Source: Mantamonas sphyraenae STR306 (taxonomy: Eukaryota; Protista; CRuMs). From it: a stretch of DNA of 64,000 nt. The notes beneath the pieces were generated by a model. It saw nothing but the letters and a program-made list of their open reading frames with translations. It did not search any database and was not told the DNA's origin. The stretch spans positions 310,001 through 374,000 of the forward strand of contig JAPMXV010000030.1 in NCBI GenBank assembly GCA_026936335.1, in the 5' to 3' direction. Below, piece after piece: positions 1 through 64,000 of this stretch (within the stretch, counting starts at the first letter, position 1; the number at the start of each line of letters is the position of its first letter). The translations under genes and the position numbers were made by a program.

Positions 1-3000
1 GGAGGAGCAGCTTGGCGAACGCTTGCATGACGTGTGCGACGACCTTGGGCTTACCTTCCACGCAGGGATGCTGGCCAAAACGACGCAACTACTGCACAAC
101 TTGGACACCCGCATGGGGGTGATTGTGTGTGGGGCGGCTGGTTCGGGCAAGACCACGTGTTTGGATGTGCTTAGCCGAGCTGTGAATCTGGACGATTTGC
201 GAGCTGTCGAGGTTGATACACACGTGTTGCATACGCAGGCGCTGAGCAATCAACATCTCCTGGGCTGGTACGACGAACACAGCGAATGGCACGATGGCCT
301 TGTGGCACGTGTCGTGCGTGAGGCGTTGGCGTCGCAGGGAAGACGCCTGGATGCGCTGGCAAACGGGATGCCAGAGGTCGATGCGGAGGGAGCCGAAGGC
401 TATGGCACAGTGTCTGAACAGAGGGAAAGCAACAAGCCGCTGCAGCACTGGATTGTCTTTGACACGGCACCTTCGTCCGATTGGATGGATGTGTTTGGAT
501 CGGTGCTGGAGGAGCCGCACAGGCTCTGTTTGGCAAACGGAGAAACCCTGGAGGTTCCAGAGTCGCTGCGCTTTGTGTTTGAAAGCAGCGACATGAAGCA
601 CACGTCGCCCAACATTGTGTCCCGGTGCGGGATGGTGTTCTTTGACGAGGCTGATTTGCACTGGACGCACCTTTTTGACGCCTGGGTGGACTCGTGCGTA
701 GAACCAATTGCAGAACGCCGCGGAGCAATGGAACACGTCCTGGAAACATGCGTGGACGAGCTGCACCAGCATGAACGGACACACCCACAGCACTACACGG
801 TGTTGAGCAGCAGCACGAACACCACTGGCGCCCTGTTGAACCTACTGGACGCGATGTTGTCCATGCTGTGTGCAGATGTACGTGACCTTCCAATGGGCAA
901 GCAAGATGTGGCGTTGCAGTGCGTGGCGAATCGGTTGCGCGAGAGCGTGGACGACACAGACACAGACCCGGAGGAGGAGGTGGATTTGCTGTCCTTAATC
1001 CCAGAGGAGCAGCTGGGCGACGTACTGGCAGCGGCAACCGTGTTTGCGGTGGTGTGGTCGTTTGGGGCGAATTGCACGCTGGCAGGGCGCACGTGGATGG
1101 ATGGCAGGTTGCGTGAGCTGTTACCCGCCAAGTGGCTGCCGCCCAATGATGGCGACGAAGGACACCGGGGCGTGTTTGGGCATGTGTTGAACATGGCCAC
1201 ATGCGCATGGGAGCCATGGGAGACCAGCAGCGTGGTTGCACCGGCGATGTGCACACCGATGCACGTCAACAGCATGCCCATTCTCACTCGAGAAATGCGT
1301 CCTGTGTCATACCTTTCTCACCTGTTGCTTTCGAGTGGATACCCGGTGCACGTGGTTGGGGAGACCGGCTCGAGCCGCACCACGCTTGTCGACCAACTGA
1401 TGCACACGTTTGGCAGCGACAGCATGGCGGGCAAGCTGCATTTTGTGCTGCGTTTGCACATGTCGCATGGCGCCACAAGCTCAGAGCAGCTGCGTGACAC
1501 ATTGTCCGGCGTGGCATCGAAGCGTTCCTTGACACGGCTTGGACCACGACCGGGCGGCAAACTGCTGCTCTTGCTGGAAGACGTCCACGTGGGCGGCAAG
1601 ACACACAGTGAAGGATTTGTGAGAGCACTGGTGGAGCGCAGGTCGTGGTACGCGGAGCAGACTGGATCGTTGATGCAGCTGGAAGATTTTGGAGTGCTCA
1701 TGACGTCTACGACGGGTGACCAGGCATGCCACGATGTGTCGACAAGGCGGCTGTTGCGACATTTCAACACGGTGACACTGCAATCACCGGGAGCTGCAAG
1801 CATGGTGGCCATCCTGGAAACGAGCAGTCTGGCGCGTGTGCACTTTCACGAGGCGGCGCGCGTGGCTGTGCTTCGCCCTCTGCTGGGATGTTTTGTGGAC
1901 ACCCTGCAATGGGCAAATGGGATGTCGTTGGGGCGATTGTGGTCGTTGCGAGACCTGCAACGGGTTGTAGAGTGCATGTTTCGTGCAGACACCCTGGGAT
2001 GGTTGGCATCTCCCGTTTCGGCAGTGCATCTCGCCTATCACGAGCTCAGCCGCTGCTTTGGAGACGCAGTGCCAACCGCGCAACAGCGAAAGCTTGTTCG
2101 CGAGCGTGTGTTCCATACAATGACCCAGTGCTTTGGGTTGGACGCAAGCTCGCTGCCGGCACTGCAGGCGGCTGCACACGGCGATGGAGGACGCAACAGA
2201 TTGCTGTTCTCGCAGCTTTTTGGTGGCGATATGGAGTACCAGATGGTGGGCGACCAAGGGGAACTTGTGCCTGTGATGGAGCGGCTGTCCTTCATCCTAG
2301 ACGTGGCATCGTCGTTGGAGAACCAGGGCGTGACGATGCAGGACGACAGGGAACTGACGGTGGCGTCATGTGTGCATGTGTGTCGCATGGCACGACTGTT
2401 GCAATGTGGTCAACACGTCGTGGCTGTGGGCCGATCGGCACTGAGCGGCAAGTTGGTGCAAATGGCCGCGCTGGCGTGTGACCTGTTGCTGTTGGAGGTT
2501 CCGCGTTCTACGGTCAAGGATGACACCCGATGGGCGTCTGTAAAGCAACAGCTGCTGCACAGCGTGCTTGCAGACGATGCAACCGTCACCCTGCTCCTTC
2601 AAGGCAAGCTGCTTGAGAATGCTGCACGCGTTGCCGAGATTTGCACGTGGATGAGCGGAGAGGTGACGCCTCAGCTTCGAGCAGACCTGGAAGAGCACTA
2701 TGCCATGGTTGCGCGGGACAACATGGATCAACATGCCATGGGCACGCTGTCGAGCGACCTAGCATGCGAGTATGCGTTGCTGCAGGAAGATAGGCTGTGG
2801 TCCAGCGCAGCACGGATTGGCGAGACGGCCACGGATAGTACACAGAACTGCGTGGCAGCCGAAACTGGCAGAAGCAGAGCGTCCCGGGTCGTTGAGTGGT
2901 GCACATCGTTTGGCGTACGCAAGGGCATGCAGGCTGCAGAACGACGCAAACATCCTGGCTGCACAGTTGGTCGTGGTGTCCAACGTACTCACGGAAGGAA

Positions 3001-6000
3001 GAGAGTACATGCAGAGCTCGCGGCTGATGGAGCTGTCGTGGGTGCTGGACATGCGCAGCAGTTCGCGCCAGGAGCAGGTGGACACGCTGAGTACACTGCG
3101 GAACAGGCGAGAGAACAGCACATCCACAGACGAAGCGCGGGAGATGCTGGGTGTGGATGTGGAGCGCTGTGTACGCGAAGAAGCGCCGTGGGTACTCGAC
3201 GAGGTGAGCGTACATGCACTGGAGCGGTGCATCGTGCGCATGGTGCGCGTCGTACAGGAGAGAACACATCACGACGGTCTGCTGGAGGTTTCTGGTAAAC
3301 GGGTGCTCGCATGCTGCATTCGTTGCTGCATCTGGCGTCGCAGAAACGCGAGAAGCTGCACAACGAGCTTGGCGAACTGGAAGCAGCTGTGGCCAACGTC
3401 GTGGCTTTGGAGCGGGACGAAAGCATGCTGATGGAGGAGTTGAACACGCAAACCCCCAAAGTGGAACAGCTGCAGCGGCAGTTCAAGGAGATGGTCATCA
3501 AAGGCCAGACGCTGGCGGAGGCGCAGACACTTGCGTTGCAGGAACGCCAGGATCTTGAGAGCAAACTGGAAGAGGAGCAAGTGCAGCTGGAGGCACTTAC
3601 GGAACGCATCAACTCAGCGCTGGGCGACGCACCGAAACGATTGCAGCGAGCCACACGTGAATTTGCTGAGCATGCAGCGGAGTTGGCCTCGTTGACAGCA
3701 CCATCTCCAGCTGCAAATATGTATCTGCGTGGCGCATGCGTGTTGATGGGCGTCGAGCCATCGTATGCACTTGATGGCGATGAGCTGCATCGTGGGCAGT
3801 TTGCATGGCATGGAACGGCTGAGCGGCTTTTTGCAGGGGATTTCGGCAGCCGTCTGGACGCATTGGAAGTGAACAAACTGTCACCGGGTCGCATACGCTC
3901 CATGAAGGACCTGATGGAATCTGGACACCGCGTCTCTGTGGTGAACGGCGTTGACAGAGAGACAGAGGAGGCGGAGGCGGAGGAGGAGGAGGACGAAGAG
4001 GCGGAGGAGCTGCAGCGTTTCGATGTTGAGCGAGCAAAGCAGATCTCTGCAGCAATGGGGGCCATGGCCACTTGGTGCGTAGAGGTTGTGTACAGCTGGG
4101 AAAAGGCACAGGTTGTCGACGCAGAAGAGGAGCAGCGAGCCAACACGCGCAGGGCTTTGAAAAAGGCGCGTGGGCAGCTGCGAAGCAGCATGAAGCAGAG
4201 CAAGCGCGTGGCGAAAGAGGTGCAAGAGTTGCAAGGAAGCAAGGAGTTGCTGCTGGAGGAACTGAAGTTGCACCAGGAGTCGGTGGCCACTTTGGAGGAG
4301 AGCCGCAAACGCGTCAGCACTCTCGTGCACGAGCTGGTGCCGTTGCGCGAGGACTGGGTGGTGGAAATAGGACGTCTCGAGGTGGCTTTGCTGACGTTGT
4401 TGGGAGATTCGCTGTTGAGCGCTGGATACGTGAGCCTCATGGGACCTCTGTCAGATGTTGAGCGCGCCGAGGCGCTGGAAGCATGGCGTGGGATCTTGAA
4501 GGAGGCTGCCATCGAGGTGGATGACGAGTACAGCGTGACAGAGAATGTGTGCGGCGAGGAGAGAGTGCGCGCGTGGGCGCTTTCAGGTTTGCCAAACATC
4601 CAGCTGTGTCAAGAAAACGCAGGCATCCTGGAGGGTGGACAGCAGCATGCGATTGTGCTGGATCCCCAAAGTCTGTGTGCAAACTGGATGGAGCGTCGGG
4701 CGGCACGCAAAGAGTACGGCGAGGCGTTGGAGTGCATCGCGTACGCCTCACCTGATCTGCACTCGAGGTTGGATGCCTGTGCAGCACGAGGGGCCACAGC
4801 GGTGGTGCTGGGCGTGCCACAGGACATTGACGTGCGTGAGATGGACCAGATGGTGCACCCACGCGAGTACGCTGTGGCGCGTCGTGGCGACGATGCACTG
4901 CGCTTCTTGTCTAATCTGCGACTGTCGAACTTGGTGAGTCCTGGTACGGCCACAGGCTCGTCATCACCATCCGAGGGGGGCGTGTCGAGCGAGATGCACA
5001 CGCTACACTCTGGCGGCGGGACGGTGACATGGGCTTGGGCGATTGGGGACGGCGACAGCATGCCCGAAGGCGAGGTCCAGTCGGCTGAGCACAGTGCGTC
5101 GAGCACACCGGTCGGCTCGCCAAGAGAGCGACGTCGTGCGTCGAGTTTGAGGAACGCGGGGGGACCGAGATCCAAGGAAGGATCGCGGAGAGCGAGCCTG
5201 GCCATGTTCCTAGGCCGTGACGGTGTGGAGGATGACGAGGACTCTGTGGCGGGGTTGTTGCTGCAGAGTCGATCATACAGGGTGATTGTGGTGCTGAACA
5301 GCAGCACTTGGCCTCGTGACAGCCGTGTCATGGAGCACCTGGACATGGTGAACTTCGGCGTGGCCGTGCCGTCGTTGCACTCGATTATCATGCAGGAGAT
5401 TGTGTTTCAGGTGCACCGCACGGAGGAAGAGCTGCAAAAGGAGGCACGCGAGAGACGCGAGCTGTTGCGCAACCGAGCATCGCAGTACCGCGCGTGGCTG
5501 CGCGACACGGTGCGCACACGCGAGAGTGATCTGGCTCAGATGAAGCAGCCAACTCGCGATTGGGACCTGGAAACGCAGCAAGCGATGGAGTTGCTTCAGC
5601 GAGAGGTTGTGTTGAATGCACAGAGTGTGCGTTCGGTGGAGGAGAAGCTGGAGGAAGAGGGCGACGACGCCGAGATGTTGAACGCGTACGAGCGCAGCTA
5701 CGAGCACGCTGTGGATCGGATCAACGCATTTTACGCGTGTTCCCAGAAGATGGGTGGACTTCACAGCACGTTTGAAGTGTCGCTGCCAACGTTTTTGTCG
5801 TGGGTGCGCCGTATTGCGCGAGGGTGGTTGATGCGCGTTCAGGAGTTGCTGACGATCCGACACACGCCTGGATCTCGCGGCAGCAGCCAGCGTACGGTAG
5901 GAGCAACCAGCAATGCGAGCGGCTTGGTGCATTCGGTGTCGCTCACGACGACAGTGCAAAGTGGATCGAGCACACGGAGCCTGGAAACAAATGTGGACGA

Positions 6001-8973
6001 GGAAATGGTGGGCCTGCTGATGGAGGAAGCCACAAGCAAACTGTACCGCTTGTTGAGCATGGGCATGCCAGAGAGCGATGCACACCTGCTGCAGCTTCTC
6101 CTTTGTCGCGAGTATCTGCAGGACACGGTGACGGAAGCGGACGCGTGGGCGTTCCTGCAGAGCTGTCTGGACAGGTCGTCGTTCATGCTGTCACCCCGCG
6201 GCATGCGAACGCCACGCAAGTCGCAGATGGATACCTCAGATGGGAAGCAAGAAGGCGCAGGGAAGCAGAGTGTGGCCACGGACGCCGCGTTGAACTCGCC
6301 TCAGCTGCCAGCATCGTTGTTGCGTGGCGGAGCAGCGGATCCATTCCTGGCGACCCTTGCCAAGACTCAGAGCGGAGGAGCAGCAGCAGCAGCAGTAGCA
6401 GCGGAAGTAGCGGAAGTAGCAGCCTGCAGGTGAAGTTGAACGGGAGCAGGCGCCCGTTGTGGATGAGCCACAACGCGTGGCAGCTGGTTCAGGAGATGGA
6501 GAACGAACTGGAACCGATGGATGGGCTTGTGGAAGCCATTGCGAACGACAGCGAGGAGTGGAGAAAGGTGTTGGATGTGGAACGGGACGAGTGGGATGCA
6601 GTGCATGCGGTGGAGGCGATTCCGCGTGAGTGGAAGAGCAAGTTGGACACGTTGCATACGTTTATGCTGGTTGTGGTGGGCACAGGGCTGGAAGAGACGA
6701 CGCGTATGGTACAGTGGCTGTGCGCAGAGCTGTTTGGTCAAGAGATGTTGGAGGAGGAGACGCGCTCGCTGGCGCAGGTTGTCAGTGAGGAAGGGGAACA
6801 AACGCAAGCTGTGATCGTGTACAGCAAGGGAGGGAGTGTGGCAAGCGAACTGCAGCAAGGGATGAGCGACACCACAGCCGCGGCGATGGGTGGGGAAGGG
6901 GATGCTCACGTGCGGCTTGTGATGTGTGGGCGTGGCATAGAGGAGAAGGGGAGTTGGTGGAAGCATGTCAAGCAAGAGATGCAAGGATGCATGGAAAGGG
7001 GGCGTGTTCTTGTGCTGCAGGACACGAGTGGCGAGCTGGCATGGCTGCAGCCGTTTGAACGAGTGCACAAGAGCCTGAAGGAGCGACTGGTAGCTGAACA
7101 GAGGCTGCACGCCAACTTTAGGATGGTTGTGGTGGCAACAGCAAGCATGGACGGGCTGTTGGAACACGCAGGACTGGCGTTGGTGCAGGACAGCCTGAAG
7201 ATTGTGCACCATGAGAGGATGAGCCTGACGCGGCAAGTGATGAGCGTGCTGCAGTATGTGGGCGACCGTGAACTTTTGCTGAGTGGACCCGTGTCTGCAC
7301 GGCAACACATCCTGCATCGACTTGTGTATGCGAGTGCCGTGTTGCACGGTGTGCTGATGGAAAGGAGTGGGATGGAGCAGCAGGGGTGGCACGCAAGGTA
7401 TGCCTTGTCATTGGTGGACTTTGGCACGGGGTTACGTGTATTGCAACGGATGGTGCACGCAGGAGCCAACAAAACCGACTTTGGGGTGCTGCGGTACACG
7501 TACGGCGAGCTTGTGTACGGCGGCCACATGCACAACGAGTGGGATTTGGCCACTGTCCAGGCCCTGGTTTCTCTGTGTTTCCACAGCGAGGTGATGTACG
7601 CGAGTACGGTGTTGAGCGGATTCCCCGTGCCCAGTGAGGAGCTGAGTGGCGTGCAGGCGTACATGTCATTTATCCAGCGAGCAAACGTGCGTGTGACGGG
7701 CCGTTTGCTGTGCCTTCATCCGTCGGCACTGCGTGTGCAGGCCATGCAAAACGCCCGCCAGACGCTTGGGGCCATGGCACAGCTGGAACACCGACGTCTG
7801 CGAAGCAGGCGTGCGTGGACAGCGATCATGGGTCTGCTGACGCAGCTGCACGAGGTGGAAACGGTGATGCCCGATGCACTTTCACCATCACGCTTGCAGA
7901 CTATTTTCCAGGAGTCGAATGTGTCGGAACGCACCATGTTGGATGTACTGCAGCTGGAGGTGGACCATTTCAACGCACATCGGCAGGCCATCTTGGACAA
8001 GGTGCGCTTCATGCACACGCTGCTCTCCCAGTGTGAGGAAGAAGGAAGCGGGGTTCCGCATACGATGAGGGAGGAGGCCGAAGCGTTGGAGCGTGGGTTT
8101 GTGCCTGTGTCGTGGATGCATGCAGGCGACCCAGAATGGCGGAGCTCCAGCAGCAGCAGCAGCAGCAGCAGCAGAAGTGACCACGGCCATCATGGCCGCA
8201 AGCACGAGGGTAAGCCAAGCGATCAAGTGCCCCTTCCTCTGTGGTTGGATCTGCTGTCGGAGCGTGCTGAGTATCTGGAGGCTTGGATGAGTCGAGGTAC
8301 TGCGCCGGAGGTGTTTGCACTTCAGCACATCGAACACGTGGGCGCTCTGCTGTGTGCGATGCGTGTGCAGGCAGCAGCAAAGAAGCAGGTGGGCGTGGAG
8401 GAGATGCGCTTGGTGGGGCGTATGCAGGCCAACCTGTACGGGATGTGCTGGAAGGTGAGCGGCGTTGTGCTGCATCGAGGACAGTGGCATGCAGACGACC
8501 AACTGCTTGTGGAAAGCAACTCCTCCACGTTGACACAGAGTCTGGAATCGGTGTGGCTTCATGTGGAACATATCAAAGGCAACAGCGGGACATCGAGCCA
8601 GCGCGAACGCAGCGGATCGGGTCTGCAAGCAAACCGAAGCGAGAGCATTGGTCGCGTGCGCAGTTCGAGTGGCCTCAGCGCCGTCGCCACTCGAAAGATC
8701 CTATCCACGACCAAAGAAAAGATGGACAGCCAGCTGAGCAGTGGAGGCGTGTGGGATGCGCTGAGCGCAAAGGGAGGTGGCAAGAAGCTGGCAAAGATCA
8801 TGGACAGCAAACACAAGGTGCGTTGCCCTCTTTACGTGCGCCAGACGCGGTTGCGACGAAGCGACGGAAGCAACGAGGAGCGACAGGAGGTTGCCGTGTG
8901 GGTGGAGGTGCGCAGCAGCAGGCCGCAAAAGCATTGGGCCATGATTGGGGCGTCGTTTGCACTTTTGGAGTGA
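1..8973 (+). CDS. Divergent dynein heavy chain (5'-truncated by the window; AAA2 to C-terminus), split by ~3 frameshifts
   Basis: ORF 23-3298 carries dynein AAA2 motifs (GAAGSGKT; LLGWYDEHSEWHDGL; WIVFD...WMDVFGSVL...LCLANGE...FVFES..MKHTSPNIVSRCGMVF) and an AAA3 region (RLLRHF). The frame shifts near 2850, 3310 and 6380. ORF 3311-6433 holds the stalk coiled coil, LLGDSLLSAGYVSLMGP and WALSGLP...ENA...DPQ (AAA5). ORF 5800-8973 holds HANFRM, LVYGGH..NEWD (AAA6) and the C-terminal RCPLY...HWAMIGA. Confidence 0.85.
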
Positions 8974-9017
8974 TGACGTGTGGGGACTGAATGCAGAATC
9001 CATTTGCAAACTCTCCT

Positions 9018-11514
9018 TCAGCCATACAGAGGAGGATAGCCCTTGGCATTGGGCAAGGAGGTGCCAAAAATGGGGTCGTCTTGAGTGCCGTAGTCCTGGT
9101 CGATCTGAGCCAGTTGCTGTTCGAGGTCGTCCAAATCCTTCTTGGAGATGCGAGTTGTGTCGACAGTGCGTGGGGCCATATGTATGGAATCGCCAGTGAG
9201 GGTGCGCATGGCCTGGTCGACGAGCTGTCGGTGGACAAGGCACAGGCGAGGTGAATTGTGCACGGTGAGGGGCACCTGGCACTGTGTGCCATCCAGCATG
9301 ACAAAGGAGCAGCTGGTGAGAAGAAGTTGATCGACGTCACAGAAAGCATGCATGACACAGTACTGCGACGATGGCAGCGTAGGGAGCATGCATCTGTGCT
9401 TGTTGTCGCCCGTGCGCAGCAAGCGCACAGCTGTGGACGCGGTATCGGATGAGTCCTTGGACGACGTGGGTGTCGCCGACGATGAGGACGATGATGATGA
9501 GGATGATGATGAGGAGGAGGAGACGAGAGCACGGCCCTTGGAGGTGGTTTGGCCCGGGGATCGGTCGACAAAGATACAGCGGCGAGGAAACTGGTCGGGG
9601 AATGAAGTCACGCGTGTGTTTCCTCTGTCTGCGCGTGCCGAATGGGTGGTTTCGGAGCGCCTGCGTCCGCTGGAAGAGTGTGTGGTGGTGGTAAGGGCGG
9701 CCGTGGCGAAATGAAGCTCGTCGTCGTGATTGTCTTTCTTCAGCGGGTGGTCCTTGTCGTAGCGCAGGGCAGCAGCAAAGGCGAGGGGAGGGTGGTTGTG
9801 CAGCGCTTGTGCCAGCTCCGGGTGGAACTGACGCAAGTACTTGTGGCGTGCTTCGTGGTGCCTGCGCTTGTCGTTCATGGTGCTGACGTCGACGCCATCG
9901 ATGGCAGCAAGGGGAAGCTTACGACTGTACAATTGGCTCATGCGATGTGCTGTGCGTCTGCGTGTGCGCCTGTAATACCAATGGCCCGTGTTGTGGACAT
10001 CCATGAGGTCCAGCTCCTGCAACTCGTCCGTGATTTCCTTCTTGGAACGGTCGCGTTTGCGCTTGCGGGCACTGTCGGCCAAATGCAGCTGATCTTGCAA
10101 CTCTTGGCGACGTTGCATGCGTTGCACGGCCCTGAATGTTTCCTCCATCTCTTCATCGGCGGCACGGTACTTGTCTCTCCAGGTGAGGTAGGCACTGCCC
10201 ACGTGATTGCGCAACACCGACTCCTGTGTCTTGTATAACTTCATCAACTGTCGGATGTTTGCCAAACGGTCCTTTGCCGCCAGCATTTCTGCACGCTTGG
10301 CTTCGAGCGCAGGGTCGACCTCGTTTGCAGGGGACTCGGATTCCTGCGTCGGCGGCGGCGGCAGCTGCGATTCAGCGCGTTGGCCCTCTGCGTCTGCCTC
10401 GCCCTCTGCGTCTGCCTCTTCCCCATCCTCTCCCGTGTCCTGGCTGCCCATGCTCGCAGGTGTGGTTGGTGTGGATGGTACCGAGGGCGTGTCGACATCC
10501 ATACCGTCGTCTCCCGTTGTGGTTGTGCTCTTTTTGGTGTGGCTGCGACTCCTGCCACTCCTGCTTCTTGCTCCTGTTCCGTGACTTGCTCCTGTTTTTG
10601 GACCGTTTGCTCTGTCGGGCGGCCTGGAGGGCCTCGGTTGCAAGTTCGTCCTCGGTCATGTCCCGGAAGGCCTTCCACTGGCCCATGCCAAACTCGGGCA
10701 CAGGCAGGATGATTTGGTTGGCAAACAGATTTGTTTGCTCGTCGTCTTCGCTGCTGTCGGAGAGGAATTCGGCCTGAAACGTGTCGTCGGGCAGTGAGAC
10801 GGGCGACTCGCGGCCAACCTCGAGCTCGTCGTCGTCGTTGCCGTCGCCAGCCTGCTGCAGGTGGAGCATGATGGACTTGCCTGTTGGGGTGCTGCACAGG
10901 TTGCGCCGTGTCTGGGCCTCTGCTTCCTCTGTGTCGAGGCTGGGCGTCGGGCTTTGTTTTGTGACGGGATTGTGTGCATTCCCTCCAGGGGCGCTCTGAG
11001 CACGAAACAGCGTCTTGACACTCTGTGTGTTGAGCAGATAGTAACGCTGTGCATGTCGGATCTGATCGTTGGTTGCGCGTGCGCCACTGGGCTTTGGCTT
11101 GTCGTAGGTGCGCCAACTTTTGCTTGGCGAGCCCGCCATGGAGCGGAACTTGGGTTCCAGCGTGGAGGCCAGCTCGCTCCAGCGCTCGCCATGCTGCATG
11201 ACCGCCGGTGACTCACGCATGACACCCAAGCGCCGCAGCTCGCCGTCCAGGTAGCGGTGGAGGATGTCTGACCGTGCCTGCAGCATGGACGCAGACAAAG
11301 CCTGTGGCGCTTGCAGCAAGCCGTCGCTTCGCATTGAGTCAGCCCGCTCCACACCCGGTGCGATGTCATCCTGGTCCATGGCATCCACGTCAATCTTGGG
11401 TGCCGCAATGCCTTCTTCCACGATGCTGTTTGAGCTGCTGCTGCTGCTCGCCTGTGGCTGTGGTGGAGCTTGAGACGCCTCGGTCCGCTGCGGCGTCGCC
11501 TCGTCAACCTCCAT
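9018..11514 (-). CDS. Nuclear protein with C-terminal zf-C3Hc3H-like domain (KANSL2/INO80D-like)
   Basis: Starts MEVDEAT (ATG 11514); apparent frameshift near 10560 into ORF 9018-10643. C-terminal C...P..LPSSQYCVMH...DQLL..CSF....QCQVP......LCLVH pattern; basic NLS-like RKRKR. Confidence 0.55.
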
Positions 11515-11735
11515 CCCTGCCCAAAGACGATACTTTGCAGCGAGGGAGCGGAGGTGAGTGGAGGAGGAGGTGAGGGACAAGTATGGGTGGAGGGCGGGTT
11601 CATTAGGATTCAGTGCGTACAATCGTCGCCACATGTGTGTGTGTGTGTGAGTGTGTGTGTGAGAGGAGGACGGATGCGCTGGAGTTGCCACCGAAACGAA
11701 CGGACAGACAGCGCAACCGACGCATACAGACATAC

Positions 11736-13467
11736 ATGAGCGAGAACGACAAGGAGATTGAGGTTGGACAGCAGGAGGAAGAGGCACCGCCCGAATTGGA
11801 AAAGGTGCCGGGAGAAGAGGAAGAGGAGGAGCCGATGTTTGTGAAGCTTTCTGGAGATGCGACGGAGGCGACGGAGATTGAGTCGCTGTGTATGCAGTGC
11901 TACGAGCAGGGTAGGTGACACGCAAGGGGCGGATTATGCTGAGTAGACAGTGTGGGCACACAGAGAAGGCGTGCGCGAGGGGAGAGGGAGTGTTTGTGGT
12001 CGTGTGGGAACTAACATGTGCCCCCAATCCACGAAAAGGCATCACTCGCCTGCTTTTGACGCGAATTCCCTACTTCCGGGACGTCATCTTGATGGCGTTC
12101 CACTGCCCGCACTGCGGGTTCCGCAACCACGAGCTGAAGACCAACGAGGTGCAGGAATATGGCTCTCGCTTTGAAGTGAAGGTGGCAGACGGAACGGAGG
12201 ATCCCGAGGGCCGCCACACGGACCTGAACCGACAGGTGATCCGCGGTGACTCGGCCACTGTGTCGTTGCCCGAGATGGACTTTGAGATTCCGGGCTTCAC
12301 ACAGCCGGGTGAGATCAACACGATCGAGGGGCTGGTGGTGCAAGCTGTGGATCGGCTGCAGCTCACGTACGCCATGTATCTGGTGCAGGACCCGGAGACG
12401 GCGGAGAAGCTGAAGGAGTTTATGGAGAAGATGACGGCGCTGGTGGAGGGTACGGAGCCGTTTACGGTGATTGTGACGACCCGTCGGGCAACAGCTTTGT
12501 GCAGAACCCGTATGCACCGGAGAAGAAGGACCCGCGCGTCAAGTTTAGCACGTACAAGCGCACCTCTGAGATGGACGAGAAGCTGGGTTTCCAGCCACAG
12601 CAGGAGGGGGCCGAGGAGGACGAGACAATCAAGAAGCAGAAGGAGGCGATGATTGCCGGCGGCAACATCCTTTCCGGCGACGAGGTGGTGGCCTTTGCCA
12701 AGAAGTATGCCAACACCAACCTGGGAGGCCAAAAGAACGACAGCAAGAATGAGGAGGGGGAACAGGGAAGCAGCAGCAGCAGCAGCAGCAGCAGTAGCAG
12801 CGAAGAGGACGGCGAGGAGGAGGCAGAGATGGAAGATGGGGAGAGCGAAAAGGTGACGCAGCAATCGCGCATCATGGAGTTTCCGGGCACGTGTCTGATG
12901 TGCCACTCGCCCGGCAACACACGTATGCTGGTGACGAACATCCCGCACTTCAAGGAGGTTGTGGTGATGGCGTTTCACTGCACTGAGTGCGGCTTCAAGG
13001 ACAACGACATCAAGGCAGGCGGAGGCGTGTCGGAATTGGGCCGTCGCATCACGCTGAAGTTGACGGATCCGGAGGATCTGAACCGCGACCTGCTCAAGGC
13101 GGAGACGGCCGAAGTGATCATTCCGGAGCTGGATCTGGAGCTGACGCACGGCACGCTGGGAGGCCGGTTCACCACGATTGAGGGTCTGTTGAAGCAGGTG
13201 AGCGATCATCTGGCCAACACGAACCCGTTCAGCGTGGGCGACTCGGCCGATGCTGAGGATCGCCAAAAGTTCCAGGAGTTTCTGGCCAAGCTGGACAACC
13301 TGATTGCCGGCGAGCCATTTACGCTGATCATCGACGACCCCATGGCCAACTCGTACGTGCAGAACCCGTATGCACCAGACGAGGATCCGGAAATGCTTGT
13401 GGAGGAGTACGAGCGCACCGAGGAGCAGAACGAAATGTTTGGTCTGAACGACATCAACGTGGACTGA
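11736..13467 (+). CDS. ZPR1: Zinc finger protein ZPR1
   Basis: IESLCMQCYEQG | intron 11911-12038 (GTAGGT...CTAAC...AAG) | ITRLLLTRIPYFRDVILMAFHCPHCG; second module CLMC...IPHFKEVVVMAFHCTECG...GRFTTIEGLL...DDPMANSYVQNP. One missing G near 12476 (IV-DDPSGNSFVQNP). Confidence 0.95.
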
Positions 13468-13568
13468 AAGGGCGGATGATGGCGATATGATGATGATGCA
13501 ATGTGGGGAACAATGAGTGAGGAAGGAAGGAGAGACCAAAAATGCATTATTCGTGCGTGTGTTTTGCC

Positions 13569-16500
13569 TCACTTTGTGTCGTTGATGGATGTGCGCGCAG
13601 GGGAGCCAGTGGAGAAGATTGCGCGGATGGACCCCTGGTCACCGGCGGGCCCTGCAATGGCCATGAGGGACATGAACAGTCCGAGGGCGCTGATGATGGA
13701 AAAGGAGATGGTCACCAGGACAAACCAGCCAAACTTGTAGAAGAACTGCAGGTAGGTGGCAAAGAGGATGGAGGAGGAGCCAGCAGAGGTGATGGCACCG
13801 CCGAGCACAGTGATGCCCATCTTGGTGAGGGCTTCCGTGACGCGGTCTGCGCGTTCGGTCTGTTTGGATTCAATGTACTGGTGCGCGAGATGCACGCAAT
13901 AGTCGACCGAGAGACCGACGAGAATGGTGATACAGACGCTCTCGATGAGGCCAAGCGACCATTGAATGACGTACATCATGCCCAGGATAAAGACGACGAT
14001 GCAGGCAATGGTGATGGTGGCAAAGAGAGCGATGATCCAGTTGAGGGTGGAGATGAGGAGCACAAGGAAGGCAAATCCCATGGAGAGGAGGGTGCTGCTG
14101 ATGGCGTTGGCCACAAACAGGCGCTGGGTGTTCATCCAGACCCATTCGTTGGACGACTGGAAGACGAGCTTCATGCCGGCAGGGGCCTTGGAGGACACCT
14201 TGTTGGCGAATGCCTCCCAGCGGTCAAACTCGGGCAGGAGGGTGGTATAAGGCTGGTTGGTGTCACGAAGGGTTGTGTTGAAGGTGACTGCGGCGAAGCG
14301 CAGGCGCTTGGACGACGGATCGAAGCCCAGGAGGTTGGCCTGCTTCTGTCCGTCGGTGGTGTTCTTGGCCCAGTCCTGAAGCAGGGGCTCAAAGTTGGCG
14401 GCGGGCACGGGGAAGCTGACGTTCTTTGTGTCCTGGAGCCAGGTCTTGAAGAGGGACATGAAGCAAGTGCTCTCCTTTTCGCCGAGGTCGCCGCGCGTGA
14501 GCTTGCGGTCCGCGAGAGCATCGGCACAGACGGTGAGGAGGTACTCCTGCGAGGCAGGCTGAGCCATGTCAAATTGACTTGCGCTGTGGTACGTCAGCTT
14601 GCCGATGTCTTCTGAATCGAAGCGATTTGTGCCGTTTTTGTCGATGATGTCGATGCCCCACACAAGGGAGACCTGAATCTGGGTGTCCTCTGCGCTCTGG
14701 CGGAAGGGCGACTTGTTGGAGCTCCACAAGGTGATGAGACGCTGGAACGGGTGCCAGTCAGGGAGAAACTGCTCCTGCTCGGTGGTGGGCCTGAGCTGCA
14801 GGAGACCAAACACGCCGGCGACAACCATGCAGGCGAAAATGAGAATCAGGACGTACTTGGCCGGGCCGTTGATGAAAGGGGCATAGGTGTTCTTGAAGAA
14901 CCGTTCGACGGTGCGGAGCTCGCTGTCTGCCAGCTCGTGGAAGCCGGCGTCGACCTCGTCGGCCTTCTGCGGGCCCTGGTTTGCGTTTTTGATGCGTGTG
15001 CCGCTTGCCTCGGGGTCGTTGGCAGCGTTGTCGCTGTTGCAGCAGGTGCATCCCGGCTTGTCCTCGTACCAACGGTTGTAGAGGACAACCACGGCTGGGT
15101 ACCAGCTGATGACCATGAGGTAGTTGCAGACAACGAGCATGGCGGTGAAGAGACCAAAGACGGAGATTCCGTTGAGCTGGGAGACGGCTGTGGCGGAGAA
15201 GGCAATGGTGGTGGTGAGGGAGGTGATGAGCATGGCGTGGGAGGCACGTCGCCAGGTCCAGCTCATGCGTGTGACCATGTCGTTGCGCAAGTGATCGGGC
15301 AGGCCCTTGGACTGCTTGTAGGCATCAATAAAGACAAAGATGTCGTCTGCGCCAATGGCGAGGATGATGTAGATGGCCAGGAAGTTGAGGCCGTAGAATA
15401 CGCGGATGTTGAGGACCACGAGGTAGACAAAGTAGGCGAGCGGGAAGGACATGAGCACGTGGAACATGCCCAGGACAGCCAGAAAGACACTACCGGTGTG
15501 GATCATGAGGTAGAAGAGGACAAAGAAGAAGCTGCCCATGGCCAGGAGACCATCGTGGAGCAGCAGCTCGTCGATAATGGGCTGACTGAGCCCTGTGCCA
15601 AAGTACAACACCTCGAGCTCGTCATTGGAGGCGGCGACAAACTCGGGCACTAGCTTGATGGCCCAGTCGGCAAACTTCTTGTCCTGTTCCGCCTTCTTGT
15701 CCACGTTGTTCTTGTACCCTTCCAAGGGGAAGGCAAAGAAAAACTGGCTGCGGCTGTACTTGGACTTTTGGTTGGACTGCGAAAAGTCTTTGTCAAAGTA
15801 GACTGTAGAGGGGAGGGGAGGGTGTGAGTCGGGATTGTGTGAAAACACACACACACACACACACACCAACGTACATGGAACACCGCTCTTGTTGAGGCGT
15901 GTGCTGAGGTCGGCGAGGGTGGAACCAATGGGCAGGCGTGTGCTTCCCTGGCCATCCTCGATCTTGCACTGCACTGCAACGACAGCCTGGCCGTTGCGGA
16001 TGATGCTTGCACACTCCAGAGTGAGGGCGGACGAGAACATGGTGATGATCGTCTGCTCTCCGAGAGAGTTGACGTAGTTGGGGTAGGGGCAGATGCCGCC
16101 CGTCTGGGTGGTGTTGACACCCTGGCAAGGGACACCGTTGAGCGGAGCCGCAAAGGGATGCGGCAGTCCGGCGGGCAACGGAATGGAGATGTTCTTGTAC
16201 GAAGGGTAGAAGTAGTTCAGGGGCGAGTTGGGAGGGGCACACGAGTAGATGGGGTTGCCCTGAGAGTCCCTGTCAAGAGCCAGCTTGAAACAAAACTTTC
16301 CGAAACTGGAATCGTCCTGCACCTTGCGCTCGAGCTTGTGGATGCGGTCCAGACTGCTGCTGGTGAACACCTGGTCTCCGTTTTTGTTGATGTACAGGAC
16401 AAGGAAAAAGGCACCCGGTTGGGATTGGCTGTGTTGCGTGGTTTGCGAGCCATGCGGGGGAACAGTGTGAGCAGAGCGAAGGAGCCACATGTCGGCATGG

Positions 16501-17179
16501 AAGGATGGAAGGATTTTCCCCAACATACGGAGGCCTTTACGCATGCAGCGGACGAGTGCATGCACAACAACAAGTGTACAAAAGCACATGCAGGCCGTGC
16601 GGTGTGGCGATGGGAAACAGCTGTGCGCGGACGCGAGCGAGCCGTTGACGTCGAGAAGCAGCCGGTGGGGAAATTTGGATCGCTTTTGGGAAAACCCACT
16701 CGCCACGGGTCTGCATGAGAGAAGAGGGGAAAGTGCACATGCACCCAGACGGGGATGGATGGATGGGGAGAGGGTGTGCAAAAACGGGAGACGTACGTGC
16801 GCTGTTCGATCTGGTCTTTGTCCTTGCCGTCGAGGCCAATGTCCTCTTGGGCTTTGCGCACCGCGTCGACACGACGGGTGCGGATGTCGTTGTTGTCCTG
16901 CAGGCCACCGTCGGTGGTGGGGAACTCGTTCCAGTGACCGACAATGAGGACGACGGTGAGAGAGATGGCAAAGAGAGCGAGGATGATGCCCATGAGGACG
17001 CATGGGTAGTTGACAATGAAGCTGACAAAGCGAATGGGTTCGGCTTCGGCTTCAATGTCTTCGGCGGCGTGGCGAGAGGCTGCCTGTGTTTCCAGGTCCT
17101 TGCTCATGAGGATGGTGTTGGGCTGTGTGCCAGGCGACCGTTTGCCACGGCGCAGACGTTGGAGTTCGGTCGCATCCAT
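13569..17179 (-). CDS. Dispatched/Patched-family RND sterol-sensing-domain membrane protein
   Basis: Multi-pass (1+5)x2 RND topology; TM4 ILAIGADDIFVF, MLITSLTT, TM10 VGLSVDYCVHLAH, GAITS. Predicted introns 16429-16796 and 15803-15874 (CA repeat inside the second). Confidence 0.88.
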
Positions 17180-17321
17180 GTTGGTGATGGTGGTGAGGTC
17201 AGACTCTTCGTGTTCTTCGGGGTCAGAAGCAGCGACTGCTGGGGTGACTTTTGCAGATCTGATCTTGAGCTGGTGGTCCGATGGTTGCGTCGGCCGGCGC
17301 AGTCTCAGCGGGAGCAGCAGC

Positions 17322-18436
17322 ATGAGCAGCAGCGACAGCATCCATGCAGATGATGACGATAGCAAGCAGGAGGGTGTGGAAACCCTGCTGCCGGAGAAGC
17401 CGTCGAGCAGGAAGGATGCCAAGAAGTTTATGGTGGATATGATCGCAGGGGGCACGAGCGGAGTGATTGCAAAGACGGCAACTGCGCCGCTGGAACGCGT
17501 CAAGCTCGTTCTGCAGACACAAAACGGAAACCCACACTTGCGTCCGGAACAACGCTATGCCGGTCCTATGGACGCGTTTACCCGAATCCCGCGCGAGCAA
17601 GGCTTCCACTCGTTCTGTGAGTTGTCGGCGGCGAGCTCGGCTTGTTTGGGTGTACGAAGCCAAACTCACAAACACACCCCACAACACACCACACCACACA
17701 CATACCACACCAATCCACTCCACTCCACACAGGGCGTGGAAACATGGCCAATGTGTACCGGTACTTTCCGACGCAGGCGCTGAACTTTGCGTTCAAGGAC
17801 CGGTACAAGGAGATGTTTGTGAAGCATACCGCGGAAGAGAACTTTTGGGCGTTCTTCTTCGAGTCGCTGGCGGCTGGAGGTGCAGCTGGAGGCACAGCCA
17901 TGGTGGCAGTGTACCCGTTGGACCTTGCACGCACTCGACTGGCAGCCGATGTGGGTACAGGCAGTTCGCGGCAGTTCAAAGGGATTTCGGACGTGTGGGC
18001 GCAGATCTACTACAAGGAGGGTGTGCTGGGGTGCTACCGAGGGTTTGCACCGTCAATGGTGGGCATTGTGACGTACCGTGCCCTGTGGATGGGTGGCTAC
18101 GACGTGGCCAAGGAGATGTTTTTGGACCCGTCGGACGGCGGGAAGAACAACACGCTGCTGCGCAAGTGGCTCATTGCACAGGGGACCACCACTGTGTCGG
18201 CCATGATCTGTTACCCCATCGATTCCATCCGCAGGCGCATGATGATGCAGGGAGGTGAGCAGGACAAGCTGTACTCAAGCACCTGGCAGTGTGTCAAGCA
18301 AACCTACGCCGCAGAGGGGCTGCCGGGTTTCTACAGAGGCGCCTTTATCAACATTGTGCGTGGCGTGGGTGGCCCCATTGTTCTCATGGCCTACGACAAG
18401 TTTGTGGAGGTGGCTCGGGATCGCGGCTGGGTGTGA
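17322..18436 (+). CDS. ADP/ATP carrier (SLC25 adenine nucleotide translocase family)
   Basis: [51 protein letters not shown] and the AAC signature RRRMMM. Intron 17617-17732 (GTGAGT...CACAG). Confidence 0.95.
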
Positions 18437-18481
18437 TCATGACGGTACCGAATGCTGTTCCGTGGGACACCTCGACCACCA

Positions 18482-19744
18482 TCACCAGGATGAACCGCCC
18501 CCGCCACCCCCAAAGGAGGAGCCTCCGCTGAAGGAGAAGGACGACGACGAGGAAGAGCCAGAGGTGTAGGAGCCTGCGCCGCCGTACCGTGTGCTCTGCG
18601 CATCCACGGAACTGTAGCGCCCGCCGTACCACAGCGGATCATCAATGTACACAATAGTGGGTTCACGACGCCATCGTTGGACGTCCTGCACAGTCACATG
18701 CTGCGGGAACAACTCCCGCAGTCTTTCCAGACGGTAGTTCACTTCCCTTTCCGGGTCGAACCATTCGCCCTGTTCACGATCGACCATGAGTTGGATCTTT
18801 TCCTCCGATTCGGGATCCTCCAGCATTGATTGCCGACACAGCGGGCACTTGGGAGGCGACGCTTCGTCCGCGTGTGCACAAATGCGCTCCTGGCATGGTT
18901 GACACAGCTGGTGACCACACGCAAGCGTCACGGCCGTCAACTGGCCCGAAAAGAGCTCCAAGCAGACGGGACAATCAAATTTGGCAAAGATCTTGCGGTT
19001 GCCCGAGGCCATCTGCTCACGCAACTCTTGGATGCGAGCCAGCCGTCGACGCACGGTGCGCACACGCCACATACGTGTAAACACGGTCCATGCAAGTGTG
19101 CCCAAGAGCATGATGCCCATGCCGGCCAACACCGTCATGAACATCACGTGGCCCCAGTTTGTGCTGCGGATGCCTATGGCCTCGCCGTCGCCTTTGAGCA
19201 CAATTCGGATGGAGTTGAGTGCTGCTTCCAGGCCTTTGAATGTCTCCTTGCGTCTGAAGTGTTCCTTGGCCACGTTGAGGACCCCCTCCACGGCAAAGTC
19301 TGTGAGCGGGCTCTGGTGGGCCACATAGGCACCGGTGGAGATGTGCATGACACGATCGTGCACGGAAACAAACAGCAGAATGCCATTGTTGCAGTCGGGA
19401 CTTCCCACGCCCCAGTTGTCGTGCACGGCTTTGGCAAACTCCGCCGGACTTCCGGACTGCGCAGCTCCTTTGTCCATGCGGCCCACAAGCGCCACCCCCA
19501 CTTCATATCCCGCCTGATAGTTGCTGCAGGTATGCATGATGCGGTTGATCTCGTTGATCTGATATTGCAGGGTTTGGATCTCGTCGGTGCTGAGGAGATT
19601 GGCAGTGTCGGCGATGTTCATCCCGGCAAGCGGTGTCACGTCTGCGGCTGCACTCTTGCTGGAGTGTGACAGAGACAGACGCACCACACAACCGAGCACC
19701 AGCAGGCACAGACACAGTTTGGTGGTGGTGGAACACGTCGGCAT
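18482..19744 (-). CDS. Signal peptide + TPM domain + TM helix + RING finger protein
   Basis: TPM motifs DTANLL...FAKAVHDNWGVG..CNNGILLFVSVHDR.MHISTG; TM segment; RING CPVC...LACGHQLCQPC...KCPLCR; C-terminal SFGGGGGGSSW typical of TPM/YgcG/MOLO-1 proteins. Confidence 0.8.
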   Translation of the reverse strand: MPTCSTTTKLCLCLLVLGCVVRLSLSHSSKSAAADVTPLAGMNIADTANLLSTDEIQTLQYQINEINRIMHTCSNYQAGYEVGVALVGRMDKGAAQSGSPAEFAKAVHDNWGVGSPDCNNGILLFVSVHDRVMHISTGAYVAHQSPLTDFAVEGVLNVAKEHFRRKETFKGLEAALNSIRIVLKGDGEAIGIRSTNWGHVMFMTVLAGMGIMLLGTLAWTVFTRMWRVRTVRRRLARIQELREQMASGNRKIFAKFDCPVCLELFSGQLTAVTLACGHQLCQPCQERICAHADEASPPKCPLCRQSMLEDPESEEKIQLMVDREQGEWFDPEREVNYRLERLRELFPQHVTVQDVQRWRREPTIVYIDDPLWYGGRYSSVDAQSTRYGGAGSYTSGSSSSSSFSFSGGSSFGGGGGGSSW

Positions 19745-19788
19745 GGCTTTGGCAGCGCTGGCGCAAATCGGGCCAGCTCAAAACTCAG

Positions 19789-20868
19789 ATGACGTCAACC
19801 GGCAAACCCCGGATCTTCTTTCCCATCGCCGTCCTTGTGTTTGCCCACGTTTGCAGTGCACAACTTCCACTGCATGGCGGAACACAGTCATCTGTGAGCA
19901 TCGAACGCCCTCTGGACGAGATTGGCCCACTGCGCCTGGACGCAGGAACAGTGCGCTCGATCTTGGCCCAATGTGCTGGCAGCCAGTCATGCAGCTCGAT
20001 TATGGACGACGTGAATGTGAACTGTGCCATGATGGATGTGGCATCGCGAAAGAAGGCGGCCTTGGAGCTTGCCCGGTGCGCACAGCGTGCGAGACAGGCG
20101 AGTTGGCCAGCTGTGGATGGCAAAGAGACGGCAGATATCGACACGGTGCTGGGATTGCTGGACAGAGAAAGCTATCTGGTGTACCATTCCATCTTGGTGC
20201 ACATTGAGTCGCAGTGTGTGCTTCGGCATGGGCAGGCGTTGCAGCGATCGACTGCCACATCCGTGGTGGAGTTGATCGACGCCACAGGACGCGTGCATGA
20301 CTCCCTGGGCAACATGGGTGCCTATGTGAACGACATGGCCCTGTCTGTGTTGGACTTGTCCAACGCCAACGCAGGCATCCATGCGGAATTGGCGCGCATC
20401 GGTGACAGCGCCTCGCTCTTTGTTGCCAACGCCTCACAGAGTTTGTCCACCCTTCTCCAATCCCAACAGCATCTGATTTCACACGCCGAAGCTGTGCGTC
20501 ACAGCCAGCAGCGTGTGGCTGAGGAGATGGCAACCATGCAGACTCGTCTGGTGCGGCAGACAGCCGAGATGGCCGCCGGCGTAGAGGCAACCCTTCATGG
20601 GTGGCGACGATGGCTCGAGCATGCGCTTATGCTCATGTTGGTTGTGCTTGTCACCTCTTTGCGTGCCCTTCACCCTCTTCGCGCTTGGATGCTCTTTGCC
20701 GTTTCCTTCATCCACGAACTGGAGCCGCTGCTGAACCTGCTCCTCGGTGTCTCTCACGAACAAGTGCGCACCTGGTTGTTTTCCATCTTGGCAGCCATCG
20801 GAGCGTCCGGCATGCTTTCCTTTGGCCGCATGGAAGAGTCGATGGCCATGGTGCAGGTGTCCAAATGA
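19789..20868 (+). CDS. GEX1/KAR5/Brambleberry-family nuclear fusion (karyogamy) protein
   Basis: Signal peptide (IFFPIAVLVFAHVCSA); Cys-rich domain C...NCAMM....KKAALELARC....Y......HIESQC.L....LQRST...V.EL; coiled coil; 2-3 C-terminal TM helices. Confidence 0.72.
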   Translation: MTSTGKPRIFFPIAVLVFAHVCSAQLPLHGGTQSSVSIERPLDEIGPLRLDAGTVRSILAQCAGSQSCSSIMDDVNVNCAMMDVASRKKAALELARCAQRARQASWPAVDGKETADIDTVLGLLDRESYLVYHSILVHIESQCVLRHGQALQRSTATSVVELIDATGRVHDSLGNMGAYVNDMALSVLDLSNANAGIHAELARIGDSASLFVANASQSLSTLLQSQQHLISHAEAVRHSQQRVAEEMATMQTRLVRQTAEMAAGVEATLHGWRRWLEHALMLMLVVLVTSLRALHPLRAWMLFAVSFIHELEPLLNLLLGVSHEQVRTWLFSILAAIGASGMLSFGRMEESMAMVQVSK

Positions 20869-20888
20869 ACTTCACACCTCTTTCATTC

Positions 20889-22484
20889 CTAGCGTCGCTC
20901 ACGTCGCCTGGGGCATCGATTTGCATAGTGACCGTACCTTTTGCATGCATAGCACTGCACCTGGGACATGTTGCGTCCCCCATAAGATGATCTGGACCAG
21001 GATGAGGAGGAGGATGACGACGACGACGACGAGGAATACCTGTTGCGACGAAATACAGCAGGACTAACCACACGGTCGTCTCCTTTGAGGTTGACATAGC
21101 TTCCTTGCATGACTGCGCCCGTGCCTGCCCGTTTGATCGGCGACGTGTTCGTCGCCTCCTTCTTCTCCTTCTCCCACGGCGTGCGGCACAGAGGACACGT
21201 GGGTGTGCTGCCTGTACGCAACACACTGCCCATCCACTGTGAGATGCAGGTGCCATGGACGTTGCCTCCACAGCCGTAGCGACAGAACGTCACGTCGTCG
21301 CTGCCAAAGCCGTCCATGCAGATGGGACACTCTGTGTCCTCGTCGATGGGCTTCTGCACCACCGTTCCATCCTCCTCTTTCGTGTCTTCCTCTGCCTCCT
21401 GCTTCGCAAGAGCCTCCAGTTCGCTCGTGTCTTCGTCCTCCGCCTGCTTCAGCGCCGTGTCCACTGCCACGCCCGTTGCCTCGCTGTACCTTCGTCGCAG
21501 CTCCGGTGCTGCCACCACGTCGCCTCCCACCACTGTCGCTTGCTGCTTGTCCAGCAGCGCCTCCACATCTGCATCGCTCCAGTGCCTCCGTTCTGCTTTG
21601 CCGTCGTCTGGCGGCAGGTGAAGCACCTTGCACAGGACAAACATCAGATGCTTGCACATCGAACCATGGATGCTGCAATCTGGACAGCTGCATCGCATCA
21701 GACGGCTCACCGTGACCTCGTACGCGTTGCCCGTGCTGCCCATCACCGTAAACTGCTGCTTTGTCGGCTCTGTGCGCCTTCCTCGGTTCAATAGATACAT
21801 CTTCTGGGTCAACGCGCGATACATACGTGCCGACACGCTGTGCTTGTACTTCAACCATCGGTTCTTGGGCTTCTTGGGCCGTTTTGCCGCGGCGGCGGAT
21901 TTTTTCTTCGACGTGCTTGTTTTCTGCCGCTTCCTGTCCTGCTCTGTCCCTTTGTTGCTTCCCTCACTCTCCATCTCGGGTTCCATGTCATCGTTTCCAG
22001 CCGTGGACAAGGTCGAGTTGCTCTGTGCTGCATCTTCTCTGTCTCGTTTCCGTCCGCTGACATGTGCGGTGTCGTCGCCGCTCTCCCCTGCCTCCTCCTC
22101 AAACAAGGATCCATCCGAGGTGCTGAGGGAGCAAGTGGCCGATCGACGGATGCCCAGGTCGGCCAGCGTGCTGTCCATGGAATCTTCACGCGCCAGGGAG
22201 ACCTGCTTGAATTTGCCACCCAGTTCAAACCACGGAAGGTCGCCTTGCACGCGTTGTGAAAGCTCGTGTTCAATCCAAGCCACCACCTTTTCCACGCGTG
22301 TGTCTGTGCTGAACCTGCTGCTCAGCTTGTCTCCCGGAAGCTCGGCCAGCGTGTGGGGCAGCGTAACGGTGATTTTGCACTCGCTGCGGCTCGTCTGCGA
22401 ATCTTCCCCGTCCTCCTGCTGGGTGAATGACTCCATGCGTTGCTTGCGCAGCTGCATGCTCTTTTGCCTCACCAGTGCAGACAT
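20889..22484 (-). CDS. SWIM zinc finger + RING E3 ligase (ZSWIM2/MEKK1-N-like) with N-terminal UBX-like domain and C-terminal CCHC knuckle
   Basis: RALTQKMYLL...FTVMGSTGNAYEV...CSCPD......CKHLMFVLCKVL (SWIM); ECPICMD...CRYGCGGNVHGTCISQW...TCPLCRTPW (RING); CYACKRYGHYANRC (CX2CX4HX4C). Confidence 0.85.
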   Translation of the reverse strand: MSALVRQKSMQLRKQRMESFTQQEDGEDSQTSRSECKITVTLPHTLAELPGDKLSSRFSTDTRVEKVVAWIEHELSQRVQGDLPWFELGGKFKQVSLAREDSMDSTLADLGIRRSATCSLSTSDGSLFEEEAGESGDDTAHVSGRKRDREDAAQSNSTLSTAGNDDMEPEMESEGSNKGTEQDRKRQKTSTSKKKSAAAAKRPKKPKNRWLKYKHSVSARMYRALTQKMYLLNRGRRTEPTKQQFTVMGSTGNAYEVTVSRLMRCSCPDCSIHGSMCKHLMFVLCKVLHLPPDDGKAERRHWSDADVEALLDKQQATVVGGDVVAAPELRRRYSEATGVAVDTALKQAEDEDTSELEALAKQEAEEDTKEEDGTVVQKPIDEDTECPICMDGFGSDDVTFCRYGCGGNVHGTCISQWMGSVLRTGSTPTCPLCRTPWEKEKKEATNTSPIKRAGTGAVMQGSYVNLKGDDRVVSPAVFRRNRYSSSSSSSSSSSSWSRSSYGGRNMSQVQCYACKRYGHYANRCPRRRERR

Positions 22485-22904
22485 TGTGGGTGGGTGTTGT
22501 CTTGGACGGAACCGCGCCACCCGGCGCAAGGAAGCTGAACGCAAAGCCACTGCCACTCGAGAAGCAGCATTCCATCACGTTTTTGGGGTTGGCGAACATT
22601 GTGGAGAGAGAGAAGAGTGAGAAGGAACCAACAACTTCATTATTGTGCGTTGCCTGCGTCGTTTTTGAGTCCGCCCTTTCTCGAAATGGACCCCTGACTC
22701 ACACTCACACACGCACGCAACTCGCACACACCATGCGTACATACGCCCATGCTCCTCCACGTGCCTTTGTCCATGCTTGCACACACACACATACACACAC
22801 ACACACACACACACATATCCCCCCTTGCCCATGTGTTGCCTCTGTTTGTATCTATGCGTGGCGTCCATTTCGCGCCTTCTCTCTGGCGCCCCACAGGAAA
22901 GAAA

Positions 22905-24531
22905 ATGCCGCAACCTCGCAGTCGCGGATACGGGCACCACGGCAGCTCCGAGAACGACAGGCGTCGGCGTCGGGGCAAAAACAAGCCGTCGTACAACAAC
23001 AATGGGAAGAGGAGGCAGCGCGGACAGTCAACGTCGTCGGACGACTCGAATAGCAACGGGTACGGCGGGCGAAGCGGCGGCGGCGGCGGAGGCGGAGGCG
23101 ATCGGGAGCGCAACGGAGGCGGCGGAGGCGACCGAGACGGGCGCTCGGGCAGCAAGAACGGACTGGCGGATAACGGCCAGGATGGAGGGGACAACGTGCA
23201 CTCGCGTGCCAAGTCGGACCGCTACAAGACGGAGCTGTGTCGCGGCTTTCAGGAGCATGGCTTCTGCAAGTATGGCACCAACTGTCAATTTGCACACGGC
23301 GAAGAGGAGCTGCGTGTGGTCTCACGCCACCCCAAGTTCAAAACCGAGTTTTGCAAGAGTTTCCACTCAAATGGCACCTGCCCCTACGGCCAACGCTGCC
23401 GCTTCATCCACATCGAAAAGAGCCGCCTCTCCTACCAGAACGCAGCCATGGGTACGTTACACAAAATGGGTCGCATTCTATTCATGCACAGCAACCCTGT
23501 TTGCCACTCTCTGCGCTCGGCGTGTGGGCCTGCGGTGGTGTGTTTGTGTGTGTGTTGCAGGAATGCCTTCTTGTTCCCATTTGCCTGAGAGGGGTTTTTT
23601 CCACGCGCCGTTTTTCACACAAGCACCGGCTGACGCTGCACGACGCACATGGACACATGGACTTGCCCCACGCATTCGTATGGCACCACACATGAACCCT
23701 TGCCACCCACGCGACACAGCGGATGACATCTTTGGGATCAAGCGAGGGAGCACCGACCCGGAGGACGAAAGCGAGCTGGTGCATGCCATTCGGCAAACGC
23801 GCCAGAACCAGCTGGCCACGCTGCACATTGGGGACGGCAGCGATGGCGACGCAACCATGATGGATTATTTGAACGATGTGAACGAGGAAATCGACCAGGC
23901 GGAAGAGAAATTTATTCAACAACTGAGCATCACCAACCCGTTGGTGGCGGCCTCACACCGGCTGCCCTTTTTCAAGCAGCTCACCGAAAAGGAGGAGGAG
24001 CAGGTGATTGAGCACATGTACCAGACACAGCACAAGGAGCAGCGTCTGCGTTCCAAGCTCCACCAGCAGCAGAAGCAGGAAATCGAACGCAGGTTGCTGG
24101 AGCAGCAGGACGAAGGCAACGCCGAACACCTCACGCCACGCACTGTGGCCGACCAGCACTTTTCCTTCCGCAGCGGCGCAGGCGACAGCCATGCCATCGC
24201 CATGCGCAACACTCACCTTCAGCTCATGCTTTCAGAGGACATGGATAGCAGCGACGTCGACTCGGAAGAGGACTTTGCCCTTGACTCGCGCGGCGGCGGC
24301 GCTTCGGCCTCCTCCTTCAAGGGGGCCCACTACGGTCAGCACAGCAGCCACGGCGCAAACGGCACTCATCGTGGTGCAGGCAGCAATGGCGCAAGCAATG
24401 GTCGAAGCGCACAGCACTCGGCAAAGGCAAAGGTATCCAATCCCACAGCCGCAGCAAACTTCTGGGGCGCCAAGGCAGAGCAACTGCGCAGTACCTCGAC
24501 CGACGACGACTCTGTGTGGGCCAGTGCCTGA
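22905..24531 (+). CDS. TIS11/ZFP36-type tandem CCCH zinc-finger RNA-binding protein
   Basis: [32 protein letters not shown]...[28 protein letters not shown]; intron 23452-23719 joins to ORF ending at 24531; contains RLPFFKQL, resembling the CNOT1-binding RLPxFxxL motif. Confidence 0.9.
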
Positions 24532-24610
24532 GAAATCGGGTGTTTTGTGTGAGTGAGTGATCACAGAAAATTCTTGATGAAAACCCAACCCAACCCGACC
24601 ACATATTAAC

Positions 24611-25303
24611 ATGCCCAACCGCACAGACCGAAAGGTGTACGACAAGGAAACACCGGCACCGACGTATCCCGTACGTGTTTGCCTCTTGCCCCCTTGCCCT
24701 CTTGCCCTCTTGCCCTCTTGCCAGCAGGTTGACACCCTGACACCCACCCGCGCTTTCCCTCCCCGGGCTGTTCACTTTTCGCAGGAACGGAGGATCGAGC
24801 CCATGCCAAAGGTCAGCGAGTGCCCTCAACTCATCGAATGGGAGAAACTGCTCAAGGCGTACAGCAGCAGTTTCCACAGGGTGCCTGCAGAGCCGTCTGC
24901 GGCGGCTCATGTGCTACGCCTGCTCGACGTCGCCTCCGTGCCCACCGTCCAGCGTGGCGGCGACAGCTACTTTCCGCAGGAACTCATCAAGAAGCGCAAA
25001 CGTGAGGCTCTGGCCGGTAGCAGCCTGTACAAGGAGCGCAAGGTCCAGGAAGCGCAGGAGGAGGCCGAGTTGGAAGGAGAGGCGGCGGGCGACGATGCAC
25101 AGGACTCAAAACGCGCACGAGTGGGCAACAAAGACGAAAATGACGACGGAACAGACCCGTACGACCAAACAGGACTCGATGACGACGAAGACGTAGGCGA
25201 CGACGACGACGACGACTACACACGAGCCCAGCAGTTCAGCGACGACGAAGATGCCGACGACAACGAATCCGACGGTGACCAAGGACCCACCATTTACAGC
25301 TAG
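24611..25303 (+). CDS. RNA polymerase III subunit RPC31/RPC7 (POLR3G-like)
   Basis: PAPTYP start, YFPQEL motif, long acidic C-tail. In-frame 114-bp intron 24671-24784 (GTACGT...GCAG). Confidence 0.65.
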   Translation: MPNRTDRKVYDKETPAPTYPVRVCLLPPCPLALLPSCQQVDTLTPTRAFPPRAVHFSQERRIEPMPKVSECPQLIEWEKLLKAYSSSFHRVPAEPSAAAHVLRLLDVASVPTVQRGGDSYFPQELIKKRKREALAGSSLYKERKVQEAQEEAELEGEAAGDDAQDSKRARVGNKDENDDGTDPYDQTGLDDDEDVGDDDDDDYTRAQQFSDDEDADDNESDGDQGPTIYS

Positions 25304-25363
25304 GCTGTTGCACCTTCCTCCACTTCTTCTTGCTTCCATTGTAACATAAAACAAGTCTCACCA

Positions 25364-28300
25364 CTATCCCTCCAGCTCCGCGTCCGTCGGCCACGCTGTG
25401 CTCTTTTGCTCCAGCTTGCCATCCAGCACCAACGCCCACCGTTGCCTCTGGTCTCCACGTTCGTTCGGAGGCATGACCCAAGTCACACTGTGGCCTGCTC
25501 GCGCCATGGTCGCCCACTTGCTCTGTTTGCGCTCGTTTTGCTTCATGATGGTGAAGCCACGCAGCCGCACGTTCCGCAGGCCCTTCAGCGGCGTGTGTTC
25601 GATGCGAAGCACCTCGCCACTCTCTTCCAGCACAATCTCCCTCTTGGTCAGATCGTGCAGATGCCTGTCGATGTACAGCACCGTCGACAGCGGCAGCAGT
25701 GGCCTATCCAGCACGTTTCCATTCTCCACCCGTTGTCGCTTGCCCCCTCCCGACTCCTCCTCCACAGGAATGTCCTGGTCGTCGTCGTCCTCCTCGTCGT
25801 CGTTCTCGTTGCCGTTGTCGTCCTCGTTGCCACCCACCTCTCCCTTCTTTCGCTTCTTGCCCCCTCCCTTGCGCTTCGTCTTTGCCTTGCTGCGTTTGCT
25901 CTCTGCACGCGCGGCTGCCTCCTGCATCCGCCTGTCTGCTTCATCCGCCAACTTGGCCAGCGGCTGCATTTTCAGCTGCGTCACTGCCTTCTGCAGCCGC
26001 TTGTTGCTGAACTTCACCTTGCGATTGCGCGAGAAATAGTCCTGCAGCGACGATTGCACCTGCACCTCCCTCTCCTGCATGCGCTTCATGATGGGCAGCA
26101 ACATGTCGTCTGTCTTTTTCTGAGGCCACCCAAACTTGGCGTACGTAAAGTCGCGGATGGCCTGCAGATTCGGCGTGCCCCACCCAAATCGCTCCGAACT
26201 CGTGTCCACCGCAGGCTCCAGATACGCATTCCGCACCACGGCATTGGGAAAGTTGCGTGGCACGTCCAACTTGGTGCGAAGCTTGCCAAACAGCGTCTCC
26301 AGTGTCCTCAGCCGCTTGCGCTGCGCACATTCTGCGTCGCTCAGCGCCTCATTGTGTGCATCTTTCTGATCCGTGCTGTCCAGCACCTCGCTCGGTGTGC
26401 GCGACTCCAGAAAGGCACGGAATTCCTTGAGGCCGTCCACGCCGGGGAAGTACGCAAGGATTTCTGCCGCCTTGATCACTCCCACGCCGCGAAGTCCTTG
26501 TGTGTAGTCAGAGCCCGTCAGGTACGCCAGGTTGATCAGTGTGTCTCGGTTGATCGACAATTCTTTCTCCAAAAGATCCATGGAGTACCGTTCCACGTAC
26601 TTCCGCTGGTCAAACATGTTCTTGTACACCGTCTGCGCCCCAAACAGAAACGCATCCGAATCGTCCGTCACAATCCCGTCCACCAGGCCCTGCTCGTTCA
26701 GATACGCACACTGCGCCTCTGCCTCAAACGGCGCCTCCACCCACGGAATGCCAAACATCAAAAGCAGCTCCTTCGTGTCCGCCATCATCTCCCCAGACAC
26801 TGTTTGGTTCACTCGGTCGTTCGCCTTGACCGCCTTGAGAAGCTCTTCCTGAGTCCGTGCCATCTCCTTGTCTGCCTCACTCTGGGCCTTGGCCTCCTCC
26901 TCTGCCCTCTTTTCAGCCTCTTGCTCCTTCTGCTTCGTCTCTTCCACCTCCTTTGCCTTGTCCGATGAGCGCACCAGCCACGCCGATTCTGAGGACGCAA
27001 GTACAGTGCCCCCAGCTGTCTCCTCTCCATGCTGTGCCTCTGCATCCACCTGTTGCCGTGTACCCTCCTTTTCAACCTCCATGGTTGTCGACATTGTGTC
27101 TTCTTGCACACTCTCCGGGGCCTCGTCGCGATCTCCTCCTCACGCTGGTCTTTCTTTGGCGATTCCGCCCTCTTTGTGGTCTGTTCCTCCTCCCTCACAT
27201 CCTCTCACATCCTCTCATACCTTCTCGTTCACGAACCTCCATACCTTTCTCGTTCACGGTTGGTTGCACCTCGGCCACCGCCACCTGCTCATCTTCGACC
27301 ACCGCCACGTGCTCATCTCCACCCACCGCCACGTGCTCATCTCCAACCCACCTCCACGTGCTCATCTCTCCACCCACCTGCTCATCTCCACACCTCATCA
27401 TCTCCACCGCCAGATGCTCATCTCGCCACGTGCTCATCTCCAACCACCTCCACGTGCTCATCTCCACCCACCGCCACGTGCTCATCTCCACCCACCGCCA
27501 CCATCTCCACGCCACGTGCTCATCTCCACCCACCGCCACGTGCTCATCTCCACCCACCGCCACCTGCTCATCTCCACCCACCGCCACTGCTCATGTTCCA
27601 CCTCCATATCCTCACCTCGCACGCTTTTGCCCACAAACACAACCTCCTCGTCCTCATCCTCCTCTCCATCGCTGCCGTCACTGCTCAACTCCTCGTCGCT
27701 GCTCTCATCCTCAAACTCCACCTTCACTGCCTTCTTCACCTTTCCTTCCCATCCTGTTCCTTCTGTCAACGCCCGAGGCTTGCTGTTACCTCGTCCATCC
27801 TCCTCTCGGTTCATATGCGCGATCTTCCTTCCAAACTCCAGCGTCGTGATGTCCACTGGCCCCTCCTCCCTCTTTCGCCCTCCAGCATCCGCCCCACCTT
27901 TTTCATCCTCCTCCTCCTCCTCTTCTCCCTCTTGGTGATCCTCAATGTACCACGCCAGCGAAACCGCCCGTCCCTTGCGCTTTGCGGCCTCCGCTTTCCG
28001 CTTCTCCTCCTCCGCCTTCAGCTCCTCAATCAGCGCCTCCTCCGCCTCCCTCTTTCGCTTCTCCTCCTCACTCTCCTCCTCCTCCTCTCCATCATCTCCG
28101 TCCTCACCAATCCGCTGCAGCCCCATCGACTCTTCCAACGCACGTTGTGTCTCCACGTCCATCCCATCCAGCTCCTCCACGTCTTTGGCCCCTCTTGCCG
28201 CCTCCTCCCTCTCCATTGCACGTCTTTCCTTCCAAGAGTACACATGTGTTCCTTGTGCCACTCCCCTTGCAATCGTTTCCGAGTCTGCTTCCTGCTCCAC

Positions 28301-30037
28301 CTCCGGCATGAATCCACCAAACGCCTCATCCCCTCCCTCCTCCCGGTTCTCCACCTGTGCCACATCGTCCACAATGTCCTGCATGTCATCATCGCTTCCA
28401 ATTCCTTGCTCATCATCATCACTCAGTCCGTCCCCAAAATCTCCCGTGTCCACCACAAACCTGTTCAGATCCTCCTTGCCATCGCTTTCATACCCACCAC
28501 CACCACTGCTACTACTGCTACTGCTGCTTGATGTCACACCCACCCCAGATCCATCATCCTCGTCAAATTCCATCCCGTAGTGCTCCTGAAGTGAACGCTG
28601 GATCCCCAGACGCATTGCCTCTTCCTCGCTCAGCCCTTCCATCCCCCCGTCCTCCTCTTGCAACTGCCGTGCCACATTCTCCATCTGAATCTGTGCCTTC
28701 ATCTTGCCCGTGTCCCCCTCCTCCTCGTTCCATTTTAGCAACATGTACCCTTTGTCGCTCTCGCTGCGGATGGGGTTCAACCCCAGCCCCAGATCATCCT
28801 GAGCCTCGTTCTTGATCTGTTCACGCACCTCCAGCAGCTTGTTGTTCATCTTGCTGCTTCGCACCAGGTTCTGCAGCTGAAGCATCGAAAAGTTTCGTCC
28901 ATCCGCAGCCGCTACAGACACGTCTGCGTGCCTGACCCATCCTTTCGCCTTTCGCAACCGCTGCACGTCCACAAGCAGCTCATACTGCATCTTTGTGCTC
29001 AGCTCCTGGAACGCCTGGCTGTCCACTTCGATGTCGTGCATGTACTCTTGGTAGTGTTCCATCTGAGCCATGGCATCCAGCCGCGTCCGCTCTTCTTCCT
29101 CCCCGCTGCTCCCGTCCTCTTCCTCCTCCCCGTCTCCAGCATTTGGGTTCCGCTTGCTGCGGAACAACCGCCGTGTACGTGCTCGTTCTCGATCCCTCTC
29201 TCTCTCCTCTCTTGCCTGCCGATCAGAAAACGGCAGCGGAGCTTTCGGATCCACAAACCGCCCGGCCTCTTCCAACGACTCTGCATCCATGCCCATGCCA
29301 CCCTCTCCGCCGCCCCCTCCTCCATCCTCGTCCTCGTCCTCTTCCTCGTCCTCATCTTCCACCCCTCTTCGTTTCTTCTTCTTTCTTCTAGGGCGTCGTT
29401 GGCCCGGCAGCTGCTCTCCCCCGCCGCTGCTCCCGACTTGCCCCTCCCCGTCTACCTCGCTCTCCTCAGGAATCACAAACTCTTGAAACACTGGCATCCA
29501 GTCGTCCTCGTCCTCGTCCTCTTCGTCCTCCTCGTCCTCTGCGCCTTTCGCGGACAAAGACGCACCAGCTCGCTCCTCCTCGCCTCCTTTGCCAACCACT
29601 CCCCCTTGGCTCTTCAGCTGGTTCATCAACAGCTTCTTTGCTGCATTCTTAAACACAGACCGCGACCTCTGCCGCTGCCTCTCCTCCTGTGCTCCGCGTG
29701 CCCCGTCCGCACCCCCGTGTCAGCCGGTTCTCGAGAATCCATCTTCCGCCCTCCCGCCGTCCACACAACCTACCACCGTGCGTTGCTTCAGTGCTGGCGC
29801 GCTCCCGTCAAACACAAACACTGGCCGGATGTGGAAAAACAGCAGCTTGCAGATGCGGTTGAACATGCCCAGCAGGTGCGCGTTGGGCACCGTGTTTCCG
29901 TCCCGATCTCGGTACGCCTTGACAAACTGGTGCACCCAAATGCTTGTGTCTATCGCCAGCGTCTTGTTTGCCAACGACTCCAGCAAGATTTGCTCCCGAG
30001 CAGGCCCCACCAGCTTCCAAAGATCCTTTACTCCCAT
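25364..30037 (-). CDS. ERCC5: XPG/RAD2 (ERCC5) structure-specific endonuclease
   Basis: N-domain MGVKDLW...LAIDTSIW...[25 protein letters not shown]; intron 29687-29773; FSMLQLQN motif; I-domain [17 protein letters not shown]...[10 protein letters not shown]...GSDYTQG; PIP box QSSLQDYF. Several frameshifts in the spacer region (27100-27600). Confidence 0.93.
27275..27592. repeat. Degenerate 24-bp minisatellite (CCACCCACCGCCACGTGCTCATCT)n inside XPG
   Basis: About 13 imperfect tandem copies are visible directly; the minus strand reads (GGDEHVAV)n where in frame. Confidence 0.9.
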
Positions 30038-30089
30038 GGCCGCTTTCTGCTGCCTCCGCTGACGCCACACACCCTCACCCTCCTCCACA

Positions 30090-33000
30090 TCACTCGGTCA
30101 TTCCATTTCCCCCTCGCACCAGGCTCCCGCCTCGCTTCTGTGCCTCCTCCTTGCGCACCTGATCCTGCCTGGCCATGTGGCTGCGTCGTTCCCGCAAAAG
30201 GCTCTCCGTTTCTAGGATCAGCCTCACCCACACCGGCTTGTTTGCCTCCACACGCTCCCGTGCCACTGTTGCAACAAGCACCTCCTTGCGTTCCTCCAGC
30301 TGCGCCACACTCAGCGGTGCCAGCTCGGCCTCGTCGTCACTGAGCTCCACTTCCTCCTCCCCTCCTTCTGCTCCGTAGTCGATGAACATCAGCTCTCGCT
30401 CCACAGAAGCCTCGTAGAATGACAATCCCAGCTCCGAAAACATCTCCTGCGACTCCTTCAGCAGCGTCTTGCGGAACGACGCCTCGCGCAGCTCCCATCC
30501 AGCTGACGACGAGTTCCCCGCGCCTTCGTCCTTCACATTCAGCGCCCCCGTGCGCTCTGGATGCTTCACGTCGTGACGTGCAATGTCTGCACGCACCAAC
30601 GCACGCTCCAGCGCCATTTCGTTGCCCTTTCGCTTCGCTTCCACAGTTTCCATCCACGTCGCCAACGCCGCAGCCACCCTGCCCGTCAGCCAACTCTGCT
30701 TGCCGTCGTAGTAGTTCAGACGAGCGTGTGCAAACTCAAACACTCGCTCGTACTTTTTCATCGCCTTGTGCACCTGCGCACACAGAGTCTGGTACTCCCG
30801 CCGTTCCTTCTCCCGTCTACGCACCCCGTCCCTGTTTTGCAGCATAGCATGCCGCGCGATGCGCCTGTTGTTCCTCTCCCATCCCCAGTAGCCCACATGT
30901 AGCAGTGTCACAAGCGTCACATACAACGTGGACGTGGTTTGTGGCGCACGTTCCAGCTCCCTGCTTGCCTCCTGCGCACGTTCCAGTGCTTCCTTGTGTT
31001 CCCCACGATTGTGATGCAGCATTGCCAGCGCAGCATACACTGCGCTCCGCTTCCCGCTGTCCTCCGTCTCTGCCCACTCGCGCAGCCGCTGCAGTTTCGA
31101 CCCCAGCCGCGCCGCCTCGGTCAACTCGCCCAGCAGGATCAACACCACCATCTGCAGACTCTGCACTTCCAGAAGGATCGACTTGTCGTGCAGCTCCTGC
31201 ACAAGCTTCACCAGGTAGCCCAGCTCCATCTGCGCACGCTCCAGCTCCCCTTCCAAGAAGGCAATCACAGCCAATCGCAGCAGCACCTTGCTCCTCTTGC
31301 GCGAGTCGCCCAGGTCCTCGTACACCGAAGCCGCACGCTTCAGCTCGTTGCTGGCACCCGCCCAGTTGCCTTGCACATACTCCAGATACGCACCTTGTTC
31401 GCTTACCAGTGCCCCCGACGACTTGCTTCGCAGATACATGCTCAGCTCCCCCGCACGCTGCCGGTACTCTTTGGCTTTGCTCAGGTTGCACGACAACACC
31501 GCTGCCAGCGACGCCTCCGCCACAACCAGCGTCTGCAGAAGCAGATCCCGTGTCGTTTGTCCATCAAACGACGACGACAACGCACGCGGGCCCAGTTGCT
31601 TCAGCGCCATCAGCGTGCTGTTCACTGCCTTTTCCACCTCGTTCTGCTCGTAATGACACACCGCCAGCAGTTGATACAGACGCGCCACCGTGCGAACCTC
31701 TTCGTCGTACTCTTCCTCGTCCGCCGAATCCCCGTCGCGCCGCCCTCCTCCACGTCGACGCAGTGTGCCCAGTCCCAAGAACCCACTGCTGCTGCTGCTT
31801 TCGTCCTCCATAATGTCTTGGATCGCAGACGACGGCAACGGCTGCTCCAGCAGTTCCAGCCCTTCTTCCAATTCCGATTGCGCACGTTCCTTTCGCTCAA
31901 TGCCCAGGTACGCCTCTGCAAGCTCCAAGCGCAGACGCGCTCCCTCCACACCTTCGCTCAACAGCGGCACCACCGTGCGTTGGAACGCCTCGTTCGAATC
32001 ATCCACCGCTCCGTCCTTGCTTGCGCCATCGCTTGCGCCATCGCTTCCTGTGCCGCCGCTGCTGTTGTTCCCGTCGTCGCCACTGCCCAGCCGTCGTGTC
32101 TTGTTGCCCACAGGCTCTTGGATCGGCCTCCAGCCATACTCGGGGTCATCGCCGTCATGTTGCCGTCGCCATAAAGCATGTTGCTGTCCAGCAGATGCTT
32201 CTTTGCCTGCACCACCCCATCTTGAGCAGGTACACGGCGTCGTAAAAGTCGCCCACGTTCAAGGCCTGCGTGCCTGCCTTTTCGAAAAACACCGCCGCCC
32301 TGTCCGCGCGTCCGGCCGTCGCGTAGTAGTCCGACACCATGTTGTACACAAAGGGAAGGTGCGGGGTGTTGCGCACATTCCAATCGGCCACCACGCCGCG
32401 CACCTTGCGACACCAGCTTTCCACACGCTCCAGCCGCGAAACGTGCAACTGGAACAGCGAGCTGGCAAACTCCAGCCGAGTTGTGTGTCCTCGCACCGGC
32501 ACGAAAATCTCCATCGCCACAAGGGTGCGCACCGCCCTCTTCAACACATTGCTACGTCCTGCCAGCTCGCTCGACTTGTTCGTGGCCTTGACGCTGCCGG
32601 CAATGTCGATCAGCTCGCGCACGGAAAATTGTTGCCCGATCGCGCTGCCACATTCCAGCACGTGCCTCAGGTGCAACGGGAACCTGTCCACGCGCTTGGC
32701 CAGGATATCACTGTGCGACTCGATGCCAAACTTGCTCACATTGCTGCCTGGTCGCACACGAACGCGGTTGGTCTCCCTGTCCAGGCGGATCATTGAGTTT
32801 TCTGCAAGCGCACGCATCAGCATCTCGCACCACAGCGGCGAGCCACCGCAGTGCTGGTCCAGCATAAGCAACACAGGCAGCGGCAACACGAGCTCGTCCA
32901 CATCCACCGCCATGTTGACCGCCTTTTGGGCCACGCACACACACTCCTTCACACTCAATGGCCCCACCTGGATCACTTCCGTGTCTTCTCGGTTCATCAG

Positions 33001-34208
33001 CATCGCCAACACAGGGTGCTTCACGTGCATGCCCCGGCCCGTGCCTTCCACCCCTCCCACACCGTCGCCGCCCAACGCCGCCTCGCCACCCCTGCCTTCC
33101 TCATCTTCCTCCACCTCTTCCTCCAGACCCATCATTGTGGCCAACGAACGCTCGGGGATCTTGGCCTTGTAGCGTTCGTGGGGCTGCGTCATGGCCGCCT
33201 GGATCAGATCCGTGTCGTCTTCGTCCACCGCAAAGCCTCCCATCAGTTCCGGCTGCTCCAGGCCGATGCCAGCGAACAAAGCACGCTCCTTTGCCTCCAG
33301 ATCCAACATCTGGTCGTGATCTTCGATGTGGCCAATCTTGCGGCGCACGTCCAACTGCTTACTCAGCGGACGGGTCACAAACAACAGCAGGAGGTTGGGC
33401 ACATGTAGCATCAGGTCTGCACACAGCTGCCACGACGGCTCGTCCATCCATTGTGCGTTTTCAAGCACCACCACAACGGGACACTGCGCCGTCGCCTCAA
33501 GAAACAGGTCCACAAACAGCTTTCGGGTCACCGACCCACGCAGTGTGCCCGACAGAGACTCGGTGTACTCTGTCTCGGGCATCACCCACGGCATGACCGC
33601 GTTCAACAGCGGCAGGCGGTCCACGTACGACGGGTTCTTCCGGATGATGCCGTACACTCCCTCTCCACCTCGTCCGTCTTCCAGCGACATCAGCGCCTGG
33701 AACACACTCTGGAACGATGCATACGCCGTGTTGACGGCTCGCAGATCGGCATTGCCTGTGAGGACCGGCACGTCGCAGTACTCACACAGATACCCAAACT
33801 GTCGTACCAGAGCGCTCTTTCCATACCCAGGCGGTCCCTCCACAACCACACACCGCGACGCACCCGTCTTTACAAGGTTGTTCAGTTGCGTCTGCAGCCG
33901 GCGGTACTCTTCACGCCGCCCAAAGAACAGATGGTCCAACAACTCCTCAGGCGCATCCGCAGATGACAACACACGCGGGCGCCTGCTCAACATGCCCGGC
34001 TTCGTCAGCCCGGCCTCTCGCACAAGTTTGGCCAGCCGTTGGGCTTTCATGGTCTCGCGACGCGTGCGGTTGCGCAGCTCGTTCGCCTTTGCTTGTCGTT
34101 CGGCCTCGTTGGCCTGCTTCTCCACCAAACTCTCCTCCGCAGCCCCTTCCTCACGCACCTCGTTGTCAACGGCACCTTCGCCACGGTGTTCCCCTCTAGG
34201 ACTGCTGC

Positions 34209-34241
<33 letters not shown>

Positions 34242-37200
34242 CTGCATCGCCTCCGCTGTCGGTGCCTCGTTCGCTGCTGCTCGCTCCGCGAGGGCTCTCG
34301 GACCCATCGGATGAACTGCTTCCGTGGCGCGATGACCGTCCCTTGAGGCGGACAGGCGTTTGTTGTTTCTGTTTTTGTTGTTGCTGCTGCTCGTGCTGCT
34401 CGTGCTGCTCCAGGCCACGCTGCAGAAACAAGTACCTCTGCACCGCCTCGCCATCCTTGGCCAGCTGTTGGCGCGTCTCTGCCTTTTGCTCTTTCCACGT
34501 CGACTTGAACGACGTCACGCGTGCCTGCACAGAGTGCACAACCTGCGACCCTTCCGTCAGACTGGCCAGTACTCCATTGTCGGCCACCATCTTGTCCCAA
34601 AACTCAAGGAATCCGGCCACGCCTTGCGCACGCTCCATCGCAAGCACGTTGTCGTCCCCCATCATATAGTACAGCACCGAACCCTCTCCCAAAATGGCAC
34701 GAAGAACACGCAACACAGTTGCAGGGTTGGGTGGAGGGTCGCCGGCGCGCGACGACGTCGATGCCATCCTGCGCTTGCTACTCCTTCCGCTCTCGCCATA
34801 CTCGTCTTCCTCCTCGTCTTCGTCTTTGCCCTCTTCTTCTTGCTCAGCAGCCAGGCGGGCAGCCTCCTCGGCTTCGGCTTTGCGCCGTTGCGCTTCGCGT
34901 AGATATGCGAGAAGCGTGGTCAGCATGAAGCTGAGCAGCGCTTCGGGCTCCTCACGATTGGGCAAACGCGGCATGGAACCAGAGTTGATGTACTCCACAA
35001 TGGCCATCAGGCGGTTGACGTACTTTTGCATCACATCACTCTTGTCCGTGCTGGTCAACACAAGCAGCGCCACACGGATGCTCAGTTCAAGTGGGTCTTC
35101 GCATGTGAGCTGGTCCTTCTCGCCACGCTTGCCAATGCCGAGCCTGTTGATTGCCTGGCGCAGTTGGTTTGTGCTGTGATCTGCCGCCAGCTCGATGCCA
35201 TCCTCCTCCTGCGGCAGCAGCTTCAGCTTGCTCAGCAGCAGGTAGCACACGTCCAGCAAATCCACTTGGTTCTTGTCAACCCATGTGTGAAACGGTGCCA
35301 TGCGCAGCCACCTTCCGTCCAGTCCGCCCGCTGCCGACATTGAGCGTCCGCTGCTCCCTCCGCTTTTGCGTTCCTGCTCTGCCTCCGCCGTCTTACCCGT
35401 CTCTCCACTGCCCTGACTCGACGACGACGATGACGCTGACAACGACCGTGCCGAGGATGAGGCTGCTGCCTGCACCTGTGTCAACCCGACAATGTGCTCC
35501 TGAAGTGTGGACGACGTATGCAGGTAATCCAGAAGTAATGACGTCAGCTGTACCATGTGCACGCGCACGTGCATGTCGTCAATGTCCTCCAGCTCGCTCT
35601 TTTTGCTGCGAATGAAATACAGCATCGACTTGAGTGCCAGCAGCGGCAGATCCATCTCACGAGTCACAGGAGGCCCCTGTTCCGCAAACACCTCCATGTG
35701 GATCATGGAGGAGCGAAAGAATGGCAGCGCCTGCTGTGTTTGCGTGTCCACGCGCCATTCGTGGTAGTGCACTGTCTTGAGCACGTTCATCGTGTACACC
35801 AAAAGCATGTCCTTTGGCCCCTTCAGTGGGAACAGCTCCATGCAGCTAAGCAACCATGGCCTCCACGCACTGTTGGCCATCATATGTGCACAGTTGCCAG
35901 GGTTCTTCATCAGCAGCACGTTGATGTCCTGCAACAACTTCTCCATCGTCTCCTTCTCCGCCGTGTGGCCCAGCACGAGCAACATGGCACGCAGAGCGTA
36001 GATGTTGCGCAGCTTCATCTCAAATGCAGTCGTTATCGCCGACTCGCTGGGCTCTGCAAGCTCAAAGTCGCCCAGCAGCCAGCGGAACATCACGTTGTAC
36101 AGGTCCCAGTTGAACCCGTACGCTTGCACCTCGTCGCACACGTACTTGAAGATAAGCTCGCTCAGCGCCGCGTTGGTGTCTTCCACCTTGGTATGCACAA
36201 GCTTTACCATCAACTGCAGCCCCACGAGACGCACACGTCGCTCGGGATGGCTCAGAAGCTTCAGAAATGTATCCACGCCACCCAACCACCACAGATTGTC
36301 GTACAGCTTCTGCACCACCTCAGGGTCGGTGTTTGACAATGATCGTACAGTGGTGCGCACGTCGCTAAACGACACACCTCCTCCGCCGCCTCTGGGGCTG
36401 CTCGACGACGATCCGGCATGGTCCAACTCGCCCGTGTCGCTGTCGCTCCTCTTGCTCAATGCCCCACTTTGCGCGCTGCTGCCAGCGCTATCTGATGACA
36501 CCTTGCGCGTCAACGAGCCCATCCTGGACAAAGACTTGATGCTCGTGCTGGGTGACGGCTCGTTGGACGAATCACCAGCACTGCCGCCAACTGTTGCATC
36601 ACCTCGCCCAGTGCTGCTGCTGCTGGACGATGTTGTACTCTGTTCCACCAGCATGCCGTTTTCGTCGTATGTCTGCGCCACCGAATCGACCACAACAAAG
36701 TCGTAGAACATGGCCAGGACCTCGTACAGCGAGTTGCTGTCTGTACATGTGTGCATAAAGTCCAAAAAGGCCTGTGTGGTCTTGTGAGTCAGAGCCCCGT
36801 CGTATTTGCTGTCAATGAGCTCGCTGATCAACTTGAGAATGCGGCGGCGGTATTCCTGGATTTGAGCCTGTGGAGGGCGCTCCAGCATCACCTCTCCCGT
36901 CTTGTAGTGCAACATAGTGTACCCCAGCGAGTAGGCCTGGCGTTCGTCCCACAAAAACACGCGCACCAGCTCGAGCAGGTCTCCCAGGGACACAGCCTTG
37001 TGGAAAAAGGCGTAGTCGCGCGCAAAGGTGGTCTCCATCCACTCCACCCACGACAGCAGCATCGATCTGTCACAGTAGATCCACACACGCGCGTCCACAA
37101 ACAGCTTCTTGTGAGCCATGCTTGAAAACGAAGAGGGAAACGCACGTGCAAGGTCTTGCAATGCATGAAAGATGTCATAGTCCAACACACTGGGCTTGGT

Positions 37201-40200
37201 CCTGCGAAGCACTCGGTTCAACATGTCCACCAGTTCAATCTGGGCCTCGTATGCCCCTTTGGCCATCGACGGCGCGTCCCTGCTGTGCTCGGACGACTCG
37301 TTGATCATGCGCCAGCTTACGAGAACATCCAACAGCACACCGATCAGTTGATACAGCATGTGCGACTGTTCACTGTCTCGCGTCGCCTCGTTGCTTGCCC
37401 CTGCTGTGCTGGGTGAAAGCGGGGCAGAGTTGCTCTTGCTCTCGTCGCCCGATGATGCGCCCCCTGCGTTGTCGCCGCCGCCCTCGCCGTTTACAAGCAG
37501 CTCGGTCATGTTCAGCAGCTGCGTGAGGCTCTCGTCCATTGCAAACCGCTTCGATTTTGTGTCACTTCCCTCCAACGCCTCCATCGTACTCTTGCCGAGT
37601 GCGTCGAGCTGTGCCAGAAGCAGCTCATCGGCCCCAGCCAAGGCCCCCGGCTGCTGCTGTTCCTCTCCATCTTGCTTTTCACTCCCATCTCCCCCGTTTG
37701 TGGCATTCTCTTCCAATTTCAGTGTCGGTATGCCGTCCAATGAATTCTTCTGTGCGTGCTCGTCGGAGGCCACTTTGAGCAGATCGACTCCGACGGGCAA
37801 GTTGTACGGGTTTCGCTTAAGAAGCGGCTTGAGCAAAGGCAAGAGTTGACGCAGTCCACCTGCACTCGAGAGAGTGCTGCTAATGTGGGTTGTGCTGCTA
37901 AACAACACCTTGCCTCGTGCGGTGAGGTTCCAGTGTTCGTTGAGGTCAATGGCCACATTGCCTGTGCTCCAGTGTGCGCTGTACTGCGCCAACGACATCT
38001 GATTCAGCATCTTGGAGGTGCTGGGTGCGGTGCGACGCAGGTTGGGTCCAGCCTCATACAGCTCCCGCAGCTGCTCATCGTCGGCACCTCCACGCAACAG
38101 GCACACCTGGCCCAACTCGCCAAACAGGGCCCGGTTTACACGCCCCTCGTTCTCATCCTCGTCTGTGCTGCCCGTGTTGCGTGCACCCAGAAAGCCCAGC
38201 ACTGACACGGAACGGCTGTTGGCTGAGGCCATGGCTGGCCCGTTGCCCAGAGTCAGGTTGACCATTTCTACATCCAAGCGGGGCACGGCCATTTCCTGCG
38301 AGCCCACCTCTTCGCCGTCCACGTACAGGGTGACAGTGCCGTCCTGGGGCACGCGGTCGTATGTGTGTCGCAGCGACACAAAATACCACTGACCCGGGTT
38401 GAAGGTGTGCCGCGCAAAGTGGGCCACCGAGTCGACGTCGCTGCGCTTGCCCAACACCACGCGGTACTTGAGATTGTGTTCGTCAAAGAAGCAGTCGATG
38501 CCCGTGCCCTTGTCTGTGCTGATGTTGAACAGACGCGGCAGATGTTTCACTTGAGTTCGCGACGAGCTGACTTGGATCTCGTCCACCGTCATGCCTGGTG
38601 CGCTGAAACCCTCAATGCGCACCCACATGCACATTGTGTATCCGATGTGTTCGCACACACGCCAGGTCACGGTGTTGGTGGAGCACAGCCCCGTGCTGAA
38701 TCCGTCCAGCGAGAACACAGCTTCAGGCAGCTCATCAAACTCCATCAATGAGCGCCATGTGCGCAACAGTTCCACGGAGCGACCGTACTTTTCGGCTGCA
38801 ATGCATTGCGATGCATACTGTGCAAACAAATGGATGGCCTGCGGAGAAATGGAGCACCGTGCAAGGGTACGAAACAGCGCAAGGGCACGTGTGTGCAATG
38901 ACGACGAGCGCACCTCGGGAAGATAACTCAGCACATAGTCCAGCACCATCATTTGGGCGGCCACACGCAGGTTGAACGAGAGATGATCCACCAACTGGGC
39001 GACCATTTCCAGCACCTGACTTTGCAGTTCGTGCTCCAGCACGGGCAACAGCGCCACCAGCAGTGGCGCCATTGTTGGTGACTTGATGACATACTCTCCG
39101 TTCAGGGCAAATTCCCCCTTGCCCACAATGGCCTCAAAGGGCCACGGATAAAACTCGCTGCCAAACACCGACCCAGACACAGCTGCGCAGGTGTGTAGGT
39201 GTGTGTGTGTGTGTTGTGTGAGTGACGTATGGTGTGACTGTACGGGAAAACCACACATGTAGGATGCCTGTGGGGGCGAGGGAAACATCCAAACACGTAC
39301 ATGTCTGCGTGGGTTGCTGGCCTGTGCGCGCTCGCGGTTGTCGAAGCATCTGCGCAGTGTGCGGGTTCCCGCCAGCCCTCTGCGTCAGTGCTCGCTTTCC
39401 ATACCACCACCACCACACACACACACAGTGGAACAAAATCACGCGTTTGGGCCTCCCACCCCGCAGGGACGGCGCTGGTGCAGCCGCGTGTGCGTGCGGG
39501 GAGCGTGGCTTCGAAATGGTTGTGCAGAGGGGGTTACCGGCGTGACACCCACGCCCCAGTCTGACGCACCCTGCACTCCACTTACCATGTGAAAGAGGGC
39601 AGCCAGCAGACCAGGCATCTGCACACGCGACACGTTGTTGACCAGAAAGAGGCGCAGCTTTTGCACGGCTGTGCGGTTGCGTGTCTGTTCGCTCTCGCTG
39701 GTGTTGGCTTGGAAAAAGTGCTTTTGAGCAAACTCCCACTCGCGTCGCTCCCGCTCCACTGCCTGCCTGTCCATGTCAAACAGGCTCGTGATGGTGTCAT
39801 CCACCCCAATGTGCACACTCTTGGGCCCTGAATCATCCTCGTCGGCCGCCCTGTCTTCGTCGGCCCCGGCCTCCAGATTCGCTGAGCTCCCGCCCCTGAA
39901 GAAGCCCCACCGACGTCCCCCGCCTTGTTGCTCTCCACTCACGCCGTCCATCAAATTGCCCGTCGCTTGTTGACTGGGCCGCGTCTCACTGGCCGATGTG
40001 TTTGCCTTTCCCGCATTCTCCTCCTGCTGTGCGCCGCTCTGGCTGCTGCTGCTCCCGACGCCTTCGCCTGCCGGTGCTTCCGCGCCTGTCCAGGCAACGT
40101 CCTTGAGCCCTGTGTGGACACACAGCTGGTCCAGCAGGAATAGATGCAATCCTGCTGCATTGGCGCTGTTTTGCACTTTCAGATACCTCAGAAAGTGCGT

Positions 40201-40236
40201 TTGGAACGCTGCAGACGCGTCCACGTTCTGCGCCAT
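30090..40236 (-). CDS. Giant (~3,260 aa) neurobeachin/LRBA-N-terminus + STAND NTPase + TPR fusion protein
   Basis: Predicted exons 40236-39586, 39349-39301 and 39182-30090, with compatible GT-AG phases. NBEA-like ARM/ConA/DUF4704 motifs, then FFGRREE...[12 protein letters not shown]...[11 protein letters not shown]...GGSPLW (ADCY10-type STAND), then TPR-like helices. Two 1-nt indels near 32215 and 32110. Confidence 0.8.
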
Positions 40237-40301
40237 CCGTCAAAACTTGTTTTCTTTGCCGAGCTCGTGCTTCATTGCTTGGGTTCATCCCCTCCACTCA
40301 C

Positions 40302-43300
40302 TCAATCATCCGTCTCCTTCAGCACCTGCGCCTTGAAGATGCCCCGCAGCGTGCTGGGAATCTCCTTGGTGTCCAGGCACACAAAGCCAGTGCCAGCCGG
40401 CAACTGGGACACCAATCGATCAGCCTGGTCCGAAAACGAGGCAATGAACAGAATGAAAGCGCCCACCTTTCGGTCCTGTGTCAGAGCGCGTCCCAGCTCC
40501 TCGCCACTGATGGCGTAGCGGTCCAGATTGGCATCTGAGATGACAAAGGCAAAGTAGTCGTCGCCTTCCTCCTCGCGCACAGCCTTGATGGCACTCTCGG
40601 CCGCCTGAACTGTGCTGTCACCCGACATGCAGTACTGTGCATGTGCATGCATGCGTTGCAACACGCTGAACATCTCCTTCTTGTTCGCAGGCGGCTTGCC
40701 CCAGTTCACCAGCGGGATGGCTGGTCCATCGCCCGAGTGGCCCACCACAGAGTAGTCAAACTTGCGGTCAAACCCGTCCAGCGATTCCATGATCATGCAC
40801 GTGGTCTCCAGCACCCTGTTCAGGCGCTGATCCCACCCGTTGAAGCGGTACATGGATCCGGAGATGTCGATGGCAAACCGCAGCCGCTTGGGCTTCTCCT
40901 GATGGAACGGATCCTCGTTGTCGTCGCCTCTGCGTCTGTAAATGGTCTTTGTGCCGGTGATGCCTTCCACAAGCTTGCCATCGTCCAAGTCGCCCGATGT
41001 CTGATGCTTCAGCCACACACGCTCCTTGCTCTTCGCTTCCAGCCCCTCCAGGATGTTGCGCAGTTGTGCAATCTCCTTGGCCACACTGTTGTAGATCTTG
41101 TCATACTGCTCCGCGTGGAATTCGCTCATTTCGATTTCCTTCAACCGCTCTGCGTACGCCTTTTTGGCCATCTCACGCGCCCGCTGACGCACCTCGTCCG
41201 ACACAGCGGCCTTGACATCGTCGGGCACCTGGTGCACGGGGAAGCCACCATCCATACGATAGGGACCCCCGGCACCACCAAGTCCCGCTGTGTCTGCGCC
41301 TCCGGTGCCTCCCATCCATTGGTTGCCACCCACGTGCGGGTTGCCATCGGGCGCTTTGCCGTGCTTGGGATTACCCGACGGCTTCTTGCCCTCGTCGTAT
41401 TCATACTCCACCTTCATGCCGCCTGCGGCTTCAGCAGGCAGACCGACCATGGTGCGCCACTCACCCAGCTGACTTGCGAGCACTTCGGTGTCCAGCTGCC
41501 ACAAGCGAACCAGCCCGTTGCCTTGAAGCGAGGCCACACGGCCGTCGTCCAGCTGGCTCAATGCCACCACTGGGCTTACCGCTGTGGCACGTAGTTGCTG
41601 CGTCAGCAACTGTTGCACCGTGCCCTGTCGCAACATCGACGGCTTGCTCTTGCGCAGCAGTGGCGAGAACGACGGCACGTCGATTTCACGCCATGAGTCA
41701 CGTGCAAAGTCGGCCACCAACAGCTTGTTTGCTGCGTCCGGATGCTCCTCCGGCTCAATGTCCGAGTCTTGGGGAGCCATCAGCTGGGCACTCACCACTG
41801 TTTGCCGCTCGCCGTCAAACAGGGCTGCCTGAGTCGCCCAAGTCGTGTCCGCTGGCGCTACATGAGGCACAGTGTCCACCTGCAACTCTCCATCCTGCTT
41901 GCCTTCTGTCCGCACCCACTGGCCCAGGCTGCCGGAATAGCCCACACCGGCTCGTTGAAGACCGCTGGTGTTGCTGCTTCCCTGATTCCATGCGTCGCTG
42001 CCACCCACTTCGGCCACAGGCCATTGCGGTACACCGTTGCTGTTGCTGCTGCTACTGCTGTTCTCGTTGGCCTTCCAAGCGCCGGTGACGCCTCCGCCAT
42101 TCTGCGTGTCCACCTCAATGACGGTGCCCGCATCTGTGGCAATCCACAGAGTGTTGGGCGTGGGCACGTGCACGCGCTGGACCTGCACGCCTGCGGGCAG
42201 TTGCACATGGTGCACCTGACCCGCGCGGAGGTCAAACAGCGACAGTGCACTGTGCATGGGCCTGTAGGCAGCCACAACCCCGGCGTCGCTTTGCGCCGTT
42301 TCCACAAACAGCGGCAAGGATTGCAACGCACTGCTCAGGCGATACTGCGTAAAATCCAGCAGGCGCTGGCCCCACGACGGTTTGCCCTTGCTGTCCAGAC
42401 TCTGGTCGCTGGGAATGTCCAAAGAGCGACACTCGCGACGCCACGGATCCACCATCAACATGCGGTTGTACGCACCGGAGTACACCAGCAGCTGGTCACC
42501 CGATGCGGCCAGATGTGGTCGTTGCGGAGCGGCGTACTGCGGAAAGATCTCGTCCAGATCCAGCGAGGTGTGCTGCGCAAAATCAGGCCCTCGGAACGAG
42601 TAGATGCGCAGTGGGTTGTCGGCGAGCACATGCAACGAGTTGTCGTGGCTCAATCGAGCCATACCCAGAGCCGCGCCCTCGCCAGGCACTCTCCAATGAG
42701 CCTCCTGCTCACTAAACTCGTCCACACGGCCCATGACCATTTCGGTGTCCCGGTCCACACCTTTGCTCCACTTCCATGGCCCCTTGGTGCTCAGGTCGTA
42801 CGTGTCGACCTGGACGTGGGGCATTTGTGAGTCGGGAAAGGGCGTGCAGGGTGGCGGCGCGCACAGGGCTGGGCAACTTCTGCTCAGCTGCGACATCGAC
42901 GGAAAAGCGTGCTGCGTTGAAGCCCACAGGAATGCCGTGTTTCTGAAACACACTCATGACGTGTTCTTTCATCTGGCTGTCGTACGAGTCAAAGGAAAAC
43001 ACATTGTGGAGTGTGGCCAGCATGCCATCGCCTGGGAAGCGTTGGAGGTGACGCACGAGATTGACCAGCTCGCGCGTGGAGTACGGATACGTGAGGATGC
43101 CCTGGTCAACAAGTGCGCGGAGGTCTGCAAACGCGTCCGTCAGCTTGTCCAGGTAGTGTTCGCTCACGTCCGGAGCATAGCTCTTCAGCAGCGCAATCTC
43201 GCTCGCCTTGTCCGGATTGTCCACGTCAAAGGCGGAAAAGATGTCGCTGCACTCGCGCACCAGGTCGTTGCCCAAAAAGGGGAAGCCTGGCTTGTTGCCC

Positions 43301-46278
43301 AACACAATCATGCGAAAGTCGGGATGGATGGGCACGGTGGACTCTGGGTGGGCCTCCAGCAACGCCTGGTTGCTCGTGATGCGACGCCCGTCTGCAAGCA
43401 GCATTTCCCTGTCCTCCACCAGCGTTTTGATGTATCCCACCACCTCCAGTGGCGCCTTGTCGGCCTCGTCCACAATGAGGATGCGGCCGTTCTTCACTGC
43501 ACGCAGCAGCGGCGAGTCTTCCCACACAATCACGCCGTCCTTGAGAGAAGGCTGCAACGTGAGTGTTTGCACCGTTGTGTCACGGTGCAGCTGGATGTAC
43601 TCGCGTTCGCTGTTGAGAAGATGGATGAAGCGGTCGGTGAGCTTGTTCTTTCCCACTCCCTGTGCTCCAAGAAGCAGCAGGTGTGAGCCACTGCGGTAGT
43701 CCTTCAGCATGTGCTTGAGCACGCCAATGTGTTGTGGGATGTCGTAGAAGGTCACGTTGGGCACCAGCGCCTCGTTGTCTGGCTGCTTGCGTGCCATCGT
43801 AACGCCGTCGATCTCCAGAGTGCTGTCGCTCACACGAATGCTGTCTGCACTCAAATGCGCCGTCACGTCGCCTCCGCTTCTGCTGCTGCTGCTGCCCGAC
43901 GCATTCTCGATGCCATGTTTGGCTAGGATGCGGTCGAGGTACTCGCGTCCGCTCTGTGGCAGAAACTTGGCCATGCACGTGCGTGCAATCACATGGTACG
44001 TGTCTTCGGGAAACTCTTGGATGTGCTTGCTGATGCGGATGAGTTGGCGCGTGGACATGGTGATGCCGTCCAGGGAGCTGCTGGGATCGGCTGCGGCGTT
44101 GCGCAGATCCATGGCCACATTCACCACCGTCTCCAGCGTCTCGTCCTGCATGCGCGGGAACAACGAGCGCAACAGGGCCAGTTCAGTGTTGTGAGTGATC
44201 TCGGGCACCTGGTGGAAGTGGAACAGGGTCATGATTTCGCTGGTGAGCCAGTTGCGTTTCTTTGGGTCGGGACGGGCACCCGTGGCCACCACGCGGAAGG
44301 AAGGGTGCACTGGAAGCACCTTTGCATCCTTGGGCAGCGTGCCAAAGTGTTTCATGGCCGCGTATCGATCCGGACGCACCAGGCGGGTGCCGTCAAACAG
44401 CTCGAGCTCGCGATCGAGAATGAGCCTGCTCAGGAAACTCAGCTGGCCCTGTGACAGCTTGTCGATGCCGTCGAGGACGACCAAACGCCCATGGATGGCG
44501 CCATCGACCAGCGGAGTGGTCTCCCAGGTGGTGTCGCCCGTCTCGGTGGTGGTGCGTCGCTGCAGCAGATCACGCGTCGTCATATCCTTGTACAGGGACA
44601 GGGTTTCCACCTGGTAGCCTAGCTGGGCAGCAAAGTGACGAATGATGGCACTCTTGCCGCTGCCTTTGTCGCCAATGAGGCACATGTCGCGTCCCACCAC
44701 GTGATCTTGCATCATGTCGGTCAGCAGCGCACCCACCTGCTCCGTCACAATAAACTCCTCGCCTGTGCCCTCGGGTCGCACGGCAAGATTGCCGCCCGGG
44801 GCCGTCTTTGTGACGAGTGCTTCGGGCTGGGTGGTGTTTGCCTGGACGGCGGCGATGGGTTCAAAGTCGATTTGCACGCGCTTGACAGGGTCGGGCAACC
44901 ATGCGTTGAGGGGAAGGTCGGTATCAACGTCGTGGGCTTTCACAGTGCGCACGGTGTACGTTTGTTCCAGGCCGTCGGAGTTGGGACGCGCGAAAAAGTC
45001 GAGTTCGGTAGAGCGCATGGTGTCGAGGATGTTGTCCTGGCCCTGGAGGACGAGGGCATACGGAAACACACGAGCGACGGTACGACGTGCGTGGACGTGT
45101 GGAAAGTGGACCATGAGTTGTACGGCAGCACTGACACCATTCTCGGGAAAGTAGGGCAACTTGATGGAGCCGTCGTCTTCGATGGCCCGCATGGATTCGG
45201 CAAAGGCCACCATGTCCTGCAACTGTTGCTGGTCCAGCATGCGTGCATGTTTGTCGCCCTGCTGGGCCAACCTTCCGTGCATGTAGGTTTGCATGACGTG
45301 CAGCTGGTCGAGTTGCGATTCCACAGCCGGAGGACCCACGTTGCGTGCCTGGAAGCGTGAACGAAGAGGCGGATCCAGCGGGTTTCCTTCGAACCTTGGC
45401 GTGGGAAGGCCCAGGGCAATGATTCGAAAGTCGGGGTGAACGCGGATAAGGTTCAGGGCGGCCATCTCTTCGGGGCTGTGCGTGCGAAGCAGTTCGTCGT
45501 AGCGCACACTGTCCATGAGGAAGTGACCATCGTCCAGGGTCATTTCCCGGTTTTCCAGCAAGTTGTTGAGCGCAGGCAGCACATTGCGTTCCGCCTTTTC
45601 GATGCCGTCGACCACGAGGATGCGTCCGTTCACGGCAGCGCGCACGGCACTCTGATCCAGGTAGGTTGCCGTGCCGCCGAGAATCTCCCTGCGCTGCTTG
45701 AGGTCCGGCTCGCTGGTGTCCCGCGACACAGACACAAACTCCATCTCTCGTTGCGTCAATTCGCAGAAGCGCATGGCCAGATGGCGTCGGTAAGGCCCCG
45801 GCGGGCCGATGAGAAAAATGTCCTGCGCCAGCAGGTCCTTCTGCATCATCCAGCGCAGGTGCATCAGTTGCTCCTCACTCTCCCAGCCCTGGAAGGGTTT
45901 GTGGTGAAGAAAACGAGTGATGCCATCGGCGTCGTCGACGCTGACCAGCTGCAGGTGGGATACTGGGTCGTGGGCCGCGCCTGCCAGTCCCCACGGCACC
46001 AGATCAAGGTGTTCCGGAGCACGCAGGGGCTTGGAAATGTCACCCAGCACCACACGGTCTGCAGTGGAAGAGACCAGCGGGGATTTCTCTGAGGATGACG
46101 GAGCAGAGGTGGCCATGGCGCGAGTCAGGACCCATTGCGGGTGAGTGACTGGCTCCGACAGGCCCTGGGACAGGGAGGCAGTGAGCATGCGGTTGGCAGC
46201 CAACACGCTTTGGTCCCTGCGCCAATGGGGCGTGGTGTGGGACAGGACATGGGCCACACGTCTTCGGCACTGGCTCAT
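40302..46278 (-). CDS. VWA8: von Willebrand factor A domain-containing protein 8 (mitochondrial AAA+/VWA)
   Basis: HLRWMMQKDLLAQDIFLIGPPGP, DTSEPDLKQRREI, GDKGSGKS, GAQGVGKN, YPYSTRELV, PKHGK..DGNPHVGGNQWMGGTGG, MIDAS DISGSMYRFNG; Arg-rich N-terminal presequence; one indel near 42838. Confidence 0.93.
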
Positions 46279-46330
46279 GAGGGGGCCGGGATTTGTGTGT
46301 GTGCGCTGAGGCGGCAAACTCGACACCGTG

Positions 46331-47656
46331 ATGCGAATTGCACAGAGTGCAGGATTGCTGCTGTGCGTGTGGTTGTGTGTCAGCATGTGTGTGGCACATG
46401 GTTTGGAGGAGAGGGCGTTTGACGCTGTGGAGGATGCTCAGAACGGGTACCAGATCGAGCGTCGAGCGAACTTGACGTACGAGGAGTTTGTGTGGAAGTA
46501 CATGGCACGCAACAAGCCGGTGATCATCACAGACGTGGTGGACAAGTGGCCTGCGTTCCAGAAGTGGACGTTGGAGTATCTGAACGAGACGCTGGGCGAC
46601 GTGGACGTGAACATGGAGTGGGGAGGGGACAAGAAGCGCAAGATGAACGGCCCGCTGCGCGACTTTGTGCGATACATGCGGGACAACAAGGATGAGATTC
46701 CCATCTACGGCGAAATGGGTGTGGGCGACTCGTTTCTGGGTAACGATGTGCGAGGCCTGCTCAACGACTTGTGGATTCCCGACTACTTTGCCGACGACTA
46801 CTTTGTCCGCTGCACACGCATGCCCAACATGAAGGTGACCTCGCGTTCGTTCTACATCGGTAAGTGACTGCGGTGGGAGCAAAGAGAGAGAGGGGAAGGG
46901 ACGGAAGGACGGGAAAGAGAGCTGTTTGGAGGCGGACAAAAGTGGAGCGAGGGGGAGGGAAGCACGAGAACGTTCTTTTTCCGCGCTCAGGGACAGAGCA
47001 CACACTGGCATGCATGCACACACTCACACTGGTGAGGCAACCATCGAGCAGGTGGACCGCGCAGTGGCATTGAGAACCACCAGGACGCGTACTCTTCGTA
47101 TGCGTGGAGCGCGCAGCTGAAGGGCAGGAAGCGTTGGAAGATGTACCCGCCCGAGATGGCACATGCACTGAACTTTGGCAAGCTGGACGTGTTCCGCACC
47201 AATCTCACCGAATACCCTGCGTTTGCATATGCCAAAGGGTATGATTTCGTGCTGGAACCCGGAGAGCTGCTGTTCTGGCACGCACCGTACTGGCACGCGA
47301 CGTACGTGCTGGAGGAGAGCATTGCGCTGAGCGAAAACTTCCTCAACTGGTTCAACTACATGGACTTCAAGAAGGAGCTGGAGCAGGACTGCGAGGGAGA
47401 GGGTGAGGAGGAAGCAGACGAACACTGCAAGATGATGCGCAGGTGCAAGCATGTTGTATGGGACCCCGAGTTTGCAAAGGGACCCAACTACACGCCGTGC
47501 AAGCGTGCCTCCAAGTACAACTACTGTGGTCTGGACCTGCCCATCAACAAGACGCTGACAAAGAAGCAGTTCAAGAAGCGGCTGGGTCGCATCCGCAAGA
47601 AGCTGGAGCAGAAGAACGCAGAGTACATGATGGAGCGAGCACAGATGGAGGGGTGA
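46331..47656 (+). CDS. JmjC (cupin-8; JMJD4/6/8-like) 2-oxoglutarate/Fe oxygenase with signal peptide
   Basis: IERR..LTYEEF...NKPVII....WPAFQKWT; intron 46860-47051 restores FYIGGPRSGIENHQD...AWSAQLKGRKRW.MYPP; LEPGELLF...YWHAT. HxD...H metal triad intact. Confidence 0.85.
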
Positions 47657-47852
47657 TGGTGGGTGCAAGGACAAGGAGACATGAAGTGGGGTGGGGTTGG
47701 AGTGAAGGACATGCGGTGGGGCAGGCAAAAAGAAACGACTGGTCTTCAGCTTGTGAGTGTGTGGGTGCTTGGGTTGATTGATGCGGGTGGCACACACACG
47801 CACGTGACCGCTGACATTGTGGAGTGGGGGGGTGCGTGTTGCGAACAGCACC

Positions 47853-49650
47853 ATGAAGGGGGGCATCTGGTTTCCAAATGCAGAGGAGAAGAAGGTGTTG
47901 GACGCGACAAGCGAGTACCTGATCTCCAGCGATTGGGCGCTGAACATGCAGATCGTGGATGACATCAACCAGGACGGATCCAAGTCGTAGGTTTGTGTGG
48001 GGGAGGACACGCGGGCAGGCAGCGATGGGAGGTGGATGGGAAGAGGGCCTGCGGAAGATGAATTCGCCGGAGCAAACTCGAAAAAGTTTCGGCACGCGGC
48101 TGACACCACAAGGGTATGGGTTGCCTTTGGGACGGGTACGACACACAGACAAACATACGTCAAGGCAATCCGCAAGCGCATGAGCAACAGCGATGACAAG
48201 ATCGTGCTGCTGGCTCTGAATGTAGGTTGCGAGGGCCGTGTCGGGAGGTTTCCCTTTGCGACGCGGAACGGAAAACGGCCGAGCCGATTTTGACGAGATA
48301 GAGCCGAGACTGACATGGATGGGAATGGGCCCCACGTGTGGTCTGGTACACACGGGATGGATGCGATGGGGACACAGCTGTTGGAGGCGCTTGTGATGAA
48401 TTGCGGGTTTGAGCTGCACCAGAAGGTGGCGACGAAGGACGTGATGACGGAGCTGACGAAGCAGGGCAAGAAGAACGCATCGCGCAGCGTGCGGGAAAAG
48501 GCACTTACGCTGATTCAGCTGTGGGGTGAGGGGTTCCGTCCGCAAATCAAGGAGTTGCCGTGGTTCGTGAAGGCGTACGAGGACCTGAAAATCGAAGGGG
48601 TGGAGTTTCCGGAAATGGACCTGGAGACGAAAGAGGCGCTGTACACAGCCAGCTCCGCATTGACGGAGAATCTGGGCACATCAAGCACCAGCACAAGCCA
48701 CAGCGGACATGGAGGCAGCCAGTACGATGCAGACGAAGAGTACGCACGTCAGTTGGCGGCGCAAGAAGAGCAAGGTGGACAGCAGAGTCAGGGTCATCGT
48801 CGCACACAGCCACAGACTTCATCGGTGTACCGTGCCCAACCAGCACCACAGGCACAGGGAGGTCAGCAGCCTGTGTTGCAACGGTTCATGGGTGAAGACG
48901 GGCGAGTGTACGAGGCGTGGGTGATGCCAGCACAACAGCAGCAACAACGCGTGCAGCAGCAGCAGCAGCAGCAGGTACAGCAGCAGGGGATGATGCAAGG
49001 AGGTGTCTCGGGAGGGGGCCAGAGTGCAGAGGTGCAGAAGGCCAAGTTCAAGCAAGACCTGGAGGTTGTGCGGAACAATTGCACACTGTTGTACGACATG
49101 TTGAGTGCCGTGGACCAGGAGAACGGAGAGAGTGTGGAATCGAACGACATGATTGCACCGATTGCGGTGCAATGCGAAGGAATGCTGAAGAAGCTGCAGG
49201 CAGTGATTACAAGCGGGGTGCAGTTGGACGAAGAGATGTTCTCGATGGTGTTTAGCAACGTGGATGCACTGAACACGGTGCTGGGTTACTACCAACAGAT
49301 GCGCCAAGGCCAACAGGTTGTGTTGGTGCCGTTGGATATGAGCACGGACGACGGAGGGGAGGGTGAGGTGAATGAGGCTCAGGAGGAGGGAAACGCAGAC
49401 GGCGACGACGACGAGGGAGGATTGGTTGATCTGCGCAACACAGGAAACAGTGCGTCGGCAAACAACAGCAGTGGTTTGGATAAGGAGGAGTCGAGCGAGG
49501 CCATGTTGATCTCGTTTGAGTCGGAAAGCACGGGCAGCGGCAACGGCAGCGGCAACAACAACGACAACAGCAACACAGCAACAAGCACAGCTGGTGCGAT
49601 GGCAAACCCACTCGACGGACTGTTTGGCGCGCCTGCTCAAAGCGCAACGA

Positions 49651-49683
<33 letters not shown>

Positions 49684-50074
49684 CAGCACGAAGAGTGGGA
49701 ACCTGGAAGCGGAGGACGACGAGGCGGATCTGCTGGGTGGGTTTGGCAACAGCTCCGCACCGAGCAGCACCAACACAGGCACAAAGACCACCGCAGCGCC
49801 GGCAAAGAAGCGCCTGGACGAAGAGGACGAGGACGAGGACGATGGATTTGACGCGTTGGTGGCGACGAGGCACAACGATCGCAAGGCATCCCCGAGCAAG
49901 AAGGAAAAAGAAGAGGAGGTGATTTCGGATGTGGACGACGACGAGTTTGATTCGCTGATCAGCAGCAGGCTGGGGGGAAGCGAGGTGACGGCAGGTGCAG
50001 ATGAGGATGACCTGGAGGACGACGAGTTTGACAACTTTTTCGCAGAGCGCAGCGGCAGCGGGGTGAACAAATGA
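47853..50074 (+). CDS. TOM1/TOL-like VHS-GAT ubiquitin/clathrin adaptor
   Basis: ATSEYL.SSDWALNMQIVDDIN; introns 47987-48148 and 48222-48377; LLALNLLEALVMNCG...VREKALTLIQLW (VHS); GAT helices; clathrin-box-like LISFE; 1-nt indel near 49643; acidic DEFD tail. Confidence 0.88.
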
Positions 50075-50191
50075 GCAACCACATTGAGCAAATGGAACAA
50101 ACGTTTGGTGGAGATCGTGATGGCACTTGGTTGGTCGTCCAGACTGGGGTAAGGATGCGCAGGCGCAAGCAAAGAAGCACAGAGCTGAGCG

Positions 50192-51627
50192 ATGGCCGAT
50201 TGTTTGCCGGTTGTGGACGGCTACAAGGTGGATGAGTTTATTGCGGCAACATTTTCGGACTGTGTATACACCCCCAAGGACTATGCGAGCTTTGTGATTG
50301 GCATGAGCTCGATCCTGTGCTGGATGGTGGCGCAGCTGCCGTGAGTTTGCGGGTCGTGTTTGGGCGCGCGCATTGTCGCAAAGTGTCGCTGCGCGACAGA
50401 GACTGACACAGACAAGGATGCACACGTGACACTCGCTGATGACACGCGCATGAACGAAACGACACACGGGGCATATATGCATGCTGTGGATGCTCGTGCA
50501 ACGCAGGCAAATTTACAAAAACTGGCGAAACGGGCGAGCGGACGCACTGAGTCTAGGCTTCCTTCTTGAGTGGCTTGCCGGCGACGTGACAAACCTGCTT
50601 GGTTGCATTCTGGACAGGCAATTGCCCACACAGGTAGGTGGCAGGGGGAAACGTGCATCACACACGCACATGAGCATGCGCAGGAGCCGTGTGTGTGCGT
50701 CCGGGTGTCGCGTCCGTGAGCTGACGCTTTTTGGCGCATCCACGCGCACAGACTTTCACGGCGATGTACTTTGTGTTTATTGATATGATTCTGTTTACGC
50801 AGTATCTGTACTACCAGCTGAACTGCAAACGAGATAGCAGTGCCTCGGTGGAGTACAAACCAGTAAAGGGGGTGCCGCGCAGGAGCACGCAAGAGACGGA
50901 CCAGCTGCTGGGAGCCAAAAAGGGCTCATTAGGCTCCACCGATCGGGAATACGGCTCATCTGGCACATCTCCAGGACGCAATACGCGCAGATCGCCGTCG
51001 CTGGACGATGCGTCCGTGAACGGGGGCGATGCAACGGGTCCGGGCAACGCAAAGGTGCTGATGGTGGCTCTGTGTGTGGGCCTGTGCATGGCACAGGGAC
51101 TGGGAGCCATGGGGAGCAAGAGTGTGCACACTGTGGGAGGGGTGTCTGGTCTGCAGCAGCAGCAGCAGCAGCAAATTGGGGCGGCTGGTACTGGTCGCGT
51201 GCTGACGGAGTTTCCGTACTTGCCCAAGGGAGAGGACAATGCCAAGTTGCAAGAGGTGGGCAAGTTCATTGGGTATGTGTCCGCAATGTTCTATCTGCTC
51301 AGTCGTATGCCGCAGATCTATCGCAACTACAAGCGCAAGAGCACAGAGGGGTTGGCCATTCTCATGTTTGTCATGGCCGTCCTGGGCAACACCACATACG
51401 CACTGGGCATTGTGCTGCGCTCGATCGAGCCGGATTACATCCTGGGCAAGCTGCCCTGGCTTCTGGGGTCTGTGGGCACCCTCCTGTTTGACTTTACCGT
51501 CTTTCTCCAGTTCCAATGGTACAAGAAGAAGGGCACGCAGGGCATCTACGAGGTCGTCGACACTGATTCGGACATGTCGCTGGACAGCAGTGAGGATGCC
51601 GAGGAGGAGTGGGCGAGGACTGTCTAG
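50192..51627 (+). CDS. PQ-loop lysosomal/vacuolar cationic amino acid transporter (PQLC2/Ypq-like)
   Basis: AQLPQIYKN...LSLGFLLEWLAGD.TNLLGC; SRMPQIYRNYKRKSTEGL...LPWLLGS.GTL.FD; introns 50341-50506 and 50634-50751; dileucine motif ETDQLL. Confidence 0.92.
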
Positions 51628-51660
51628 GAGAGAGAAATGGAAAGCACCACCGACGCTTGT

Positions 51661-53700
51661 TCATTGCGGAATGCGCACGATCCTTGTCTTTCTGCTTCCC
51701 TGGGACCCCCCTGTCCCTGTGGAAGCACCCGTGGAAGAGGAGGTGCCGGTGCTTGTTGCCTTTTTCCTGCCATTGCTGCTGATGGTGCTCTCTTTGGCTT
51801 TCCTTGCACCATCGCGTCGATTGTTGTTGTTCGTCTCTTTGTCTTTGCCACCACCTCCTCGCTTGGATTGCTTGGATTCCTTGCGATTGCTAGCATCGCT
51901 CTTTCGCGTGGTCGTGCGACCCCTCTCTGGAGATCGATGATGCTTCTGCTTCTTTGTGTTCTGCTTCTGTGTCGTCTTCTGCTGCTGCTGGCTCTGTGTT
52001 TGTTGCTGTTCCTGCTGCATTGACACCCTCTCTGTGGTCTCAATGGCAATCTCCTGCTCGTGGATTTCCTGCAGCGATTGTTCGTACAAATCCAACGCCG
52101 TGGCCTCGTGCGGTCCGCCACCGTACATCGTTTCTGGCGCCCACGACTCCTGCATGAGCCGTTGCAGCACCAACTCCCTCTCTTTGTCTGTAAACATGGT
52201 GGAACCTGCATCGCCTGAGCTGGACTGGTCGTCGTCGCCCTCGTCCTCGTCCTCTTCATCCTCGTCATCCTCGTCACCATTCCTCATCCCGCGATGCCGT
52301 TGTCGCCGCTTGACGGTGCTTCCACCCAGAGTCTCCGTAGCGCCCCTTGCGGTGGCATTGGACAGGGGTGACCCGTCGACCACTGCCTGAGTGGTGTTGT
52401 GATACACTTCGAGTTGCATGACGAGTTCTTCGATGTGTTGCTTGGCCGCCTTGAGTTCCTGCTGCACGCTGAGCTTCTCCTCTTCCATGTCACCCAGTTG
52501 AGTGACCACTTCGCTGCGATTGGCCTCCAGTTCGTTCAATAACTTGATGAGTTGCCTGCTCTGCTCCTCCCTGTGGCGCTTGGCCTGTGTCATGCGCTCC
52601 AACTCCTCGCTGCGCTTCTCCAACGCCTCCTTGAGCTGTTCCACCTGCTCATCCTTGCCCTGCATCCCCGTCGCAAAGGTGTCTGTCTTGCTCTGCAACT
52701 CTTCAATGCGACCCGCCATCTCTCGCAGCGCCTGCGACAACTCCTGCGTTTGCCGTTCGCTGGCCGCCAACGCCGCCTCCTTGTTCATCACCGTACGCTG
52801 CATGGCATACATCTGTGTACGAAGGTTGCCCGCCTCCTGCCTCGACTGTTCCACCTCCATCTCCATGGCCACCAATTGCTTGTTCTTCCACTCCAGCTGC
52901 CCACTCCGCTCCTGGTATGCCTCGTGTGCCTCAACAAGCACCCCCACCGCCTCTGCCACTTGTTTGTTCAACGCCTTTTGTGTGTGGCTGCTCTGTCTCA
53001 CACGCGCTGCCAGCTGTGCCATCACACTCTCCGTGTTGTTGCCTGCGTGCACCCGCGTCGTGTGGCTGTTGTCGTCAACATCCTCATCATCCTCATCCTC
53101 GTCTTCTCCTTGCTCATCGTGATCCTTCCCTCCACCACTGCCCCTGCTGCTGCTGGAAGTGTGGTGCTTCCATGTGTCGGTGATGCTGTGGACGGTGTCG
53201 TGGAAGTGGTGGTGTGCGGCAAGGACCACGTCGAGGGCGCGTTGGGTTTGGCGGTTGGTGGCACGCATACGCTTCTGCTCGTCCTCCAGCGACTTTACAC
53301 GTTCGTACAACAGACGATTCTCACACACCAATGCCACCAGATGCTTGGCATTGGCCATGGCCGGTCCAGAGCTGCTGTGGAAGCTTGCGGTTAACCCGGC
53401 GCCGCCTTCGCGCGCGTTCTCTCCTCCCCCTCCGCCGGCACTCCCGCTCTCCAACATGGGTGGTGCTGCACCCAGCTGCACATGCAGAGCAGACACCGAG
53501 GACATGGGTGAGTCCATGGTGTCATCATTCCCATGTCCCATCATGCTGCTGGCCAAACCAAAGCTGGTGGCTGCTGCTGCCTCGCCACCCACTCCTGTGC
53601 TGGCAGAGGTTGCAGAGGTCACAGACACACTGTCCCACGCAGGCTGAGGTGCCTTGCGTGGCACCTGCTGCTTGCGCAGAGGTGATGACTGGTTGCTCAT
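51661..53700 (-). CDS. Uncharacterised long coiled-coil protein
   Basis: ~680-aa ORF with E/Q/K/L-rich heptads flanked by low-complexity termini; coding-like composition; no recognisable domain. Confidence 0.6.
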   Translation of the reverse strand: MSNQSSPLRKQQVPRKAPQPAWDSVSVTSATSASTGVGGEAAAATSFGLASSMMGHGNDDTMDSPMSSVSALHVQLGAAPPMLESGSAGGGGGENAREGGAGLTASFHSSSGPAMANAKHLVALVCENRLLYERVKSLEDEQKRMRATNRQTQRALDVVLAAHHHFHDTVHSITDTWKHHTSSSSRGSGGGKDHDEQGEDEDEDDEDVDDNSHTTRVHAGNNTESVMAQLAARVRQSSHTQKALNKQVAEAVGVLVEAHEAYQERSGQLEWKNKQLVAMEMEVEQSRQEAGNLRTQMYAMQRTVMNKEAALAASERQTQELSQALREMAGRIEELQSKTDTFATGMQGKDEQVEQLKEALEKRSEELERMTQAKRHREEQSRQLIKLLNELEANRSEVVTQLGDMEEEKLSVQQELKAAKQHIEELVMQLEVYHNTTQAVVDGSPLSNATARGATETLGGSTVKRRQRHRGMRNGDEDDEDEEDEDEGDDDQSSSGDAGSTMFTDKERELVLQRLMQESWAPETMYGGGPHEATALDLYEQSLQEIHEQEIAIETTERVSMQQEQQQTQSQQQQKTTQKQNTKKQKHHRSPERGRTTTRKSDASNRKESKQSKRGGGGKDKETNNNNRRDGARKAKESTISSNGRKKATSTGTSSSTGASTGTGGSQGSRKTRIVRIPQ

Positions 53701-53783
53701 GCGGTGCGGTTGGCAAGCGGGATTTTTGGCGTCGCCCGGGCGCGCAACGCAACACGCACACACACACACCACTCACCTTCTTC

Positions 53784-55484
53784 ATGGCATCGTTCGCATC
53801 GCGGGGACAAATCCCTCCGGAGGAGAAGGAGGCCAAGGCCATCGAGCGACGCAGGGCGCTGGAGGAAGAGCGCAAGAAGCGCATCTTCAACGCACGCGTG
53901 CGTACAACGGGCAAGGATGTGGATGCGCTCAAGGCGCAGATGGACGAAAAGGAGGCCCAACGCAAGGCTGAGCTCGACGAAGAGGCCGCCTGGCAGCGTC
54001 AGCTTGAACACAACGAAAAGTTCATGGCCCGACGCGAGGCACAGATCAACCTTCAACGCAAGAAGCTGGAGGACGGTGCGTTTTTGCCGCGGCAGGAGGT
54101 GGATGATGATTGGAAGAGGCACCGTTGGACGTTTTGCGCCTGGGAACACGCCGCATGGACCGTATGCCTCGTGAGAATATGCACTCACATTCACGCACGC
54201 ACATTGGCATTGGATTGGGACGCCCACAGAGACGCGAGCATACAACCTGCAGCTGAGCCAGGCCAAGGCAGAGGAAAAGCAGCGCGAAGCGGAGATGGAA
54301 GTGCAGGTGCGTTGTCGTTGTTGAGCGGTACACAGTCCACAGCACCACACAGAGGGCAAGAAAACACACGCACAGCCTGCACATGCAGCCTGTGGTGGTC
54401 ACCGTGGCATTCATGAGGCATGGTGGCCACCACATGGCCGTGTGCAGAGCAAGCGGAGGCGTTGCTCGCGCGCCTTAACGGCTACTTGAGGCCGTTGATC
54501 GCCGCACACACGCTGACACACACATCCTTGGCACGGCTCGTCACACGTACACACTCATGCACACGTGGGACACGTCCACTTTCTGTTTGCGGTGATCCCG
54601 TCAGATGGAACAGCTGCAGATCACGTCGGGCTCCGTGAGCGGAGGCACAGCCTTTGACGGCGAGGATCCCGAGTTTGAGACGCGGCAGAAGGCCCAAGCG
54701 GCCCAGCTGAAGGAATGGGCTGACCAAGTGGCCGCCGAGAAGCTGTTGCTGCAGCGCCAGGAGGAGGAAGAGCAAGCGTACGTCGTAAAAGCAGAACGGA
54801 AGGGGGAGGGGGAGTGTGAGAGTGTGTGTTTTGTCGAATGATCAACGGCAGCGCACTTCCCAACTCACACTTCACACTTCACACTTTACACATCACAGGC
54901 GGTATGAAGAGCAGCAGAGGCAGCTTGAGCGCCGACGTGCACAGATGGAGGCGGAGCGTACGCGTGCACAGCTGGAACTGAGTGCACAGACGCGTGAGTA
55001 CAACCTGTGGCTGGCAGAACAGAAGAAACTGCGGGAGCAGCAGGAGAGGGAGGAGGAGGAGGCACGTGCACAGGCACAGCTGGAGGAGGCACAGCGTTCT
55101 GCGCTGTTGACAGAGAGCACGCAGCAGAGTGCCCTGGGTGAGGGCCGCGTGGTGCCGTACGACTACAAGGGCATGACGGTGGACCAGATTGCGGCCATCC
55201 GTGAGGAAAACCTGCGTTTGATGGAGGAGAAGGAGGCGCAGCGCAAGGCGGAGGAGGAGGAGGAGCGTCGCTGGCTGGAACAGTCGATGCACTTCAACGG
55301 CCTCGTCACAAAGTCGGTGGCCACCCAAAACCTGCGCCGCAAGCAGAACGTGCGCGAAGTCAACGAGACCAACCAGAGGCTGGCACAGCAGCACTACGAT
55401 CGTCAGAACTACGAGGCCAACGTGTTGTACAAGAACGAGATCGACTCCTCCTTCTACGACAAGTTCAACACCACCACCCGATGA
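53784..55484 (+). CDS. RIB43A-family ciliary microtubule inner protein (RIBC1/2-like)
   Basis: AIERRR..EEERKKRIFNARVRT.G.D.DAL.AQ, FDGED, VPYDYKGMT.DQ, FYDKFNTTTR. Introns 54076-54229, 54307-54604 and 54778-54898. Confidence 0.9.
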
Positions 55485-55629
55485 AGCAAACACATTGCAA
55501 GCAGACGCATCATCACACCCACCACACATGACACTCATGACACTCATGACAACACCAGCAATGCAAAATTCAATGCCGATGCACGCGTGTGTGCGCAGAT
55601 GCACACAACCACACTCGTCTCGTCTTGCA

Positions 55630-56980
55630 ATGGCAAAGAAGGACGCTGCTGCCAAGAAGCAGCCACAGCAGGATGCAGACACAGCCAAGCAGAGTAAAGG
55701 CAAGGACAAAGCAAAGGCAAAGCGTGCAGTTGGAACAGGAGGAGCAGGAGGAGCTGGCGACGTGGCATCCCCGTCACGAAGCAGCCCGTTTATGGTGTTC
55801 CTCCTGCTGATGGCCGTGGTAGCTGCTGCCACGTACGAGTATGTAGAGTCGCAACGTGATCCGATGGAATCGATGCCCGACGCTCTGCTGGACTGGAACC
55901 AGGCTGGCCGGAAAGTGCCCGTGTTTGACGCCTTTGGCAACAAGGTGCCCCTGTTTGTGGCGGAAAAGGGCAGTGCCAAGAAGAGTGGAGAAGCGGTGTT
56001 GTTTGTACACGGCGTGCCCCTTTCGGGCTTCCTGTACAGCCGGGTGATGGAGAACATGCCTGCAGACGACCTGCATCTTCTGGCCATGGATCTGCCCGGT
56101 TTCGGCCTCTCGGGCGACGTACCCGACGGCGTGGAAGCCAACTGGTCGTACCTGGCCAACTCCATTGTACAGTTGGTCAACACTCTGGGCTTGCGTCGCG
56201 TGCACCTGGTCATCCACGACATTGGGGGGCCCATTGGCATGGAGGCGGCGCTGAAACTGGGCCAGGATCGCGTAAAGAGCATCACCGTGCTCAACACCCT
56301 CGTGGATTTGGAAGTGTTTACTCGTCCCTTTCCCATGTTCCTCTTTGATGCCAAGCGATACCCGGCGGCGGTGACGACGACGATGCACTGGTTCATGTCC
56401 TCTCCGCTCACCACCCCTGTCACCTGGCTCCTCATGCGCCAGCGTGGCACAAACAAGATCGATTACCGTCGTTTGCATGCCCACATGTGGCAGCTGCGCC
56501 AGCATCGCGCCTCCTTTGTCAATGTGATGAGCAACTTCAACCTGACCGCAGACCACCGCGACCATCTGCTCACGGGACTTGCCACCCTCCAGAGCCAGGG
56601 CGTACGCATGCAAAGTGTCTGGGTTGACAACGATGCCATCCCGGGCTTCGAGACCATTCACCATGCCCTCCTGAAGCGTTCCGTCAAACTGGACAAGTCA
56701 CAGATTGTTCCCAGCAAGCACTTTATTCAGGAGGATGCGCCCCAAGAGGTTGCCAAGGCTGTGTTGGATTTTGTAGACTCGATGGGACGGGAGGTGGAGC
56801 CAACGCCTGAACCCACGCCAGAGGCAAGTGCGCACGATCACGGCCACGGCCACGATCATGGCCACGATCACGGACATGACACGGACATGACACGGACATG
56901 GACACGGACATGGACACGGACATGGACATGGACACGGACATGGACATGGGATGGGTGGGGGACACAACTACGGGTTGTGA
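55630..56980 (+). CDS. Membrane-anchored alpha/beta hydrolase, AXR4/MEST-like, with His-rich tail
   Basis: N-terminal TM anchor; VLFVHG.P.S.FLY, MDLPGFGLS, HLVIHDIGG, HFIQEDAP. Restoring two missing G in the GGACAY repeat gives ...GHGHGHGMGGGHNYGL-TGA(56980). Confidence 0.75.
56830..56950 (+). repeat. Coding His-Gly/His-Asp hexamer repeat (GGACAY)n
   Basis: Tandem GGACAT/GGACAC units are visible directly. Confidence 0.85.
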
Positions 56981-57026
56981 GCACGCGACTTTCGAGCAAA
57001 CAAAAACGTCTTCCACACACACATCC

Positions 57027-59150
57027 ATGCGCATTGTTCCAACCACCCTTTTCGTGCTGTTGTGTGTGTGTGGTGTATCTGTGCTTGCGCAGTCGTGCAT
57101 CCCGCAAGCGTGGGTTGACGCACAGCTGCGCGGCGACATGATTGTCAGCGATTCCGCGCCCGTGGACCAGCGTCTGCTGCCCTACATTGGCAACGGGGTC
57201 ATTGGACACACACTGGGTTCCCAAGACCTGTTCTTGGCTGGCCTGTACAACGGCGAGTCGTCCGTGACGCCGTCGCATCGTGCACGTGTGCCTGCGTACA
57301 TCAGCCTGGGGTTTGCTGACCTGCAGGTGTGTGCGATTGCGTTGGACGTGCGCAACGGCGTGGCACGTGTGTTGTGGAATGGCACGCAGGGTCAGGTGCA
57401 TCAGACCACCTTTGCGTCTGCCGTGCGTCCGTCGCTGTGGGTGCAACATTTCGAGGTGGACATCAGCCAGCCCGACCAGACATTGGCCATCCAGTGCAAC
57501 TCAGGCCCGCCCTCGGAAGACATACAATTCGACACAGTGCGTTCGCAACCCTACTTCCACCAGCGTGGCAAAACCCTGCTTGCGGAAACAAACACCAGCA
57601 GCGTACAGGCCGTCAGCGTCGTCACAGACCTGTGTCCAGACCACGTCGAGGTCTCCCAGGCCCAACAGTTCTTTGACCTCTTCACTTCTCTCAACAAGGA
57701 CGACCACCAGGCGCTGCAGACGTACCTGGACGCGCAAACCGCCGGCTACGATGCCCTGCTCGCTGAGCACACGCAGGCATGGGCGTCCCGATGGACCAGT
57801 GGCATCGATGTGGTTCCCGAGAACCACGTACCCGTGCCACCTGCGTTCAATGCCTCCATGCAGCTGGCCCTGACCGTCAACACCTCCCTGTACTACATGC
57901 TCAGCAGCATCCGTGAGGACAGTGCAGACGCTGCACTCAGCCCCGGAGGGCTCAGCACAGATGACTACCATGGACACATGTTTTGGGACCAGGAGACGTG
58001 GATGATGCCAGCCTTGATGCCATTCTGGCCGGCGCTCGCCAAGCAGATGCTCGAGTACCGCGTGCAGAGGTTGCCTACGGCACAGGCGAACGCGCAAGCC
58101 AATGGTTACAAGGGAGCGCAGTACCCGTGGGAGAGTGCATGGACAGGAGTGGAGTGCACGCCGCAACAGGATCCGGAAAAGGACGAGATTCACATCAACG
58201 GCGACATTGCCATGGCCTTGCGCAAGTATTGGGTGTGGACACAGGACAAGGAGTGGCTTCAAACCAAGGCGTGGCCCGTGCTGCGTGACATTGCACGCTA
58301 CTTTGCCAGCAGGGTGACTCTGGATGCAACCACGGGGCAATTCCATCTCTACGGCGTCATCCCTCCGGACGAGAGCGCAGGTCTGCGCAATGACAGCGTG
58401 TACACCAACGCTGTGGCTTCTTGCACACTGCAGTGGGCAGTGGAAGCAGCACAGCTGTTGGGCAAGGGCGACGAGGTCAATACTACGCTGCTGACACGGA
58501 TTGCCAACCAACTCGTGTTGCCCTTTGACACGGCAGACCAGATGCACCTGGAGTACAGCGACTATGTCAAGGGCACCACTATCAATCAGAACGACGTCGG
58601 ACTCATGCAGTACCCACTGGGCATGCAATTTGCCTCTGCCATCGCCCACAACGACCTCTCTTACTACCAATCCGTCACTGATCCCAACGGGTACTTTACG
58701 GGCGATTCGGCATACTCCATTGCTTGGCTGCAGTTGGGCGAGCAGGCACAGGCCGATGCACAGTTTGCAAAGGCATTTGGACACTTTTCGGCACCCTTCA
58801 TGGTGTGGCTCGAGCGAGCACGCACGAAGGGCAATGTCAACTTCATCACAGGTGCCGGTGGCTACGTGCAGAACTACGTCTATGGATACGCTGGCATGCG
58901 TGTGGACGATCATCAGGACGCCGTCTCCTTTGTTCCACACATGCCCCCCGGGGTTTCTGCCTTGCGTCTTCGAGGCCTGCACTTTCTCCACGCTCGCTTC
59001 TCCTTTGCCATTTCCGCCACCAGCACCACCGTCATGTGTGACCAGGGTTCTCTCAGTCTCAAGTGGGAAGACGGGCAGAGCAACACGCTTTCTGCAGGGC
59101 AGCAAGTCGTGCGTGATTCCCTCATGGCAGTGCACATCGGTGTCAACTGA
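57027..59150 (+). CDS. Secreted glycoside hydrolase family 65 (PGGHG/ATHL1-like)
   Basis: Signal peptide; YIGNG, LSPGGLS...YHGHMFWDQETWM, GAQYPWESAWTG.E, EIHINGDIA, VIPPDE (catalytic Glu), NFITGAGG. Confidence 0.9.
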   Translation: MRIVPTTLFVLLCVCGVSVLAQSCIPQAWVDAQLRGDMIVSDSAPVDQRLLPYIGNGVIGHTLGSQDLFLAGLYNGESSVTPSHRARVPAYISLGFADLQVCAIALDVRNGVARVLWNGTQGQVHQTTFASAVRPSLWVQHFEVDISQPDQTLAIQCNSGPPSEDIQFDTVRSQPYFHQRGKTLLAETNTSSVQAVSVVTDLCPDHVEVSQAQQFFDLFTSLNKDDHQALQTYLDAQTAGYDALLAEHTQAWASRWTSGIDVVPENHVPVPPAFNASMQLALTVNTSLYYMLSSIREDSADAALSPGGLSTDDYHGHMFWDQETWMMPALMPFWPALAKQMLEYRVQRLPTAQANAQANGYKGAQYPWESAWTGVECTPQQDPEKDEIHINGDIAMALRKYWVWTQDKEWLQTKAWPVLRDIARYFASRVTLDATTGQFHLYGVIPPDESAGLRNDSVYTNAVASCTLQWAVEAAQLLGKGDEVNTTLLTRIANQLVLPFDTADQMHLEYSDYVKGTTINQNDVGLMQYPLGMQFASAIAHNDLSYYQSVTDPNGYFTGDSAYSIAWLQLGEQAQADAQFAKAFGHFSAPFMVWLERARTKGNVNFITGAGGYVQNYVYGYAGMRVDDHQDAVSFVPHMPPGVSALRLRGLHFLHARFSFAISATSTTVMCDQGSLSLKWEDGQSNTLSAGQQVVRDSLMAVHIGVN

Positions 59151-59206
59151 ATACATTCACACACGCACACACACACACAAACGAGGTCCCCTTTGATCAT
59201 CGCTCG

Positions 59207-61422
59207 CTACGTGACATGGTTGGCTGCTGGGGTGCCTGTGAACCCATTCCAGATGGCGAAAAACTGGCGTTGGGCTGCAAAGATGCGTCTGAGCTCCGTA
59301 GGCACTTTGCGTGTCTCTGTGCTCTCCAGCTCCTCAATGTCGTCAGGAGGCAACATGATCAGATAGCGGTGCAACGGTGTCTCTCCATAGTCGTCCTTCT
59401 GGCGGGCAGGGACCTCCAGCCACTCCAAGAGCGCCTGCGTGCTCACCTTGCGACAATTCAGCGCATCCACCATTTCGAATCCCACACGCCAATCCTTGCT
59501 CCCTTCCATGTCCATATCCATCAGCAAATCCACCACAGCCGTCATGCTGATGGCCTTGGTCCCTTCTTGCTGCCGTGGATTCGGCACAAGCACACACGCA
59601 GGCACGCAGCAAAACAATTGCTCCGTATGGTCCACTCCCGCTCCTCCCGACGATTGTTGCTGACGCATGGCAATGTGCAGGCTGTGGCTGCTGCTGTTGC
59701 TGCCGCTGCTGCCACTTCCATTGCCGCTACCACCACCCATCGTCGTTGTCTTTTGGCTCTTGGCCATGCGACTCAGTGGTGCGTGGTCTCCATACACAAT
59801 CATGGGATGAACCAACTGCGAAGCCTCTGTGTGCAACCCTGCATCGTCGCCGGCGCCGTGCTTGCCTCTGCCCGGACGGACCTTCCGCATGGCATCCACG
59901 TTGACGTGACGAAACAGCCTGTGGTCATCGTGACGCGCACGTTGCTCCACCAACACATCTCCACCGTCCAAGTACGAGTGCACCAGGAGCGGCCGTGGCG
60001 AAGCACCCGTAAAGTACATGCTGCGGTGTGTGCCTGTGCCTCGGTTGACAATGAGATCCAAGCCTTGACGTTGGTCCATCTCTTCGTAGGCCAAATCCAA
60101 GCTACCCAGGACCAGCACCTGACGAGCAATCTGGCCAAAGGGCATCCCAAACACCTCGGCCACCTTTGTCAGATCCAGGAGGCCCTTCTCCTTTTCCCCG
60201 TAGCAACACACCCACTTGGCACCCATGATGGCGTCCAGATGCACACCGTTCTCGGTAAGCAACTGGACCATGGGCAGGATGCGTGAAATGGATCGACGTG
60301 TGAACAGACACACGCGGTATTGGCTGCACAGCTTCAACATGCCATGCACACAGTCTGGTCGCATGTGCAATCGTGCTGGCTTCTTGCTCCACAGACTGTC
60401 CTTGTACGTACTTCCCAGCACGCCGTCACACTCAATCACCACGAGTGGCTTGCTGCTCATTTCCGAACGGATGTCCACCACAATTTCTGGGTCTGTTTGC
60501 ACACCCATGCGTCGCAACAGGTGTGGGAAGCGTGTGTCTCCGTTGCGCATGCTCTCTGTGCGTCTGTGCGTGCGTGTGTGACCGCCCTCGTGCCACACCC
60601 CCATCGTGCGTGCGTGCAAACTGCGATCGTACAACAGCTCCTGGCTGTTGCTAAACCGTCGCTCCAGCTTCCTTTTCCACTGTTGATTGCTGATCCCCAC
60701 CGATCCGTTGACGCTGCTTTCGCTGCTGCTTCGCTCTCCACTCTCCGACGTCGAGGATGACGACGACGTTGATGACGACGACGACGTGGATCTGCTCATC
60801 CCCTTTCCATGCTCCCCACCACGTCCGCCATCTGCTCCTCCCTTTCCTCCCTGCTGTTGATGTTGCTGTTGCTGTTGTTGCTTCTGCAGTGATGCCTTGC
60901 GTCGTTGCCGAGAGCTGGCTGTCCCTGTGGTCAGCCGTTCCGATGGCTGTCCCTTCCATTTCCCGCCTGCCTTCTTGCTGTTCCCACTTGTGTTGCTGTT
61001 GCTGTTGCTGCTGCTGCTGTGGCTGCCACTGCTGCTGTTGTTGCTCGACACACTCTGTTTCTTTCCTGAGCTCTTGCCTTTCCCGCTGCCTTTGCTCGAG
61101 GTACTTTTGCTGCTGCCACTTTTGCCTGCCGATTTGCTGCTGCTGCTGCTGCTGCTGTTGTTTGCCAGTGAGGACGATGTGGATGTGGATGATGTGTTGG
61201 TGTTGGTACTGCTCCTCCTCCTGCTGCTACTGCTGCTGCTGCTACTGCTGGTGCTGCTGGTGGGACCCGATGACAGTGCGTTTGCCTGTTCTGCGGTGTG
61301 TTCGGCCAACCAACGCAGCCGACGACTTGCACTCGTCATGGCATTGTCATCCAACTGTCCCATCTTGGCACTCATCTTTTTCCCTCCTGTGCCTTTGCTC
61401 CCTGTGCTCCCTGTGCTCCCTG

Positions 61423-61456
<34 letters not shown>

Positions 61457-62389
61457 ATTGGTGGTACTGATGCTACTGCGGCTTTTCCGTCGCTTCCCTT
61501 GCTTGCCACTCTTGCCACTCTTGCCACTCTTGCCACTCTTGCCACTGCCCCCACTGCCTCCACTCCGACCACTGCCTGCACTTCCCACACTCTGTGTCTC
61601 ATCCTGGTCCTTGCTGCTGTTGCTGTGGCTGCTTCTGCGTGTGCCCTTGCCCTTGCTGCTGCTGCTGTTGCTGCTGCTGCTCCGTTTCAGACGTCGGCCA
61701 CCGCTGCCGCCGCTCTTGCTCGACTGTGCCATGGACTGTTTTGCCATGACTGTGGAACTGTTCATACTGGACAATTGCACGGCCCCTTCCAGTTTCAGCT
61801 CCTTAGCATGCGCCATTCGTCGTCCGGACCCGGACGAGCTCGTTCCTGACGGCGAACCGCCCGTCACCCGGTGCCGCTGAACATTGTCCGGCCTCCACGT
61901 GCCCAGCGTGTTGTGTGGATGCTCCTGTGCAATGCTACTCTCTGGATAGTAATACTTCTGTTTGACCCCAATGGCACTCCGTTGCAACGCAGAGTACACC
62001 CCAGGCAACGACCGCTGGCTGCCGCTGCTGCTGCTGCTGCTGCTGCTGATCCCTTTGCCACCACTCGCCCCCCCTCCCGTGTCTCCAGTTTGCAATTCCT
62101 GCGCATACCTGTCTGCACCCAACTCCACGGGACGAGTGTCCATGGATTGCACATCCTCGCCTCGTTGAGACGACCCATCCCCAGCCGTACTCGTCGTCGT
62201 CGTCGTCGTCGTCCTGCGAGCCTGCGTTTTGCTCTCCTCGATCGGCGAAAACTCACTGTCGCCCCGCCACCTCCTGTCGTGATTCTTGACCACCTTGACT
62301 GTGCCCGTCCCACTCCGTTTGTGGTTGCCCTTCCTTCCCGCCGACCGTCCCGTTTTGCCCACCACCGGTGTTCGGTAGGCTGAGCTCAT
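59207..62389 (-). CDS. Ser/Gly-rich protein with C-terminal FCP1/NIF-like HAD-fold domain
   Basis: ~600 aa of low-complexity S/G/K sequence, then KPLVVIECDGVLG...LHMRPDC..GMLKL..QYRVCLFT, resembling FCP1/SCP motifs. Confidence 0.5.
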
Positions 62390-62496
62390 CGACACGTGTT
62401 TGCCCTCGCCGGCGCACTCAGCACAACCACCGGGTCACACACACATACACACACACACACGCAACACAGCACACCCAACACACATCATCATCGAGA

Positions 62497-64000
62497 ATGG
62501 ACATTGGGGCAGAGTTGCAGCGTGTGCTTCCGGCTCGGGTCAAGGAGGTGCTGGACGAAACCATCCTGGAGTACGCCGTGGGCATCCTGGAGAGCGATGC
62601 CGACGAAGGTTACTCCAGTTACACCACTGAAGATGAGTTGTACGACGCCATCGGCGACCTGCTGCTGGAAAGTGATCCGGAAGAGAACGAGGAGGAGATT
62701 CGTGCCTCATGCAGGGCCTTGGTCAACGTCCTCCACCCACCGGGGCAGGCAGGCGACAATGCAGAAGGCGACGGAAACGACGCCCAAGGCGGAGGTGCCG
62801 CTTCTGCCAGAGCCAAACGTGCACAGGACACCACCGTGCTGGTGAACCAGGTGTCGTTGAGCTCCATGCTCAAGGACACCGAAGAGTCCCTTCGACAGCT
62901 GGGACGCACCTCCAAGTCGTTCTACTCCACCGCAGAGGCCGATTCCGGAGATACCATGGGTGGATACAGCGAGGAGGAGATTCGTGCCATGGCCGGCAGC
63001 AGCAGCAGCAGCGGAGGCGCAGGTGGCAGTGCCAGGAAAAAGGATGCCATCTTGGTCCGTTCCAAGCGCAAGCAGCTGGAACCCGGAGAACTGGAGAGTA
63101 TCCTCACCATCCCAGGAGGCTGTGTCAGTGTCCAGGGCAAGGACATCAAGGTGGAGGGCATCGAACTGACCATCGGCGGACGGAAACTCATCGAGAACGG
63201 CGTCCTCATGCTCCAGAGTGGACGCAGGGTCGGCCTGGCTGGACGCAACGGCGCAGGCAAGAGTACCCTGCTCAAGCACATTGCAAACAGAGACATTCCC
63301 ATCCCGGAGGATGTGTCCATCCTCTACGTGGCACAGGAGGTAAGCCGGAAAAAAAAAGGAAGCTTGCATGGCGCCTGGGGCTCCCCAAAAACACGGAGAG
63401 ACACACGGTGACACACACACTCACACACACACTCACACTCACTGACATGTGGCCACACAGGCGGATGGAGACGAAAAGACGGCAGTGGAAAGTGTACTGC
63501 TGGCAGACACTGAGCGTACGGAGCTGCTTGCGAGGGAGAAGGAGCTGAACGCACTGAGTGAGACGCAAGGGACATACAGCAGCGAGAAATTCAGCAGCAT
63601 CGACAAGGAACTGGAGTATCTGTACTCGAGGATGAACGAGATTGAGGTGGACAGTGCGGAGGCGCGTGCACGGGCCATTTTGAAGGGGTTGCAGTTTACG
63701 GAGGAGATGCAGGACAAGCAGACGCAGGACTTTTCCGGTGGTTGGCGCATGCGCATTGCAATTGCACGCGCGCTGTTTGCGAAACCGGACATTTTCATTG
63801 CGGACGAAATCACGAACCATTTGGATTATCACGCGTACGTGTGGCTGCGTGAGTACATGGCAGAGTGGCCGACGACGCTGTTGATTGTGTCGCACCAGCG
63901 TGACTTTCTCAACCAGGTGTGCACGGACATCCTGCACCTGCACAACCACGAGTTGACGCTGTACAAGGGCAACTACGACCAGTTTGAAGAGACCATCGAG
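62497..64000 (+). CDS. ABCF family ATPase (ABCF3/GCN20-like), 3'-truncated by the window
   Basis: N-terminal LDE.I.EY..GIL domain; Walker A GRNGAGKST; Q-loop YVAQE; intron 63340-63460; FSGGWRMRIAIARALF; DE.TNHLD; IVSHQRDFL; YKGNYDQF. Confidence 0.9.

Follow-up and report, generated by a model that had tools for sequence, protein, structure and literature searches.

A Mantamonas sphyraenae gene joining the N-terminal scaffold of BEACH proteins to a STAND NTPase and TPR repeats: a possible NLR-like switch without a BEACH domain

The BEACH proteins LRBA, neurobeachin and LYST are involved in human immunodeficiency, autism and lysosomal disease. The PH-BEACH unit is the best-documented functional part of these proteins, and the neurobeachin-type members anchor protein kinase A in animals. 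STAND modules, on the other side of the comparison made here, are known to fuse with many domains. According to passages of two papers, the neurobeachin/LRBA type has the order lectin-like, DUF4704/ARM, AKAP, DUF1088, PH, BEACH and WD40 (PMC6104133, PMC10398878), and a passage of the former describes PH-BEACH as sufficient for the rescue of Nbea knockout neurons (PMC6104133). The soluble adenylyl cyclase (sAC, ADCY10) carries a putative STAND module, the function of which is unexplored (PMC7401349).

In this study, the window is a stretch of 64,000 nucleotides from M. sphyraenae STR306 (assembly GCA_026936335.1, contig JAPMXV010000030.1, here contig 30, positions 310,001 to 374,000 of the forward strand), and all coordinates without a contig number are positions of the window. 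The minus-strand locus from 40236 to 30090 carries a helical region, a ConA-like domain, a DUF4704 solenoid, a STAND NTPase and TPR-like repeats, in this order and on physically continuous DNA (Table 1). With a joint probability of roughly 0.6, the locus is one real protein-coding gene with a product of ~3,100-3,300 aa, in which a single transcript would unite all parts including a 5' exon, and the protein would be an NLR-like three-part switch that holds the N-terminal scaffold of BEACH proteins in effector position.

Table 1. Features of the locus (window positions).
Feature	Position	Strand	Remarks
Putative 5' exon	39570..40236	-	ATG at 40236; probable part of the gene
Candidate donors of the putative 5' exon	39585; 39569		ATG/GTAAGT at 39585 (phase 0); G/GTGCGT at 39569 (phase 1)
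Putative intron	39183..39569	-	GT..AG, CA-rich; acceptor cag/ at 39183; possible alternative donor 39585
Main coding exon	30090..39182	-	one frame of ~3,030 codons allowing two missing bases; stop 30090-30092
N-terminal helical (ARM-like) region	38644..39156	-	ORF residues 45-215
ConA-like / Laminin_G_3 beta-sandwich	38089..38643	-	ORF residues 216 to ~400
DUF4704 alpha-solenoid	35761..37215	-	profile positions 95-273 and 274-465
Linker	33928..35760	-	~610 aa (613 aa); part helical, part low complexity rich in Ser/Glu/Gln
AAA_16 nucleotide-binding domain	33394..33927	-	
hGRxxE motif	33907-33924	-	
Walker A	33814-33837	-	GPPGYGKS
Walker B	33442-33474	-	
Sensor motif TRP	within 33367-33381	-	13 bases beyond the AAA_16 Pfam boundary
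Helical and winged-helix domains of the STAND module	32419..33393	-	
Disordered insert	33025-33354		~110 aa, between NBD and HD
GxP motif	32830-32847	-	GGSPLW
TPR-like sensor region	30093..32418	-	~775 aa
One base short against X1, X2, X3	32214..32216		first apparent frame change, with stop at 32155
One base short against X1, X2, X3	32109..32111		second apparent frame change

The N-terminal half follows the order of BEACH proteins, with the N-terminal helical repeat, the ConA-like domain and DUF4704, which the first-pass annotation had proposed and which Pfam, collinearity and motifs support. The helical region is collinear with the BEACH gene on contig 10 (22% identity over 432 aa, E 1.6e-20, tblastn), and the AF2 model of the N-terminal region predicts helices at model residues 28-138. 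Pfam matched Laminin_G_3 at residues 216-352 with 29.3 bits against a cut-off of 27.6, and the motifs of the ConA-like family are kept in alignment A2. AF2 predicted a ConA-like beta-sandwich (pLDDT 59.8), which Foldseek matched to PAPP-A LG, pentraxins, laminin LG and the clostridial neurotoxin Hc lectin-like domain. The DUF4704 match (Pfam, E 5e-26) falls into two stretches, 36682-37215 and 35761-36312, divided by a low-complexity insert at 36313-36681. A ConA-like lectin domain followed by a DUF4704 solenoid, the mark of the neurobeachin/LRBA subgroup, is thus present. The linker behind it contains no known domain (Pfam at E<=5), and its matches in the own genome are of low complexity only, with no paralogue. 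It is nevertheless coding; the chance of its staying open is P ~8e-10, and its GC1/GC2/GC3 of 0.64/0.45/0.70 is the pattern of coding DNA.

The central module is an AAA_16 STAND NTPase with Walker motifs and a winged helix, as read earlier from the letters, and Pfam, the motif alignment and the predicted fold agree on this. Pfam placed AAA_16 at residues 1788-1965 (E 1.9e-15) and assigned the NTPase to AAA_16 and AAA_22, not to NACHT or NB-ARC. Walker A, which had been put at ~33815-33838, was located essentially there (Table 1). Both Walker motifs align with those of the STAND family, except that N stands behind the Walker B glutamate where D is usual, and GGSPLW aligns with the family G[HN]P[FL]. 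The E-N form of Walker B, which also occurs in one bacterial homologue with otherwise standard motifs, may impair hydrolysis. The AF2 model of NBD-HD-WHD, built from alignment A1, reached a pLDDT of 78.5 and a pTM of 0.77, and its top Foldseek matches were MalT 8bob (E 1.8e-7), Apaf-1 3sfz and 1z6t, PH0952 6mfv, and NLRP and NRC proteins. The model ends in helical hairpins, which fit the TPR-like region. The TPR-like helices that had been described after the STAND module were recovered as TPR_12 and TPR_19, both above their Pfam cut-offs, in ORF 30090-32111; this ORF continues the frame, so the C-terminal repeat sensor of STAND proteins is found here as well. The TPR-like region includes a stretch rich in Gly, Ser and Asp, and its tail is acidic and resembles a coiled coil. 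No paralogue of the TPR region was found in the own genome.

The first-pass annotation had expected Laminin_G_3/DUF4704, AAA_16 and TPR without Beach or WD40, and this was exactly what Pfam found on the gene pieces. Neither the whole ORF (E<=0.1) nor the 613-aa linker (E<=5) matched Beach, PH_BEACH, WD40 or Guanylate_cyc, in agreement with the earlier statement that no cyclase domain is visible, and DUF1088 was not detected in the gene. The Pfam scan at E<=5 ruled out that the linker conceals a BEACH, PH or cyclase domain. The six-frame genome search for the BEACH domain (PF02138) gave matches on contigs 27, 10, 39, 72, 49 and 33 and none on contig 30, and at least six canonical BEACH loci lie elsewhere in the same genome.

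The claim that no protein of this architecture has been described held in the databases and literature searched, the eukaryote coverage of which is weak. No protein, Atlas cluster or paper that combines DUF4704 with a STAND module was found in these searches, which are weak on eukaryotes. The word-indexed protein search gave one bacterial cyclase-STAND match for the whole ORF, one weak BEACH match for residues 40-480 and no match for residues 985-1260; low complexity and divergence defeat a word index and make such blanks little informative. In the exhaustive HMMER search, the query of 1,200 aa comprised the C-terminal half of DUF4704, the linker and the NTPase. The best 150 of its 2,585 matches were all best aligned in the NTPase part and none of these 150 exceeded 1,665 aa; an orthologue that had diverged as far as the contig 43 paralogue would rank lower than these. 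The metagenome scan returned relatives at ~30% identity only, and the ESM Atlas returned LRBA/DUF4704 fragments or AAA_16 clusters with no fused cluster. The nine papers that mention DUF4704 treat no STAND fusion, judging by titles and abstracts, and 'STAND NTPase' and 'neurobeachin' were never found in one paper. The combination of scaffold, STAND and TPR was therefore found in none of the databases and papers searched, with their weakness on eukaryotes.

One ancient and very divergent paralogue with the same order, ConA-like (degenerate), DUF4704, AAA_16 and TPR, was identified in the own genome on contig 43 (C43:213151-221783, ~3,150 aa). It is collinear with the gene at ~23% identity. Its Walker B is the standard E-D, in contrast to E-N in the gene, and its frame changes exactly between scaffold and STAND, and it could be two genes. 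In the DUF4704 tree, the gene forms a pair with a contig 15 gene that has no STAND, and an exclusive DUF4704 clade of the gene and the contig 43 paralogue was rejected (p 0.016), so that one common fusion event cannot be taken as established. The NTPase tree has long branches and does not resolve the branching order. The best NTPase tree found holds the two STAND domains of the gene and of contig 43 as sisters, a clade of the four own-genome STANDs was not rejected (p 0.42), and the clade tests neither establish nor reject one origin. The nearest STAND relatives are cyclase-AAA_16-TPR proteins, namely those of Chloroflexota and two sAC-like genes of the own genome (contigs 73 and 37), with 31-39% identity over ~200 aa. 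Guanylate_cyc was detected in both of these own-genome relatives and in 7/7 scanned top database matches, and in all of the closest relatives the class III cyclase domains are in N-terminal position. The STAND module is thus of the cyclase-associated type, sAC-like and bacterial, to which it had been assigned earlier. The likeliest origin is that, within the lineage, domains of a BEACH-protein gene and of a cyclase-STAND-TPR (sAC-like) gene were shuffled together and the resulting gene was then duplicated.

The continuous minus-strand ORF 32155-39288 of 2,377 aa is present as claimed. Of the flanking exons that had been described with it, only the upstream side stands, where a GT..AG intron likely precedes the main exon and separates it from a putative exon; downstream there is no exon, and an assembly frameshift takes its place. 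The only genuine GT..AG intron is likely this upstream one, at ~39183-39569/39585. The phase of donor 39569 agrees with the main frame, and GC across the codon positions is flat in the putative intron (0.63/0.59/0.63) and resembles that of neighbouring coding DNA in the putative 5' exon (0.65/0.46/0.70). Pfam found no domain in the latter, which has no detectable likeness to the N-termini of the contig 43 and contig 10 genes. Searches were run on the gene pieces separately, and the frame was read through by a script; with placeholder bases at the two gaps, it is free of stops from 39288 to 30090, over 3,066 codons.

In three further samples of this organism, all from one study (X1, X2 and X3), the contigs carry an extra base at each of the two gaps. 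Near 32110, on the plus strand, this is a G behind 32110 (X1, X2) or an A behind 32109 (X3), which gives CTG or TTG on the coding strand, both Leu; near 32214, it is a C behind 32214 (X1, X2) or an A behind 32215 (X3), which gives GGG or GGT, both Gly. The variation of the two extra bases between samples is synonymous only, and both bases join the TPR ORF in frame with the big ORF. Because X1-X3 carry both bases and restore a single frame, the frame breaks of the window at ~32110 and ~32214 are probably assembly errors; if the gaps were genuine in this strain, the protein would be without the TPR part. Contigs of all three samples cross the scaffold-STAND junction collinearly, the continuity that the first-pass annotation had proposed to check: a single 13.5 kb contig of X1 is collinear over the entire 31500-37000, one contig of X3 spans 31500-36661, and the sole break of X2 is at a Ser-codon repeat. 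A chimeric assembly was ruled out by these contigs. Two 'joints' at 31809->32179 and 33123->35410, the sides of which measure no more than 21-26 letters, are crossed collinearly by long contigs of the same runs, and they were taken as repeat artefacts. There is coding constraint across strains. The strain differences comprise 19 synonymous and 5 non-synonymous changes, with 9/9 synonymous in the STAND module and 9 synonymous and 3 non-synonymous in the linker, and the Ser run at 34194-34246 differs by 12 bases, in frame, between strains.

These data bear on the suspicion that the locus is an artefact or a dead gene, that is, a chimeric assembly, two adjacent genes or a frameshift-truncated pseudogene, which we consider very unlikely. 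The two frame breaks at 32110 and 32214 and the split of the contig 43 paralogue into two frames at the junction would fit it; however, the collinearity of three other assemblies over the junction, with the frame restored, largely refutes the objection to DNA continuity. Furthermore, 2,409 codons across the scaffold-STAND junction are free of stops (for the linker by itself, P is ~8e-10), the TPR frame is open over 722 codons, synonymous and non-synonymous differences stand at 19:5, and both gaps lie exactly at sites that vary between samples, as consensus errors would.

Even if the gene is real, the STAND module could be a fossil without nucleotide cycling and the TPR region a mere protein-binding platform without ligand gating, leaving a constitutive scaffold. 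Walker B, which is E-N against E-D or D-D in the family, and the 110-aa disordered insert between NBD and HD point this way, but a bacterial homologue with otherwise standard motifs is also E-N, and Walker A, hGRxxE, the sensor TRP and GxP are all retained, with every one of the nine STAND-module strain differences synonymous, so that this reading appears improbable. The third reading places the protein in the cAMP pathway, as an sAC-like gene whose cyclase domains were swapped for a neurobeachin-type scaffold and whose STAND-TPR part gates a PKA-anchoring platform. The cyclase-AAA_16-TPR relatives, two sAC-like genes of the own genome among them, and the non-rejected clade of all four own-genome STANDs (p 0.42) are consistent with it, as are the putative STAND module in sAC (PMC7401349) and passages in which NBEA, rugose and Tetrahymena Bcd1 figure as AKAPs, whether actual or potential (PMC6104133, PMC10398878). 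However, the AKAP role is tenuous even for the ciliate protein in the passage concerned (PMC10398878), no AKAP helix, which is not reliably recognisable from sequence, was identified in the gene, the linker has no detectable likeness to anything, and the NTPase tree is long-branched and lacks resolution. We regard this reading as unlikely.

In the preferred reading of an NLR-like three-part switch, the protein would have its output part at the N-terminus, a module for nucleotide binding and oligomerisation in the middle and a repeat sensor at the C-terminus. The helical repeat, the ConA-like lectin fold and the solenoid of DUF4704, ~1,200 aa in all, would fill the output position together with the 600-aa linker, the AAA_16 (MalT-like) NBD-HD-WHD would be the centre, and the ~775 aa of TPR the C-terminus. 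By what holds for STAND proteins generally, the TPR would keep the NTPase in an ADP-bound closed state, and the binding of a ligand or partner to the TPR would permit nucleotide exchange and oligomerisation; a STAND switch would thereby control the scaffold in place of PH-BEACH-WD40. Oligomerisation might cluster the ConA-like/DUF4704 scaffolds, whereby partners would be recruited or concentrated, an output step that is a guess. The more specific proposal of the first-pass annotation, a phagosome or immune-like switch over BEACH-type endolysosomal trafficking, is unsupported, and PH-BEACH, the best-documented part, is missing here. So little is known of what the N-terminal scaffold does that its domains give no ground for deducing BEACH-type trafficking.

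A scaffold kept alone on a STAND switch would imply that it works without the BEACH domain and that its clustering is a meaningful output, and it would be an unreported type of effector for NLR-like architectures outside animals, plants and fungi. It is conceivable, though doubtful, that the BEACH N-terminal half is an autonomous output module that came under sAC-type STAND-TPR control in this lineage, instead of PH-BEACH-WD40, and that an old family of two giant NLR-like proteins arose in this way. In that case, the gene would link the ConA-like/DUF4704 scaffold of neurobeachin/LRBA with the STAND tail of sAC and offer a natural case of separation of function for both.

Compared with the BEACH proteins neurobeachin and LRBA, the gene has the same order of helical region, ConA-like/Laminin_G_3 domain and solenoid of DUF4704, collinear with a canonical BEACH protein of its own genome, but PH_BEACH, BEACH and WD40 are absent and a STAND NTPase with TPR stands instead, and the identity to canonical members is only ~22-25%. 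With sAC (ADCY10)-like and bacterial cyclase proteins, it shares the AAA_16 motif set hGRxxE, GxxGxGKS, hhhhE[DN]xxWxDxxSW, TRP and GxP, followed by TPR, whereas it is without cyclase, and BEACH-type scaffold and linker make up its N-terminal ~1,800 aa. Compared with NLRs, there is no NACHT/NB-ARC and the repeats are TPR, not LRR/WD40, so that only the tripartite logic is common; no DNA-binding, CARD, TIR or other known effector domain of STAND switches and NLRs is present. The gene is far larger than switches of the MalT, Apaf-1 and PH0952 type. The tripartite layout and, as far as the model goes, the NBD-HD-WHD fold are common to the gene, MalT, Apaf-1, PH0952 and NLRs, and by analogy with STAND switches and NLRs its expected action would be the same, namely ligand-released nucleotide exchange and oligomerisation.

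The studied gene lies on the minus strand, with predicted limits at 40236 and 30090, on contig 30 of a eukaryotic genome of 25 Mb and 59% G+C with long uninterrupted ORFs, and joins a BEACH-type N-terminal scaffold through a linker to an AAA_16 STAND module and TPRs. Its Walker A (33814-33837) and Walker B (33442-33474) motifs lie where the first-pass annotation had put them. That annotation had also read the gene as free of BEACH, WD40 and cyclase domains; Pfam returned no Beach, PH_BEACH, WD40 or cyclase domain on the gene's ORFs, and none on the 613-aa linker scanned alone (E<=5). Ordinary BEACH genes, at least six, are found on other contigs of the same genome.

Features of the gene, its neighbour and related genes (unprefixed positions refer to the window; C, contigs of the same genome; L, excerpts of those contigs)
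Feature	Position	Strand	Basis or content
Neighbour ORF, upstream	40302-42953	-	ends in vWA-like domain, own stop
Upstream ORF, ATG start	39439-40236	-	coding-type G+C pattern
Candidate donor GTAAGT (perfect)	39585	-	sequence reading
Candidate donor GTGCGT	39569	-	sequence reading
Candidate acceptor CAG	39183	-	phase agrees with 39569 donor
Main ORF	32155-39288	-	2,377 aa; open frame spans 2,409 codons
Laminin_G_3	main ORF residues 216-352	-	Pfam, 29.3 bits vs 27.6 cut-off
DUF4704	main ORF, two stretches, low-complexity insert between	-	Pfam, E 5e-26
AAA_16	main ORF residues 1788-1965	-	Pfam, E 1.9e-15
TPR ORF, next on strand	30090-32111	-	TPR_12 + TPR_19, both over Pfam cut-offs
BEACH-less scaffold, 1,460 aa	C26:112678-117060 (L031 2679-7061)	-	weak Laminin_G_3 + DUF4704
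1,084-aa ORF	C15:278866-282120 (L037 1867-5121)	+	DUF4704; no other Pfam family at E<=0.01
sAC-like gene (soluble adenylyl cyclase)	C73:197261-202417 (L032 1262-6418)	+	two Guanylate_cyc stretches, then AAA_16
sAC-like gene	C37:211111-215295 (L033 2112-6296)	-	two Guanylate_cyc stretches, then AAA_16; also TPR

A chimeric join of scaffold and STAND module is ruled out at the DNA level, because assemblies independent of the window's span the junction. The comparison used assemblies X1, X2 and X3, made from three runs of this organism that belong to a single 2022 study and contain about 90% of the words in 31500-37000. A single 13.5 kb contig of X1 spans this whole interval and a single contig of X3 spans 31500-36661, both crossing the junction unbroken, as the continuous reading of the first pass had it; the sole break of X2 within the interval falls inside a Ser-codon repeat (34174-34247). 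All three carry single-base changes relative to the window and to each other, and are therefore not copies of its assembly. The Ser-codon run in the linker differs in length by 12 bases, in frame, between samples (34194-34246), and short-read contigs break there. A non-coding linker is likewise ruled out, the chance of its staying open being P ~8e-10, and its codon-position G+C pattern is that of the flanking domains.

The downstream flanking exon proposed in the first pass is most probably an assembly frameshift. Relative to the window, each of the three runs carries two additional bases, one at 32214/32215 and the other at 32109/32110, which restore one frame; by eye, the frame drifts from 1 to 2 to 3 over this interval, and with a placeholder base in each gap it stays open for 3,066 codons, starting at 39288 and ending in the stop at 30090. 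At the extra bases X1 and X2 differ from X3 only synonymously (GGG vs GGT and CTG vs TTG). At both sites the window lacks exactly the base that varies between samples, the pattern expected when the consensus goes wrong at a heterozygous or polymorphic position; the two gaps are very probably assembly errors, not real lesions. Dropped bases like these may also account for further "exons" or frameshifts apparent elsewhere in the genome. The contigs differ from the window at 24 single bases (19 synonymous, 5 non-synonymous); all nine differences in the STAND module are synonymous and four of the five replacements sit in low-complexity stretches. The whole frame, linker included, looks to be under constraint.

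At the 5' end, the first ~40 codons from the ATG at 39288 look non-coding, resembling a CA repeat, and G+C is flat over codon positions in 39183-39569. Together with the candidate donors, the phase-matched acceptor and the coding-type ORF upstream, this suggests a single predicted intron separating a putative 5' exon, which has no Pfam match and no similarity to the paralogues, from the main coding part. The ORF further upstream, to which Pfam assigned no family, was judged by eye to be a distinct gene of VWA8-like type. Between its stop and the ATG assigned to the putative exon there are only 65 bases (within 40237-40304), which open, immediately behind the stop, with GTGAGT; the two genes are either packed very closely, or translation really begins at a more downstream site.

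In its N-terminal 445 aa the protein is collinear with a canonical BEACH protein of contig 10 (E 1.6e-20; 432 aa aligned at 22% identity), and ConA-like family motifs are visible in the alignment of the scaffold N-terminus (A2). The AlphaFold2 model of this N-terminal part, weak (pLDDT 59.8) and built from seven sequences only, shows helices and then a beta-sandwich, which in structure search matches LG and pentraxin domains and the lectin-like domain of clostridial neurotoxin. A published threading study of BEACH proteins arrived at the same fold class (PMC10398878). Downstream of the contig 26 scaffold, on its strand and ~600 bases away, lies a RING/UIM ORF (L024 4786-8079, minus), and the contig 15 DUF4704 ORF is followed by one resembling a clathrin-adaptor subunit.

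The STAND model, from a 38-sequence alignment, is good (pLDDT 78.5, pTM 0.77) and is closest to MalT, Apaf-1, PH0952, NLRP and NRC proteins. The motifs hGRxxE, GxxGxGKS, the Walker B block, the TRP sensor and GxP are all kept, with E-N for the usual E-D as the single deviation, common to one bacterial homologue. An acidic- and Gly-rich insert of ~110 aa, predicted to be disordered (33025-33354), separates the NBD from the helical domain and is missing in bacterial homologues. An exhaustive search of 1.84 billion representatives with a junction-spanning query gave 2,585 matches, none below 1e-30, and the NTPase part was the best stretch in each of the top 150. All seven top matches scanned carry Guanylate_cyc and AAA_16, usually with TPR, and named relatives among the top matches are Anaerolineae or Chloroflexota. 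Since these relatives and two sAC-like genes of the same genome combine cyclase and AAA_16, the earlier remark on a cyclase-associated STAND subtype was correct; the two genes likely represent the source type of the module, and the genome has at least 15 AAA_16 loci. Two tubulin loci (C37:202215-202841 and C37:216554-217180), ~14 kb or less apart, flank the contig 37 gene; they and C39:51740-52366, which translates as beta-tubulin, have identical Pfam scores and open frames of ~460 aa.

On contig 43, DUF4704 and a degenerate ConA-like region share one ORF, directly followed on the same strand by an AAA_16 and TPR ORF, the two ORFs overlapping by 88 bases in different frames. This paralogue is collinear with the studied gene, beginning at the N-terminal helices and reaching as far as the first TPRs (only ~23% identity). 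Holding the STAND domains of both as sisters gave a better likelihood than free search. The DUF4704 tree pairs the studied gene with the shorter contig 15 gene (support 97/95), which has neither BEACH nor STAND; an exclusive DUF4704 clade of studied gene and contig 43 is rejected (p 0.016), and one that includes contig 15 is not (p 0.25). One fusion, then duplication and a loss, would be compatible with the data. The gene is real, conserved within the species and duplicated long ago, and the BEACH-less scaffold, like the STAND-TPR module, seems to be reused in further genes of the genome.

STAND modules are notoriously promiscuous in their domain partners. No protein, Atlas cluster or paper combining DUF4704 with a STAND module was found within a limited coverage of eukaryotic proteomes, with word-indexed searches uninformative, and to that extent the architecture is undescribed, as first proposed. 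The BEACH-type trafficking role initially suggested is not simply transferable, because the best-documented activity of neurobeachin resides in the PH-BEACH pair, absent here; its ARM/DUF4704 part and PKA-anchoring site have separate, subtler effects (PMC6104133). An attractive but less likely alternative would be a cAMP-pathway platform that combines a sAC-type STAND with the AKAP character of neurobeachin-type scaffolds. By analogy, the most likely mechanism is that a ligand would release nucleotide exchange and oligomerisation of the NOD (NBD-HD-WHD), and that oligomerisation would cluster the scaffold as output, since the scaffold occupies the effector position of a shared STAND layout. 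MalT, Apaf-1, NLRs and cyclase-STAND-TPR proteins have the same order as the studied gene, output, NOD and repeats; they carry an effector in the N-terminal position, and in the studied gene that position is taken by the BEACH-type scaffold.
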